64,000 bases of DNA from Squalus acanthias (Eukaryota), in assembly GCA_030390025.1 (NCBI GenBank), contig JASTWF010000187.1, positions 496,001 to 560,000 of the forward strand, written 5' to 3'. Shown in pieces: positions 1-64,000 of the stretch (the first letter of the stretch is position 1; every line of letters begins with the position of its first letter). The translations under genes and the position numbers were made by a program. Under the pieces are notes generated by a model. The model was not told the DNA's origin. It ran no database searches and saw only the letters and a program-made list of their open reading frames with translations.

Positions 1-3000
1 GATACAATGTGTTCCTGATACACTGTGTCCTGATATACTGTGTCGCTGGTACACTGTTTCCTGGTACACTGTGTCCTGATACACTGTGTCCTGATACACT
101 GTGTCCCTGATACACTGTGTCCTGATATACTGTGTCCTGATAAACTGTGTCCTGATATACAGTGTTCCTGATACACTGTTTACTGATATACCGTGTCGTG
201 ATACATTGTGTCCTGACATACTGTGTCCTGATATACTTTGTCCTGATACACTGTGTCCTGATACACTGTGTCCTGATACACTGTGTCCTGATATACTGTG
301 TTCCTGATACACTGTTGTCTGATACATTGTGTCCTGATATACTGTGCCCTGATATACTGTGTGCTGATACACTGTGTCCCTGATATACTGTGTCCTGATA
401 CACTGTGTGCTGATATACTGTGTCCCTGATACACTGTGTCCTGAAACACTGTGTCCTGATACACTGTGTCCTGATACACTTTGTCCTGATATACTGTGTC
501 CTGATACGCTGTGTCCCTGATACACTGTGTCCTGATATACTGTGTCCTGATATACTGTGTCCAGATACACTGTGTCCAGATATACTGTGTCCTGATACAC
601 TGTGTCCTGATAGTGTGTCCTGATATACTGTGTCCTGATACACTGTGTCCTGATATACTGTACCCTGATACACTGTGTCCTGGTACACTGTGTCCCTGAT
701 ATACTGTGTCCTGATACACTGTGTCCTGATATACGGTGTCCCTGATACACTGTGTTCCTGATACACTGTGTCCTGATACACTGTGTCCTGATATACTGTG
801 TCCTGATGCACTGTGTCCTGATACACTGTGTCCTGATATACTGTTTCCTAATATACTGTGTCCTGATACACTGTGTCCCTGATACACTGTGTCCTGATAC
901 ACTGTGTCCCTTTTATACTGTGTCCTGATAAACTGTGTCCTGATACACTGTGTCCTGATATACTGTATCCTGATACACTGTGTCCTGATACACTGGGTCC
1001 TGATAAACTTTGTCCTGATATACTCTGTCCTGATACACTTTGTCCTGATGCACTGTGTCCTGATTAACTGTGTCCTGATACAATGTGTCCTGATATACTG
1101 TGTCCTGATATACTGTGTCCTGATACACTGTGTTCCTGATACACTGTGTCCTGATATACTGTGCCCTGATACACTGTGTTCCTGATACACTGTGTTCTGA
1201 TATACTGTGTCCCTGATACACTGTGTCCTGATATACTGTGTCCTGATACAATGTGTTCCTGATACACTGTGTCCTGATATACTGTGTCGCTGGTACACTG
1301 TTTCCTGGTACACTGTGTCCTGATACACTGTGTCCTGATACACTGTGTCCCTGATACACTGTGTCCTGATATACTGTGTCCTGATAAACTGTGTCCTGAT
1401 ATACAGTGTTCCTGATACACTGTTTACTGATATACCGTGTCGTGATACATTGTGTCCTGACATATTGTGTCCTGATATACTTTGTCCTGATACACTGTGT
1501 CCTGATACACTGTGTCCTGATACACTGTGTCCTGATATACTGTGTTCCTGATACACTGTTGTCTGATACATTGTGTCCTGATATACTGTGCCCTGATATA
1601 CTGTGTGCTGATACACTGTGTCCCTGATATACTGTGTCCTGATACACTGTGTGCTGATATACTGTGTCCCTTATACACTGTGTCCTGAAACACTGTGTCC
1701 TGATACACTGTGTCCTGATACACTTTGTCCTGATATACTGTGTCCTGATACGCTGTGTCCCTGATACACTGTGTCCTGATATACTGTGTCCTGATATACT
1801 GTGTCCAGATACACTGTGTCCAGATATACTGTGTCCTGATACACTGTGTCCTGATAGTGTGTCCTGATATACTGTGTCCTGATACACTGTGTCCTGATAT
1901 ACTGTACCCTGATACACTGTGTCCTGGTACACTGTGTCCCTGATATACTGTGTCCTGATACACTGTGTCCTGATATACGGTGTCCCTGATACACTGTGTT
2001 CCTGATACACTGTGTCCTGATACACTGTGTCCTGATATACTGTGTCCTGATGCACTGTGTCCTGATACACTGTGTCCTGATATACTGTTTCCTAATATAC
2101 TGTGTCCTGATACACTGTGTCCCTGATACACTGTGTCCTGATACACTGTGTCCCTTTTATACTGTGTCCTGATAAACTGTGTCCTGATACACTGTGTCCT
2201 GATATACTGTATCCTGATACACTGTGTCCTGATACACTGGGTCCTGATAAACTTTGTCCTGATATACTCTGTCCTGATACACTTTGTCCTGATGCACTGT
2301 GTCCTGATTAACTGTGTCCTGATACAATGTGTCCTGATATACTGTGTCCTGATATACTGTGTCCTGATACACTGTGTTCCTGATACACTGTGTCCTGATA
2401 AACTGTGTCCTGATACACTGTGTCCTGATAAACTGTATCCTGATACACTGTTTCCTGATATACTGTGTCCTGATACACTGTGCCCTGATACACTGTGCCC
2501 TGATACACTGTGTCCCTGATATACTGTGTCCTGATAAACTGTGTCCTGATAAACTGTGTCCTGATATAGTGTTTCCCTGATACACTGTGTCCTGATATAC
2601 TGTGTCCTGATACATTGTGTTCCTGATACACTGTGTCCTGATATACTGTGTCCTGATACACTGTGTCCTGATATACTGTGTCCTGATACACTGTGTTCCT
2701 GATACTCTGTGTCCTGATACATTGTGTCCTGATAAACTGTGTCCCTGGTACACTGTGTCCTGATACACTGTGTCCTGATACACTGTGTCCCTGATACACT
2801 GTGTCCTGATATACTGTGTCCTGATACACTGTGTCCTGATATACTGTGTTCCTGATACACTGTGTACTGATATACGTGTCCCTGATTCACTGTGTCCTGA
2901 TACACTGTGTCCTGATATACTGTGGCCTGATACACTGTGTTCCTGATACACTGTGTACTGATATACCGTGTCCCTGATTCACTGTGTCCTGATAAACTGT

Positions 3001-6000
3001 GTCCTGATATACCGTGTCCCTGATACACTGTGTCCTGATATACTGTGTCGTGATACACTGTGGCCTGATACACTGTGTCCAGATATACTGTGTCCTGATA
3101 TACTGTGTCCTGATACACTGTGTCCTGATATACTGTGTCCTGATACACTGTGTCCTGATTTACTGTGCCCTGATACACTGTGTCCTGATACACTGTGTCC
3201 CTGATACACTGTGTCCTGATACACTGTGTCCTGATATACTGTGTCCTGATATACTGTGTCCTGCTACACTGTATTCCTGATACACTGTGTCTGATATACT
3301 GTGTCCCTGATACACTGTGTCCTGATACACTGTGTCCTGATACACTTTGTCCTGATACACTGGGTCCTGATATATTGTGTCCCTGATACACTGTGTCCTG
3401 ATATACTGTGTCCTGATACACTGTGTTCCTGATACACTGTGTCCTGATATACTGTGTCCTGATACACTGTGTCCTGACATACTGTGTCCTGATACACTGT
3501 GTACTGATATACCGTGTCCTGATACACTGTGTTCCTGATACACTGTGTCCTGATAAACTGTGTCCTGATACACTGTGTCCTGATAAACTGTATCCTGATA
3601 CACTGTTTCGTGATATACTGTGTCCTGATACACTGTGCCCTGATACACTGTGCCCTGATACACTGTGTTCCTGATACACTGTGTCCTGATATACTGTGCC
3701 CTGATACACTGTGTTCCTGATACACTGTGTTCTGATATACTGTGTCCCTGATACACTGTGTCCTGATATACTGTGTCCTGATACAATGTGTTCCTGATAC
3801 ACTGTGTCCTGATATACTGTGTCGCTGGTACACTGTTTCCTGGTACACTGTGTCCTGATACACTGTGTCCTGATACACTGTGTCCCTGATACACTGTGTC
3901 CTGATATACTGTGTCCTGATAAACTGTGTCCTGATATACAGTGTTCCTGATACACTGTTTACTGATATACCGTGTCGTGATACATTGTGTCCTGACATAT
4001 TGTGTCCTGATATACTTTGTCCTGATACACTGTGTCCTGATACACTGTGTCCTGATACACTGTGTCCTGATATACTGTGTCCTGATACACTGTTGTCTGA
4101 TACATTGTGTCCTGATATACTGTGCCCTGATATACTGTGTGCTGATACACTGTGTCCTGATATACTGTGTCCTGATACACTGTGTCCTGATATACTGTGT
4201 CCCTGATACACTGTGTCCTGATACACTGTGTCCTGATACACTGTGTCCTGATACACTGTGTCCTGATATACTGTGTCCTGATACACTGTGTCCCTGATAC
4301 ACTGTGTCCTGATATACTGTGTCCTGATATACTGTGTCCCTGATACACTGTGTCCAGATATACTGTGTCCTGATACACTGTGTCCTGATACAGTGTGTCC
4401 TGATATACTGTGTCCTGATACACTGTGTCCTGATATACTGTACCTGATACACTGTGTCCTGATACACTGTGTCCCTGATATACTGTGTCCTGATACACTG
4501 TGTCCTGATATACGGTGTCCCTGATACACTGTGTCCTGATAAACTGTGTCCTGATAGTCAGTGTCCTGATAAACTGTGTCCTGATACACTGTGTCCTGAT
4601 ACACTGTGTCCTGATATACTGTGTCCTGATATACTGTGTCCTGATACACTGTGTCCCTGATACACTGTGTCCTGATACACTGTGTCCCTTTTATACTGTG
4701 TCCTGATAAACTGTGTCCTGATACACTGTGTCCTGATATACTGTATCCTGATACACTGTGTCCTGATACACTGGTCCTGATAAACTTTGTCCTGATATAC
4801 TCTGTCCTGATACACTTTGTCCTGATGCACTGTGTCCTGATTAACTGTGTCCTGATACAATGTGTCCTGATATACTGTGTCCTGATATACTGTGTCCTGA
4901 TACACTGTGTTCCTGATACACTGTGTCCTGATAAACTGTGTCCTGATACACTGTGTCCTGATAACTGTATCCTGATACACTGTTTCCTGATATACTGTGT
5001 CCTGATACACTGTGCCCTGATACACTGTGCCCTGATACACTGTGTCCCTGATATACTGTGTCCTGATAAACTGTGTCCTGATAAACTGTGTCCTGATATA
5101 GTGTTTCCCTGATACACTGTGTCCTGATATACTGTGTCCTGATACATTGTGTTCCTGATACACTGTGTCCTGATATACTGTGTCCTGATACACTGTGTCC
5201 TGATATACTGTGTCCTGATACACTGTGTTCCTGATACTCTGTGTCCTGATACATTGTGTCCTGATAAACTGTGTCCCTGGTACACTGTGTCCTGATACAC
5301 TGTGTCCTGATACACTGTGTCCCTGATACACTGTGTCCTGATATACTGTGTCCTGATACACTGTGTCCTGATATACTGTGTTCCTGATACACTGTGTACT
5401 GATATAACGTGTCCCTGATTCACTGTGTCCTGATACAGTGTGTCCTGATATACTGTGTCCTGATACACTGTGTTCCTGATACACTGTGTACTGATATACC
5501 GTGTCCCTGATTCACTGTGTCCTGATAAACTGTGTCCTGATATACCGTGTCCCTGATACACTGTGTCCTGATATACTGTGTCGTGATACACTGTGGCCTG
5601 ATACACTGTGTCCAGATATACTGTGTCCTGATATACTGTGTCCTGATACACTGTGTCCTGATATACTGTGTCCTGATACACTGTGTCCTGATTTACTGTG
5701 CCCTGATACACTGTGTCCTGATACACTGTGTCCCTGATACACTGTGTCCTGATACACTGTGTCCTGATATACTGTGTCCTGATATACTGTGTCCTGATAC
5801 ACTGTATTCCTGATACACTGTGTTCTGATATACTGTGTCCCTGATACACTGTGTCCTGATACACTGTGTCCTGATACACTTTGTCCTGATACACTGGGTC
5901 CTGATATATTGTGTCCCTGATACACTGTGTCCTGATATACTGTGTCCTGATACACTGTGTTCCTGATACACTGTGTCCTGATATACTGTGTCCTGATACA

Positions 6001-8085
6001 CTGTGTCCTGACATACTGTGTTCCTGATACACTGTGTACTGATATACCGTGTCCTGATACACTGTGTTCCTGATACACTGTGTCCTGATAAACTGTGTCC
6101 TGATACACTGTGTCCTGATAAACTGTATCCTGATACACTGTTTCGTGATATACTGTGTCCTGATACACTGTGCCCTGATACACTGTGCCCTGATACACTG
6201 TGTCCCTGATATACTGTGTCCTGATAAACTGTGTCCTGATAAACTGTGTCCTGATATAGTGTTTCCCTGATACACTGTGTCCTGATATACTGTGTCCTGA
6301 TACATTGTGTTCCTGATACACTGTGTCCTGATATACTGTGTCCTGATACACTGTGTCCTGATATACTGTGTCCTGATACACTGTGTTCCTGATACTCTGT
6401 GTCCTGATACATTGTGTCCTGATAAACTGTGTCCCTGGTACACTGTGTCCTGATACACTGTGTCCTGATACACTGTGTCCCTGATACACTGTGTCCTGAT
6501 ATACTGTGTCCTGATACACTGTGTCCTGATATACTGTGTTCCTGATACACTGTGTACTGATATAACGTGTCCCTGATTCACTGTGTCCTGATACAGTGTG
6601 TCCTGATATACTGTGTCCTGATACACTGTGTTCCTGATACACTGTGTACTGATATACCGTGTCCCTGATTCACTGTGTCCTGATAAACTGTGTCCTGATA
6701 TACCGTGTCCCTGATACACTGTGTCCTGATATACTGTGTCGTGATACACTGTGGCCTGATACACTGTGTCCTGATATACTGTGTCCTGATATACTGTGTC
6801 CTGATACACTGTGTCCTGATATACTGTGTCCTGATACACTGTGTCCTGATTTACTGTGCCCTGATACACTGTGTCCTGATACACTGTGTCCCTGATACAC
6901 TGTGTCCTGATACACTGTGTCCTGATATACTGTGTCCTGATATACTGTGTCCTGATACACTGTATTCCTGATACACTGTGTTCTGATATACTGTGTCCCT
7001 GATACACTGTGTCCTGATACACTGTGTCCTGATACACTTTGTCCTGATACACTGGGTCCTGATATATTGTGTCCCTGATACACTGTGTCCTGATACACTG
7101 TGTCCTGATACACTGTGTTCCTGATACACTGTGTCCTGATATACTGTGTCGCTGGTACACTGTGTCCTGGTACACTGTGTCCTGATACACTTTGTCCTGA
7201 TACACTGTGTCCCTGATACACTGTGTCCTGATATACTGTGTCCTGATACACTGTGTCCTGACATACTGTGTTCCTGATACACTGTGTACTGATATACCGT
7301 GTCCTGATACATTGTGTCCTGATATACTGTGTCCTGATATACTGTGTCCTGATAGACTGTGTCCTGATATCCTGTGTCCTGATACACTGTGTCCTGATAT
7401 ACTGTGTTCCTGATACACTGTGTACTGATATACCGTGTCCCTGATTCACTGTGTCCTGATACACTGTGTCCTGATATACTGTGTCCTGTTACACTGTGTC
7501 CTGATATACTGTGTTAGAAGGACTGTGTCCTGATACACTGTGTCCTGATATACTGTGTTCCTGATACACTGTGGCCTGATATACTATGTCCCTGGTACAC
7601 TGTGTCCTGATATACTGTGTCCTGATACACTGTTTCCCTGATACACTGTGGGCTGATATACTATGTCCCTGGTACACTGTGTCCTGATATACTGTGTCCT
7701 GATACACTGTGTCCCTGATACACTGTGTCCTGATATACTCTGTCCCTGATATACTGTGTCCCTGTTATACTGTGTCCCTGATATATTGTGTCCCTGATAT
7801 ACTGTGTCCCTGATATACTGTGTCCCTGATACACTGTTTCCCTGATACACTGTGTCCCTGATATACAGTGTCCTGATACACTTTGTCCCTGATACACTTT
7901 GTCCCTGATACACTTTGTCCCTGATACACTGTGTCCTGATATACTGTGTCCCTGATACACTGTGTCCTGATCCACTGTGTCCTGATACATTGTGTCCTGA
8001 TACACTGTGTCCCTGATACCCTGTGTCCTGATATACTGTGTCCCTGATACACTGTGTCCTGATAAACTGTATCCCTGATACCAGT
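1..8085. repeat. 15-bp satellite (consensus CCTGATA[C/T]ACTGTGT, with 16-bp variants), ~8 kb, with higher-order duplications
   Basis: Continuous tandem array of roughly 500 units. A diagnostic variant block recurs at 1, 1245 and 3780, and another is offset by 1158 (5484/6642). It runs off the left edge of the window. Confidence 0.98.
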
Positions 8086-8589
8086 GTAGGTCACACAGTC
8101 GGTCGTTATTGATGTTCGCTGCAATGATTTGGATGCCGGGATTTGCTGATCGCATTGTCGGTTCTCATTCACCAGCTTCTCTCTTAAAAAGCTGATCTGA
8201 AGCGGGCGGGCCTCACATTCTTATGTTTCTCTGTCAACTCACTCCTTAATTATCAGCCAAGCGGACTTCTTCTACAGCTAATTTTATAAATAACTGCCTT
8301 AGGGTCACAGACTATGCAATGCAATTTGAGAAACTTGTATAATGTGAGGTGTTTGCACTCATCTCCAGACCCAAATCGTGCAGCTATAGTCATCCACATT
8401 GTAAATGCAATCACATTACCCATCTCCCGCATTCAGTTACATAGACCTAAAGCAATTCATATTACAAGGGATACTTTATTGGTGCAGAGTGAAGGAATAG
8501 GTACCGGGAGATGGAGTAACACACACTGGCATTCTCTTTGACCTTGATAATGTAATTCAATCTTACAGATTCACTCCTCCTGTAAATAG

Positions 8590-8740
8590 TGAGGAAATTA
8601 AGGGATTAATTTACAGTCCTGATATGAGTCCCTTCTGTTGGTGATGTGGAGGGTGTGACGTGGCTCCAGTAGCCGCCTCTATCAGGGAATCAATAGGCGG
8701 CGCCTGTAACATCGCCCCCATCTGCCGGGTATTTAACTGC
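8590..8740 (+). promoter_or_regulatory. Putative VH promoter: Ets/PU.1-like GAGGAA (8591), CRE-like TGACGT (8656-8661), TATA-like TATTTAA (8730-8736)
   Basis: Motifs lie 90-240 bp upstream of the leader ATG. No ATGCAAAT octamer was seen, consistent with the known octamer-less, CRE-type shark IgH promoters. Confidence 0.5.
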
Positions 8741-8828
8741 CGGTTACTGGGACCGCACTACAACAGTCCGGGAGCGGGTTTGCTCAGTGAGTTCTTGCCA
8801 GAACAATTTACCACACATTGCCAGAAGG

Positions 8829-8874
8829 ATGAGGTCGGCGATTTCTCTCGGTCTGTTGCTGGCTTTCTTATCTG
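8829..8874 (+). CDS. IgH leader exon MRSAISLGLLLAFLS(G)
   Basis: ATG at 8829, hydrophobic signal peptide, 46 nt, phase-1 donor G|GTGAGT. A 128-bp intron ends in a poly-T ...TTACAG. Confidence 0.95.
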
Positions 8875-9002
8875 GTGAGTAGTTTTTATTGTCCTGGTCT
8901 CTCACTGTTACTGTCTCAGTGTTCGTCTCTCTCTGGAATATTACAGAGTCAGGAATCATTTCACCAGGGTTAATCCTCGGGGTTTTTGATTTTTTTTTAC
9001 AG

Positions 9003-9368
9003 GTATCCAGTCAGATGTCGTGTTGACTCAGCCAAAGGCAGAGACCGGGCATCCCGGAGGCTCCCTGAGACTGACCTGTAAAACCAGCGGGTTCGATCTT
9101 GACAGATACTACATGCATTGGGTCCGATAGGTTCCCGGACAGGGGCTGGAGTGGCTGGTTAGCTATCGCAGTACATCGAACAACGTCTATGCCCCAGCGA
9201 TTTTGAGCCGATTTACTGCATCCAAATACATTTCAGACAGAATCTTCGCGTTGAACATGAAGACCCTGAGGACCGAAGACACCGCCATCTATTACTGTGC
9301 AAGAGAAACTATGCGGCACAGGGTCATGGGCCACTGGGGAGAAGGGACCATGGTGACGGTGGCTGCAG
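9003..9368 (+). pseudogene. IGHV: Joined VH-D-JH exon with in-frame stop
   Basis: Reads [52 protein letters not shown]...[31 protein letters not shown], then donor G|GTAAG. Both canonical Cys, the FR2 Trp and the WGxG motif are present. There are no RSS between V and J. Confidence 0.96.
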
Positions 9369-11479
9369 GTAAGAAACATGCACTCATTCACTAACTGTTG
9401 TCTTTGTGTTTTAATTTTATATTTCTGTTTAATTTAATAATTATTTCATTCACTGAAACTTGGGTTCGGTGGATTATGTATTGACATGTTTTGCAACGTT
9501 TCATTTGATTCTGCTGCAAAGGGATCATAGATTTAAACTGTTTCTCCACTGAAAATGTTGTTGAGGGATTGAGCCCCTGATTGATTTGATTTGGTGTTTA
9601 TCTGCTGAGGAGGCTGTGTGCCTGGGTTACTTTAAACACCTAACGGTTGTTAAACTGATTAACCTTTCTGCAATTTTTATTCTGCTCTATACGGGATAGA
9701 ACGATAGACAAAGGGTAGATTATATCTGAGAGTTATGTTTCATTCTTATTAATATTAAATTGATGAACAATGTCTCTCCTCCATTTGCTCATTAAGTTTC
9801 AGTGCAGCAGATGGTCTGAATGAATTATTCTCGTCCAGTTTTACACAGATCATACTGGAAATTATTTTCAATAAATAGCAGACTATATTTAAAAATGAAT
9901 TTACGGGCATTCTGTGAATTACAGGAGTAAAATATAACAGATTATCTGTGTTATTAAATAGCATAGGCTCTGTTACTAACTGCAAACTGCCCGGGTGATT
10001 TTTACTTAATAAACATATTTTTTCGGGTTACGATTGAGGAGAATATTTCAACTCGAGAGTCCAGCTTTAGTAAACAGGCGGTGTTACAGCCCATCGGTAG
10101 TTAGTCAGATTTGACCCCAGCCGGATATTGAAATATTTAAAACAATCCACTCCTAAGTCCATAATGTGAACTACACGCTGAGAATACACGGAGATTATGC
10201 TATATCAGAAAGTTAAGATACATGATGAGTTTTAAAAGGTGTAGGTAGCGAACTGGACAGTATTAGAAGTTCGTGATCATTTTTAATTATTCAAATGTGT
10301 TTCGATTTAAGTAAAAATAATATATTTGTCTGATTGTATTTAAGTATTAATATGATGATTAATATTTTAATATTGACGTTTTATCGTGACAATTTAAATA
10401 AAAACTTAATATATCACAAGTTACCAGTCAGAAACAGGTTAAAAATTTCTAGTAATTAATGTTATTAATAAGGCTGGAGATGACAAATAACACACTGAAA
10501 TTCAAGCAGATGAATTTAATTACACCAGTTCCAGGTGCGGGTGGTTCTGAGGAGGAAGGGCCAGACAGGCTCACAGAATATTTTCAATGATACAGTGTAA
10601 CATCAGCTAACATGAGGATTAACTTGGAATATAACATCAGTGCTAATTCATTCAACATAAATGACCACTCAGAATTGCGTTGTATACTGGCCAGGATTAC
10701 AGTTACTGCAAAATCTCAAGGGTTGGAGAGAATTTTTAATGAAATCTGAAATTAATCTAGGAAACAATACATTTCTTTCTCAGCTTTGCTCGGCTCGATA
10801 ACGTGTAGCCGCAGATTTTAATGGATTAACTTCGTCTTTCCCTCGATGATTTTAAAGGTTATATTTAATTATAATATTTTACCACATCAGTGGGTAATCG
10901 TTTTTCAATGTAACTGTCTCCTGGTTTGTTAAATTCTTACTCTGCCGCTCAGCCCCGTGTTCCGGGCAGCCAATTACACTGGAATGTGAATTATTTCCAG
11001 AGACCTGTTTTCAGGAAACTTAAATCTTACACGGTTTGCAAGATTGTCGACAGAGAGGGAGAAATTGTTGGATGATGAACAGTTTTTCACATTAATACCA
11101 GTTTAATTTCAAAGAACGTGCAGAGTTGAGGTGGTCGGAAATTGACAAGAAATAAATTGAAAATCAAACAGCTTGATTGAAATTAACAGATTGAACAGAT
11201 CTATCTGCCGTGAGCACCATTGTTGCACCGTTTGTGTCTGTTCTGTTTCTGTGCGCCTGCTCACAGTGTGAGAATCAGGAGTCCTCCTGACTGGTTGTAA
11301 GACTTCTGGTTCGTTCACCTGTGTTTCAGGGAGTGTAATTTGTCTCAGTTATTTAAGGAACTTGTGTTTGTGGGAAACTTGAACAGTTGACATTGAGGTT
11401 GAGGAGGCGTCTCAGGAATGAGATCAATGACCCAGTTTGTGACATTCAGATGGACCAGTTCAGAAACACTGCAGGGAGA

Positions 11480-12180
11480 CTATGGAAGGAGCTTTAATCA
11501 GTTTATAACCCATGCTGTGCTTTACCCGGAATCTAAACCTTGATACACATGACTCGGAGTGTCTGACAGGGTAGTGTAGAAGGAATTTTACTCGGAATCT
11601 AAACCTTGCAATACTTGACGCGGAGTGTCTGACAGGGCAGTGTAGAGGGAACTTTACTGGGAATCTAAACCTTGCTATACTTGACCCGGAGTGTCTGACA
11701 GGGCAGTATAAAGGGAATTTTACTCGGAATCTAAACCTTGCTATACTTGACGCGGAGTGTCTGACAGGGCAGTGTAGAGGGAACTTTACTGGGAATCTAA
11801 ACCTTGCTATACTTGACCCGGAGTGTCTGACAGGGCAGTGTAGAAAGAACTTTACTCGGAATCAAAAACTTGATGTACTTGACCCGGAGTGTCTGACAGG
11901 GCAGTGCAGAAAGAAATTTACTCGGAATCTAAACATTGCTATACTTGACCCGGAGTGTCTGACAGGGCAGTGTAGAAAGAACTTTGCTCGGAATCTAATC
12001 CTTGTTATACTTGACCCGGAGTGCTTGACAGGGCAGTGTAGAGGGAACTTTACTGGGAATCTAAACCTTGTTATACTTGACCCGGAGTGTCTGACAGGGC
12101 AGTGTAGAGGGAACTTTACTCGGAATCTAATCCTTGTTATACTTGACCCGAAGTGTCTGGCAGGGCAGTGTAGTGGGATA
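11480..12180. repeat. 66-bp minisatellite (~10 copies), diverged relative of the 67-bp family at 13.8 kb and 28.6-30.1 kb
   Basis: Unit ...GGAATCTAAACCTTGCTATACTTGACCCGGAGTGTCTGACAGGGCAGTGTAGAGGGAACTTTACT; gives 22-aa periodicity in spurious ORFs. Confidence 0.92.
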
Positions 12181-12414
12181 TTTAATTTCAATTCAACCGC
12201 ATTGATTTACACCGCATGACAGAGTAAATCTCCCTTTGCTTTGCCCAATCGTATCTTTCCTGTATCTGACCTGAGAGTATTTGTTGCAACAGTATTGAAG
12301 GAACCTTAATCGGCATATAACTATCATGATGCGGAGATGCCGGCGTTGGACTGGGGTGGACAAAAATGAGAAGTCGCACAACACCAGGTTATAGTCCAAC
12401 AGATTTATTTAAAA

Positions 12415-12452
12415 TTACAAGCTTTCGGAGCTATCCTGCCCCTTCTTCAGGT
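12415..12452 (-). ncRNA. Minimal hammerhead ribozyme (PLE type), inverted copy
   Basis: Reverse complement of the copy at 13389-13420. Confidence 0.7.
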
Positions 12453-13385
12453 AAAGTTACACTGAATGAATCTACAAAAGTTCATAGAATATAAACACAG
12501 ATACTACAGAGATACAATCTTTCCTTATATCAAAGACACACCAAGAGCACAGCCAAGACAATGAGATGTGTCCCAGGGGGTCCAACGTGTCAAATCCTGC
12601 TGACTGCAGCAGATCTCTCTCCATAACCCTTCCTCTCTTCGTCTTTTTAGGGGTTTGTTTTTTGTGTTTATTTTTTTGTGTTTGTTTTTTAAAAAACTGG
12701 AAAGACAGACAACGATGTCAAGTCACGTTCTGTAGCGTGACATGAACCCGATATCCCTATTGAGGCCGTCCTCATGAGTGCGCAACTTGGCTATCAGTTT
12801 CTGCTCGATGATTTTGCGTTGTCGTGTGTCTCGAAGGCCGCCTTGGAGAACGCTAACCCGCAGATCCGAGGCTGAATGCCCTTGACTGCTGAAGTGTTCC
12901 CCGAATGGGAGGCAGGATAGTTGCCTCCCAGTCGGGGAACACTTCAGCAGTCAAGGGCATTCAGCCTCGGATCTGCGGGTTAGCGTTCTCCAAGGCGGCC
13001 TTCGAGATACACGACAACGCAAAATCATCGAGCAGAAACTGATAGCCAAGTTCCGCACTCATGAGGACGGCCTCAATAGGGATATCGGGTTCATGTCACG
13101 CTACAGAACGTGACTTGACATCGTTGTCTGTCTTTCCAGTATTTTAAAAAACAAACACTAAAAAACAAACACAAAAAACAAACCCCTTAAAAAGACGGAG
13201 AGAGAGGAAGGGATATGGAGAGAGATCTGCTGCAGTCAGCAGGATTTGACACGTTGGACCCCCTGGAACACATCTCATTGTCTTGGCTGTGCTCTTGGTG
13301 TGTCTTTGATGTAAGGAAAGATTGTATCTCTGTAGTATCTGTGTTTATATTCTATGAACTTTTGTAGATTCACTCAGTGTAACTT

Positions 13386-13424
13386 TACCTGAAGAAGGGG
13401 CAGGATAGCTCCGAAAGCTTGTAA
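13386..13424 (+). ncRNA. Minimal hammerhead ribozyme (PLE type)
   Basis: CTGAAGA (13389-13395), stem II GGGGC/GCTCC, GAAA (13413-13416), palindromic AAGCTT. Typical of Penelope pLTRs. Confidence 0.72.
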
Positions 13425-13784
13425 TTTTAAATAAATCTGTTGGACTATAACCTGGTGTTGTGCGACTTCTCATTTTTGGCATATAACTAATCAGACGCGA
13501 GTGCTCGAGCCAGATATATAAAGATAGACCCTTTTTTCGGTGAAACAACCGCGCATTAATTGAGTTTAATCGGCTTTCAAAAAAATCTGCCCCATTTATA
13601 ATGAATTTTAACATTTAAATATTTTGAGTATCAGATAATGATTGAATGAGATTGGCCTGATCCTGAGCTCACATTCAGAACAATCAGTTTCAGGAAGTGA
13701 CTGTAACGCTGCAGCAAGCAGTGCCTGTTCTGATCTGATGGGAGACTGGAAGTTATTTTGACTTTTTAAATAGACATTGTAATG

Positions 13785-14200
13785 CTTTACTCTGTATCTA
13801 ACCCATGCTGTACCTGCCCTGGGAGTGTTTGATGGGGCAGTGTAGAGGGAGCTTTACTCTGTATCTAACCCATGCTGTACCTGCCCTGGGAGTGTTTGAT
13901 GGGACAGTGTAGAGGAGCTATACTCTGTATCTAACCCGTGCTGTACCTGCCCTGGGAGTGTTTGCTGGGACAGTGTTGAGGGAGCTTTACTCTGTATCTA
14001 ACCCATGCTGTACCTGCCCTGGGAGTGTTTGATGGGACAGTGTAGAGGGAGCTCTACTCTGTATCTAACCCGTGCTGTACCTGCCCTGGGAGTGTTTGAT
14101 GGGACAGTGTAGAGGGAGCTTTACTCTGTATCTAACCCGTGCTGTACCTGCCCTGGGAGTGTTTGATGGGACAGTGTAGAGGGAGCTTTACCCTCTATCT
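13785..14200 (+). repeat. 67-bp minisatellite (~6 copies)
   Basis: Unit TACTCTGTATCTAACCCGTGCTGTACCTGCCCTGGGAGTGTTTGATGGGACAGTGTAGAGGGAGCTT. Confidence 0.95.
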
Positions 14201-15307
14201 GACGATTTGCTACTTTGCCAATTTTTGAATCATCTGCGAACTTCGAAATTGTACTCCCTATACCCAAGTCCAGGTCATTTTTATATAACAAGAACAACAA
14301 TGGTCCTCATACCGATCCATGGCAGACCTCAATGCATCATTTTCTACAGTTTGTAAAACATCCGCTCACCGCTACTCTCTGCCTCCTATAGATTTATCAT
14401 GTTTAAGGATTGCCAATATTAGATATTTATAGAAGAAACCTGTCCCCATGTTTAGATTATATTCGATACAATCAGCAACAAGAGGTGCCTGTAACGACCC
14501 AGAAAGCAGCTCCTTTTCTCATTGGTGGGAAGTCGGAAGGTACTTTGGTGAAAGAAATGGGCCATTTAAAGTGACACTTCCAATTAACCGCATTTTGGAG
14601 TCATATTTTATTCGGATTATTAATTGAGCGGGAGAGAGGAGGAAACTCAGGAGACATCCATTCAATAGAATGAGACAGAGCACAAATCACAATGCGTTGA
14701 AGTGCATCGCTCTTCCTCAAATACTGATAATGAAAGAGATAGATTCGAATCAACCCCGATTCAGCTACAGCTTGAATCTTAGAAACTAGGCAGTGGGAAA
14801 GTTCCCTGTTCAATTTTATGGTAGTCCGCTTTGAACTTATGTTTTGCTAATTTTATAAGCACGGATTACGATGTTACATTTGAAGTGTAGTCACTGTTGT
14901 TTTGTAGGGAAAAGCAGCAGTCAATTGGCACAGAGCAAATTTCCCAAAAAATGCAATGAAATAAATGACCAGAAGTGGCGTTGATTGAGAAATAAATGCT
15001 GGCCAAAATATCAGGAAAACGCCTCTGTTATTCTATTGTAAGATCCAATGAAAGATACCTTACTGAGGTGAGGTGAAAAGGTTCTTATTCCTTTAATGTG
15101 ATAGAGCTCGGGGACAGAGAGGGGTGTTCCTGACCAGGGGATCGACAGGTGCGTATGATGGAACTGACAGAAGCTCAAATGCCGATGTAGATTTTGATCG
15201 GAAAATGATGGAATGAGATTATCCTGGAGTCAAATTTCGGGTTGTTTGGTTGTTTGATGAGCACGGATTACAGATTCTAACTTGTTCAATTGGCCATTCT
15301 TTCCCAG

Positions 15308-15607
15308 CGACACTGTCTCCTTCCACCCTCTACGCCCTGCACTCCTGCTGTCAACAACCCAACACTGACGGCTCCATCACCTTCGGCTGTTTGGCGATGG
15401 ACTACTTCCCCGAAATCACCAGCCTTTCCTGGAAGAAAGATAAAGAGCCGCTCACCACTGGATTGAAGACTTATCCGTCAGTGCTCAACAAGATGGGAAC
15501 CTACACCCTGAGCAGCCAGTTAACCATCAACGAGTCAGAGGTGGGGAGCAGCACAATCTACTGCGTGGTTCGACAAAGTGGGGCGGACTGGAGCATCACA
15601 ATGCCAG
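15308..15607 (+). CDS. IGHM: IgM CH1 exon
   Basis: (A)[43 protein letters not shown]...[16 protein letters not shown]; 300 nt, AG/GT phase 1, C1-set motifs. Closely resembles shark Cmu1. Confidence 0.95.
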
Positions 15608-15619
15608 GTCTGTGTTGTG

Positions 15620-16810
15620 GGATACAGGGGAAAACTGTGAAAAGCAGGGATATTATGTTCAACTTGTACAGAAAATTGGTTAGTCCAGACTTAGAGTATT
15701 GTGAACAGTTCTGGGCTCCAGGTCACACTTAGAATATTGTGCTCAGTCCTTGTCACCATATCACATTTGGTGTACTGTGCACAGTCCTGGTCTCCATATC
15801 ACACTTAGATTACAGTGCACATTCCTATCTCCATATCACATTTACTGTACTGTGCACAATTCTGGTCTCCATATCACACCTGGAATACTGTGCACAGTCC
15901 TGATCTCCGTATCACACTTAGTGTACTGTGCTCAGTCCTAGTCTCCATGTCAGACTTAGAGTACAGTGCAGAGTCCTGGTCTCCATATCATACTTAAAAT
16001 ACTGTGCAGGTTCCTGGTCTCCATATCACACTTAGAATACTGTGCAGTGTCCTGGTCTCCATATCACACTTAGAATACTGAGCAGAGTCCTGGTCTCCAT
16101 ATCACAATTAGAATACTGTGCAGGTTCCTGGTCTCCATATCACACTTAGAATACTGTGCAGAGTCCTGGTCTCCATATCACACTTAGAATACTGTGCAGA
16201 GTCCTGGTCTCCATATCACACTTAGAATACTGTGCAGAGTCCTGGTCTCCATATCACACTTAGAATACTGTGCAGAGTCCTGGTCTCCATATCACACTTA
16301 GAATACTGTGCAGTGTCCTGGTCTCCATATCACACTTAGAATACTGTGCAGAGTGCTGGTCTCCATATCACACTTAGAATAATGTGCAGAGTCCTGGTCT
16401 CCATAACACACTTAGAATACTGTGCAGTGTCCTGGTCTCCATATCACACTAGAATACTGTGCAGAGTCCTGGTCTCCATATCACACTTAGAATACTGTGC
16501 AGAGTCCTGGTCTCCATATCACACTTAGAATACTGTGCAGAGTCCTGGTCTCCATATCACACTTAGAATACTGTGCAGAGTCCTGGTCTCCATATCACAC
16601 TTAGAATACTGTGCAGGTTCCTGGTCTCCATATCACACTTAGAATACTGTGCAGAGTCCTGGTCCATATCACACTTAGAATACTGTGCAGTGTCCTGGTC
16701 TCCATTTCACACTTAGAATACTGTGCAGACCCCTGGTGTCCAAATCACACTTAGAATATTGTGCAGAGTCCTTGTCTCCGTATCACACTTAGAGTACTGT
16801 GCACAAGTCT
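15620..16810 (+). repeat. 38-bp minisatellite (~29 copies) grown out of a CR1 ORF2 fragment
   Basis: Unit CACTTAGAATACTGTGCAGAGTCCTGGTCTCCATATCA reads HLEYCAESWSPY and continues from the CR1-like segment [27 protein letters not shown]. Confidence 0.92.
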
Positions 16811-16928
16811 CTTGAAATGCCAGGTTAATGTGAGCCTGACATTAAAGGACCTCTTAAAATATAAGGACACTATGCATTTCTTAATCATTTATTTTGCAAG
16901 GAATGTCATTAACATGTCTTCTTTTAAG

Positions 16929-17245
16929 GTCCTAACGGGACCCCATCCGTCCAACTGTTATCCTCACGGTGAGTTCCAGGGACCAAATCACCAGCAGCAG
17001 ACATGCAACCGTCGTGTGTTCAATCATGGATTTCCGTCCAAAGTCACTAACCGTGAATTGGCTGAAGAATGGACGACTCATGCATTCGGGCTTCGTCACC
17101 TCTCCCGTCTGTGAAGTGAACGGGACCTTCTCGGCGACCAGTCTGCTGACAGTGCCCGCCGGGGAATGGTTCACCGGCTCGGTCTACACCTGCCAGGTCA
17201 CTCATGAAGGGGTTACCGAAATCAAAAACATCACCAGATCTCAGG
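16929..17245 (+). CDS. IGHM: IgM CH2 exon (1-bp deletion near the 5' end as assembled)
   Basis: Domain frame reads [35 protein letters not shown]...WLKNG...YTCQVTHEG...NITRSQ. Acceptor TTTTAAG|G, donor G|GTAAG. Length is 317 nt rather than 318. Confidence 0.93.
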
Positions 17246-17544
17246 GTAAGAGACACAGACTCGGGGAGTTACAGACCATTTCGAGTGCCGATCTGAGTCA
17301 GGATTTTATTAGTCCAAAGCACAGAACAATTTCTAATTTACAATCAATCATTTTGGTGTTTCCTTCCGATGTAAGTGCTAACTCAGGCTTCCTCACGGTT
17401 CAGAATTCCATCACTTCGCCAAAGAAGGATTCCCTCAGCTGTAATGTCAGACAGTGAGTGAGGTGTCCTTGGTCTCACCTTTATCCTGAGTTAGCTCTAT
17501 TTCTAATGTACAATCATGCAGTTTGTGTTTCCTTCCGATGTAAA

Positions 17545-17960
17545 AGAAAAGAAAGAAATGCATTTATACAGCGCCTTTGGCGAGCTCAGACTGTCACAAA
17601 GCGCTTGACAGCCAATGAATTACGTATGAAATGTGGCCACTTTAGTAATGTGCAAAATGCGGCAGAAAATTTGTGCGCAGCAAGCTCCCACAAACAGCAA
17701 TGTGATAATGACCAGAATTTTTTTTATTTAGTGATATTTGTTGTTTGATAAATATTTGCCACAGCACCGGGTGAACTCCCCTGCTCTTCTTTCAAATGGT
17801 GCCATGGGATCTCTGATGCCCACTTGAGAGGGCAGACGGATCCTCGGTTTAACACCTCACCCGAAAGACAGTGCAGCGCGCCTTCAGTACTGCATTGGGA
17901 ACGTCAGCTTCCATTCTATGTTCAAGTCTCTGGAGTGGGACTTGAACCCACCATCTTCTG
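17545..17960 (-). mobile_element. Deu-domain SINE (SacSINE1-like)
   Basis: Reverse complement reads GGGTTCAAGTCCCACTCCAGAGACTTG...GTTAAACCGAGG...GATCCCATGGCAC...AGCAGGGGAGTT, matching the shark DeuSINE body as recalled. A more decayed copy lies at about 14860-15090. Confidence 0.7.
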
Positions 17961-18159
17961 AATTAGGATTCCTCACGGTTCAGGATTTAATAACCTCGCC
18001 AAAGAAGGTTTCCCTCTGCTCTGCTGTCAAAGAGTGAGTGAGATGTACTTGGGCTCAGGTTTACCCTGAGTTGGCTGAACATATTCCGAGCGGCAGTAGG
18101 TGTCTGGAAACCTTTACTGGTAACTGTCCAGGAACACACTGCTAGAAAGGGCATCTACC

Positions 18160-18690
18160 CTATTTAGAGAACTGCGTTCAATTCTGGGCTCTGCACATCA
18201 GGCAGGATATACTGTCCTTGGAGGGGGTGCAGCGCAGCTTTACCCAGAATGATATGGGGCTAAAAGGTTTAAATTATGAGGACAGGTTGTACTGAAGAGG
18301 CTTGTATTCCATTGAGTAGAGAAGATTAAGCGGTGAACTAATTAAGATATTTTTTGTAATTAGTAGGTAGATAGAGTTAAAGTATTTCCTCTGTCAGGGG
18401 AGTCCAGCACAAGGGGGCATAACCTTAAAGTTAGAGCTAGGCCGTTCAGGGGTGATGTCAGGAACCACTTCTTCGTGCAAAGGGCTGTGGAAATCTCTCT
18501 TTCCCAAAAAGCTGTTGAGGATGCGCGTCAATTGAAACATCAAAACTGAGATTGATAGACTTGTTAGGCAAGAGTATCAAGGGTTACAGAAACAAGGCGG
18601 GTAGATGGTGTTGAGGTGCAGATCAGCCATGATCTCATTGAATGTCGGAACAGGCTGGATGGGCTGAATGACCTCCTCCTGTTCCTGTGT
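18160..18690 (+). mobile_element. CR1 LINE 3' fragment
   Basis: Degenerate RT C-terminus (LENCVQFW...) and 3'UTR ending ...GGGCTGAATGACCTCCTCCTGTTCCT. Confidence 0.85.
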
Positions 18691-18708
18691 GACTATTGCT
18701 GCGGTAAT

Positions 18709-20170
18709 GGCCCAGAAATTAATGACGGAGCATTCGTGCGGGGGTAAGGCTTCCCCGCAATATCTCACTGCGCGCCTGCCTTTTCATTCCGAGCTCGCAC
18801 GAACTTGATTTTCTAGACAGCAGCTGTGCAGTGCTTCCGTATCCCAGAGGCGCAGTTAATTCGTGCGAGCTGTGGGATCACGTGATTCAGTTACAGCCAA
18901 TGGCAGCACACCATCTTTCATTCATAGTTTTCACAGCAACTGCTGTGAAAGCTATGAATCTATACCCCCTCAAAAGAACAGCTAAACCTCAACTAAATTT
19001 TAAAAAAAAACCATCACATTAATAAAATAAGTATAGTTAAATAAATTAACCACTTTAAACAAAAAATTAAACTTTTGAAAAAATTTAAAATCTTTTAAAA
19101 AGTTATAAAAATAAACTTACCTTTCTTTAAAGTCTCTAAAAAAGATATACCTGTTGAAAAAAATTCAAAATAATACTTAATTAACTACTTACCTTGTTAA
19201 AAGAGGGTCTTACGCTTCCTTTCTTTATGTGCAAAATCTTCCATGCTTACCTGCGCGTTCAAAGCACTAAGTGCACTGCGTGCGCGCAGCCTGTAGCGCG
19301 CACGCGGTTCACTTAGGAACCGACCCCTTTTGAAATCACCAAGTGCCAGTTTTCAGCGCATGCGCAGTGCATGCAGAAAACCGGTAATTGCAGACAGAAT
19401 ACGCGAGAGTACACAGTGCGTACTCTCGCGTAGAGACACTGGTCCAAATATTAGTCTTGCTACGCGAGAGTATGCACTTTGTACTCTCGCGTATTCTGTC
19501 TCCAATTGCCGGTTTTCTGCATGCACTGCGCATGCGCTGAAAACCGGCACTTGGTGAACTCAAAAGGGGGCGGTTCCTAGGTGAACCGCGTGTGCGCTAC
19601 AGGTTGCGCGCACGCAGTGCACTTAGTGCTTTGAACGCGCAGGTAAGCATGGAAGATTTTGCACACAAAGAAAGGAGGCATAAGACCCTCTTTTAACAAG
19701 GTAAGTAGTTAATTAAGTATTATTTTGAATTTTTTTCAACAGGTATATCTTTTTTAGAGACTTTAAAGAAAGGTAAGTTTATTTTTATAACTTTTTAAAA
19801 GATTTTAAATTTTTTCAAAAATTTAATTTTTTGTTTAAAGTGGTTAATTTATTTAACTATACTTATTTTATTAATGTGATGTTTTTTTTTAAATTTAATT
19901 GAGGTTTAGCTGTTCTTTTGGGGGGTATAGATTCATAGCTTTCACTGAAAACTATGAATGAAAGATGGTGTGCTGCCATTGGCTGTAACTGAATCACGTG
20001 ATCCCACAGCTCGCACGAATTAACTGCGCCTGTGGGATACGGAAGCACTGCACAGCTGCTGTCTAGAAAATCAAGTTCGTGCGAGCTCGGAATGAAAAGG
20101 CAGGCACGCAGTGAGATTACGCGGGGAAGCCTTACCCCCGCACGAAGGCTCCGTCATTAATTTCTTGGCC
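18709..20170. mobile_element. Two head-to-head copies of a Harbinger-type MITE forming a 1.46-kb palindrome
   Basis: Arms 18709-19433 and 19460-20170 are near-perfect reverse complements. Ends are GGCCCAGAAATT...AATTTCTTGGCC, flanked by AAT/ACT. Same family as 46262-47022 and 47685-48437. Confidence 0.88.
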
Positions 20171-20868
20171 ACTAATGTTTGGGCCAATATTTCATTCTGA
20201 CTCTCTGACCAGACATGATAATCGTTCACTACTGACAGAAATTAACAAACTACCTCACGCCGGAATTACAAACTATTCCCCACCACAAAAGACCCCTTGG
20301 AGCTCCATTCTCCCGACCTATCACCTCTCCTCTGACGGAGGCTGCAACTGGTTCCTTCACATTTTAATCGCCACAAAAATCGCAACAAGACACCAGAAAA
20401 TTAACTTTTTTCCTGTTGCATCTAAAATCCTGGATTTTGTTTGAAGCTCGTTTTGAACCAGTGTAATTTCCGTGTCGAGTTTTTGACCCTGGGGGCGGCG
20501 GCATTATAATGAGCGGAGATGTGTTCGAGCTCAAGGATCTATAGACGGGCGTAAGTGAGCAAGGGATTTGGGGAATAGCGGTATTCAGTGCGTAACACAA
20601 TTGTGCCCGAATTTATACATTTTGTTACGCTGGTTATTTGCTTCACAGCCCATTACAGGAGGCTCTGGTTGCAAATACACAGGAAATGTTAAAGTGTCTC
20701 CCGGAATCATTGCCAATTCCTTATCCTTCAAATAACGATGGTGTTTAAGCAACAGCGAGATGTTGATATCTCAAAGGAGATGTATTCTCCTTGTGACATT
20801 AATGGCTGATCACTGGCGTCCTGATTCTGAAGATGAAGATTTGCTTGACTTTCATTTCTGTTTCACAG

Positions 20869-21177
20869 ATCGTTCCTCCAGCAGCGATCCAGTGATTACT
20901 CTTCGGCAACCGTCACTAGAACAGGTCTTACTGGAGGCGACGGTGACCTTAACCTGCGTCGTGCCTGATGCTCCTTATGGAGTCACGGTGTCCTGGACCC
21001 GAGGAAAGGAGATGCTGATATCAGAGATTGCGGTTAAACCCGGAGAGGATCCCAACAGCGTGATCAGCAAGTTAAACATCTCGACACAAGCCTGGCTGAG
21101 TGGGGATAAGTTCACCTGCGTGGTGAGCCATCAGCATATGCCGACTGATGTAAGAGCTTCCATCCACAAGGAAACAG
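20869..21177 (+). CDS. IGHM: IgM CH3 exon
   Basis: (D)[31 protein letters not shown]...SWT...FTCVVSHQ...SIHKET; 309 nt, open frame, phase 1. Confidence 0.95.
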
Positions 21178-21672
21178 GTGAGCGGTGAGATTGTAGCAAT
21201 AAGTGAGACGTTGTGGCTATTTGCTGTGCTTGTGCCAATTCGTTCTATTAAGAGCTTTAATGGACTACTCTGATAATTCAGATTGGTAATTCCACTAATT
21301 AAATACTCTGGGATCCGAGAGTATGCACTTAAGGGGAAGCGAGATAAGTCCATGAGAGAAAAAGGAATAGAAGGATATGCTACTGGGGTTAGATGAAGTA
21401 AGGTGGGTAGAGTCTCCTGTGGAGCATAAACACCGGCACAGAGCTGTTGGGCCTAATGGCCTGTTTCTGTGATGTAAATTTAACTCTTCAAGCTCTCAGA
21501 GAGAAGGATTGCATACCCCTCAGCTGCGGGCTGGAAACCGGACAGGGCCCAGAGGGGAAAAAGAGAATCCTTTAAAACTCAGCATAACGCCCATTTCTCT
21601 CACATCTAACCAGCGGTTTCATTGTCTCTGGAATTCTTCAGTTTATTGTACTTTATTGTAATTGCCCTGCAG

Positions 21673-22063
21673 CTAAAGATCCGCGGCAACCGTCCGTGTC
21701 TGTCCTCCTGCCCTCGGCAGAAGAAGTCTTCGCTCAGAGGTCCGTCGCCCTCACCTGCTTAGTGAGAGGTTTCTACCCTCGAGAGATCTTCGTCAAGTGG
21801 ACCGTCAATGATAAGCCGGTGAATTCCAGCAACTACAGGAACACCGAGGTGTTGGCGGAGAACGGCAGCAGTTCCTTCTTCATCTACAGCCTGTTATCCA
21901 TTGCAGCAGAAGAGTGGGCCAGCGGCGCTTCTTACTCCTGTGTGGTGGGACATGAAACGATCCCCTTGAAGATCATCACCAGAACGGTCAATAAATCCAG
22001 CGGTAAACAATGTTTGTGAACATTTCCTTTGTACTGATGGACTCCGTCAATTCTTATCAATGA
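21673..22063 (+). CDS. IGHM: IgM CH4 exon (21673-22002) plus secretory tailpiece (frameshifted: stop at 22017-22019, ancestral stop at 22061-22063)
   Basis: (A)[18 protein letters not shown]...[17 protein letters not shown]...YSCVVGHE...NKSSGK. The internal donor G|GTAAAC at 22002/22003 is for TM splicing. The shifted frame retains [16 protein letters not shown]. Confidence 0.95.
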
Positions 22064-22091
22064 GAAACTCTCTATTACATTTAATTTCTTA

Positions 22092-22107
22092 AATAAAAAT
22101 CAATAAA
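22092..22107 (+). terminator. Tandem AATAAA polyadenylation signals of the secretory transcript
   Basis: AATAAA at 22092 and 22102, about 30 nt after the ancestral tailpiece stop. Confidence 0.8.
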
Positions 22108-22267
22108 AGCCTTTTCTTCTAATCGTGAGTTAAACACACAGCCGCTCAATTAATTTTGTTTCCCATTTTTGCCAAGGGGCGAGCTGTTTATCTGAAGTAG
22201 GGTGTTTGCGGATCTAGGGCCAAAGGCTTGTAACGCCAGCGCTCCCAGCTCAGATTTCATCACGGGT

Positions 22268-24640
22268 TAGAACATAAGAACATAAGAAATAGGAGCAGGA
22301 GTAGGCCATTTGGAGCTTCGAGCCTGCTCCGCCATTCAATAAGATCATGGCTGATCTTCTACCTCATCTCCACTTTCCTGAACTTTCCCCATATCCCTTG
22401 ATTCCCTTAATATTCAAAAATCTATCGATCTCTGTCTTGAATATACTCAACGACTGAGCCTCCACAGCCCTCTGGGGTAGAGAATTCCAAAGATTCACCA
22501 CCCTCTGAGTGAAGAAATTTCTCCTCATCTCAGTCCTAAATGGCCGACCCCTTATTCTGAGACTGTGACCCCTGGTTCTAGACTCTCCAGCCAGGGGAAA
22601 CATCCTCCCTGCATCTACCCTGTCAAGACCTGTAAGAATTTTGTATGTTTCAATAAGATCACCTCTCATTTTTCTAAACTCTGGAGAATATAGGCCTAGT
22701 CTACTCAATCTGTCCCCATCGGACAATCCCCCATCCCACGAACTAGTCTGGTGAAACTTCGTTGCACTCCCTCTATGGTAAGTATATCCTTCCTTATGTA
22801 AGGAGACCAAAACTGTACACAATACCCCAGGTGTGGTCTCACCAGGGCACGATACAATTGGAGTAAGACGTCTTTACTCTTATACTCAAATCCTCTTGTA
22901 ATAAATCCAAAATACCATTTGCTTTACTAATTGCTTGCTGTACATGAATATTAGCTTTCAGTGATTCGTGTACAAGGACACCCAGATCCCTTTGAACACC
23001 AACATTTCCCAATCTCTCTCCATTTAAAAAATACTCTGCTTTTCTGTTTTTCCTACCAAAGTGGATAACCCTTACATTTCTCCACATTATATTCCATTTG
23101 CCATGTTCTTGCCCACTCACTTAGCCTGTCTATATCCCCTTGAAGCCTCCTTGCATCCTCCTCACAACTTACATTCCCACCCAGCTTTGTATCATCAGCA
23201 AACTTGGATATATTACATTTGGTCCCCTCATCCAAATCATTGATGTAGATTGTGAATAGCTAAGTTCCAAGCACTGATCCTTGAGGCAACCCAGTAGTTA
23301 CAGCCTGCCAACCTGAAAATGACCCGTTTATTCCTACTCTCTGTTTTCTGTTGGTTAACCGATCCTCAATCAATGCTAGTATATTACCCCCAATCCCATG
23401 ACCCATGATTGTGTTTAATAACCTGTTATGTGGCACGTTATCGAATGCCTTCTGAAAATCCAAATATACCACATCCACTGGTTCCCCCTTATCTAATCTG
23501 CTAGTTGCAGACTCAAAAAACTCTAACAGATTTGTCAAACAAGATTTCTCTTTCATAAATCCGTGTTCACTCTGTCCAATCCCATGACCCATAATTTTGT
23601 TTAATAACCTGTTGTGTGTCACCTTATCGAATGCCTTCTGAAAATCCAAATATACACATCCACTGGTTCCCCTTTCTCTATTCTGTTAGTTACAACCTCA
23701 GAAAACTCTAACAGATTTGTCAAACACGATTTCTCTTTCATAAATCTGTGTTGACTCTGTCCAATCCTATTATTATTTTCTAAGTGCCTTGTTAGCACGT
23801 CCTTAATAGATTCTAGCATTTTCCCTCCTACTGATGTCGGGCTAACTGGTCTGTGGTTCCCCGTTTTACCTCTACCTCCTTTCTTAAATAGCGGTCTTAC
23901 ATTTGCTACCTTCCAATCCGCAGGAACCGTTCTGGAATCTATGGAATTTTGGATAATGACAACCACTATCTCTATAGCAAATTCTTTCAAAACCCGCGGA
24001 TGTAGGCTATCAGGTCCAGGGGATTTATCGGCTTTCAGTCCCATTAATTTCTCCAGTACTACTTTTTACCAATACTAATATCTTTAGCTCCGTATTCTCC
24101 ACTATTTCCAGGAAGTTTTTTGCGTCTTCTTCCGTGAAGACAGACAAAAAGTATTTGTTTAATTTCTCTGCCATTTCCTTATTCCCGATTATAATTTCTC
24201 CGTTCTCAGCCTGTAAGGGACCCACATTTACTTTCGCTAATATTTTCCTTTTAACATACCTATAGAAGCTTTACAATCTGTTTTTATGTCTCTCCCCATA
24301 GTGTACTCTTATATTCCATTTTCCCTTTCCTTTTCAATTTCTTGGTCCACTTTCGCTGAACTCTCATACCCTCCCAATCCCGTGTCTTACTACTCTTTTT
24401 GGCAGAATTATAAGCCTCTTCCTTTGAGCTAATGCCATCTTTAACTTCTCTTGTTTGCCATGGTAGGACCACTTTTCCTGTGGGGTTTCTGTGCCTCAAA
24501 GGAATGTATATTTGTTGTAAATTATGTATTAATTCTTTAAATGCAATCCATTGCTGGTCCACTGTCATACCTTTTAATGTAGTTTCCCAATCCAGCTTAG
24601 TCAACTCGCCCCTCACACCTATGTCGTTTGCTTTGTTAGA
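22268..24640 (-). mobile_element. CR1 LINE, 5'-truncated and degenerate, with a ~185-bp internal tandem duplication (~23395-23765)
   Basis: RT motifs YLDFQKAFD, PQGSVLG, FADD; (AGAACATA)n tail at the left end. Confidence 0.95.
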
Positions 24641-24869
24641 GACAGAGTGAAGCTCTCTCACTACAGATTTCCTCAAAGTGACTTCAGCAAATTTCCTCCT
24701 GCTGGGGGAATCTGAAAAATCCCATTTCAACAAACCAACGCTGCACATTTACATCTCGGTTTCCCTGTTTCTCGTGTTGTCCATTCCTTCAGAATTGGGG
24801 ACAGTTTTAAGTTGCAGCATCGCAAACACTGAAGAGAGGGCCACACAGGAACACGAACTGTATCTCGCA

Positions 24870-26350
24870 ATTCCCCGCCAGAGAGAGGGGAAAGAGCAAT
24901 TGTTAACCCACCGTACCGCCGACTCTCCCACCAGAGAGAGGATAAGGAGCAAATGATTACCCACTGTACCTCGCAATCCTCCACCAGAGAGAGGGGAAAG
25001 GGCAATTGTTAACCCTCTGTACCCAACAATCTCCCACCAGAGAGAGGGGAAAGGGCAATTGTTAACCCACTGTACCCCACAATCTCCCACCAGAGAGAGG
25101 GGAAAGGGCAATTGTTAACCCACTGTACCCCACAATCTCCCAGCAGAAAGTGGGGAAAGGGCAATTGTTAACCCACTGTACCCCACAATCTCCCACCAGA
25201 GAGAGGGGAAAGGGCAACTGTTAACCCACTGTACCCCACAATCTCCCAGCAGAGAGAGGGGAAAGGGCAATTGTTAACCCACTGTACCCCACAATCACCC
25301 ACCAGAGAGAGAAGAAAGGGCAATTGTTAACCCACTGTACCCCACAATCTCCCACCAGAGAGAGGGGAAAGGGCAACTGTTAACCCACTGTACCCCACAA
25401 TCACCCACCAGAGAGAGAAGAAAGGGCAATTGTTAACCGACTGTACCCCCAGTCCCCCACCAGAGAGAGGGGAAAGGGCAATTGTTAACCGACTGTACCC
25501 CCAGTCCCCCACCAGAGAGAGGGGAAAGGGCAATTGTTAACCCACTGTACCCGCCCTCACCCACCAGAGAGAGGGGAAAGGGCAATTGTTAACCCACTGT
25601 ACCTCCCACTCCCCCACCAGAGAGAGGGGAAAGGGCAATTGTTAACCCACTGTACCTCCCAATCCCCCACCAGAGAGAGGGGAAAGGGCAATTGTTAACT
25701 CACTGTACCCGCACTCCCCACCAGAGAGAGGGGAAAGGGCAATTGTTAACCCACTAGACCCCCACTCCCCCACCAGAGAGAGTGGAAAGGGCAATTGTTA
25801 ACCCACTAGACCCCCACTCCCCCACCAGAGAGAGGGGAAAGGGCAATTGTTAACACCCTGTACCCCCACTCCCCACCAGAGAGAGGGGAAAGGGCAATTG
25901 TTAACCCACTAGACCCCCACTCCCCCACCAGAGAGAGGGGAAAGGGCAATTGTTAACCCACTAGACCCGCACTCCCCCACCAGGGAGAGGGGAAAGGGCA
26001 ATTGTTAACCCACTAGATCCACACTCCCCCACTAGAGAGAGGGGAAAGGGCAATTGTTAACCCACTAGACCCGCACTCCCCCACGAGAGAGAGGAAAGGA
26101 CAATTGTTAACCCACTAGACCCGCACTCCCCCACCAGAGAGAGGAAAGGGCAATTGTTAACCCTCTGTACCCCCACTCCCCCACCAGAGAGAGGGGAAAG
26201 AGCAATTGTTAATCCACTGTACCGCCACTCCATCACCAGTGACCTTGGGGGAAAGGCCAATTATGAACCCACTGTACCCTCCACTCCCCCATTAGAGAGC
26301 TGGGGAAAGGGCAATTGTTAATCCGCTGTACCTCCCATTTCCCCACCCGA
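24870..26350. repeat. 53-bp minisatellite (~28 copies)
   Basis: Unit CCCACTGTACCCCACAATCTCCCACCAGAGAGAGGGGAAAGGGCAATTGTTAA. Confidence 0.95.
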
Positions 26351-27452
26351 GAGAGAGGGGGGGGGGCGAGTAAACCAATCTGTACTATATAAAGTCAGTT
26401 GTTATTAGTAAAAGTCAGCTTCTAACTCACTGTCCGAAAATGTTAAAATTGCCCCATGGAAATCATATTGTAAAATAAATATTTTTTCATCGTATTATCT
26501 TTAAATAGGTTTTGGGGTAAATATGTCCCTTTTATTCGTAAACTAACAGGTTGTATTCTAACAGTCCAGATCTAAACTGGTGATTGAATCCTCTCCTGGT
26601 TTCTCCCGGTTTTGTTTCTGATGGAGCTGAGGCCCATTGGTTGAAATGTTGCATTCCACCCGCTCTGTGCACACTTACACATAAACACACACAGACTTAC
26701 ACACAAACACACATTAACACACTGACACAGAATATTACACATACCCAGATTAAAATACACTCAACACAGAAACATAAACTAAAGCAAAACAAGTGATAGT
26801 CATACATACATAGGCAAACACTAAAGCGCACAGAAACATCAGGCTATAGAAGAATGTAGAGTTAAAGTGCACTTTTTGAACGGGCACAATCTCCAACGAT
26901 TGTACTGAATAAATAATTCCTGATAACATAACATCTCACATTTCTCTATTCCGGTCCTACACATACACTGAATCAAAGTTCCTAGTTGGAAACTGAGACA
27001 ATTTAATTATGTTCAGAGCATTGCCATAACTAATAAAAATAAATAAGCTTATAGCTCACATCTGATCTCTTACCCTGTCACCTTGACACTCTCCAAATAA
27101 GTAGCTATCTAAACCTATCGTTAAAATAATCGATATCAATCAGTAAACCTGCCTCGATATTTCATCATATTAGTCCCGAACGATAGATCGTAAGAAATTG
27201 ATGGAAAATCACGTTTAATAATATCACGTTTTCCAACACGGACTACATGAGGATCGTAAAGGAAGAGCGACTGTGGAGTTAGGAACAGAGATAGATGCTG
27301 AGAGTTATTCACTTCACACAAGATATATATTGAAAATAAAATTAGAGAAAAAACTAAGACCTTAAGGAAAGGAAAAGAGAATACATAATAATAAAATGAT
27401 ATCCTGGATTAATAGACGATCTGAATATATTTCCTCCTCTACATCCCCGTAG

Positions 27453-27580
27453 ATTCCTCAGAACACATCTGGATTGAAGACTTTGAGGACGAGAGCGAAA
27501 ACATCAGGACAACCGCTTCCACATTCATCATCCTGTTCTTCCTCAGCATGTCCTACAGCGCTGCCGTCACTCTGGTGAAG
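27453..27580 (+). CDS. IGHM: IgM TM1 exon
   Basis: (D)SSEHIWIEDFEDESENIRTTASTFIILFFLSMSYSAAVTLVK, donor AAG|GTGAGA. Acidic spacer plus the CART motif (TF..LF..S..YS..VT). Confidence 0.95.
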
Positions 27581-27720
27581 GTGAGAAGATTCAATCCACT
27601 CACACTTCGACCTGACTGAAGCGGTTTGACAAATCTCTAAAAGTTTCATTGATAAAAACCCTGAGCTAAATGTCCCAGACCACTAAAACTCTGCTACATT
27701 CTTTTATCCCTCTTTCACAG

Positions 27721-27774
27721 GCCAGGAGATGGTTGAATTTTGGACGCCGTGGATTTTCCTCATCTTTTTATTAA
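27721..27774 (+). CDS. IGHM: Probable TM2 exon, reading ARRWLNFGRRGFSSSFY*
   Basis: Strong polypyrimidine acceptor ...CTCTTTCACAG| 140 bp after TM1. First in-frame stop is TAA at 27772-27774. Confidence 0.65.
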   Translation, partial: ARRWLNFGRRGFSSSFY

Positions 27775-28549
27775 CGTCGCTGTGTTCTGAATATAAAATA
27801 TGTCCTCTTGGTGAATCTCAACGTAAAATGCCCCCAGTTAAAAGATCCGAATCTATAGCTGAGAAAAATACAAACGGGATTTCCGTCTTTCTGTTTGAAA
27901 TGTGTGAGTTAATCGTGGCTATAATGTAAATGTATCTTAGAGTTGTTTGAATATTTCACGTGTAAATAAGTCACTTTTCTCATTCCTAATTCACAATTGT
28001 TCCCTACCCTTTATGCGGAGCCCCTGTTTTCTCTCTCTGGTGTCTGTTGCAGATGTACAGATAGCTGGCAGCTCAGACCGACTGTGTTCAGTTCTCAATG
28101 TGACGCTCAGTTATTATATTCACTTTGTGTTACCTTTTCAAACCGTTCTCTGTAAATCCTACTCTGTGAAATTGTTCATAAATCTGGAATGACAAATTGA
28201 CTAACTTAGACTTTGCTGATTTCCTTTCTCCGAGGTCCTCCACACCACTCTATTTTCCCTCTCGCACTTTCTTTATTTCCCCGACAGGTATCTTTCATCC
28301 GTCCTGTCTGGGTTGTCATTGAACTCAAGTCTCTTCGGTTAAGGAGCCGCTGCGTCACCCAGTGTCCCATCAGAGAAAATACACCTTTACCCAGACATTT
28401 TTATGTCAAGCCCGAAAGGTGCAATGACTGCACAGTGACCAAGTAGTCTCCTCTAATATTATGATCTGTAGAGTCACATGTCAGGTTCTATTAACGAGCA
28501 GGTCGCTGCTCCATCACAGCCTGATACAGTGCAGTACATGGCACAGTAA

Positions 28550-30140
28550 ATCTCCCACTAAACGCCCCATCAAACACTCCCAGGGCAGGTAGAGCACGGG
28601 TCAGATACAGAGTAAAGCTCGTCAACACTGGCCCATCAAACACTCCCAGGGCAGGTACAGCACGGTTAGATACAGAGTAAAGCTCCCTCTAGACTGTCCC
28701 ATCACACATTCCCAGGGCAGGTCCAGCACGGTTAGATACGGAGTAAAGCTCCCTCTACACTGTCCCATCTCACATTTCCAGGGCAGGTGCAGCACGGGTT
28801 AGATACAGAGTAAATCTCCCTCTACACTGTCCCATCAAACACTCCCAGGGCAGGTACAGCACGGTTAGATACAGAGTAAAGCTCCCTCTACACTGTCCCA
28901 TCTCACATTTCCAGGGCAGGTACAGCAAGGGTTAGATACAGAGTAAATCTCCCTCTACACTGTACCATCAAACACTCCCAGGGCAAGTACAGCACGGTTT
29001 AGATATAAAGTAAATCTCCCTCTACACTGCCCATCAAACACTCCCAGGGCAGGTGCAGCACGGGTCAGATACAGAGTAAAGCTCCCTCTACACTGTCCAA
29101 TCAAACACTCCCAGGGCAGGTACAGCACGGGTTAGATACAGAGTAAAGCTCCATCTACACTGTCCCATCAAACACTCACAGGGCAGGTACAGCACGGGTT
29201 AGATAAAGAGTAAAGTTCCCTCTACACTGTCCCATCAAACACTCCCAGGGCAGGTACAGCATGGGTTAGATACAGAGTAAAGCTCCCTCTACACCGTCCA
29301 ATCAAACACTCCCAGGGCAGGAACAGCACGGGTTAGATACAGAATAAAGTTCCCTCTACACTGTCCCATCAAACACTCCCAGGGCAGGTACAGCAAGGTT
29401 AGATACAGAGTAAAGCTCCCTCTACACTGTCCCATCTCACATTTCCAGGGCAGGTACAGCAAGGGTTAGATACAGAGCAAATCTCCCTCTACACTGTACC
29501 ATCAAACACTCCCAGGGCAAGTACAGCACGGTTTAGATATAAAGTAAATCTCCCTCTACACTGCCCATCAAACACTCCCAGGGCAGGTGCAGCACGGGTC
29601 AGATACAGAGTAAAGCTCCCTCTACACTGTCCAATCAAACACTCCCAGGGCAGGTACAGCACGGGTTAGATACAGAGTAAAGCTCCATCTACACTGTCCC
29701 ATCAAACACTCACAGGGCAGGTACAGCATGGGTTAGATACAGAGTAAAGCTCCCTCTACACCGTGCAATCAAACACTCCCAGGGCAGGTACAGCACGGGT
29801 TAGATACAGAGTAAAGTTCCCTCTACACTGTCCCATCAAACACTCCCAGGGCAGATACAGCACGGTATAGATACAGAGTAAAACTCCCTCTACAGTGTCC
29901 CATCAAACACTCCCAGGGCAGGTACAGCATGGGTTAGATACAGAGTAAAGCTCCCTCTACACTGTCCCATCAAACACTCCCAGGGCAGGTACAGCACTGG
30001 TTAAATACAGAGTAAAGTTCACTCTACACTGTCCCCATCAAACACTTCCAGGGCAGGTACAGCACGGGTTAGATACAGAGTAAAGCTCCCTCTACACTTT
30101 CCCATCAAACAGTCCCAGGCCAGGTATAGTACGGTTCGAT
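28550..30140 (-). repeat. 67-bp minisatellite (~24 copies), reverse orientation of the 13.8-kb array
   Basis: Unit ...CCCATCAAACACTCCCAGGGCAGGTACAGCACGGGTTAGATACAGAGTAAAGCTCCCTCTACACTGT. Confidence 0.95.
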
Positions 30141-30614
30141 ATCTGACACAGACACGCCTGGGAGCTCAACACCTGGGAGTGATTCTCAGAGCCTTGTGCC
30201 AATCAGACACACAAGCACTACCTCGACCGTTTTCTGTTATACACATAGACTCTCCATTTTTCAGTAGTACACACAAAGTGTCTCCCGCTTTTAGACCGTA
30301 TTTGAGACAGATGAGAGGAGGGATCACATCGTGTCCGCGGGTATTTTTGTGTCTTCTGGGCAAATGGGATATAGGTTGTGTGATAGACGGGCAAAATGCT
30401 ATTCTGTTTCAATATAATTTTAGTTTTGTTCAGGCCACATTTGCGAGTGGAACCCTCCTCACGGGCCGGGCTCTATAGAATGTATTTTTTATTGGAATAA
30501 CCTCTTTAAAGGAGTCGCGAGTCCAAATGTTTTACAAAGACCACGGAGAAGAGTAATCACTTCCAAAACTTCTCCAATCTCAGCAACACCCATTAACCCT
30601 GACCCTCTGTCTCC

Positions 30615-31765
30615 TGATTCCTGATTACCTTTCTCCCTTATCTCCTCCATTCCCTCTGACACCATCTACCTGATCTCATTGAACCTCACCCCAGGGATCC
30701 TTTCTCCCTGCTCTCCTCCAGTCCTTCTGATACCATCTACCTGATCTCATTGAACATCACCCCAGGGATTCTTTCTCCCTGCTCTCCTCCATTACCTCTG
30801 ATACCATCTACCTGAACTCATTGATCATCACCCCAGGGATTCTTCCTCCCTGCTCTCCTCCAGTCCCTCTGATACCATCTACCGGAACTCATTGATCATC
30901 ACTCCAGGGATCCTTTCTCCCTGCTCACCTCCATTCCCACTTGTACCATCTCCCTCACCTCATTGAATATCACCCCAGAAATCCTTTCTCCCTGCTCTGT
31001 ACCATGCCCCCTGATATCATCTCCCTGAATTCACTGATCATCTCCCCAGGGATACTTTCTCTCGGCTCTCCTCCATTCCCACTGACACCATCTACCAGAA
31101 CTCACTGATCATCACCCCAGGGATCCTTTCTCCCTGATCTCCTCCATTCCCTCTGATACCAAATACCTGAACTCACGGATCATCACCCCAGGAATCCTTT
31201 CTCCCTGCTCACCTCCTTTCCCTCTGATACCATCTACCTGAACTCACTGAACGTCACCCAAGGGTTCCTTTCTCCCTGCTCTCCTCCATTCCCTCTCATA
31301 CCATCTACCTGAACTCATTGATCATCACCCCAGGGATCCTTTCTCCCTGCTCTCCTCCATTCCCACTTGTACCATCTCCCTCAACTCACTGAATATCACC
31401 CCATGGATCCTTTATCCCTGCTCTGTACCATGCCCCCTGATACCATCTCCCTGAACTCACTGGTCATCACCCCAGGGATCCTTTCTCCCTGATCTCCTCT
31501 ATTCCCTCTGATACCATCTACCTGAACTCACTGAACATCACCCCAGGGATCCTTTCTCCCTGCTCTCCTCCATTCCCTCTCATACCATCTACCTGAACTC
31601 ATTGATCATCACCCCAGGGATCCTTTCTCCCTGCTCTCCTCCATTCCGTCTGATACCATCTACCTGAACTCAGTTAACATCACCCCAGAGATCCTTTCCC
31701 TCTGCTTTCCTCCATTCCCACTGACACTATCGACCTGAACTAACTGAACATCACCCCAGGGATCC
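30615..31765. repeat. 71-bp pyrimidine-rich minisatellite (~16 copies)
   Basis: Unit ATCACCCCAGGGATCCTTTCTCCCTGCTCTCCTCCATTCCCTCTGATACCATCTACCTGAACTCATTGATC. Confidence 0.92.
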
Positions 31766-34039
31766 ATTCTGACTTTCGCTCCCTTTTCCCCTGAAGTGTG
31801 AAACCTTGCCCCTCGCTGTCTCATCTTTGTTTCGGAGCCTCCCGACCACGGGAAGATCTCCAGAGATTTCTGGTTAGACCCGAGAATCTTCCGCCAGTTT
31901 CCTTCTGATGTGGCGATGCTTTTCCTCTAAACTCATGGGGCCCAGGCGTGAGGTCTCCTGTAGTAGAAAAGCACAACGAGCTGCGGGAGGGAAAATCAAC
32001 GGATATACTGAAGGGGCTTGGAAGTAAGTTTGGGAATGGATGGATTTTGTGATTAAACTCTGTCTCTGCCCAAACTAACTCCCGCCCCTCTAAGCTACGA
32101 TTACCCTTAGCCATCGCTGTTTCTCCCCGTCTCTCTGTTCTGTCTGCAGGCTCGGCTTTTCTCAGGAGGTGCAGGGCATTTTTAAGAGGCTGCACAAACT
32201 GGGGCTCTTTATCGCTGGACGAAGGCTGGAGACGGCCCGTGACACCCTGACCCTGAATCAGTCGGAGAATCTGCCAATCAGGGTACTCCGACGGACTGAA
32301 ACGATTGTGGCGTCATGCACTGCAGGGCAAACCAGCGGCTATGTTTGTCTTTCGTTACCTTGATGATCTTTGTGTGACGTGCTGTCGGCCATGATTGCCT
32401 GACGTTACCGGCCAGGTTTGTGTAACGTGCTGTCGGCCATGTTTTTGTGACGTAACACGCTGCGCATATCTGCCGTTAATTTAATTAAAATAGCTCGATT
32501 AAAAGGAGAATAACTTCAATTTCCTTCAAATTAAAGCAGTTCGATCTTGATCGATATAAGTAAAAGTTTGGCAGGTGAGAGAATGAAAGAGCAGTCGTTA
32601 ATGCGGTTGGTGAGGTACGCACGTGCGAACAGTTCTCCCAGAATGCAACGCGGCCCGTGTCACAATGAGGCGTTTCACTGCCGCTGTGAATTGTGGGAGC
32701 CGCAGCCCTCCAGGGCCGAGTCATTAACTGAGTGAATCCAAACCCAACCTCCTTCAGCTGGGAGCTGCCCGGGTTGTTGATCCCAACCGACTGCGTGTTT
32801 CCTATTGAGCCGAGGGAATCTCTGAGCAGATTAAACGTCTAATGCAGGAATTACATTAAAACATAGCTAAGTGGCCTACTCCTGTTCCTATGTTCCTGTA
32901 AATTAAAGGAGGTGTCGACCGCTCAGCAACTCAATCGGTGAATGACGGATTCAACCGAAGAAAAGGAAAGAAGAAACTTTACTGGTCCTTGTGGAAACAG
33001 GCGGACAATCAATTTAAGCCTTAGGGTGAAATATCAAACGGCAAAAGATACAATTTTACGCTAGGAATGCATTTTCACACTTCTCACCAGATCATCTTAA
33101 ACCTGACTTTTAATTTGCAGAAGTGACCTAGGGACCATCGAGTGAGACGGAGACAGGCTGGAGAAGCTATTCCTCTGAGGACAGGTGAACTCACCAATTT
33201 AACTCGAGTGAATTCTGCGAGGACAAAACGATTTTAAATCACTTAGTTGCTGGTGGGTGACCTTATTTCCAGTAACGTTAGTTCAGTGGTAAATGGCCGA
33301 CTCTGTGTGTGAACTCCTGTATAACACGTGCCGAGATCGGCGGCCGGGTGATTCCATGGGATTTGCTGCCATCGAGTGGAAATAATTAGACTTACTCCCC
33401 GGAATTTTGCCTTCAATTCGGTGAAGATAATTCAATGTTACCCTTGTCAGACATTCAGAAGGAGATTTTGCCAAAACGGTTGTGACAATTAAATAGTTTT
33501 ATTAAGTACAAGACAAAGCACAGTTAATAAGTCAGATTACTAACAATCTTATCAGCTAAGGCCACAGATACAATAGAAGTGATATTACCCGTTCCTAATG
33601 TGAGCAGCGTCGACATCTTGCTCCTTGACTGCCTCAAGCTCGTATCTTTCAGGTTTTTTGATCTTGTTTGTGCTGTGCCTGTTCTAATCTTAGCAACGTC
33701 TTGTTAACGTGATGGAAACATGTCAACACCTTCTGCTCATTTTTAATTAATACATAACACGCTAACCCATTAAATCATCATGTAAATTATATCATTATCT
33801 TTAGTGTTTCTGCGCGACGTTATCTAGTCTTTGTGCATTGTTCTTTACACGGTTTGCACCTCACCATCTCAACTTTTCTGATACAGTCTCTATTAGGCTT
33901 GTTTTCAGTCGGTCTTCTGACTATCTGGCCGGTGCCCAGAGCACACAATGTCTGTCCTTGCAGATTATTAGTCCATTAATGTTTGTTCATCGGCTTCTAA
34001 TCTTGTCCTCAATGTGACCTCCCGGACCGGCTTAAAATA

Positions 34040-34636
34040 CAGATTACATAGTATTACACAGGATATACGGCACCGAAGCAGGCCATTCGGCCCAACCAGT
34101 CCATGCCGGCGTTTATGCTCCACTCGAGCCTCCTCTCATCTTTCCTCATCTAACTCTATCAGCATAACCCTCTATTCCCTTCCCCCTCATATGCTTGTCT
34201 AGCCTCCCCTTAAATGTATCTATACTATTCGCTTCAACCACTCCCTGTGGTATCGAGTTCCACATTCTCACCACTCTCTGGGTAAAGAAGTTTCTCCTGA
34301 ATTCCCTATTGGATTTCTTGGTGACTATCTTATATTGATGGCCTCTAGTTATGCTCTTCCCCACAAGTGGAAACACTCCCTCTGTATCTACTCCATCAAA
34401 ACAATTCATAATTTTAAAGACCTCTATTAGGTCACCCCTCAGCCTTCTTTTTTCAAGAGAAAAGTGACAAAACCTGTTCATCCTTCCCTGACAGGTATAC
34501 CCTCACATTTCTGGTATCATCCTTGTAAATCTTCTCTGCACCCTCTCCAGTGCCTCAATAAATTTTTTATAATATGACGAACAGACCTGTACAAAGTGCT
34601 CCAAGTGTGGTCTAACCAAGGTCCGATGCAAATTTA
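34040..34636 (-). mobile_element. CR1 LINE 3' fragment
   Basis: LVRPHLE..VQ / RRLRGDLIEVFKI...RNFFTQRVVRMWNS. Confidence 0.9.
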
Positions 34637-34637
34637 G

Positions 34638-35841
34638 CACCCGAAAATTAGACCTAATACGCGAGAGTACGCACTGTGCACTCTCGCGTATTAGGTCTCG
34701 AATTGCCGGTTTCCTGCATGCACTGCGCATGCGCGGGAAACCGGCACTTCGTGTGGCTTCACCTGAAGGTATCTCCGTGGAATCGCGTGCGCAGGAGATT
34801 CTGCGCGTGCGTCAAGAACTTGGATATTTTACTGAATGGTGGTAGTGTGTGTAAGCTCCTAGCAATTACACATGTAAAAAGCAGGAGTAAGCCATTTTCG
34901 ATGGCTCCGGAGACAGCAGGAGGAATAAATCTTTTAGCAGTGGGATTACTTAAGTGAGCTTTTGTAAATCGGAAAGCCAGCAAAGTCTTAGGTAAGTTTG
35001 CAATTTAAAAAAAAGTTTAAAAACGGGTTTTGACCATTTGGAGTAGTATAGCAACTGTGGGTGTGTACAAGGCATATTGATTAAGGTTTCTATCATAAAT
35101 GTGAAAATGAATGTTTAAAAATGAACTATTTACATTTCAAAAAGTTTTAAAGATGAAAATGATCATCAATTATATTCCTCTAAGTAAGTATGTATGTATG
35201 TATGTATGTATGTATGTATGAAAATGTTACAGTTCTGGAAAATCATCTAGGGCCATGAGGCGGGTAGACGTGTTCCCAATCCGATAGTGCACGTTTCCCA
35301 CCATAGCCAGACCTGATTTTACAGCCACTCACTTTACTAAAGTTACTTTAACAACTATTCCCATTTTTTCATTACAACTTTCTGTTTAAAGAGGAAGCCT
35401 GTGAGGGAGAAAGATGCCCTTTCACAATCAATTCCTGTTCCTCTGTGGGATTTTGTATCAGAGAATTTTAGACGCCAGGCGACAAAACAGACGGAGGAAC
35501 CAAGCCCGTTTCCTCGTGAGAAGGAGAAACTACTACCCACCAAATAGAGTGTACAGGGAGAGGCTGTCATTTGAGATGCTGTCGGAGGAGTTGTGTGTGA
35601 GGAGGCTGCGCTTCAGTAAAGAGTCAATGGCCGAATCTGTGACATGTTAAAGGATCACCTTCAAACACGCTCGAAGAGCCGCACTGCATTATCAGTGAGC
35701 ATGAAGGTAACCACAGCACTGAACTTCTTTGCAAGTGGGACTTTTCAGGCAAGCACCGGTGACATTTTCAACATATCCAAGAATGCTGCGAGGGCCAGCA
35801 TTCACCAGGTCACAGAAGCCATTTTCCGTAGGGCTTCAGAG
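34638..35841 (+). mobile_element. 5' part of a PIF/Harbinger DNA transposon with the transposase (HARBI1-like) N-terminus from ATG 35414
   Basis: The left end shares the subterminal hairpins of the MITE family. Protein reads RVYRERLSF...CVRRLRFSKE / ALSVSMKVTTALNFFASGTFQASTGDIFNISK...IHQVTEAIF. Candidate 5'UTR intron GT 34992 to AG 35391. Confidence 0.85.
35188..35220. repeat. (TATG)n microsatellite
   Basis: About 8 perfect units. Confidence 0.9.
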
Positions 35842-35844
35842 ATC

Positions 35845-36296
35845 GTATTTGAATGGATTCACCACATTTTAACTCCGTGTCTCCCATTCATTCTGATTTT
35901 GCTGTTCAATGCTCTGACCGTCAGACACATTCTAGCGGCCAGCAGAGCCCGCAGGAGACTCCGGGCCCACAGCAATGGGGAGAATCAGAGTGACCCAGAG
36001 ATGGAGAGCCGGAGAAAGTCCATCGTCTTACTCTTCTGTGTCTCGGGCAATTTCATCCTGTTACATGTGTTATTACTGAGAACTTTCCTCGCTGTCCAGA
36101 TTGCGAAAGTTACTTATTTCACATGTTCGATTTCAATGAATCAAATTTTATTCTGGAGGAAAGCGGATATATGCTTCAGTTTTTGAGTTCCTGCATCAAC
36201 CCGTTTATTTATGCAGGGACCCAGAGTAAATTCAGAGAGGAGTTAAATAATGGGGTGAAATATCCACTGAGTCTCATTGTTAAATTATTGAAATGA
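35845..36296 (+). pseudogene. 3' half (TM5-TM7) of a GPR139-like receptor, paralog of the gene at 54730-59834
   Basis: FEWIHHILTPCLPFILILLFNALTVRHILAASRARRRLR...ESRRKSIVLLF, one -1 shift near 36128, then ...SSCINPFIYAGTQSKFREEL...K*. Confidence 0.9.
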
Positions 36297-38636
36297 TGAA
36301 AATAGTAAAGTATATCATGAATTGTTACTTATATTCCATGTTGTGTCTTCTTGTCCCTGTCAGACATGGCCTCCCCTCCCAGATACACAGCCACTCACTC
36401 TAAGATCCTTACCCAATGTGAATTTAATAATGTATGAGGAACACTGCATCAGCGCACAATTCAGTGTTGTAATCTGTTCTCAGTTAGTTTCCAGTTCTCT
36501 TGTCGGTGCTGACTCGGGCCTGGTACATTCCCACCAGCCCCGAGAGCCCTAGAGTATCTCTACATTCATGTGGAGTCCGACCTCTGATCGGTGATTGGAT
36601 ATCAAGTTTAACTGTTTAATGAAGGGACCCAATGTCCCTCCTGGGAATGGTTTGGATCTTGAGGCTCGGACACGCTCTGAAATGGCAGCACGCGCTGTCC
36701 CCACGCATTGTTCTCCGCTCACTCGGCACCGCCCCACAGCCGCACTCCTGTGTCCAGAAACACAGGAACAGAGGAATTGCTGGAGTATTAAGACACTTTC
36801 TGCTCTTTTCAGTGGCCAATTGGGATGACACCCACAGTGTCATTAAACAAACTAAAATTAATCTAACGAACTTTATAAAGGGGCACAAACAATTATCATA
36901 AAAATCATACAAATAGGAATCTGATCAAAGTAAATGAGAATATTATCTTCGCAATCTTTTATACACCCAAGTCTAGTTCGCTTTCTACCATCCTGGTAGT
37001 CCCCCGATACAATGATAATAATGTTGACTAATCACAGCGATCAATCTCTATCGATTAGTCTACAACAGGCCCAGACATGAGGTGAGGAAAACCCCAGTGG
37101 TGGAGAGCTTTAGGAAACATTGGACCACAGTCACCTGTTCCTCCCAAGTACACTGCACTTACCACATGTCATGTCTCTAATTACTCACATGCTGTGTCCC
37201 CAAGTGGTATTCCAGGAATGATATCCAATTAATTTGTATTTGAATGAATCAACACTAACTGCTTCCACCGTCTCCCTAGGCAGCCTGTCCATAGATTGAC
37301 CACTCACTCACTGAAATACTGTTTCAGCAGATTGGGTTTGAATTGACCCCCTTCAAGCCCAGGCCGCGTCCTCTGGTTCTACTGTCTGGACAAGGTGAAA
37401 TAACTTGTCGTGCTCTACATTATCTGCTCCATTTAGAATTCTAAAAACAGCAATCATATTACATAGAAACATAGAAACACAGAAGATAGGAGCAGGAGTA
37501 GGCCATTCGGCCCCTCGAGCCTGCTCCGCCATTTAATGAGATCATGGCTGATCATCCAAATTCAGTACCCTGTCCCTGCTTTCTCCCCATATCCCTTGAT
37601 CTCTTTAGCCTTACGAACTATATCTAACTCCTTCTTGAATATATTTAATGAATTGGCCTCAACTGCCTTCTGTGGCAGATAATTCCACAGGTTCACCACT
37701 CTCTGGGTGAAGAAATTCCTCCTCATCTCAGTCCCAAATGGCTTACCCCTTATCCTTAGACTGTGACCCCTGGTTCTGGACTTACCCGCCATCGGAAACA
37801 TGCTTCCTGCATCTAGTCTGTCTAGTCCTGTTAGAATTTTACAAGTTTCAATGAGATCCCCTCTCATTCTTCTAAACGCGAGCGAATAAAAGTCTAACCG
37901 ACCCAATCCCTCTTCATACGTCATCCCTGCCATCCCGGGTATCAGTCTGGTGAATCTTCGCCGCAGTCCCTCCATGGCAAGAACATCCTTCCCCAGATAA
38001 GGCGACCAAAACTGCACACAATACTCAAGGTGTGGTCTCACCAAGGCCCTGTAAACCTGCAGCAAAACATCCTTGTTCCTGTACTCAAACCCTCTCGCTA
38101 CGAAGGCGAAAACACCATTTGCCTTCTTAACCGCCTGCTGCACATGCATGCTTACCTTCAGCGATTGGTGCACAAGGACACACAGGTCTCGTTGCACCGC
38201 CCCTTTTCCCAATCTATTGCCGTTCAGATAATAATCTGCCTTCCTATTTTTGCCAACGAAGTGGATAACCTTACATTTATCCACATTATGCTGCATCTGC
38301 CATGCATTTGCCCACTCACCCAACCTGTCCAAATCATACTGGAGTTTCTCTGCATCCTCCTCACAACGCACACGCCCACCCAGCTTTGTGTCGTCTGCAA
38401 ACTTGGAGATATTACATCTAGTTCCCTCGTCTAAATCATTAATATATATTGTGAATAGCTGGGGTCCTAGCACCGATCCCTGCGGTACCCCACTAGTCAC
38501 TGCCTGCCACTCGGAAAAAAGACCCGTTTATTTCAACTATTTTCTTCCTGTCTGCCAACCAGTTCTCTATTCAAGTCAGTACCTTACCCCCAATCCCATG
38601 TGCTTTAACTTTGCATGCTAATCTCTTATGCGGGAC

Positions 38637-41600
38637 ATAGAAACATAGAAACATAGAAAATAGGTACAGGAGTAGACCATTCGGTCCTTCGAGCCTGCAC
38701 CGCCATTCAATGCGTTCATGGCTGAACATGCTACCTCAGTACCCCATTCCTGCTTTCTCGCCATACCCCTTGATCCCCCTAGTTGTGAGTGTTATATCTA
38801 ACTCCCTTTTGAATATATTTAGCGAACTGGCCTCAACAACCTTCTGTGGAAGAGAATTCCATAGATTCACCACTCTCTGGGTGAAGAAGTTCCTCCTCAG
38901 CTCAGTCTTAAATGGCTTCCCCTTAATCCTTAGACTGTGACCCCTGGTTCTAGTTTTCCCTAACATTGGGAACATTCTGCCCGCATCTAATTTGTCTAAA
39001 CCAGTCAGGATTTTAAATGTCTCTATAAGATCCCCCCTCATTCTTCTGAACTCCAGAGGATACAAGTTCAGTTGACCCAATCTTTCTTGATATGTCAGAC
39101 CGGCCTTCCCAGGAATCAATCTAGTGAACCTTCGCTGCACTCCCTCAATAGCAAGAATGTCCTTCCTTAAGTTAGGAGACCAAAACTGCGCACAATACTC
39201 CAGGTGTGGCCTCACCAAGGCCCTGTACAACTGCAGCATCACCTCCCTACTCCTGTACTCAAATCCCCTTACTATGAAGGCCATCATTCCGTTTGCTTTC
39301 TTGACTGCCTGCTGCACTTGCATTCCCACCTTCAGTGACTGATGTACCATGACGCCCAGGTCTCGTTGCACCTCCCCTTTCCCTAATCTGCCACCATTCA
39401 AGTAATAGTCCGCCTCTCTACTTTTACCACCAAAGTGGATAACCTCACATTTATCCACATTGTACTTCATCTGCCATACATTTGCCCATTCACCCAACCT
39501 GTCCAAGTCACTCTGTAGCCTCCTAGCATCCTCCTCATTGTTCACACTGCCTCCCAATTTAGTGTCATCCGCAAATTTGGAGATATTACATTTAATCCCT
39601 TCGTCCAAATCATTAATATATAATGTAAACAGCTGGAGTCCCAGCACCGAACCCTGCGGTACCCCGCTGGTCACTGCCTGCCATTCTGAAAAGTACCCAT
39701 TTACTCCTACTCTTTGTTTCCTGTGTGCCAACCAGTTCTCAATCCACGTCAACACATTACCCCCAATCCCATGTGCTTTAACTTTGCTCACCAATCTCTT
39801 GTGTGGGACCTTGTCGAAGGCCTTCTGAAAGTCCAAATACACCACATCTACTGGTTCCCCCCTGTCCACCCTATTGGAAACATCCTCAAAAAATTCCAGA
39901 AGATTTGTCAAGCATGATTTCCCTTTCACAAATCCATGCTGACTTGGACCTATCATGTCGCCACTTTCCAAATGGTCTGTTATGACATCTTTAATAATTG
40001 CTTCCATCATTTTACCCACGACCGATGTCAGGCTGACCGGTCTATAATTCCCTGCTTTCTCCCTCCCTCCTTTTTTAAAAAGAGGGGTTACATTGACCAC
40101 CCTCCACTCCATCGGAACTGATCCAGAGTCTAAGGAATGTTGGAAAATGATCGTCAATGCATCCACTATTTCCAAGGCCACCTCCTTAAGTACTCTGGGA
40201 TGCAGACCATCAGGCCCCGGGGATTTTTCAGCCTTCAGTCCCATCAATTTTCCCAATACCTTTTCCCGTCTAATAAGGATTTCCCTCAGCTCCTCCCTCT
40301 TACCAGATCCTCTGACCCCTTTTATTTCCGGCAGGTTGTGTGTGTCCTCCACAGTAAACACCGAACCAAAGTACTTGTTCAATTGATCCGCCATTTCCTT
40401 GTTCCCCATTACGACTTCCCCTGTTTCCGACTGCAGGGGACCTACGTTTGTTTTTACTAACCTCTTTCTTTTTACATATTTATAGAAGCTTTTGCAGTCC
40501 ATTTTAATGTTCTCTGCAAGCTTCCTTTCATATTTTATTTTCCCTGCCCTAATCAAACCCTTCGTCCTCCTCTGCTCAGTTTTGAAGTTCTCCCAGTCCC
40601 CGTGTTTGCTGCTACTTCTGGCCAATTTGTATGCAACTTCCTTGGTTTTAATACTATCCCTGATTTCCCTTGTTAGCCATGGTTGAGCCACCTTCCCTTT
40701 TTTATTTTTACGCCAGACCGGGATGTACAATTGTTGTAGTTCATCCATGCGATCTCTAAATGTCTGCCATTGCCCTTCCACTGATAGCCCCTTAAATATC
40801 GCTTGCCAATTTAACCTCACCAATTCACGCCTCATACCCTCAAAGTTGCCCTTATTTAAGTTCTGGACCATGGTCTCTGACTTAACTGTTTCCTTCTCCA
40901 TCCTAATGTAGAACTCCACCATACTATGGTCACTCTTCCCCAGGGGGCCTCGTACCACAAGATTGCTGATTAGTCCTTCCTCATTACACAACACCAGTCC
41001 AGGATGGCCTCCCCTCGAGTTGGTTCCTCAACATATTGGTTTAGGAAACCATCCCTTAAACACTCCAGGAAATCCTCCTCCACCGTATTGCTTCCAGTTT
41101 GAGTAGCCCAATCTATATGCATATTAAAGTCACCCATGATAACTGCCGTGCCTTTTTTGCACGCACCTTTGATTTCCTGTTTCATACCCTCCCCCACCTC
41201 ACTACTGCTGTTTGGAGGTCTGTACACAACTCCCACTAACGTTTTCTGCCCTTTGGTGTTCTGCAGCTCAACCCATATTGATTCCACATCCTCCAAGCTG
41301 ATGTCCTTCCTAGCTATTGCATTAAAATCCTCTTTAACCAGCAATGCTACCCCACCCCCTTTTCCTTTTATTCTATCCTTTCTAAATGTTGAATACCCCT
41401 GGATATTCAGTTCCCAGCCTTGATTGTTCTGGAGCCACGTCTCTGTAATCCCAATCACATCGTATCCGTTAACATCTATTTGCACAGTCAATTCATCCAC
41501 CTTATTACGGATACTCCTTGCATTAAGACACAGAGCCTTTAGGCTTGTTTTATTAACATCCTTTGTCCTTTTAGACTTATGATTTAGTATGGCCCTTTGT

Positions 41601-42575
41601 GTTTCTTGCCTTTGTTTACTCGGCCTTCCCCTATTGTTTCTCACCCTTCTAACATTTGTTTCTGACTGCATATTACTTCCCCCTGTTTCGCTACATAGGT
41701 TCCCATTCCCCTGCCATATTAGTTTAAATCCTCCCGAACTGCTTTAGCAAATATTACCCCGAGGACATCGGTTCCAGTCCTGCCCAAGTGCAGACCGTCC
41801 CTTTTGTACAGGTCCCACTTCCCCCAGAACTGGTTCCAATGCCTCAGGAATTTGAATCCCTCCCTCCTGCACCACTGTTCAAGCCACGTATTCAATCTCA
41901 CTATCCTGTTCTCTCTATTCTGATTAGCACGTGGCCCTGGTAGCAATCCAGAGATTACTACCTTAGAGGTCCTACTTTTTAATTTAGCTCCTAGCTCCCT
42001 AAATTCTGCTTGTAGGACCTCTTCCCGCTTTTTACCTATATCGTTGGTACCTACATGCACCACGACAGCTGGCTGGTCACCCTCCCTCTTCAGAATGTTC
42101 TGCAGCCGCTCCGAGACATCCTTGACCCTTGCACCAGGGAGGCAACATACCATCCTGGAATCTCGTTTGCGGCCACAGAAACTCCTGTCTATTCCCCTTA
42201 CAATTGAGTCCCCTATCACTATAGCCCTACCACTCTTTTCCCGCCCTGCTGTGCAGCAGAGCCAGCCATGGTGCCATGAACCTGGCTGCTAGTGCCTTCC
42301 CGTGGTAGGCCATCTCCCCCAACAGTATCCAAAGCGGCATACCTGTTTTGGAGGGAGATGACCACAGGGGTCTCCTGCACTACCTTCCTGATATTGCCCT
42401 GCTTCTTGGTCACCCATTCACTGTCTGTCCTAGCCTTTACCTGCGGTGTGGACAACTCACTAAATGAGCGATTCACCGAGTTCTCGGCATCGTGCATGCT
42501 CCAGAGTGAGTCCACCCGCAGCTCCAGCACCGCCATGCGGGCTGTCAGGAGCTGCAGCTGGACACACTTCCCGCT
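38637..42575 (-). mobile_element. Young, nearly full-length CR1 LINE: ORF1 (SGNH esterase) and ORF2 (APE + RT)
   Basis: ORF1 has IGDSIVRG...VHVGTND...DGLH. APE has LNARSIRNK/ITETW/GDFN/SDH. RT is open for 752 aa with FADD. One frameshift each in ORF1 (~42240) and ORF2 (~40995). (ATAGAAAC)n tail. Confidence 0.97.
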
Positions 42576-42674
42576 CCACCTATATACGGTAACCAATGAA
42601 TTGGCCCCGCCCCCTGCCTTTGAAAAAGCCCGCGAAGCTCTTACCCCGCTGGGTAAAAAGGCCACGTAGGTGAG

Positions 42675-43100
42675 TTTATTGACACACCTCAGGCCTCTGC
42701 CGCTCCAACCAGGTCCGCTCCTCCTTCCCCGCTGCCGACCGCTCTGTGGGAGAGAGAAAGAAAGAAAGGCTCCTCCTCCCCCGCTGTCGACGCTGGTCTG
42801 AGGCCTACCTGAGCCTCGGGACTCCCTTTATTGACACACCTCAGGCCTCTGCCGCTCCAACCAGGTCCGCTCCTCCTTCCCCGCTGCCGACCGCTCTGTG
42901 GGAGAGAGAAAGAAAGAAAGGCTCCTCCTCCCCCGCTGTCGACGCTGGTCTGAGGCCTACCTGAGCCTCGGGCCTCCCTTTATTGACACACCTCAGGCCT
43001 CTGCCGCTCCAACCAGGTCCGCTCCTCCTTCCCCGCTGCCGACCGCTCTGTGGGAGAGAGAAAGAAAGAAAGGCTCCTCCTCCCCCGCTGTCGACGCTGG
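42675..43100. repeat. 152-bp GC-rich tandem repeat, ~2.8 near-identical copies
   Basis: TTTATTGACACACCTCAGGCCTCTGCCGCTCC... starts at about 42675, 42827 and 42979. Confidence 0.9.
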
Positions 43101-43749
43101 TCGAAAGGCTTCTGAAAGTCCAAATACACCACATCCACTGGTTCTCCCTTATCAATTCTACCAGTTGCATCCTCAAAAAATTCCAGTCGATTAGTCAGGC
43201 ATGATTTACCTTTTGTAAATCCATGTTGACTTTGTCCGATCCTGTCACTGTTTTCCAAGTGCTCTGCTATTACATCTTTTATAATAGACTCTAGCATTCC
43301 CCCCCCCCCCCACCCCCTACAGATGTCAGGCTAACCGGTCTATAATTCCCCGTTTTCTCCACCACCTTTTTAAAATAGTGAGGTTACATTAGCTACCCTC
43401 CAATCCATGGGAACAGTTCCAGAGTCGATAGAATTTTGGAAGATGACCAGCAATGCATCTACTATTTCTAGGGCCACTTCCTTAAGTACCCTGGGAAGTA
43501 GATTATCAGGCCCTGGGGATTTATCGGCCTTCAATCCCATTCATTTCCCGAACACCATTTCCCTGCAAATACTGATTTCATTCAGTTCCTCCCTCTCATT
43601 AAACCCTATGTTCCCCGACCTCTGTGGGATGTTCTTTATGTCCTCATTTGTGAAGACAGAACCAAAGTATGTATTTAATTGGTCTGCCATTTCTTTGTTC
43701 CCATTATAAATTCCTCTGATTCTGACTGCAAGGGACCTACGCTTGACTT

Positions 43750-44647
43750 CATAGAAACATAGAAACAAAGAAGATAGGAGCAGGCGTAGGCCCTTCGGCC
43801 CCTCAAGCCTGCTCCGCCATTCGATGAGATCATGGCTGATCATCTAAACTCAGTACCCTGTCCCTGCCTTCTCCCCATATCCCTTGATACCTTTAGCCTT
43901 AAGAAATATATCTAACTCCTTCTTGAATATATTTACTGAATTGACCTCAACTGCCTTCTATTGTAGAAAATTCCACAGGTTCACCACTCTCTGGGAGAAG
44001 AAATTCCTCCTCATCTCTGTCCTAAATGGCTTACCCCTTATCCTTAGACTGTGACCCCTGGTTCTGGGCTGACCCGCCATCGGGAACATCCTTCCTGCAT
44101 CCAGTCTGTCTAGCCCTGTTAGAATTTTATAAGTTTCAATGATTTCTCCTCTCATTCTTTTAAACTCCAGCGAGTATAAGTCCAATCGACCCAATCTCTC
44201 CTCATATGTCATTCCTGCCATCCCAGGCATCAGTCTGGTGAATGTTCGCTGCACTCCCTCCAAGGCAAGAACATCCTTCCTCAGATAAGGCGACTAAAAC
44301 TGCACACAATACTCAAGGTGTGGTCTCACCAAGGCTCTATACAGCTGCAGCAAGACATCCTTGTTCCTGTACTCAAACCCTCTCGCTACGAAGGCCAACA
44401 TACCATTTGCCTTCTTAACCGCCTGCTGTACCTGCATGCTTATTACCTTCAGCGACTGGTGCACAAGGACACCCAGGTCTCGTTGCACTTCCCCTGCTCC
44501 CAATCTATTGTCGTTCAGATAATAATCTGCCTTTCTGTTTTTGCCACCAAAGTGTATAACCTCGAATTTATCCACATTATAATGCATCTGCCATGCTTCT
44601 GCCCAATCACTCAAACTGTCCAAATCATACTGGAGTTTCTATGCATC
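43750..44647 (-). mobile_element. Nested CR1 3' fragment
   Basis: Has its own (ATAGAAAC) tail and an RT C-terminus very similar to 37460-38350. Confidence 0.9.
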
Positions 44648-46261
44648 TAATTCACTAATCTTTTTCTATTCGCATATCTATAAAAGCTTTTACAGTCAGT
44701 TTTTATGTTCTCTGCAAGCTTACTCTCATACTCTATTTTCCCACTCTTAATTAATCCCTTTGTCCTCCTTTGCTGTATCCTAAACTGCTGCCAATCCTCA
44801 GGTTTGCTGCTTTTTCTGGCCAATTTATACGTCTGCTCCTTGGAACTTATGCTATCCCTAATTTCCCTTGTTAGCCACGGTTGAGCCACCTTTCCTGTTT
44901 CATTTTTATGCCAAACAGGGATGAACAAATTCTATAGTTCATCCATGCAATCTTTAAATGTTTGCCATTGCCTATCCACCGTCAACCCTTTAAGTAACGT
45001 TCCCCAATCCATCCTCGCCAACTCGCGCCTCATACCATGTAGTTTCCTTTATTTAAATTCAGGACCCTAGTCTCTCAATCAACTACTTCACTCTCCATCT
45101 GAATGAAGAATTCTATCATATTATGATCGCTCTTCCCCTTGGGACCTCGCACAACAAGATTGTTAATTAATCCTTTCTCATTACATAATACCCAGTCTAA
45201 GATGGCCTGATCTCTCGTTGGTTCCTCGACATATTGGTCCAGGAAACCATCCCGTATACACTCTAGGAATTCCTCCTCCACAGTATTGTTACTAATTTGG
45301 TTAGCCCAATCTATATGCAGATTAAACTCACCCATGATAACTTCTGTGCCCTTATTGCACGCATCTCTAATTTCCTGTTTAATGCCATCCCCAATCTCAC
45401 CACTACTGCTTGGGGGTCTGTATACAACTCCCACTAACGTTTTCTGCCCCTTGGTATTTCGCATCTCTACCCATACAGATTCCACATCATCCAAGCTAAT
45501 ATCCTTCCTTACTATTGTGCTAATCTGCTCTTTAATCAGCAACGCTACCCCACCTCCTTTTCCTTTTTGCCTGTCCGTCCTGAATATTGAATACCCCTGG
45601 ATGTTGAGTTCCCAGCCTTGGTCACCCTGGAGCCATGTCTCCATAATCCCAATTATATCGTATCCATTTACATCTATTTGTGCAGCTAATTCATCCACCT
45701 TCTTACGAATGCTCCTCGCATTAAGACACAAAGCCTTCAGGCTTGTGTTTTTAACACTCTTAGTCCTTTTAGAATTATTTTTAACTGTGGCCCTGTTTGA
45801 TTTACACCCTTGATTTCCCTGCCTTCCATTTTTGCTTTTCTCCTTCCTATCTTTTGCTTCTATCCTTGCTTCCCTTTCCTCTGTCTCCCTGCACAGGGTC
45901 CCAACCCCCTGCCATTTTAGTTTAAAACCTCCCCAACAGCACTAGCAAACACTCCCCCGAGGGCATCGGTCCCGGTCCCGTCCAGGTGCAAACCGTTCAG
46001 TTTGTACTGGTCCCACCTCCCCCAGAACCGGTTCCAAGGTCCCAGGAATTTGAATCCCTCCCCCATGCACCATTCCTCTAGTCACGTATTCATCTAAAAT
46101 ATCCTGCTATTTCTACTCTGACTAGCACGTGGCACTGGTAGCAATCCTGAGATTACTACCTTTGAGGTCCTATTTTTTTAATTTACCTCCTAACTTCCTA
46201 TATTCAGCTTTAGGACCTCATCCCAGTTTTCTGGCCCATTGAATTAAATGTCTGATATAAT

Positions 46262-47022
46262 GTCCCAGAAATTCGACGCTTATCGGGTGAGTACGCGCTG
46301 GGTACTCACCCGTAAGGGCACTTGAAGTGCCGGTTTCCTGCATGCACTGCGCAAGCGCGGGAAACTGGAACGTCCGATCTCGTGAAGGGAGGGGTTCAGA
46401 GGTGAAACGCGTGCGCGGGAGAGGCTCCGCGCACGCAGTGAACTTCGGGTTTTTTCAGGTTTCTCCGGGAAGCTAAGTATGGAAGAAGATGTGCTTTTAA
46501 AAAGGAGGTGCAAGACTCGTTTTTAACAAGGTAAGTGGTTAATTAATTACAATTTAAAACATTTTTCAACAGGTTTCTCTTTTTTAGATACTTTAAAGAA
46601 AGGTAAGTTTATTTTTAGCTCCGTTAAAAAGTATAATTAATTTTTTCAAAAATTTAAATTTTTGTTTAAAGTAGTTAATTTATTTAACTTATAGTTATTT
46701 TAAAAATGTGATTTAAAAATTTTTTTTTTTTGAAGTTTAAGTGTGGTTTTGGGGCCGATTTCAATTCATAGATTTGACAGGTCTTCCTGTCAAATCTATG
46801 AATGAAAATGCCCTGCTAGGATTGGCTCTCCATGGCCCACGTGATCCCAGGGGACGCTTCGAACTAACTGCGCCCCTGGGACACGCAAGCCCTGCGCGCC
46901 CAGCTGGAGGAGGCCCAGGACCCAAAGTTCTCGTGGGCCCAAAACACAATGGCAAGCACGGTGGGTAAGTACGCGCACGATGCTTGCACCCGCAGGAAGC
47001 CGGAAAACCGAATTTCTGGCCC
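46262..47022. mobile_element. Harbinger-type MITE
   Basis: TIR-like ends GTCCCAGAAATTCG...CGAATTTCTGGCCC, flanked by AAT/ATT; internal hairpins. Confidence 0.82.
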
Positions 47023-47684
47023 ATTGTGCATTATGGGAAACAGAAGTTTAGTCTGAGTTAGAAACTCAAACAGGCGCTTCACTGCAGACAGGTCGCCATG
47101 GCAACACTGATAAGACAGTCCATTCACTGAATCCATTGGTTGGAAACTCTAATGATATCAGGGGAAAAAATAGTATTTTATTAATCACAATATAAGCTTA
47201 AACCGGAGTGAGTAATAGAGCAGATTATATTATATTATGTCATCTTTATACCTATAACTATTAAACTGTAAGAAATAACAGCATTAACAGCAGGAAGGTA
47301 GTTTAGGGATAAAGAGAAAATTACTGAAGAAAGGTAACTGCTGGGAAACAGGGAAAGTGTCCTTGTAAATCACTGATTAGAGAAGTTCCAGCTGACTTTC
47401 TCTCGCTTCCTGCCAAAACCCAGCAGAGAAGATAAAGAAGAGTCAAGTGCCAGGGATGGATCACTACAGGGTATAAAAGTGAGGGGATCCTGATGTAAGG
47501 GGGCAGTCGGGACTGGAGACACCGGAGATCAAGCTCAGGGCGCCCGAGGTTCCATCCAGCGCGCTGACCTCATGTAAGTTACTATGGACACGCGGAACTT
47601 GCAAGTTTACTCTGATTGATGGATCAATGTAAGCTATGGTCGAGGACAGAGAATCTGCTCATCTTATATTTCTAATAAGGTATT

Positions 47685-48437
47685 GGGCCAAAACTTCGGC
47701 ACTTGCCGGGTGAGTACGCACTGTGTACTCACCCGCAAGTCCTCCTGAAGTGCCGGTTTCCTGCATGCACTACGCATGCGCGGCAAACCGGAACTTCCGG
47801 TCTGTTGAAGGGGGTTGTTCAGAGGAGAACGGCGTGCGCGGTAGAGGCTGTGTGCATGCAGCAAACTTATTTTTATTTTCAGGTTTCTCCGGGAGGGTAA
47901 GTATTGAAGAACCTTAGCTTTTAAAAAGGAGGCGCAGGACCCGTTTTCAACAAGGTACGTGGTTAATTAATTATAATTTAAAACATTTTTCAACAGGTTT
48001 ATCTTTTTTAGATACTTTAAAGAAAGGTAAGTTTATTTTTAGCACTGTTAAAAAGTATTTAAATTTTTTTCAAAAATGTAAATTTTTGTTTAAAGTAGTT
48101 AATTTATTTAACTTATAGTTATTTTATAAATGTGATGGTTTTATTTTAAATTTATTTGCAGTTTAGCTGTTCTTTTGGTGACGATTTCAATTCATAGTAT
48201 TTGACAGGTCTTCCTGTCAAATCTATGAATGAAAGATGGTCTGCTGTCATTGGCCCACGTGATCCCAGGGGACGCACTAACTACGCCCCTGGGACAAGCA
48301 AGCACTGCGCTCCGGCACTTGGAGCAGGCCCAGGAGCTGAAGTTTCCGTTGGCCCAGAGGTCAACGGCAGGCGCGGTAGGTAAGTGCGCGCGCGATCATT
48401 ACCCCCGCGGCAAGCCGGAGAGGTGAATTTCAGGGCC
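47685..48437. mobile_element. Harbinger-type MITE with ATT target-site duplication
   Basis: ATT|GGGCCAAAACTTC...GAATTTCAGGGCC|ATT; colinear with 46262-47022. Confidence 0.85.
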
Positions 48438-49167
48438 ATTAAATTTTCTGACACTAGACTCTCGAACCTGCCAATTAATAAGACAAGGCATTAATTAGAA
48501 TCTTATACGCCTACTCCTTTTAAAGGTTTAGCATTTAGTGAACATTACATCCCCCTTTGCTTCATCCCAAAATGTATCTCCTCACATTTCTCCGCGATAA
48601 ATTTCATCGATCGTCTACCTGCCCCATTTACTAACCTGTGGATTCACTCTGATGTCACTTACAGTCCTCTTCACAGTTCCCACGCTCCCTAATGCGGTCT
48701 CAGTTGGAGATTTTGATCTTGTGCCCCGTATACCCAAGCCCAGAACAGTTCTCTATATTTCCACTGCAAGGCTGGCTAGGGATTGCTGTAACATCCGCAA
48801 TCCCGCTACAACTAGACTGGAGCCTCTCCTGTCAGATCACATAATATTGCAGACTTACCAGATATTTACACACTGAACTACCAGAGTTTATAACAAATAA
48901 GGTGGATCCAAGAAGAATTTGTAACTGGTCCAGTGCTTGATGATTTCACCAATAAACATATGTCCCAGTGTGTTATTTTATTCAGGGCTTTACCCAACAG
49001 ACTCTATCACGGGGGGCTGAGTGTTTGTGACGGAGTTTAATGACACCAAGCGCTGGAGTTGCAGGCTATGTTATTATCCTTGCTCCAAACGCATTCTACC
49101 TGCTTGTAATCTCTTTCTTGTCCGAATTATCACACTATTATCACTCTGTACATGGAGTTCCATATTG

Positions 49168-49985
49168 TGAATGTAGAACTGAACTCAGCCAGAGTCAGCA
49201 CCTTCAGGGAAGGAGAGGGAGGGGAACCAGTAAGTGTAGAACTGAACGCAGCCAGAGTCAGCACCTTCAGCGGAGGAGAGAGAGGGGAACCAGTGAGTGT
49301 GGAACTGAACCCAGCCAAAGTCTGCACCTTCAGGTGAGGAGAGGGAGGGGAACCAGTGAGTGTGGAACTCAACCCAGCCAGAGTAAGCACCTTCAGGGGA
49401 GGAGAGGGAGAAGAACCAGTGAGTGTAGAACTGAACCCAGCCAAAGTCAGCACCTTCAGGGGAGGCGAGGGAGGGGAACCAGTGAGTGTAGAACTGAACA
49501 CAGCCAGAGTCAGCACCTTCAGGTGAGGAGAGGGAGGGGATCCAGTGAGTGTAGAAGTGAACTCAGCCAGAGTCAGCAACTTCAGTGGAGGAGAAGGAGG
49601 GAAACCAGTGAGTTTAGAACTTAACCCAACCAGAGTCAGCAACTTCAGGGGAGGAGAGGGAGGGGAACCAGTGAATGTAGAACTAAACCCAGCCAGAGTC
49701 AGCACCTTCAGGGGAGGAGAGGGAGGGGAACCAGTGAGTGTAGAACTGAACCCAGCCAGAGTCAGCACCTTCAGGGGAGTAGAGGGAGAGGGCCCAGTGA
49801 GTGTAGAACTGAACCCAGCCAGAGTCAGCAGCTTCAGTGGATGAGAGGCAGGGGAACCGGTGAGTGTAGAACTGAACCCAGCCAGAGTCAGCACCTTCAG
49901 GGGAGGAGAGGGAGGGGAACCATTGAGTGTGGAACTGAACCCTGCCAGAGTCAGCATCTTCATGGGAGGAGAGGGAGGGGAACAT
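49168..49985. repeat. 63-bp minisatellite (~13 copies)
   Basis: Unit GTGAGTGTAGAACTGAACCCAGCCAGAGTCAGCACCTTCAGGGGAGGAGAGGGAGGGGAACCA; 21-aa periodicity. Confidence 0.95.
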
Positions 49986-50432
49986 CAGTGTGACTGGAAA
50001 AATCACAGAGACACACACACCCGAGAGGGGTTTTTCCAGTTTATTGATTGTGGAAAGAGCTTTAACCAGTTACACAGTCTGAAAAAAAACATCGCAGCCT
50101 TCACAGCGGGGAGAAACCAGACACCTATTCTGTGTGTGGATGAGGCTTCAACCGATCGTCCAACCTAGAGAGAAACAAAGACACCCGCACCACGGAGAAA
50201 CCGGGGAAATGTGGGGCCTGTGGGAAAGGACTCAATTACCCATCCCAGCTTGAAACTCACACCGGGAAGAGGCCGTTCACATTCTCAGTGTGTGGGCAAG
50301 GATTGAACCAGTCCTCCCATCGCCCACACACCAGTATCGTCACAAGGGAAAGAAACCATTGAAATGTTCCGTGGGTGGAGCGGGATTTAGTCATCGTGCC
50401 AATTTGTGACACACCAGCGAGTTTACATGTGA
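49986..50432 (+). pseudogene. Decayed C2H2 zinc-finger array
   Basis: Remnants HRDTHT...[47 protein letters not shown]; multiple frameshifts and lost Cys/His residues. Confidence 0.75.
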
Positions 50433-50529
50433 CTGCAGGGTTTGAATTCCGCTGTTATTAATCATATCCAGGACTGTTTAATATTCTGGACAAACTTCAT
50501 GTAAACCAAATGGTAATGGGTCAGGTTCA

Positions 50530-51650
50530 ACCTTGGCATTGAAAGGCCTGACCAGTCATTGATAAAGTTTTCATAACTTCCTTGTTTTTGTTCTCTATGC
50601 CTCTATATATAAAGCCCAGATTTATGTCCGCTTTTTCATAGCCTTATCAACTTGTCCTGCCTCCTTCAAAGATGTGTGTCCTTACACCCTCAGGTCTCTC
50701 TGTTCCTGCAGTCCCTTTAAATTGTACCATTTAGATAAAACTGTCTCTCCTAATTCTTCCTGCCAAGATGCATCAATACACGCGGCTCTGCATTAAATTG
50801 CATTTGCCATGTGCCTGGCCATTTCACCAGTCTGTCTCTGTCCTCCTGAAGTCTGCTCCGATCCTCCTCACATTTTACTACATTTCCAAGTGTTGTGTCA
50901 TCTGCAAACTTTGAAACTGTGGCTCGTACACCTAAGTCCAGGTTGTTATTATATATCAAAAAGAGCAGTGGTCCTGACACTGACCCCTGGGAGCACCACC
51001 GTATACTTTCCTCCAGTCTGAAAATAACCGTTCATCACTACTCTCTGCTTTTTGTCTCTGAGCCCAGTCTGTGTCCATTCTGCCGCCGCCTCTTTAATCC
51101 CATGGGCTTGTATTTTGCTAACAAGGCTATTACATGGCATTTTATTAAACACCTTTGGAAAGTCAATTTACAAATCAACCGCACTACCTCCATCAACCCT
51201 CTCCGTTTATCATTTAACACTCAATCAAGTGTGTTTGACGCGATTCGCCATTAAGAGATTTATGTTTTACCCATGGTCTTCCAAGTGACAATTAATGTTT
51301 TCCCGGATTTTGCGCTCTTGACCTTTTCCTGCCACCGATGTTCGGCTGACGGGCCTGCAGTTAACGGATAAATCCAATCCCCTGTTGTGAACAGCGGTGG
51401 AACATTTGCAACCCTCCGGTCTTCTGGCACCACTCCTGTATCCAAGGAAAGTTGAAAAATTGTGGCCAGGGCCTCGGCTATTTCGACCCTTCGTCCCCTC
51501 AACAGCCTGGGATGCCTCTCATCCGGACCGGGTGACTTTTCTACTTTGATCACTGCCAACCCATTCATCTATTTTTATCCTGGACAATTGTTCCATCCTA
51601 CCCCTTTACCGTGACATTAGCAGATTTCTCCTCTTTTGTGAAGACAGATT
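50530..51650 (-). mobile_element. Old CR1 LINE fragment
   Basis: KSPGPD...HPRLL, SKFADDTTLG, WQMQFN. Confidence 0.85.
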
Positions 51651-52369
51651 CATATCACTCAGATATTTTCTGAATTTAATGTAAGCATTTAAGGAATTTA
51701 CATTATAATTCAATGAGTGTTTGACAAAAAAATCATAATCAATTATATAATTGTCTGGAATTATAAATGAATTTGTGTTTCCACCAACCAACACCTCCCT
51801 AGTGACTGCATCTTGTTGTGCTGGGAGGGCTTGCGTGTTACCCTGACCCTGAAAGCTATGCAGCCATGAGTACAACGAAATACATGAAGCATTTCAACTC
51901 ATGAAAGAAAATAACACCGAATTAAAGTGGATTCAATAACAAAAGGCATCCCTGGAGATGAAGGAGTAGAGAGCCGTATACCCAAGATTACTGATGACAC
52001 TGTTAGATGGCACATTAAGTAGTGTAGATGGATTCAATACTAAACGCATGCCTGGAGTGTCAAAAGGGCATAACGATGTCAAAGAATCATTTCGAGTTGT
52101 AAATAGCAACAGAAGGGAAGGACAATAATATGTTTTTTTTTTAGTTGCATTAAGAGAAACATTGAAATGATGGACGAAGTGTGATCTGGTGAAGGCCTGA
52201 TAACTGATGCTACATACACATTATAACTGATTCTGCACAGACTGCAAAGGGGCTGAATACATTTTTTGCCTCAATTTAAAAAAAAGTCGGGTCAGGTAAC
52301 TTATTTGACCTGTAAATGGGAACTAGGGGGTGTTTCAGAGGTAAGTTGTGACACTATTCACACTACCAC

Positions 52370-53800
52370 CGTCATGGTTGCCGAACAGCTGGACAATTTT
52401 AAGATGAATCAATCTCAGGGGCCGGGGAAGATTCATCCGAGGGAGAAAATTGCAGGAACTCGGGCATAAATCTGGGAGAAATTATTGAATGCTGCAGAGG
52501 TGCCGGGGACTGGAGAACGGCAGATGCTAAGACTATATTCTAAAAAGAAAGTAGCAAAAGTGACCAAGGAAACCACAGACCAGTGAGTTAGAGGCCCATT
52601 GGGGGTAAAATCATGGAAACCCTGATTAAAGATAAGATCATGGAGCATCTGGGTTGAAAAATCATCTTAAAATATAACCAATATCTGTTCATGAAGGGAA
52701 GGCCTTGCCAATCTAGTTCACTAGTTCTCTTTGAGGGTGTGACAAAGGAGCTGGACAGGGTAAGGCAGTGGGTGAGGTGTACTTGGCTTCAGACAGGCCT
52801 TTTATAAACTTCCTCTGGAAAGGATGGGCCTGAAAAGAAAGATCGTGAGAATCAGTGGGTACATTTTACAAGGGATGTGTAATTAGTGCATCGATAGAGC
52901 CCAGAGAGCGGTGATACAGGGATTGTCATCGGACTGGGGGAATTTTACCAGTGGAGTCCCACAGAGATCTGTTTGGACCTCTTTCGTTTAATATCTGTAT
53001 AAATCATCTGGAACTGGGAGTCACAAAATTTTCAGATGAAACAAAGCTGGTGAAGGTGTCAGACTGCAAAGCTGAAGAGGATAAACTACAGGAGGATTTA
53101 AATACTGGGGAATTGGGCAGACAGGCGACAGATGTCATTCAAAGTAGAGAAAGGCAAAGTGCGTCACATGGAGACAAGGAATCCAGGAAGGGACTAGAAC
53201 TTAAATAAAAATAAATGAATCTCCATGGAAAGTGAAAGGGATCTGTGAGTCTTATTGACAATAAATTGAAACTATCGCAACAATGAGTAAAGCAAATCAG
53301 ACGTTGGGCTGTATTAAACGGTCAATATTGAGCCGAGATAGCGAGGCAATCCTGCCCCACTTTATAAATCATTGGTGCAACCGGGCTCAGACTACTGTGT
53401 ACAGCTCTGGACACCACAGGGTATTGCAGCTATTGAACGGACACGGAAGAGAGTGACCAGGATTACTGGAGGATGGAGGGATTGGATTGTGAGGAGCGAT
53501 TCTGTAAATTGAGCAAGTTCACACCGGAAGAGAGAATATCGAGAGGTGATATGATTGCTGTTTTTAGGATTGTAAATGGACCAGATAATGTCGAGCACGA
53601 CAAGTTATTTCACCTTGTCCAGACAGTAGAACCAGAGGACACGGCCTGCGCTTGAAGGGGGTCAATTCAAACCCAATCTGCTGAAACAGTATTTCAGTGA
53701 GTGAGTGGTCAATCTATGGACAGGCTGCCTAGGGAGACGGTGGAAGCAGTTAGTGTCGATTCATTCAAATGCAAATTAAATAGATATCATTCCTTGTACA
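52370..53800 (+). mobile_element. Old CR1 LINE fragment
   Basis: SQGPGKIHPR, GPLSFNICINHL...KFSDETKL, RGDMIAVFRI. Confidence 0.8.
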
Positions 53801-54729
53801 ACACTTGGGGACACAGCATGTGAGTAATTACAGACATGACATGTGGTAAGTGCAGTGTGCTTGGGAGGAACAGGTGACTGTGGTCCTATGGTTCCTAAAG
53901 CTCTCCACCACTGGGGTTTTCCTCACCTCATGTCAGGGTCTGTTGTAGACTAATCGATAGAGGTTGATTTCTGTGACTAGGCAACAACTCCATTATCATT
54001 TTATCGGGGGACTACCAGGATGGTTGAAAGTGAACTAGACTGGAGTGCATTGTCGATAGTGAAGATAATATTCTCATTTAGCTTGATACCTTTACTATTT
54101 TATGGTTTTTATGATTATTGTTTGTGCCCCTTTGCAAAGTTCGTTAGATTAATTTTATTTTGTTTACTTACATTGGGTGTGTCGCCCCAATTGGCCACTG
54201 AAAAGTGTAGAAAGTGACCTGGATGGTCCTTTGTCTTTATCCTCCAGCAATTCCTCTGTTCCTGTGTTTATGGACACAGGAGTGCGGCTGTGGGGCGGTG
54301 CCGAGTGAGCGGAGAACAATGCGTGGGGACAGCGCGTGCTCCCATTTCAGAGCGTGTCCGACCCTCAATATCCAAACCATTCCCAGGAGGGACATTGGGT
54401 CCCTTCATTAAACAGTTAAACTTGATATCCAATCACCGATCAGAGGTAGGACTCCACATGAATGCAGAGATACTCCAGGGCCCTCGGGGCTGGTGGGAAT
54501 GTACCAGGCCTGAGTCAGCACCTACAAGAGAACTGGAAACTAACTGAGAACGTGTTACAAAACTGAATTGTGCGCTGATGCACTGTTCCTCATACATTCT
54601 TAAATTCACATTGGGTAAGGATCTCAGAGTGAGTGACTGTGTATCTGGGAGGGGGGCCGTGTCTGACAGGGACAAGAAGACACAACATGGAATACAAGGT
54701 ACAATTAATAATATACTTTATTATTTTCA

Positions 54730-55637
54730 TCATTTAAATAATTTAACAATTAGACGCAGTGGATAATTCACCCCATTCTTTAACTCCTCTCTGAATTTAC
54801 TCTGGGTCCCTGCATAAATAAACGGGTTGATGCAGGAACTGAAAAGCTGAAGCATATATCCGCTTTCCTCCAGAATAAAATTTGATTCCTTGAAATTGGA
54901 ACCTGAGAAATAAGTAACGCTCGCAATCCGGGAATAGAGGAAAGTTATAAGAAACAACAACCACAACAGGATGAAACTGCCCGAGATACAGAAGAGTAAG
55001 ACGATGGACTTTCTCCGGCTCTCCATCTCTGGGTCTCCCTTATCCTCCCCATTTCTGTGGGCCCGGAGTCTTCTGCGAATTCTACTGGCCGCTAGAATGT
55101 GTCTGACGGTTAAAGCATTGAGCAGCAAAATCAGAATGAATGGGCGACACGGGGTTAAAATGGAGGAAGTCCATTCATATGCGGCCCATGCAGGTGAGGT
55201 ATAAAATATTAATTTTATATTGCAGAGCCAGGATACCTCGTTAATTATAATGAAAGGCTCAAACACAAAGTACCAGGGGATGTTTCTAACACAGCTCAGT
55301 GTACAGATCGTTCCGATAACCACGGCCGCCGTTTTCTCGGTGCAATATTTTGTTTTCAGCTTCTGGCAGCAGATGGCTACATATCGATCAAAGGTGAACA
55401 CGACCGTTACCCAGACAGAACTTTCTATGACCCCATAATTTAGAGCAAGTTTGAGACTACAGACCGGAGTGATGGACATGAAATTGAATGGGAAATAAAT
55501 ACCGACAATCCGGTTTAATATCACAGCCGTGATAATGACCAGGAGATCCGTCTCCGCCATGGACACCAGGTAGTAAGTGATACATCTGGAGAGACCGCAC
55601 CTTCCTCGGGACAGGATCACAATCACTGTCAAATTAG
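54730..55637 (-). CDS. GPR139-like class A GPCR, exon 2
   Basis: Acceptor TCTTTTACAG|CT, then (A)NLTVIVILSRGRCGLS...FDRYVAICCQKLK...CINPFIY...K*. Has DRY and NPxxY motifs and an open frame. Belongs to the expanded elasmobranch GPR139-like family. Confidence 0.93.
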
Positions 55638-56039
55638 CTGTAAAAGAGACAGACAGACAGTCAGTGAATAAGTGTTTGAGAGAGAAAGAGAGAGCAGACA
55701 ATGCCGGAAATACTCACAGCTCATGCAGCGTCTGTGAACAGAGACAGAGTCAGAGTTTCTGGTCGGTGAACTTCCGTTCCATAGGAGAAAGGCCCCTCCC
55801 ACAATGCAGCGCTCCCTCAGCACTGCACTGCGCTCTCAGGATAAACTTTGGGCTTAGTCCAACAGCACACATTGAAATTACAACATTGGGAGTCAGATAC
55901 GACAGATGACATCAGTATGCGTCCTCACTCAATGTGGAGTAAAGAACGAGGACGAGAAGAGTACGAGACATTGGCAGGTCTAAGGAGCAGTAATACAGTA
56001 TCTAGATCGATTTAACAGAAATATGTTGTTCACACTGCA

Positions 56040-57240
56040 GCACACGGTACACAATAGAACTCCATGTACACCGTGATAACAGTGTGAGAATTCACCCACC
56101 GTGAAAGTATCAGCAACACAATAGAACTCCATGTACACAATAAAAGTGTGAGAATTCACCCACTGTGAGAGTATCAGTAAAAAAGTAGATCTCCATGTAC
56201 ACAGTGATAACAGTGTGATAATTCACCCACAGTGAGTGTCAGCAATACATTAGAACTCCATGTACACAGTGATAACAATGTGATAATTCACCCACAGTGA
56301 CAGTGTCAATAACACAATAGAACTCCATGTACACAGTGATAACAGTGTGATAATTCACCCACAGTGACAGTGTCAATAACACAATAGAACTCCATGTACA
56401 CAGTGATAACAGTGTGATAATTCACCCACAGTGACAATGTCAGTAACACAATAGAACTCCATGTACACAGTGATAACAGTGTGATAATTCACTCACAGTG
56501 ACAGTGTCAGTAACACAATAGAACTCCATGTACACAGTGATAACAGTGTGATACTTCACCCACAGTGACAGTGTCAGTAACACAATAGAACTCCGTGTAA
56601 ACAGTGATAACAGTGTAATAATTCACCCACAGTGACAGGGTCAATAACACAATAGAACTCCGTGTAAACAGTGATAACAGTGTTATAATTCACCCACAGT
56701 GACAGTGTCAGTAACACAATAGAACTCCGTGTAAACAGTGATAACAGTGTAATAATTCACCCACAGTGACAGTGTCAATAACACAATATAACTCCGTGTA
56801 AACAGTGATAACATTGTGATAATTCACCTGCAGTGACAGTGCCAGTAACACAATAGAACTCCATGTACACAGTGATAACAGTGTGATAATTCAACCACAG
56901 TGACAGTGTCAGTAACACAATAGAACTCCATGTACACAGTGATAAGATTGTGATCATTCACCCACAGTGACAGTGTCAGTAACACAATAGAACTCCAGGT
57001 ACACAGTGATAACATTGTGATCATTCACCCACAGTGACAGTGCCAGTAACACAATAGAACTCCATGTACACAGTGATAACAGTGTGATAATTCACCCGCA
57101 GTGACAGTGTCAGTAACACAATAGAACTCCATGTACACAGTGATAACAGTGTTATAATTCACCCACAGTGACAGTGTCAATAACACAATAGAACTCCATG
57201 TACACAGTGATAACAGCGTTAGAATTCACCAACAGTAAAA
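56040..57240. repeat. 67-bp minisatellite (~18 copies) in the GPCR intron
   Basis: Unit CACAGTGATAACAGTGTGATAATTCACCCACAGTGACAGTGTCAGTAACACAATAGAACTCCATGTA. Confidence 0.95.
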
Positions 57241-57299
57241 TTCCAATAATTCAATTGGAAATATTTGTACACCGTTATAATTTCACTGAAACAGCTCTT

Positions 57300-58385
57300 A
57301 TCAAATTCACAAATTAAATCTTCTGTGTCTGTGACCGTTGTAAACTATCCTTCCTCATCCTTCTCGCAACGTCTGCAGCCTTTGACACGGGCGACCACAC
57401 CATTCTCCTCCAACTCCTCTCTACCGTCGCCCAGCTGGGTGGAACTGCCGTCGTAGCCACAGAGTCACCTGCAATGGCTTCTCTTCCCGCTCCCGCACCC
57501 TTACCTCTGGAATCCCTGATGGATCTATCCTTGGCCCCTCCTATTTCTCATCTTCATTCTGCTCCTCGGCGATATCATCCGAAAACACAGCGGCAGATTC
57601 CACGTATTCGCTGAGGACACCCAGCTCTACCTCACCATGACCGCTCTCGACCCGGCCACTATCTCTGATTTGTCACACTGCTTGTCCGATATCCTGCACT
57701 GGAGGAGCAGAAATTTCCTTCAACTAAATATTGGTTAGACCGAAGCCATTGTCTTCGGTCCCGCCACAAACTCCGTTCCCTAGCCACTGACTCCATCCCT
57801 CTCACAGGAAGCGTGAGAAATCCGAGGCAGTGGAGGGTTCGAGAGAGGTGGTGGTGATATAGTGCTGAGTGACGTCAGTGTATACCTGGAACCTGACGCT
57901 ATGTTTTGGATGATATCTCCGAGCGGCAGCATGAGGCTGAACCAGACCGTTTGCAACCTTGGCGTCCTATTGGCCCCTAAATTGAGCTTCCAACCACATA
58001 TTCGCTCCATCATCAAGGCCGCCTACTTCCACCTCATTAACATCGCCTGTGTCCGTCCCTGCCTCAGCTCATCAGCTGTTGCAACCGCCATCCATGCCTT
58101 TGTTGTCTCGAGACGTGACTATTCCAATGCTGTCCTTGCTGGCATCTCATCTTCCTCCCTCCATAAACTTGAGCTCATCCAATTCTCTGCTGCCCGTGTC
58201 CTAACTCACACCAAGTCCCGTTCACCCATCACCCCTGTGCTCGCTGACCTCCATTGGCTCCCGGTCCAGCAACACCTCGATTTTAAAATTCCCATCCTTG
58301 TTTGCAAATCGCTGCAGAGCTTCGCTCCTCCCTATCTCTGTAACCACCCCAACCCTAATTCACTCCGAGACCTTTCCCTCTATCA
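57300..58385 (+). mobile_element. L2-type LINE RT fragment (with a short internal inverted piece)
   Basis: FAEDTQLYL, NLGVLL..KLSFQPHI..IKAAYFHL..I...AIHAFVVSRRDYSNA...LADLHWLPV. Confidence 0.8.
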
Positions 58386-58404
58386 CCTTTTTTAAAACGC
58401 TCCT

Positions 58405-58886
58405 TAAAACACCTCTTCCAGGTGAAACAGCGATTTACTTGTACTTCTTGCAATTTGTAATACTGTATTCGCTGCTCACGGTGTGGTCTCCTCTAAAATG
58501 GGGAGACCAAACGCAGAATGGGTGACCGCTTTGCAGAACACCTCCGTTCAGTCCGTAAGGGGTCCCCGTGCTCCCGGTCGCCTGTCACTTCTTCTAGACC
58601 CATCTTTTGTTTCTATACTTGTCCCATTACCATCTCCTTTTGCCTTGCACCATCATCCCTTTTGTTTCTTAATCTCTCCTGCCTTCAATCCTATCACAGA
58701 CCTTCTCTTTTGTTCTTTCCTCCCCTTCACCCTCTCCCTGCCCCTACACTTGATTAAAAATCTGTTACATCTCTAACTTTTTTCCAGTTCTGATGAAGGG
58801 CCATCGAACTGAAACGTTAACCCTGTTTCTCGCTCTACAGTTGCTGTCTGACCTGCTGAGTATTTCCAGCATTTTCTGTTTTTCAT
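58405..58886 (+). mobile_element. Penelope-like fragment with a pLTR hammerhead (CTGATGA 58790-58796 ... GAAA 58811-58814)
   Basis: 58405-58590 is essentially identical to 61402-61587 of the Penelope element downstream. Confidence 0.85.
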
Positions 58887-58889
58887 TCA

Positions 58890-59472
58890 GGAAATATATA
58901 CACACAGTTATAATAGTGTGATAACACCACTCACAGTGAAATACCAATAACACAATAGGAAATATATGTACACAGTTATAATAGAGTGATAATAACACTC
59001 ACAGTGAAATACCAATAACACATATAGATAATATATGTACACAGTTATAATAGTGTGATAATACCACTCACAGTGAAATAAAAATAACACAATTGGAAAT
59101 ATATTCACACTGTTATAACCGTGTGGTAATAACACTCAGTGAAATATCAATAACACAAAAGGAAATATATTTACACAGTTATTAGTGTGATAATACCACT
59201 CACAGTGAAATACCAATAACACAATAGGAAATACATGTGCACAGTTATCAGTGTGTTATACCACTCACAGTGAAATACCAACAACAGAACAGGAAATATA
59301 TGTACACAGTTATAATAATGTGATAATACCACTCACAGTGAAATACCAATAACACAATAGGAAATATATGTACACAGTTATTAGTGTGATAATACCACTC
59401 ACAGTGAAATACCAATAACACAATAGGAAATATATGTACACAGTTATTAGTGTGATAATACCACTCACAGTG
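58890..59472. repeat. 66-69-bp minisatellite (~9 copies), related to the 56.0-57.2 kb array
   Basis: Unit CCACTCACAGTGAAATACCAATAACACAATAGGAAATATATGTACACAGTTATTAGTGTGATAATA. Confidence 0.92.
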
Positions 59473-59764
59473 CAGCGACATATGCTGTTGAATTTCAATA
59501 AAATATCACTCGGAGCAAATAGACTGGTACCGCGGAAGTGGCGGCTCTGTGGAAAACACATTAAAACAAATTATGGAGAACCAGCCACTCAGAATAGGTA
59601 GTGATTCCGTTAAAGGGAAGAAATGATGCCGAGAAAAGGTATAAAATATACCGTGAAAGGGAAGAAATTATACAGTTAAAGGGGAGAAGCGTTCCCGGTA
59701 AATAGGAGCAGTGATACAGTTAACCAATGATACCCATAACTAGTAACTAAATCCAATACTTTAC

Positions 59765-59834
59765 CTGGCACGCCGATAGCTGCAATGGCGGGATAGTAAA
59801 GGGCAAACACCAGACCTTTTGGTGGCCCGTGCAT
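59765..59834 (-). CDS. GPR139-like GPCR exon 1: MHGPPKGLVFALYYPAIAAIGVP(A)
   Basis: ATG at 59834, 70 nt, phase-1 donor CAG|GTAA. Joins exon 2 to give the TM1 motif YYPxxAxIGVPANL; 325 aa in total. Confidence 0.9.
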
Positions 59835-59932
59835 TTCTCTCAGAAGCTCTGAGCGCGCTCTGCACTACACTCACAGATTGTCACATTTATACCTGATGTC
59901 AGGCCAAAGGGAGATAATCAGATGGCTTGATC

Positions 59933-59939
59933 TTTTATA
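59933..59939 (-). promoter_or_regulatory. TATA box candidate for the GPCR gene
   Basis: TATAAAA on the - strand about 100 bp upstream of the ATG. Confidence 0.45.
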
Positions 59940-60052
59940 TTAATTACACTAATTGAAACCAACAGATTAGTGCAGCCGCTGCCAGAATGGTGTAAAAACA
60001 GAAAATGCTGGAGATACTCAGCAGGCCAGGCAGCATCTGTGAAGAGCGAAAC

Positions 60053-60090
60053 AGAGTTAACGTTTCAGGTCGATGACCTTTCGTCAGAAC
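60053..60090 (-). ncRNA. Minimal hammerhead ribozyme
   Basis: CTGACGA-A-AGGTC-ATC-GACCT-GAAA-CGTTAAC; perfect stem II. Confidence 0.78.
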
Positions 60091-62052
60091 TGGCAAAAAG
60101 CAGGAAATGTTGCAGATTTTTAAGCAAGTGTAGAGGCTGGGAAAGGGGGGAGGGGATGAAAGAACAAAAGGGAAGGTCTGTGATAGGATAGAAGGCAGAA
60201 GAGGTTAAGAGACATTAAGAGATATTCAAGGCCAAAGGAGATGGTAATAGGACGGAACTTATCTCTTCCTATCTCGACTCTATTTTTTCTCCCCTTGTCC
60301 TGTCTCTTCCCACCTACATCCGCGACTCTACCGACGCCCTCCGCCACTTTAACAGTTTCCTGTTTCCTGTCCCCAACCGTCTCCTTTACACTATGGACGT
60401 ACAATCCCTCTACACCTCCATCCCCCACCAGGATGGCCTGAGGGCGCTCTGCTTCTTCCTTGAACAGAGGCCCAACCAGTCCCCATCCAACACCACCCTC
60501 CTCCGCCTGGCTGAACTTGTTCTCACATTGAACAACATCTCCTTTGACTCCACTCATTTCCTCCAAATCAAAAGTGTTGCTATGGGAACCCGCATGGTTC
60601 CAAGCTATGCCTGCCTTTTCGTGGGATATGTGGAACACTCTTTTTTCCAGTCCTACTCAGGTCCCCACCCTCACCTCTTTTTCCGGTACATTGATGAATG
60701 TATCGGTGCCGTTCCCTACTCTCGCCCCGAACTAGATAATTGCATTCACTTTGCTTCCAATTTCCACCCTTCCCTCACCTTCACATGGTCCACCTTCCAC
60801 TCTTCCCTTTCCTTCCTCGACTTCTCCGTCTCCATCTCTGGGGATAGGTTATTGACAATCATTCACTACAAGCCCACTGACTCCCACAGCTACCTGGACT
60901 ACACTTCCTCCCACCCCGCCCCCTGTAAGGACTCTATTCCATTCTACCAGTTTCTCCGTCTCTGCCGCATCTGCTCTGACGATGCCACCTTCCATACCAG
61001 TGCTTCTGACATGTTTTCCTTTTTCCTCAACCGAGGATTCCCCTCTACTGTGGTTGACACGGCCCTTGACTGTGTCCGTTCGATCTCCCGCACTTCTGCC
61101 CTCACCCCTGCCCCTCCCTCCCGGAACCACGACAGAGTTCCCCTTGTCCTCACCTTTCACCCCACCAGCCTCCCCATTCAACGGATCATCCTCTGCCATT
61201 CCCGCCACCTTCAGCGTGATCCCACAACCAAACCTCACCTCCCCTTTCAGCCTTCCGTAGGGACTGCTCCCTCCGCGACACCCTAGTCCACTCCTCTATC
61301 ACCCCCAACACCCCTTGCCCTTGGCCTGGCACCTTCCCGTGCAAGCACAGGAGATGCAACACATGCCCTTATACATCCCCCCTTCCCACTCTCCAGGGTC
61401 CCAAACACCTCTTCCAGGTGAAACAGCGATTTACTTGTACTTCTTGCAATTTGTAATACTGTATTCGCTGCTCACGGTGTGGTCTCCTCTAAAATGGGGA
61501 GACCAAACGCAGAATGGGTGACCGCTTTGCAGAACACCTCCGTTCAGTCCGTAAGGGGTCCCCGTGCTCCCGGTCGCCTGTCACTTTAATTCTCCGCTCC
61601 ACTTTCACTCTGATCTCTCTGTCCTCGGCCTCTTGCATTATTCCACTGAATCTCAGTGTAAGCTCGAGGAACAGCACCTCATCTTTCGATTAGGCACTCT
61701 ACAGCCCTCTGGACTCAACATAGAGTTCAACAATTTCAGATCATAACCTCGGCCCCTATTATATATATATATATATTTTATCCACACTCTTTGTCTGTCT
61801 TTTTTTTCTTCTCTCCCACATGACAGCTGTCTTTCATTCTGCCAGTGCAATTTACACTTCATCTAGAGCCATCCTTTGTTTCTTAACCTGTACCATTACC
61901 ATCTCAATTTGCCTTGAATATCTCTTAATGTCTCTTAACCTCTTCTGCCTTCTATCCTATCACAGACCTTCCCTTTTGTTCTTTCATCCCCTCTCTCCTT
62001 TCCCAGCCTCTACACTTGCTTAAAAATCTGTTCCATTTTCTGCTTTATTCCA

Positions 62053-62092
62053 GTTCTGACGAAAGGTAATCGACCTGAAACGTTAACTCTGT
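62053..62092 (+). ncRNA. Minimal hammerhead ribozyme
   Basis: CTGACGA (62056-62062), AGGT/ACCT stem, GAAA (62077-62080), CGTTAAC. Confidence 0.75.
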
Positions 62093-62599
62093 TTCTCTCT
62101 TCACAGATGCGGCCTGACCTGCTGAGTATCTCCAGCATTTTCTGTTTTTATTTCAGATTTCCAGCATCTGCTGCATTTTCTTTTTGTGCCAGAATGGTGT
62201 CTATGTTTTGATGGAACGGAATGTCTTTGAATAACTCTGACCCGGCTCTGAAGTGAAATACCCAAAGTTTATAGTATGATCCCTCTCAGTTTTCTTGAAA
62301 AAATATAATTAAACGCTGAATAAGTGGTTGCCAATTAGAAAGTTAGCATTGTACACGAGGAATTCAGGGTTTTAAAACCCTAAATGCTGAATTAAGAGGT
62401 CTCAGCAGAAGGTCTAACTGCCCAGAGAAAATCAGGTCCTGCAGCCGAAAAACGCGGCCAAGTTCTGGCTCCTGGTCATTATACAGCTCCTGTCCGCGTA
62501 AGCACGGCTCACGTGCAGCTGTCTTCAAATTCCTCTGGGAGTGTACACCCACTGTCTGTGCAAACATTCTGGAAAGCTTCATTCAAGCAAGGTTAGTTT

Positions 62600-63700
62600 C
62601 TGTGTGGACAGGTCCAGTTCAGCACAGCTGCATGCAGTGTGGACAGGTCCAATTCAGGACAGTTACATTCAGTGTGGACAGGTCCAGTTCAGCACAGCTG
62701 CATGCAGTGTGGGCAGGTCCAATTCAGGACAGTTACATTCAGTGTGGGCAGGTCCAATTCAGGACAGTTACATTCAGTGTGGACAGGTCCAGTTCAGCAG
62801 AGTTACATTCAGTACAGTTACATTTACTGTGGATAGGTCCAGTTCAGCACGGTTACATTCAGTGTGGAAAGTTCCAGTTCAGAACAGTTACATTCAGTGT
62901 GGACATCTCCTGTTCAGCATGGTTACATTCAGTGTGTACGGGTCCAGTTTAGCACGATTACATTCAGTGTAGTCAGGTCCTGTTCAGCACAGTTGTATTC
63001 AGTGTTGACAGGTCCAGTTCAAAACAGTTACATTCATTGTGGACAGGTCCTATTCAGCACAGTTGCATTCAGTGTTGACAGGTCCAGTTCAACACAGTTA
63101 CATACAGTGTGGACAGGTCCAGTTCAGCACAGTTACATTCAGTGTGGACAGGTCCAGTTCAACACAGTTACATTCATTGTGGAGAGGTCCTGTTCAGCAC
63201 AGTTGCATTCAGTGTTGACAGGTCCAGTTCAGCACAGTTACATACAGTGTGGACAGGTCCAGTTCAACACAGTTACATTCAGTGTGGACAGGTCCAGTTC
63301 AGCACAGTTACATTCAGTGTGGACAGGTCCAGTTCAACACAGTTACATTCAGTGTGTACAGGTCCAGTTCTGCACAGTTACATTTAGTGTGGACAGGTCC
63401 AGTTCAGCACAGTTACATTCAGTGCGGACAGGTACAGTTCAACACAGTTACTTTCAGTGCGGACAGGTACAGTTCAACACAGTTACTTTCAGTGTGGGCA
63501 GGTACAGTTCAACACAGTTACATTCAGTGTGGACAGGTCTATTTCAGCACAGTTACATTCAGTGCGGACATCTCCAGTTCAACACAGTGACATTCAGTGT
63601 GGACAGTCCAGTTCAACACAGCTACATTCAGTGTGGACAGGTCTAGTTCAGCACAGTTAGTTTCAGTGTGGAAAGGTCCAATTCTGGACGGTTACATCGA
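62600..63700. repeat. 35-bp minisatellite (~31 copies)
   Basis: Unit GTGGACAGGTCCAGTTCAGCACAGTTACATTCAGT. Confidence 0.95.
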
Positions 63701-64000
63701 ATGCGGACTGATCTAATTGATCCTGGCTACATTCAGTATAATTCAGTTCAGCTTAGTGGCTGTCTTAGTGGATCGCGGTGGTAGTAAAAGCTGCGATAAA
63801 GCTAAAGTTGAAATTGACAAAGTTTAACCGGAAATTAGACCTCTCTGGAAGGATCTCAAATCTGACCAGGCTGCTGGGCCTGACATGAGCAACAGAGGGT
63901 TTGGCTATAAAACGTGTAGAAATTTATCATTTATCTGTTGAGGCAAAGAATGGACGGACAGAGTTGTCATAAACGAAGAGTGTCACAAACAGAGTGTAAA

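Follow-up and report, generated by a model that had tools for sequence, protein, structure and literature searches.

The 64-kb window analyzed here, a stretch of 64,000 nucleotides of a Squalus acanthias contig (G000:C988:496001-560000) within a 3.7-Gb genome, harbors an immunoglobulin heavy-chain gene in which V, D and J occupy one exon. We put a probability of roughly 87% on the reading that this gene is a shark-type IgM minicluster, that an in-frame fusion of its V, D and J took place, for which RAG activity in an ancestral germ cell is the most likely cause, and that it is now likely a pseudogene.

Structure of the joined cluster

All features of the gene lie on the forward (+) strand. The exon map begins with an intact leader exon at 8829-8874 (phase 1, MRSAISLGLLLAFLS), preceded by a TATA-like box at 8730-8736, which is 99 nt 5' of the ATG; the motif sits at -99 in all 25 loci with a located leader. 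The joined V-D-J exon spans 366 nt (9003-9368), with an AG acceptor on its 5' side and a GT donor on its 3' side, and is read in one frame from V through J. Its VH part (9003-9306) was assigned as a shark IgM-type V by a Pfam V-set match, by 73% identity with the horn shark VH HV01_HETFR (60-73% with other chondrichthyan VH), and by a tree with genomic paralogues, where it grouped with split clusters of the same genome (L016, L018 and L026 nearest) with support of 98/86, the bootstrap not being fully settled. A junctional stretch of 16 nt (9307-9322), consisting of trimmed D and/or N bases, separates V from the JH part (9323-9368), whose donor is intact.

The constant region follows with Cmu1 (15308-15607, open), Cmu2 (16929-17245, 317 nt, frameshifted), Cmu3 (20869-21177, open), and Cmu4 (open) with its secretory tail (21673-22063). 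Downstream are an open TM1 exon (27453-27580) and a candidate TM2 exon (28053-28064), the latter reading MYR*, versus LYR* in paralogues. The Cmu1 donor is GTCTGT, whereas all 8 of the other Cmu1 exons that we read have GTTAGT. Together, the Pfam matches and the exon map give the layout of a cartilaginous-fish IgM minicluster: one VH, one JH, its own four C1-set Cmu exons, a secretory tail and TM exons. We take the constant region to be mu, based on the four-domain layout and on its likeness to shark mu sequences. No damage was seen in the promoter, the leader, the splice sites or the TM exons, and because the leader intron and all of the C introns are kept, the gene is not a retrocopy. A PDB search with the gene returned generic antibody V domains only.

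The V-J exon has no recombination signals or intervening DNA

A strict RSS pattern had no matches in the 64-kb window. A loose scan of the same 64 kb gave 4 weak candidates, each with 3 mismatches and none within the V-J exon; two of them lie on the minus strand inside the J-CH1 intron. A similar loose scan reveals clear RSS in the split paralogues. We also searched for the 1.1-1.3 kb of DNA that lies between V and J in split relatives. The intervening DNA of 4/4 such relatives was unmatched in the window or in the 30 kb on either side of it, and all 4 sequences matched a control split cluster. The RSS search and the intervening-DNA comparison thus agree with the preliminary description of this DNA, which had noted no RSS and no separate D or J between leader and CH1. 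V, D and J are fused in this gene, the RSS and intervening DNA are gone, and the introns are kept. The description had also stated that V runs in frame into WGEGTMVTV; the single frame from V to J was confirmed, but a TAG at 9128-9130, which it did not mention, interrupts V.

The join is shared by two diverged copies

A second copy of the gene lies on the same contig, 267 kb downstream (G000:C988:771965), with the same junction and all three of the lesions described below. The two copies differ at 4/1201 nt around V and at 30/12,878 nt (0.23%) over 7 of 8 aligned segments, a sum that excludes 12200-13780, a segment of 1,582 nt with 7 differences. The block common to both copies (C988:501-578 kb and 767-845 kb) is about 75-80 kb long and ends near the contig end. 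The second copy may be a recent duplicate or the other haplotype; either way the join is inherited, though the other haplotype would mean that one animal only is represented. That the join and the lesions occur in two diverged copies favors a join in the germline over capture of a somatic one, since a single B-cell clone would not be expected to give both.

No split counterpart of the gene was found in the genome, the best non-self V match being 91% identical among the 40 of 94 candidates scored. Compared with its nearest split relatives, the gene differs by about 7.5% in the promoter, 4-9% in the leader intron and 7-9% in the J-C intron, and the C exons and V differ as well; its private variants include G8850, T8873 and changes in the J-C intron. 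Differences spread across promoter, introns and C exons indicate divergence on a germline scale.

A rearrangement made in a B cell and captured by the assembly is therefore an extremely improbable source of the join. B-cell joins that are in frame would also yield the in-frame excess reported below, but such a capture does not account for a join common to two copies that have diverged, for the lack of a split allele among the candidates scored, or for the recurrence of other joins in this genome as diverged pairs or triplets. In addition, a B cell would not be selected with a framework stop in its chain. The description of this locus as a germline-joined IgH cluster is supported, if indirectly, by the two diverged copies, by the split allele that was not found, and by the frequency of joined clusters in the genome.

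Public sequencing runs sharing words with the locus numbered 19, with a best share of 0.22 and none listed as RNA. One DNA run, X1, contained contigs identical to the leader region (96 nt) and to the J-C intron (82 nt), pieces that are at most 95% like the other loci fetched; X1 may be the assembly's own sample. Runs X1, X2, X4 and X6 were read as contigs (X1 to about 55%), and as none of these spans 9310-9345 or has the T at 9128, they were weighed neither for nor against a germline join or expression. Contigs of X1 and X2 with loose ends at window position 9305 each have a joined V-J junction unlike those listed from the genome; they may come from further joined clusters, from polymorphic ones, or from somatic joining.

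Joined clusters across the genome

The top 30 V matches in the genome fell into three equal groups of 10 (full joins, partial joins and split clusters), and several joins occur as diverged pairs. The partial joins take several forms side by side: VD-DJ (L007, L015, L020, L030), VDD-J (L010, L012, L013), V-D-DJ (L023, L026) and V-DDJ (L025).

A genome-wide search pattern that was blind to frame identified 13 joined exons with 7 distinct junctions, all of them in frame. It missed L006, which has a trimmed J, is out of frame and was found by BLAST, and L082, which is in frame and belongs to the L081 junction family. With L006 included, 7/8 distinct full joins are in frame, versus an expected 1/3 (binomial p 0.0026); this count involves small numbers, assumes independent joins and misses heavily trimmed ones.

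We read the C regions of 6 further joined genes. No exon read in L004 or L005 is interrupted, L003, L022 and L083 carry lesions, and L084 is open in its secreted form. For L021, no C exon was present in the 20 kb fetched. L004 (G000:C29:7663396) and L005 (G000:C29:10253560) are fully joined and in frame, with open V and Cmu1-4, a normal secretory tail and TM exons. The VDJ of L003 is identical to that of L004, and the Cmu3 of L003 is broken. Judged from their reading frames, L004 and L005 would be better candidates than the window gene for inherited fixed antibodies. A further cluster (L076, L077; G000:C130:145001-165000) has Cmu3 and Cmu4 each present twice.

The CDR3 and J start resemble a germline J segment

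The CDR3 had been called atypical, and the J start unusual for want of Y/F-D-Y; both characterizations were largely lost on comparison with germline J segments. The CDR3 has 12 residues. V supplies AR and the first two bases of the E codon, and J supplies VMGH, leaving only the 16 nt at 9307-9322 as junctional. VMGH is close to VMGY, the start of a germline J in a split cluster, from which it is separated by a single T-to-C change; the two J sequences differ at 5/46 nt overall. An xM(G/D)Y start was found in 5/13 RSS-flanked germline J segments of the same genome, one of them being VMGY, and VMGY or VMGC also begins J in three other joined loci.

Both the V and the J end of the junction are trimmed at coding-end positions. 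The longest match of the junctional bases to 12 germline D sequences was 5 nt (shuffle p 0.41), while 2 of the 4 other junctions tested reached p<0.05. The 16 unassigned nucleotides could reflect extensive trimming and base addition, decay after the join, or a combination of these. Most likely RAG acted on a split cluster in a germ cell and removed what lay between V, D1, D2 and J, the ends being trimmed and some bases added, a mechanism that the available portion of PMC2193156 establishes for shark Ig genes. As the window junction carries no significant D remnant, RAG-type joining rests on established work and not on the junction's own sequence.

A hypermutation footprint in V was considered and rejected, the 6 adjacent changes found being inside the range of 1-10 seen in 21 other V genes.

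It had been suggested that this joined gene may be undescribed. In a word-limited protein search (73 candidates), the junction was absent from the 5 matches examined out of 45, among which the sole protein with 99% coverage was a joined whale shark sequence with 63% identity and a different CDR3. We found no paper on the gene in the open-access literature, and nothing specific to it in the available text of PMC12227049, PMC2192082 and PMC13433984. To be undescribed is, however, what one expects of a pseudogene whose family runs to dozens of copies.

The gene carries three lesions

The first lesion is the in-frame TAG in framework 2 (9128-9130, +), corresponding to precursor codon 58 and read as WVR*. 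The family majority has CAG at this position, so the stop is a C-to-T substitution and not a homopolymer slip. The second is a 1-nt deletion near the 5' end of Cmu2, where the acceptor lies 22 nt from the conserved PTV codons, whereas the other Cmu2 exons read, 8 in number, have an in-phase distance of 17 or 23 nt. The deletion sits in a G run, which is error-prone for sequencing, yet it is common to both copies. Apart from the shift, Cmu2 is open, is 93-96% like its closest paralogues and has both splice sites. The third is a 1-nt deletion in the secretory tail, which now reads KSSGKQCL* (stop at 22017-22019) instead of a 20-residue tail ending in SCQ*. The former penultimate Cys codon has become TAT, and the shifted tail still has a penultimate Cys.

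Spliced as read, the chain would meet stops at codons 58 and 252. With its V nonsense codon and Cmu2 frameshift, the gene is likely now a pseudogene, and a transcript, if one is made today, would be predicted to end at codon 58 and give no antibody. Because of the same two lesions, the suggestion that the gene presently specifies an innate-like antibody of fixed specificity went unsupported.

It is very unlikely that the gene still works in the species, with the stop a rare allele or an assembly error and with Cmu2 skipped to give an IgM1gj-like chain of three C domains. A membrane form that skips Cmu2 (leader-V-Cmu1-Cmu3-Cmu4-TM1-TM2) would meet only the V stop at codon 58 before its end, a penultimate Cys remains in the shifted tail, and the replacements in V are concentrated in framework 3, all of which would suit such a gene. 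However, the stop and the Cmu2 deletion are present in both copies, the stop arose by substitution, and a Cmu2 that is otherwise open, well conserved and flanked by both splice sites is unlike an exon that has long been skipped. Just as doubtful is the idea that an IgM1gj-like antibody evolved independently a second time and that the gene is its relic or a null allele. In that case Cmu2 skipping, the shortened Cys-Leu tail and framework-3 replacements selected for a fixed ligand would have come before silencing by a single C-to-T change, and intact alleles or orthologues might survive. On this bold reading, the 7/8 in-frame joins and the two intact joined genes would point more broadly to a stock of inherited IgM heavy chains kept ready-made in this shark.

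Possible past expression and probable decay

On the preferred reading, that of a germline join followed by decay, the gene, being in frame, may once have yielded a chain of fixed specificity. We lean slightly toward such past expression, based on the in-frame excess and on the intact promoter, splice sites and TM exons. The earlier suggestion that the gene was once expressed therefore gains mild support from 7/8 joins being in frame, although this support is indirect only.

A variant of the preferred reading, which we consider possible but somewhat doubtful, is that the join was made in the germline but never gave a working antibody, RAG having cut an already damaged cluster and the frame having been kept by chance (1 in 3). 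The tail deletion and Cys-to-Tyr change are shared with a neighboring cluster of different V family and junction, so that the C-region damage may predate the join. The framework changes fit neutrality, and the available portion of PMC2193156 cites joined horn shark H genes whose expression was undetected. In opposition to this are the in-frame excess among distinct full joins of the genome and a promoter, leader, splice sites and TM exons that are all intact.

The changes within the gene say little on this point. Framework changes numbered 3 synonymous and 14 nonsynonymous, with no departure from neutral (p 0.58), and the framework omega of 1.7, versus 0.57 in intact genes, was not significantly different (Fisher p 0.11). 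As the framework ratio differs neither from neutrality nor from intact genes, selection cannot be read from these changes, and relaxed selection is not demonstrated. For private changes in the Cmu exons, with indel and stop rows dropped, omega was 1.02 versus 0.53-1.1 in 5 comparison clusters and was uninformative.

The neighboring cluster also bears on the order of damage. As it combines the tail lesion with a V of another family and an in-phase Cmu2, this tail deletion probably came first, unless conversion carried it from one cluster to another. Damage would have begun with the secretory tail, followed by the Cmu2 deletion and the V stop, and duplication or allelic divergence would then have produced the two copies.

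Neighboring cluster and other window content

The neighboring joined cluster (G000:C988:405420-about 427000; L081, L061-L063) has a V of a second, distant family on Cmu exons that are 93-98% like those of the window gene. Besides the tail deletion and the Cys-to-Tyr change, it shares the WGEG J, and it has a GG J donor, a broken Cmu1 and the in-phase Cmu2. The combination suggests C-region conversion or V exchange between clusters. The V family of L081, which we presume to be IgW-like, has at least 12 members in the genome.

An 8-kb satellite array (window 1-8081, period 15/46) ends about 750 nt 5' of the leader and masks the left edge of the duplicated block. The window also contains a 327-aa open frame with a rhodopsin-family 7TM domain (54730-55713, -), a fragment resembling this frame near 35994-36296 (+), and a LINE-type element with endonuclease and reverse transcriptase frames (38736-41743, -). 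Further LINE-type fragments are dispersed downstream of Cmu4.

Discussion

The available text of PMC5192425, PMC4279169 and PMC2435157 presents IgH clusters with partial or full joins as general among cartilaginous fish. The window gene resembles the fully joined IgM clusters of horn shark and skates, as far as these are described in the available parts of PMC5192425, PMC4279169, PMC2193156 and PMC2435157, in being a minicluster with a leader, a joined VDJ, four Cmu exons, a secretory tail and TM exons, with its introns kept. Like the horn shark and skate genomes as these parts present them, the genome studied here mixes joined, split and partly joined clusters. Unlike those joined clusters, with which it was compared by layout, the window gene is interrupted by a stop in V and a frameshift in Cmu2, and its junction is presumably a different one.

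The nurse shark IgM1gj, according to the parts of PMC5192425 and PMC4279169 available, is without Cmu2, is abundantly expressed in neonates and has a joined sigma-2 light chain as its partner. The window gene is similar to it in carrying a completely joined VDJ on a Cmu constant region, and Cmu2 is damaged in the one and missing in the other. Unlike IgM1gj, however, it is not a gene of three C domains, because it has a Cmu2 exon that is frameshifted but has both splice sites, and its joined V is not an open frame, being broken by the TAG in both copies.

For the nurse shark NS4 (kappa) light-chain genes, the available portion of PMC2193156 gives 4/6 joins in frame and 2 pseudogenes, with some of the genes expressed and with an origin of RAG type from split genes. 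The joins considered here resemble these in their probable origin and in the mix of in-frame and pseudogene copies within one genome. The NS4 V-J joins in that portion show little sign of N addition, whereas the window heavy chain has 16 junctional nucleotides that match no D better than shuffled sequences do.

By itself the window gene adds little, being a single broken example of a layout that has long been known from sharks and skates. It contributes a data point to the question of whether selection maintains germline-joined antibody genes or whether they are a side effect of RAG activity in germ cells, alongside the roughly equal numbers of split, partly joined and fully joined IgM clusters among the matches examined and the excess of in-frame joins. 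It is the intact joined genes, rather than the window gene, that make the question of selection versus by-product testable.
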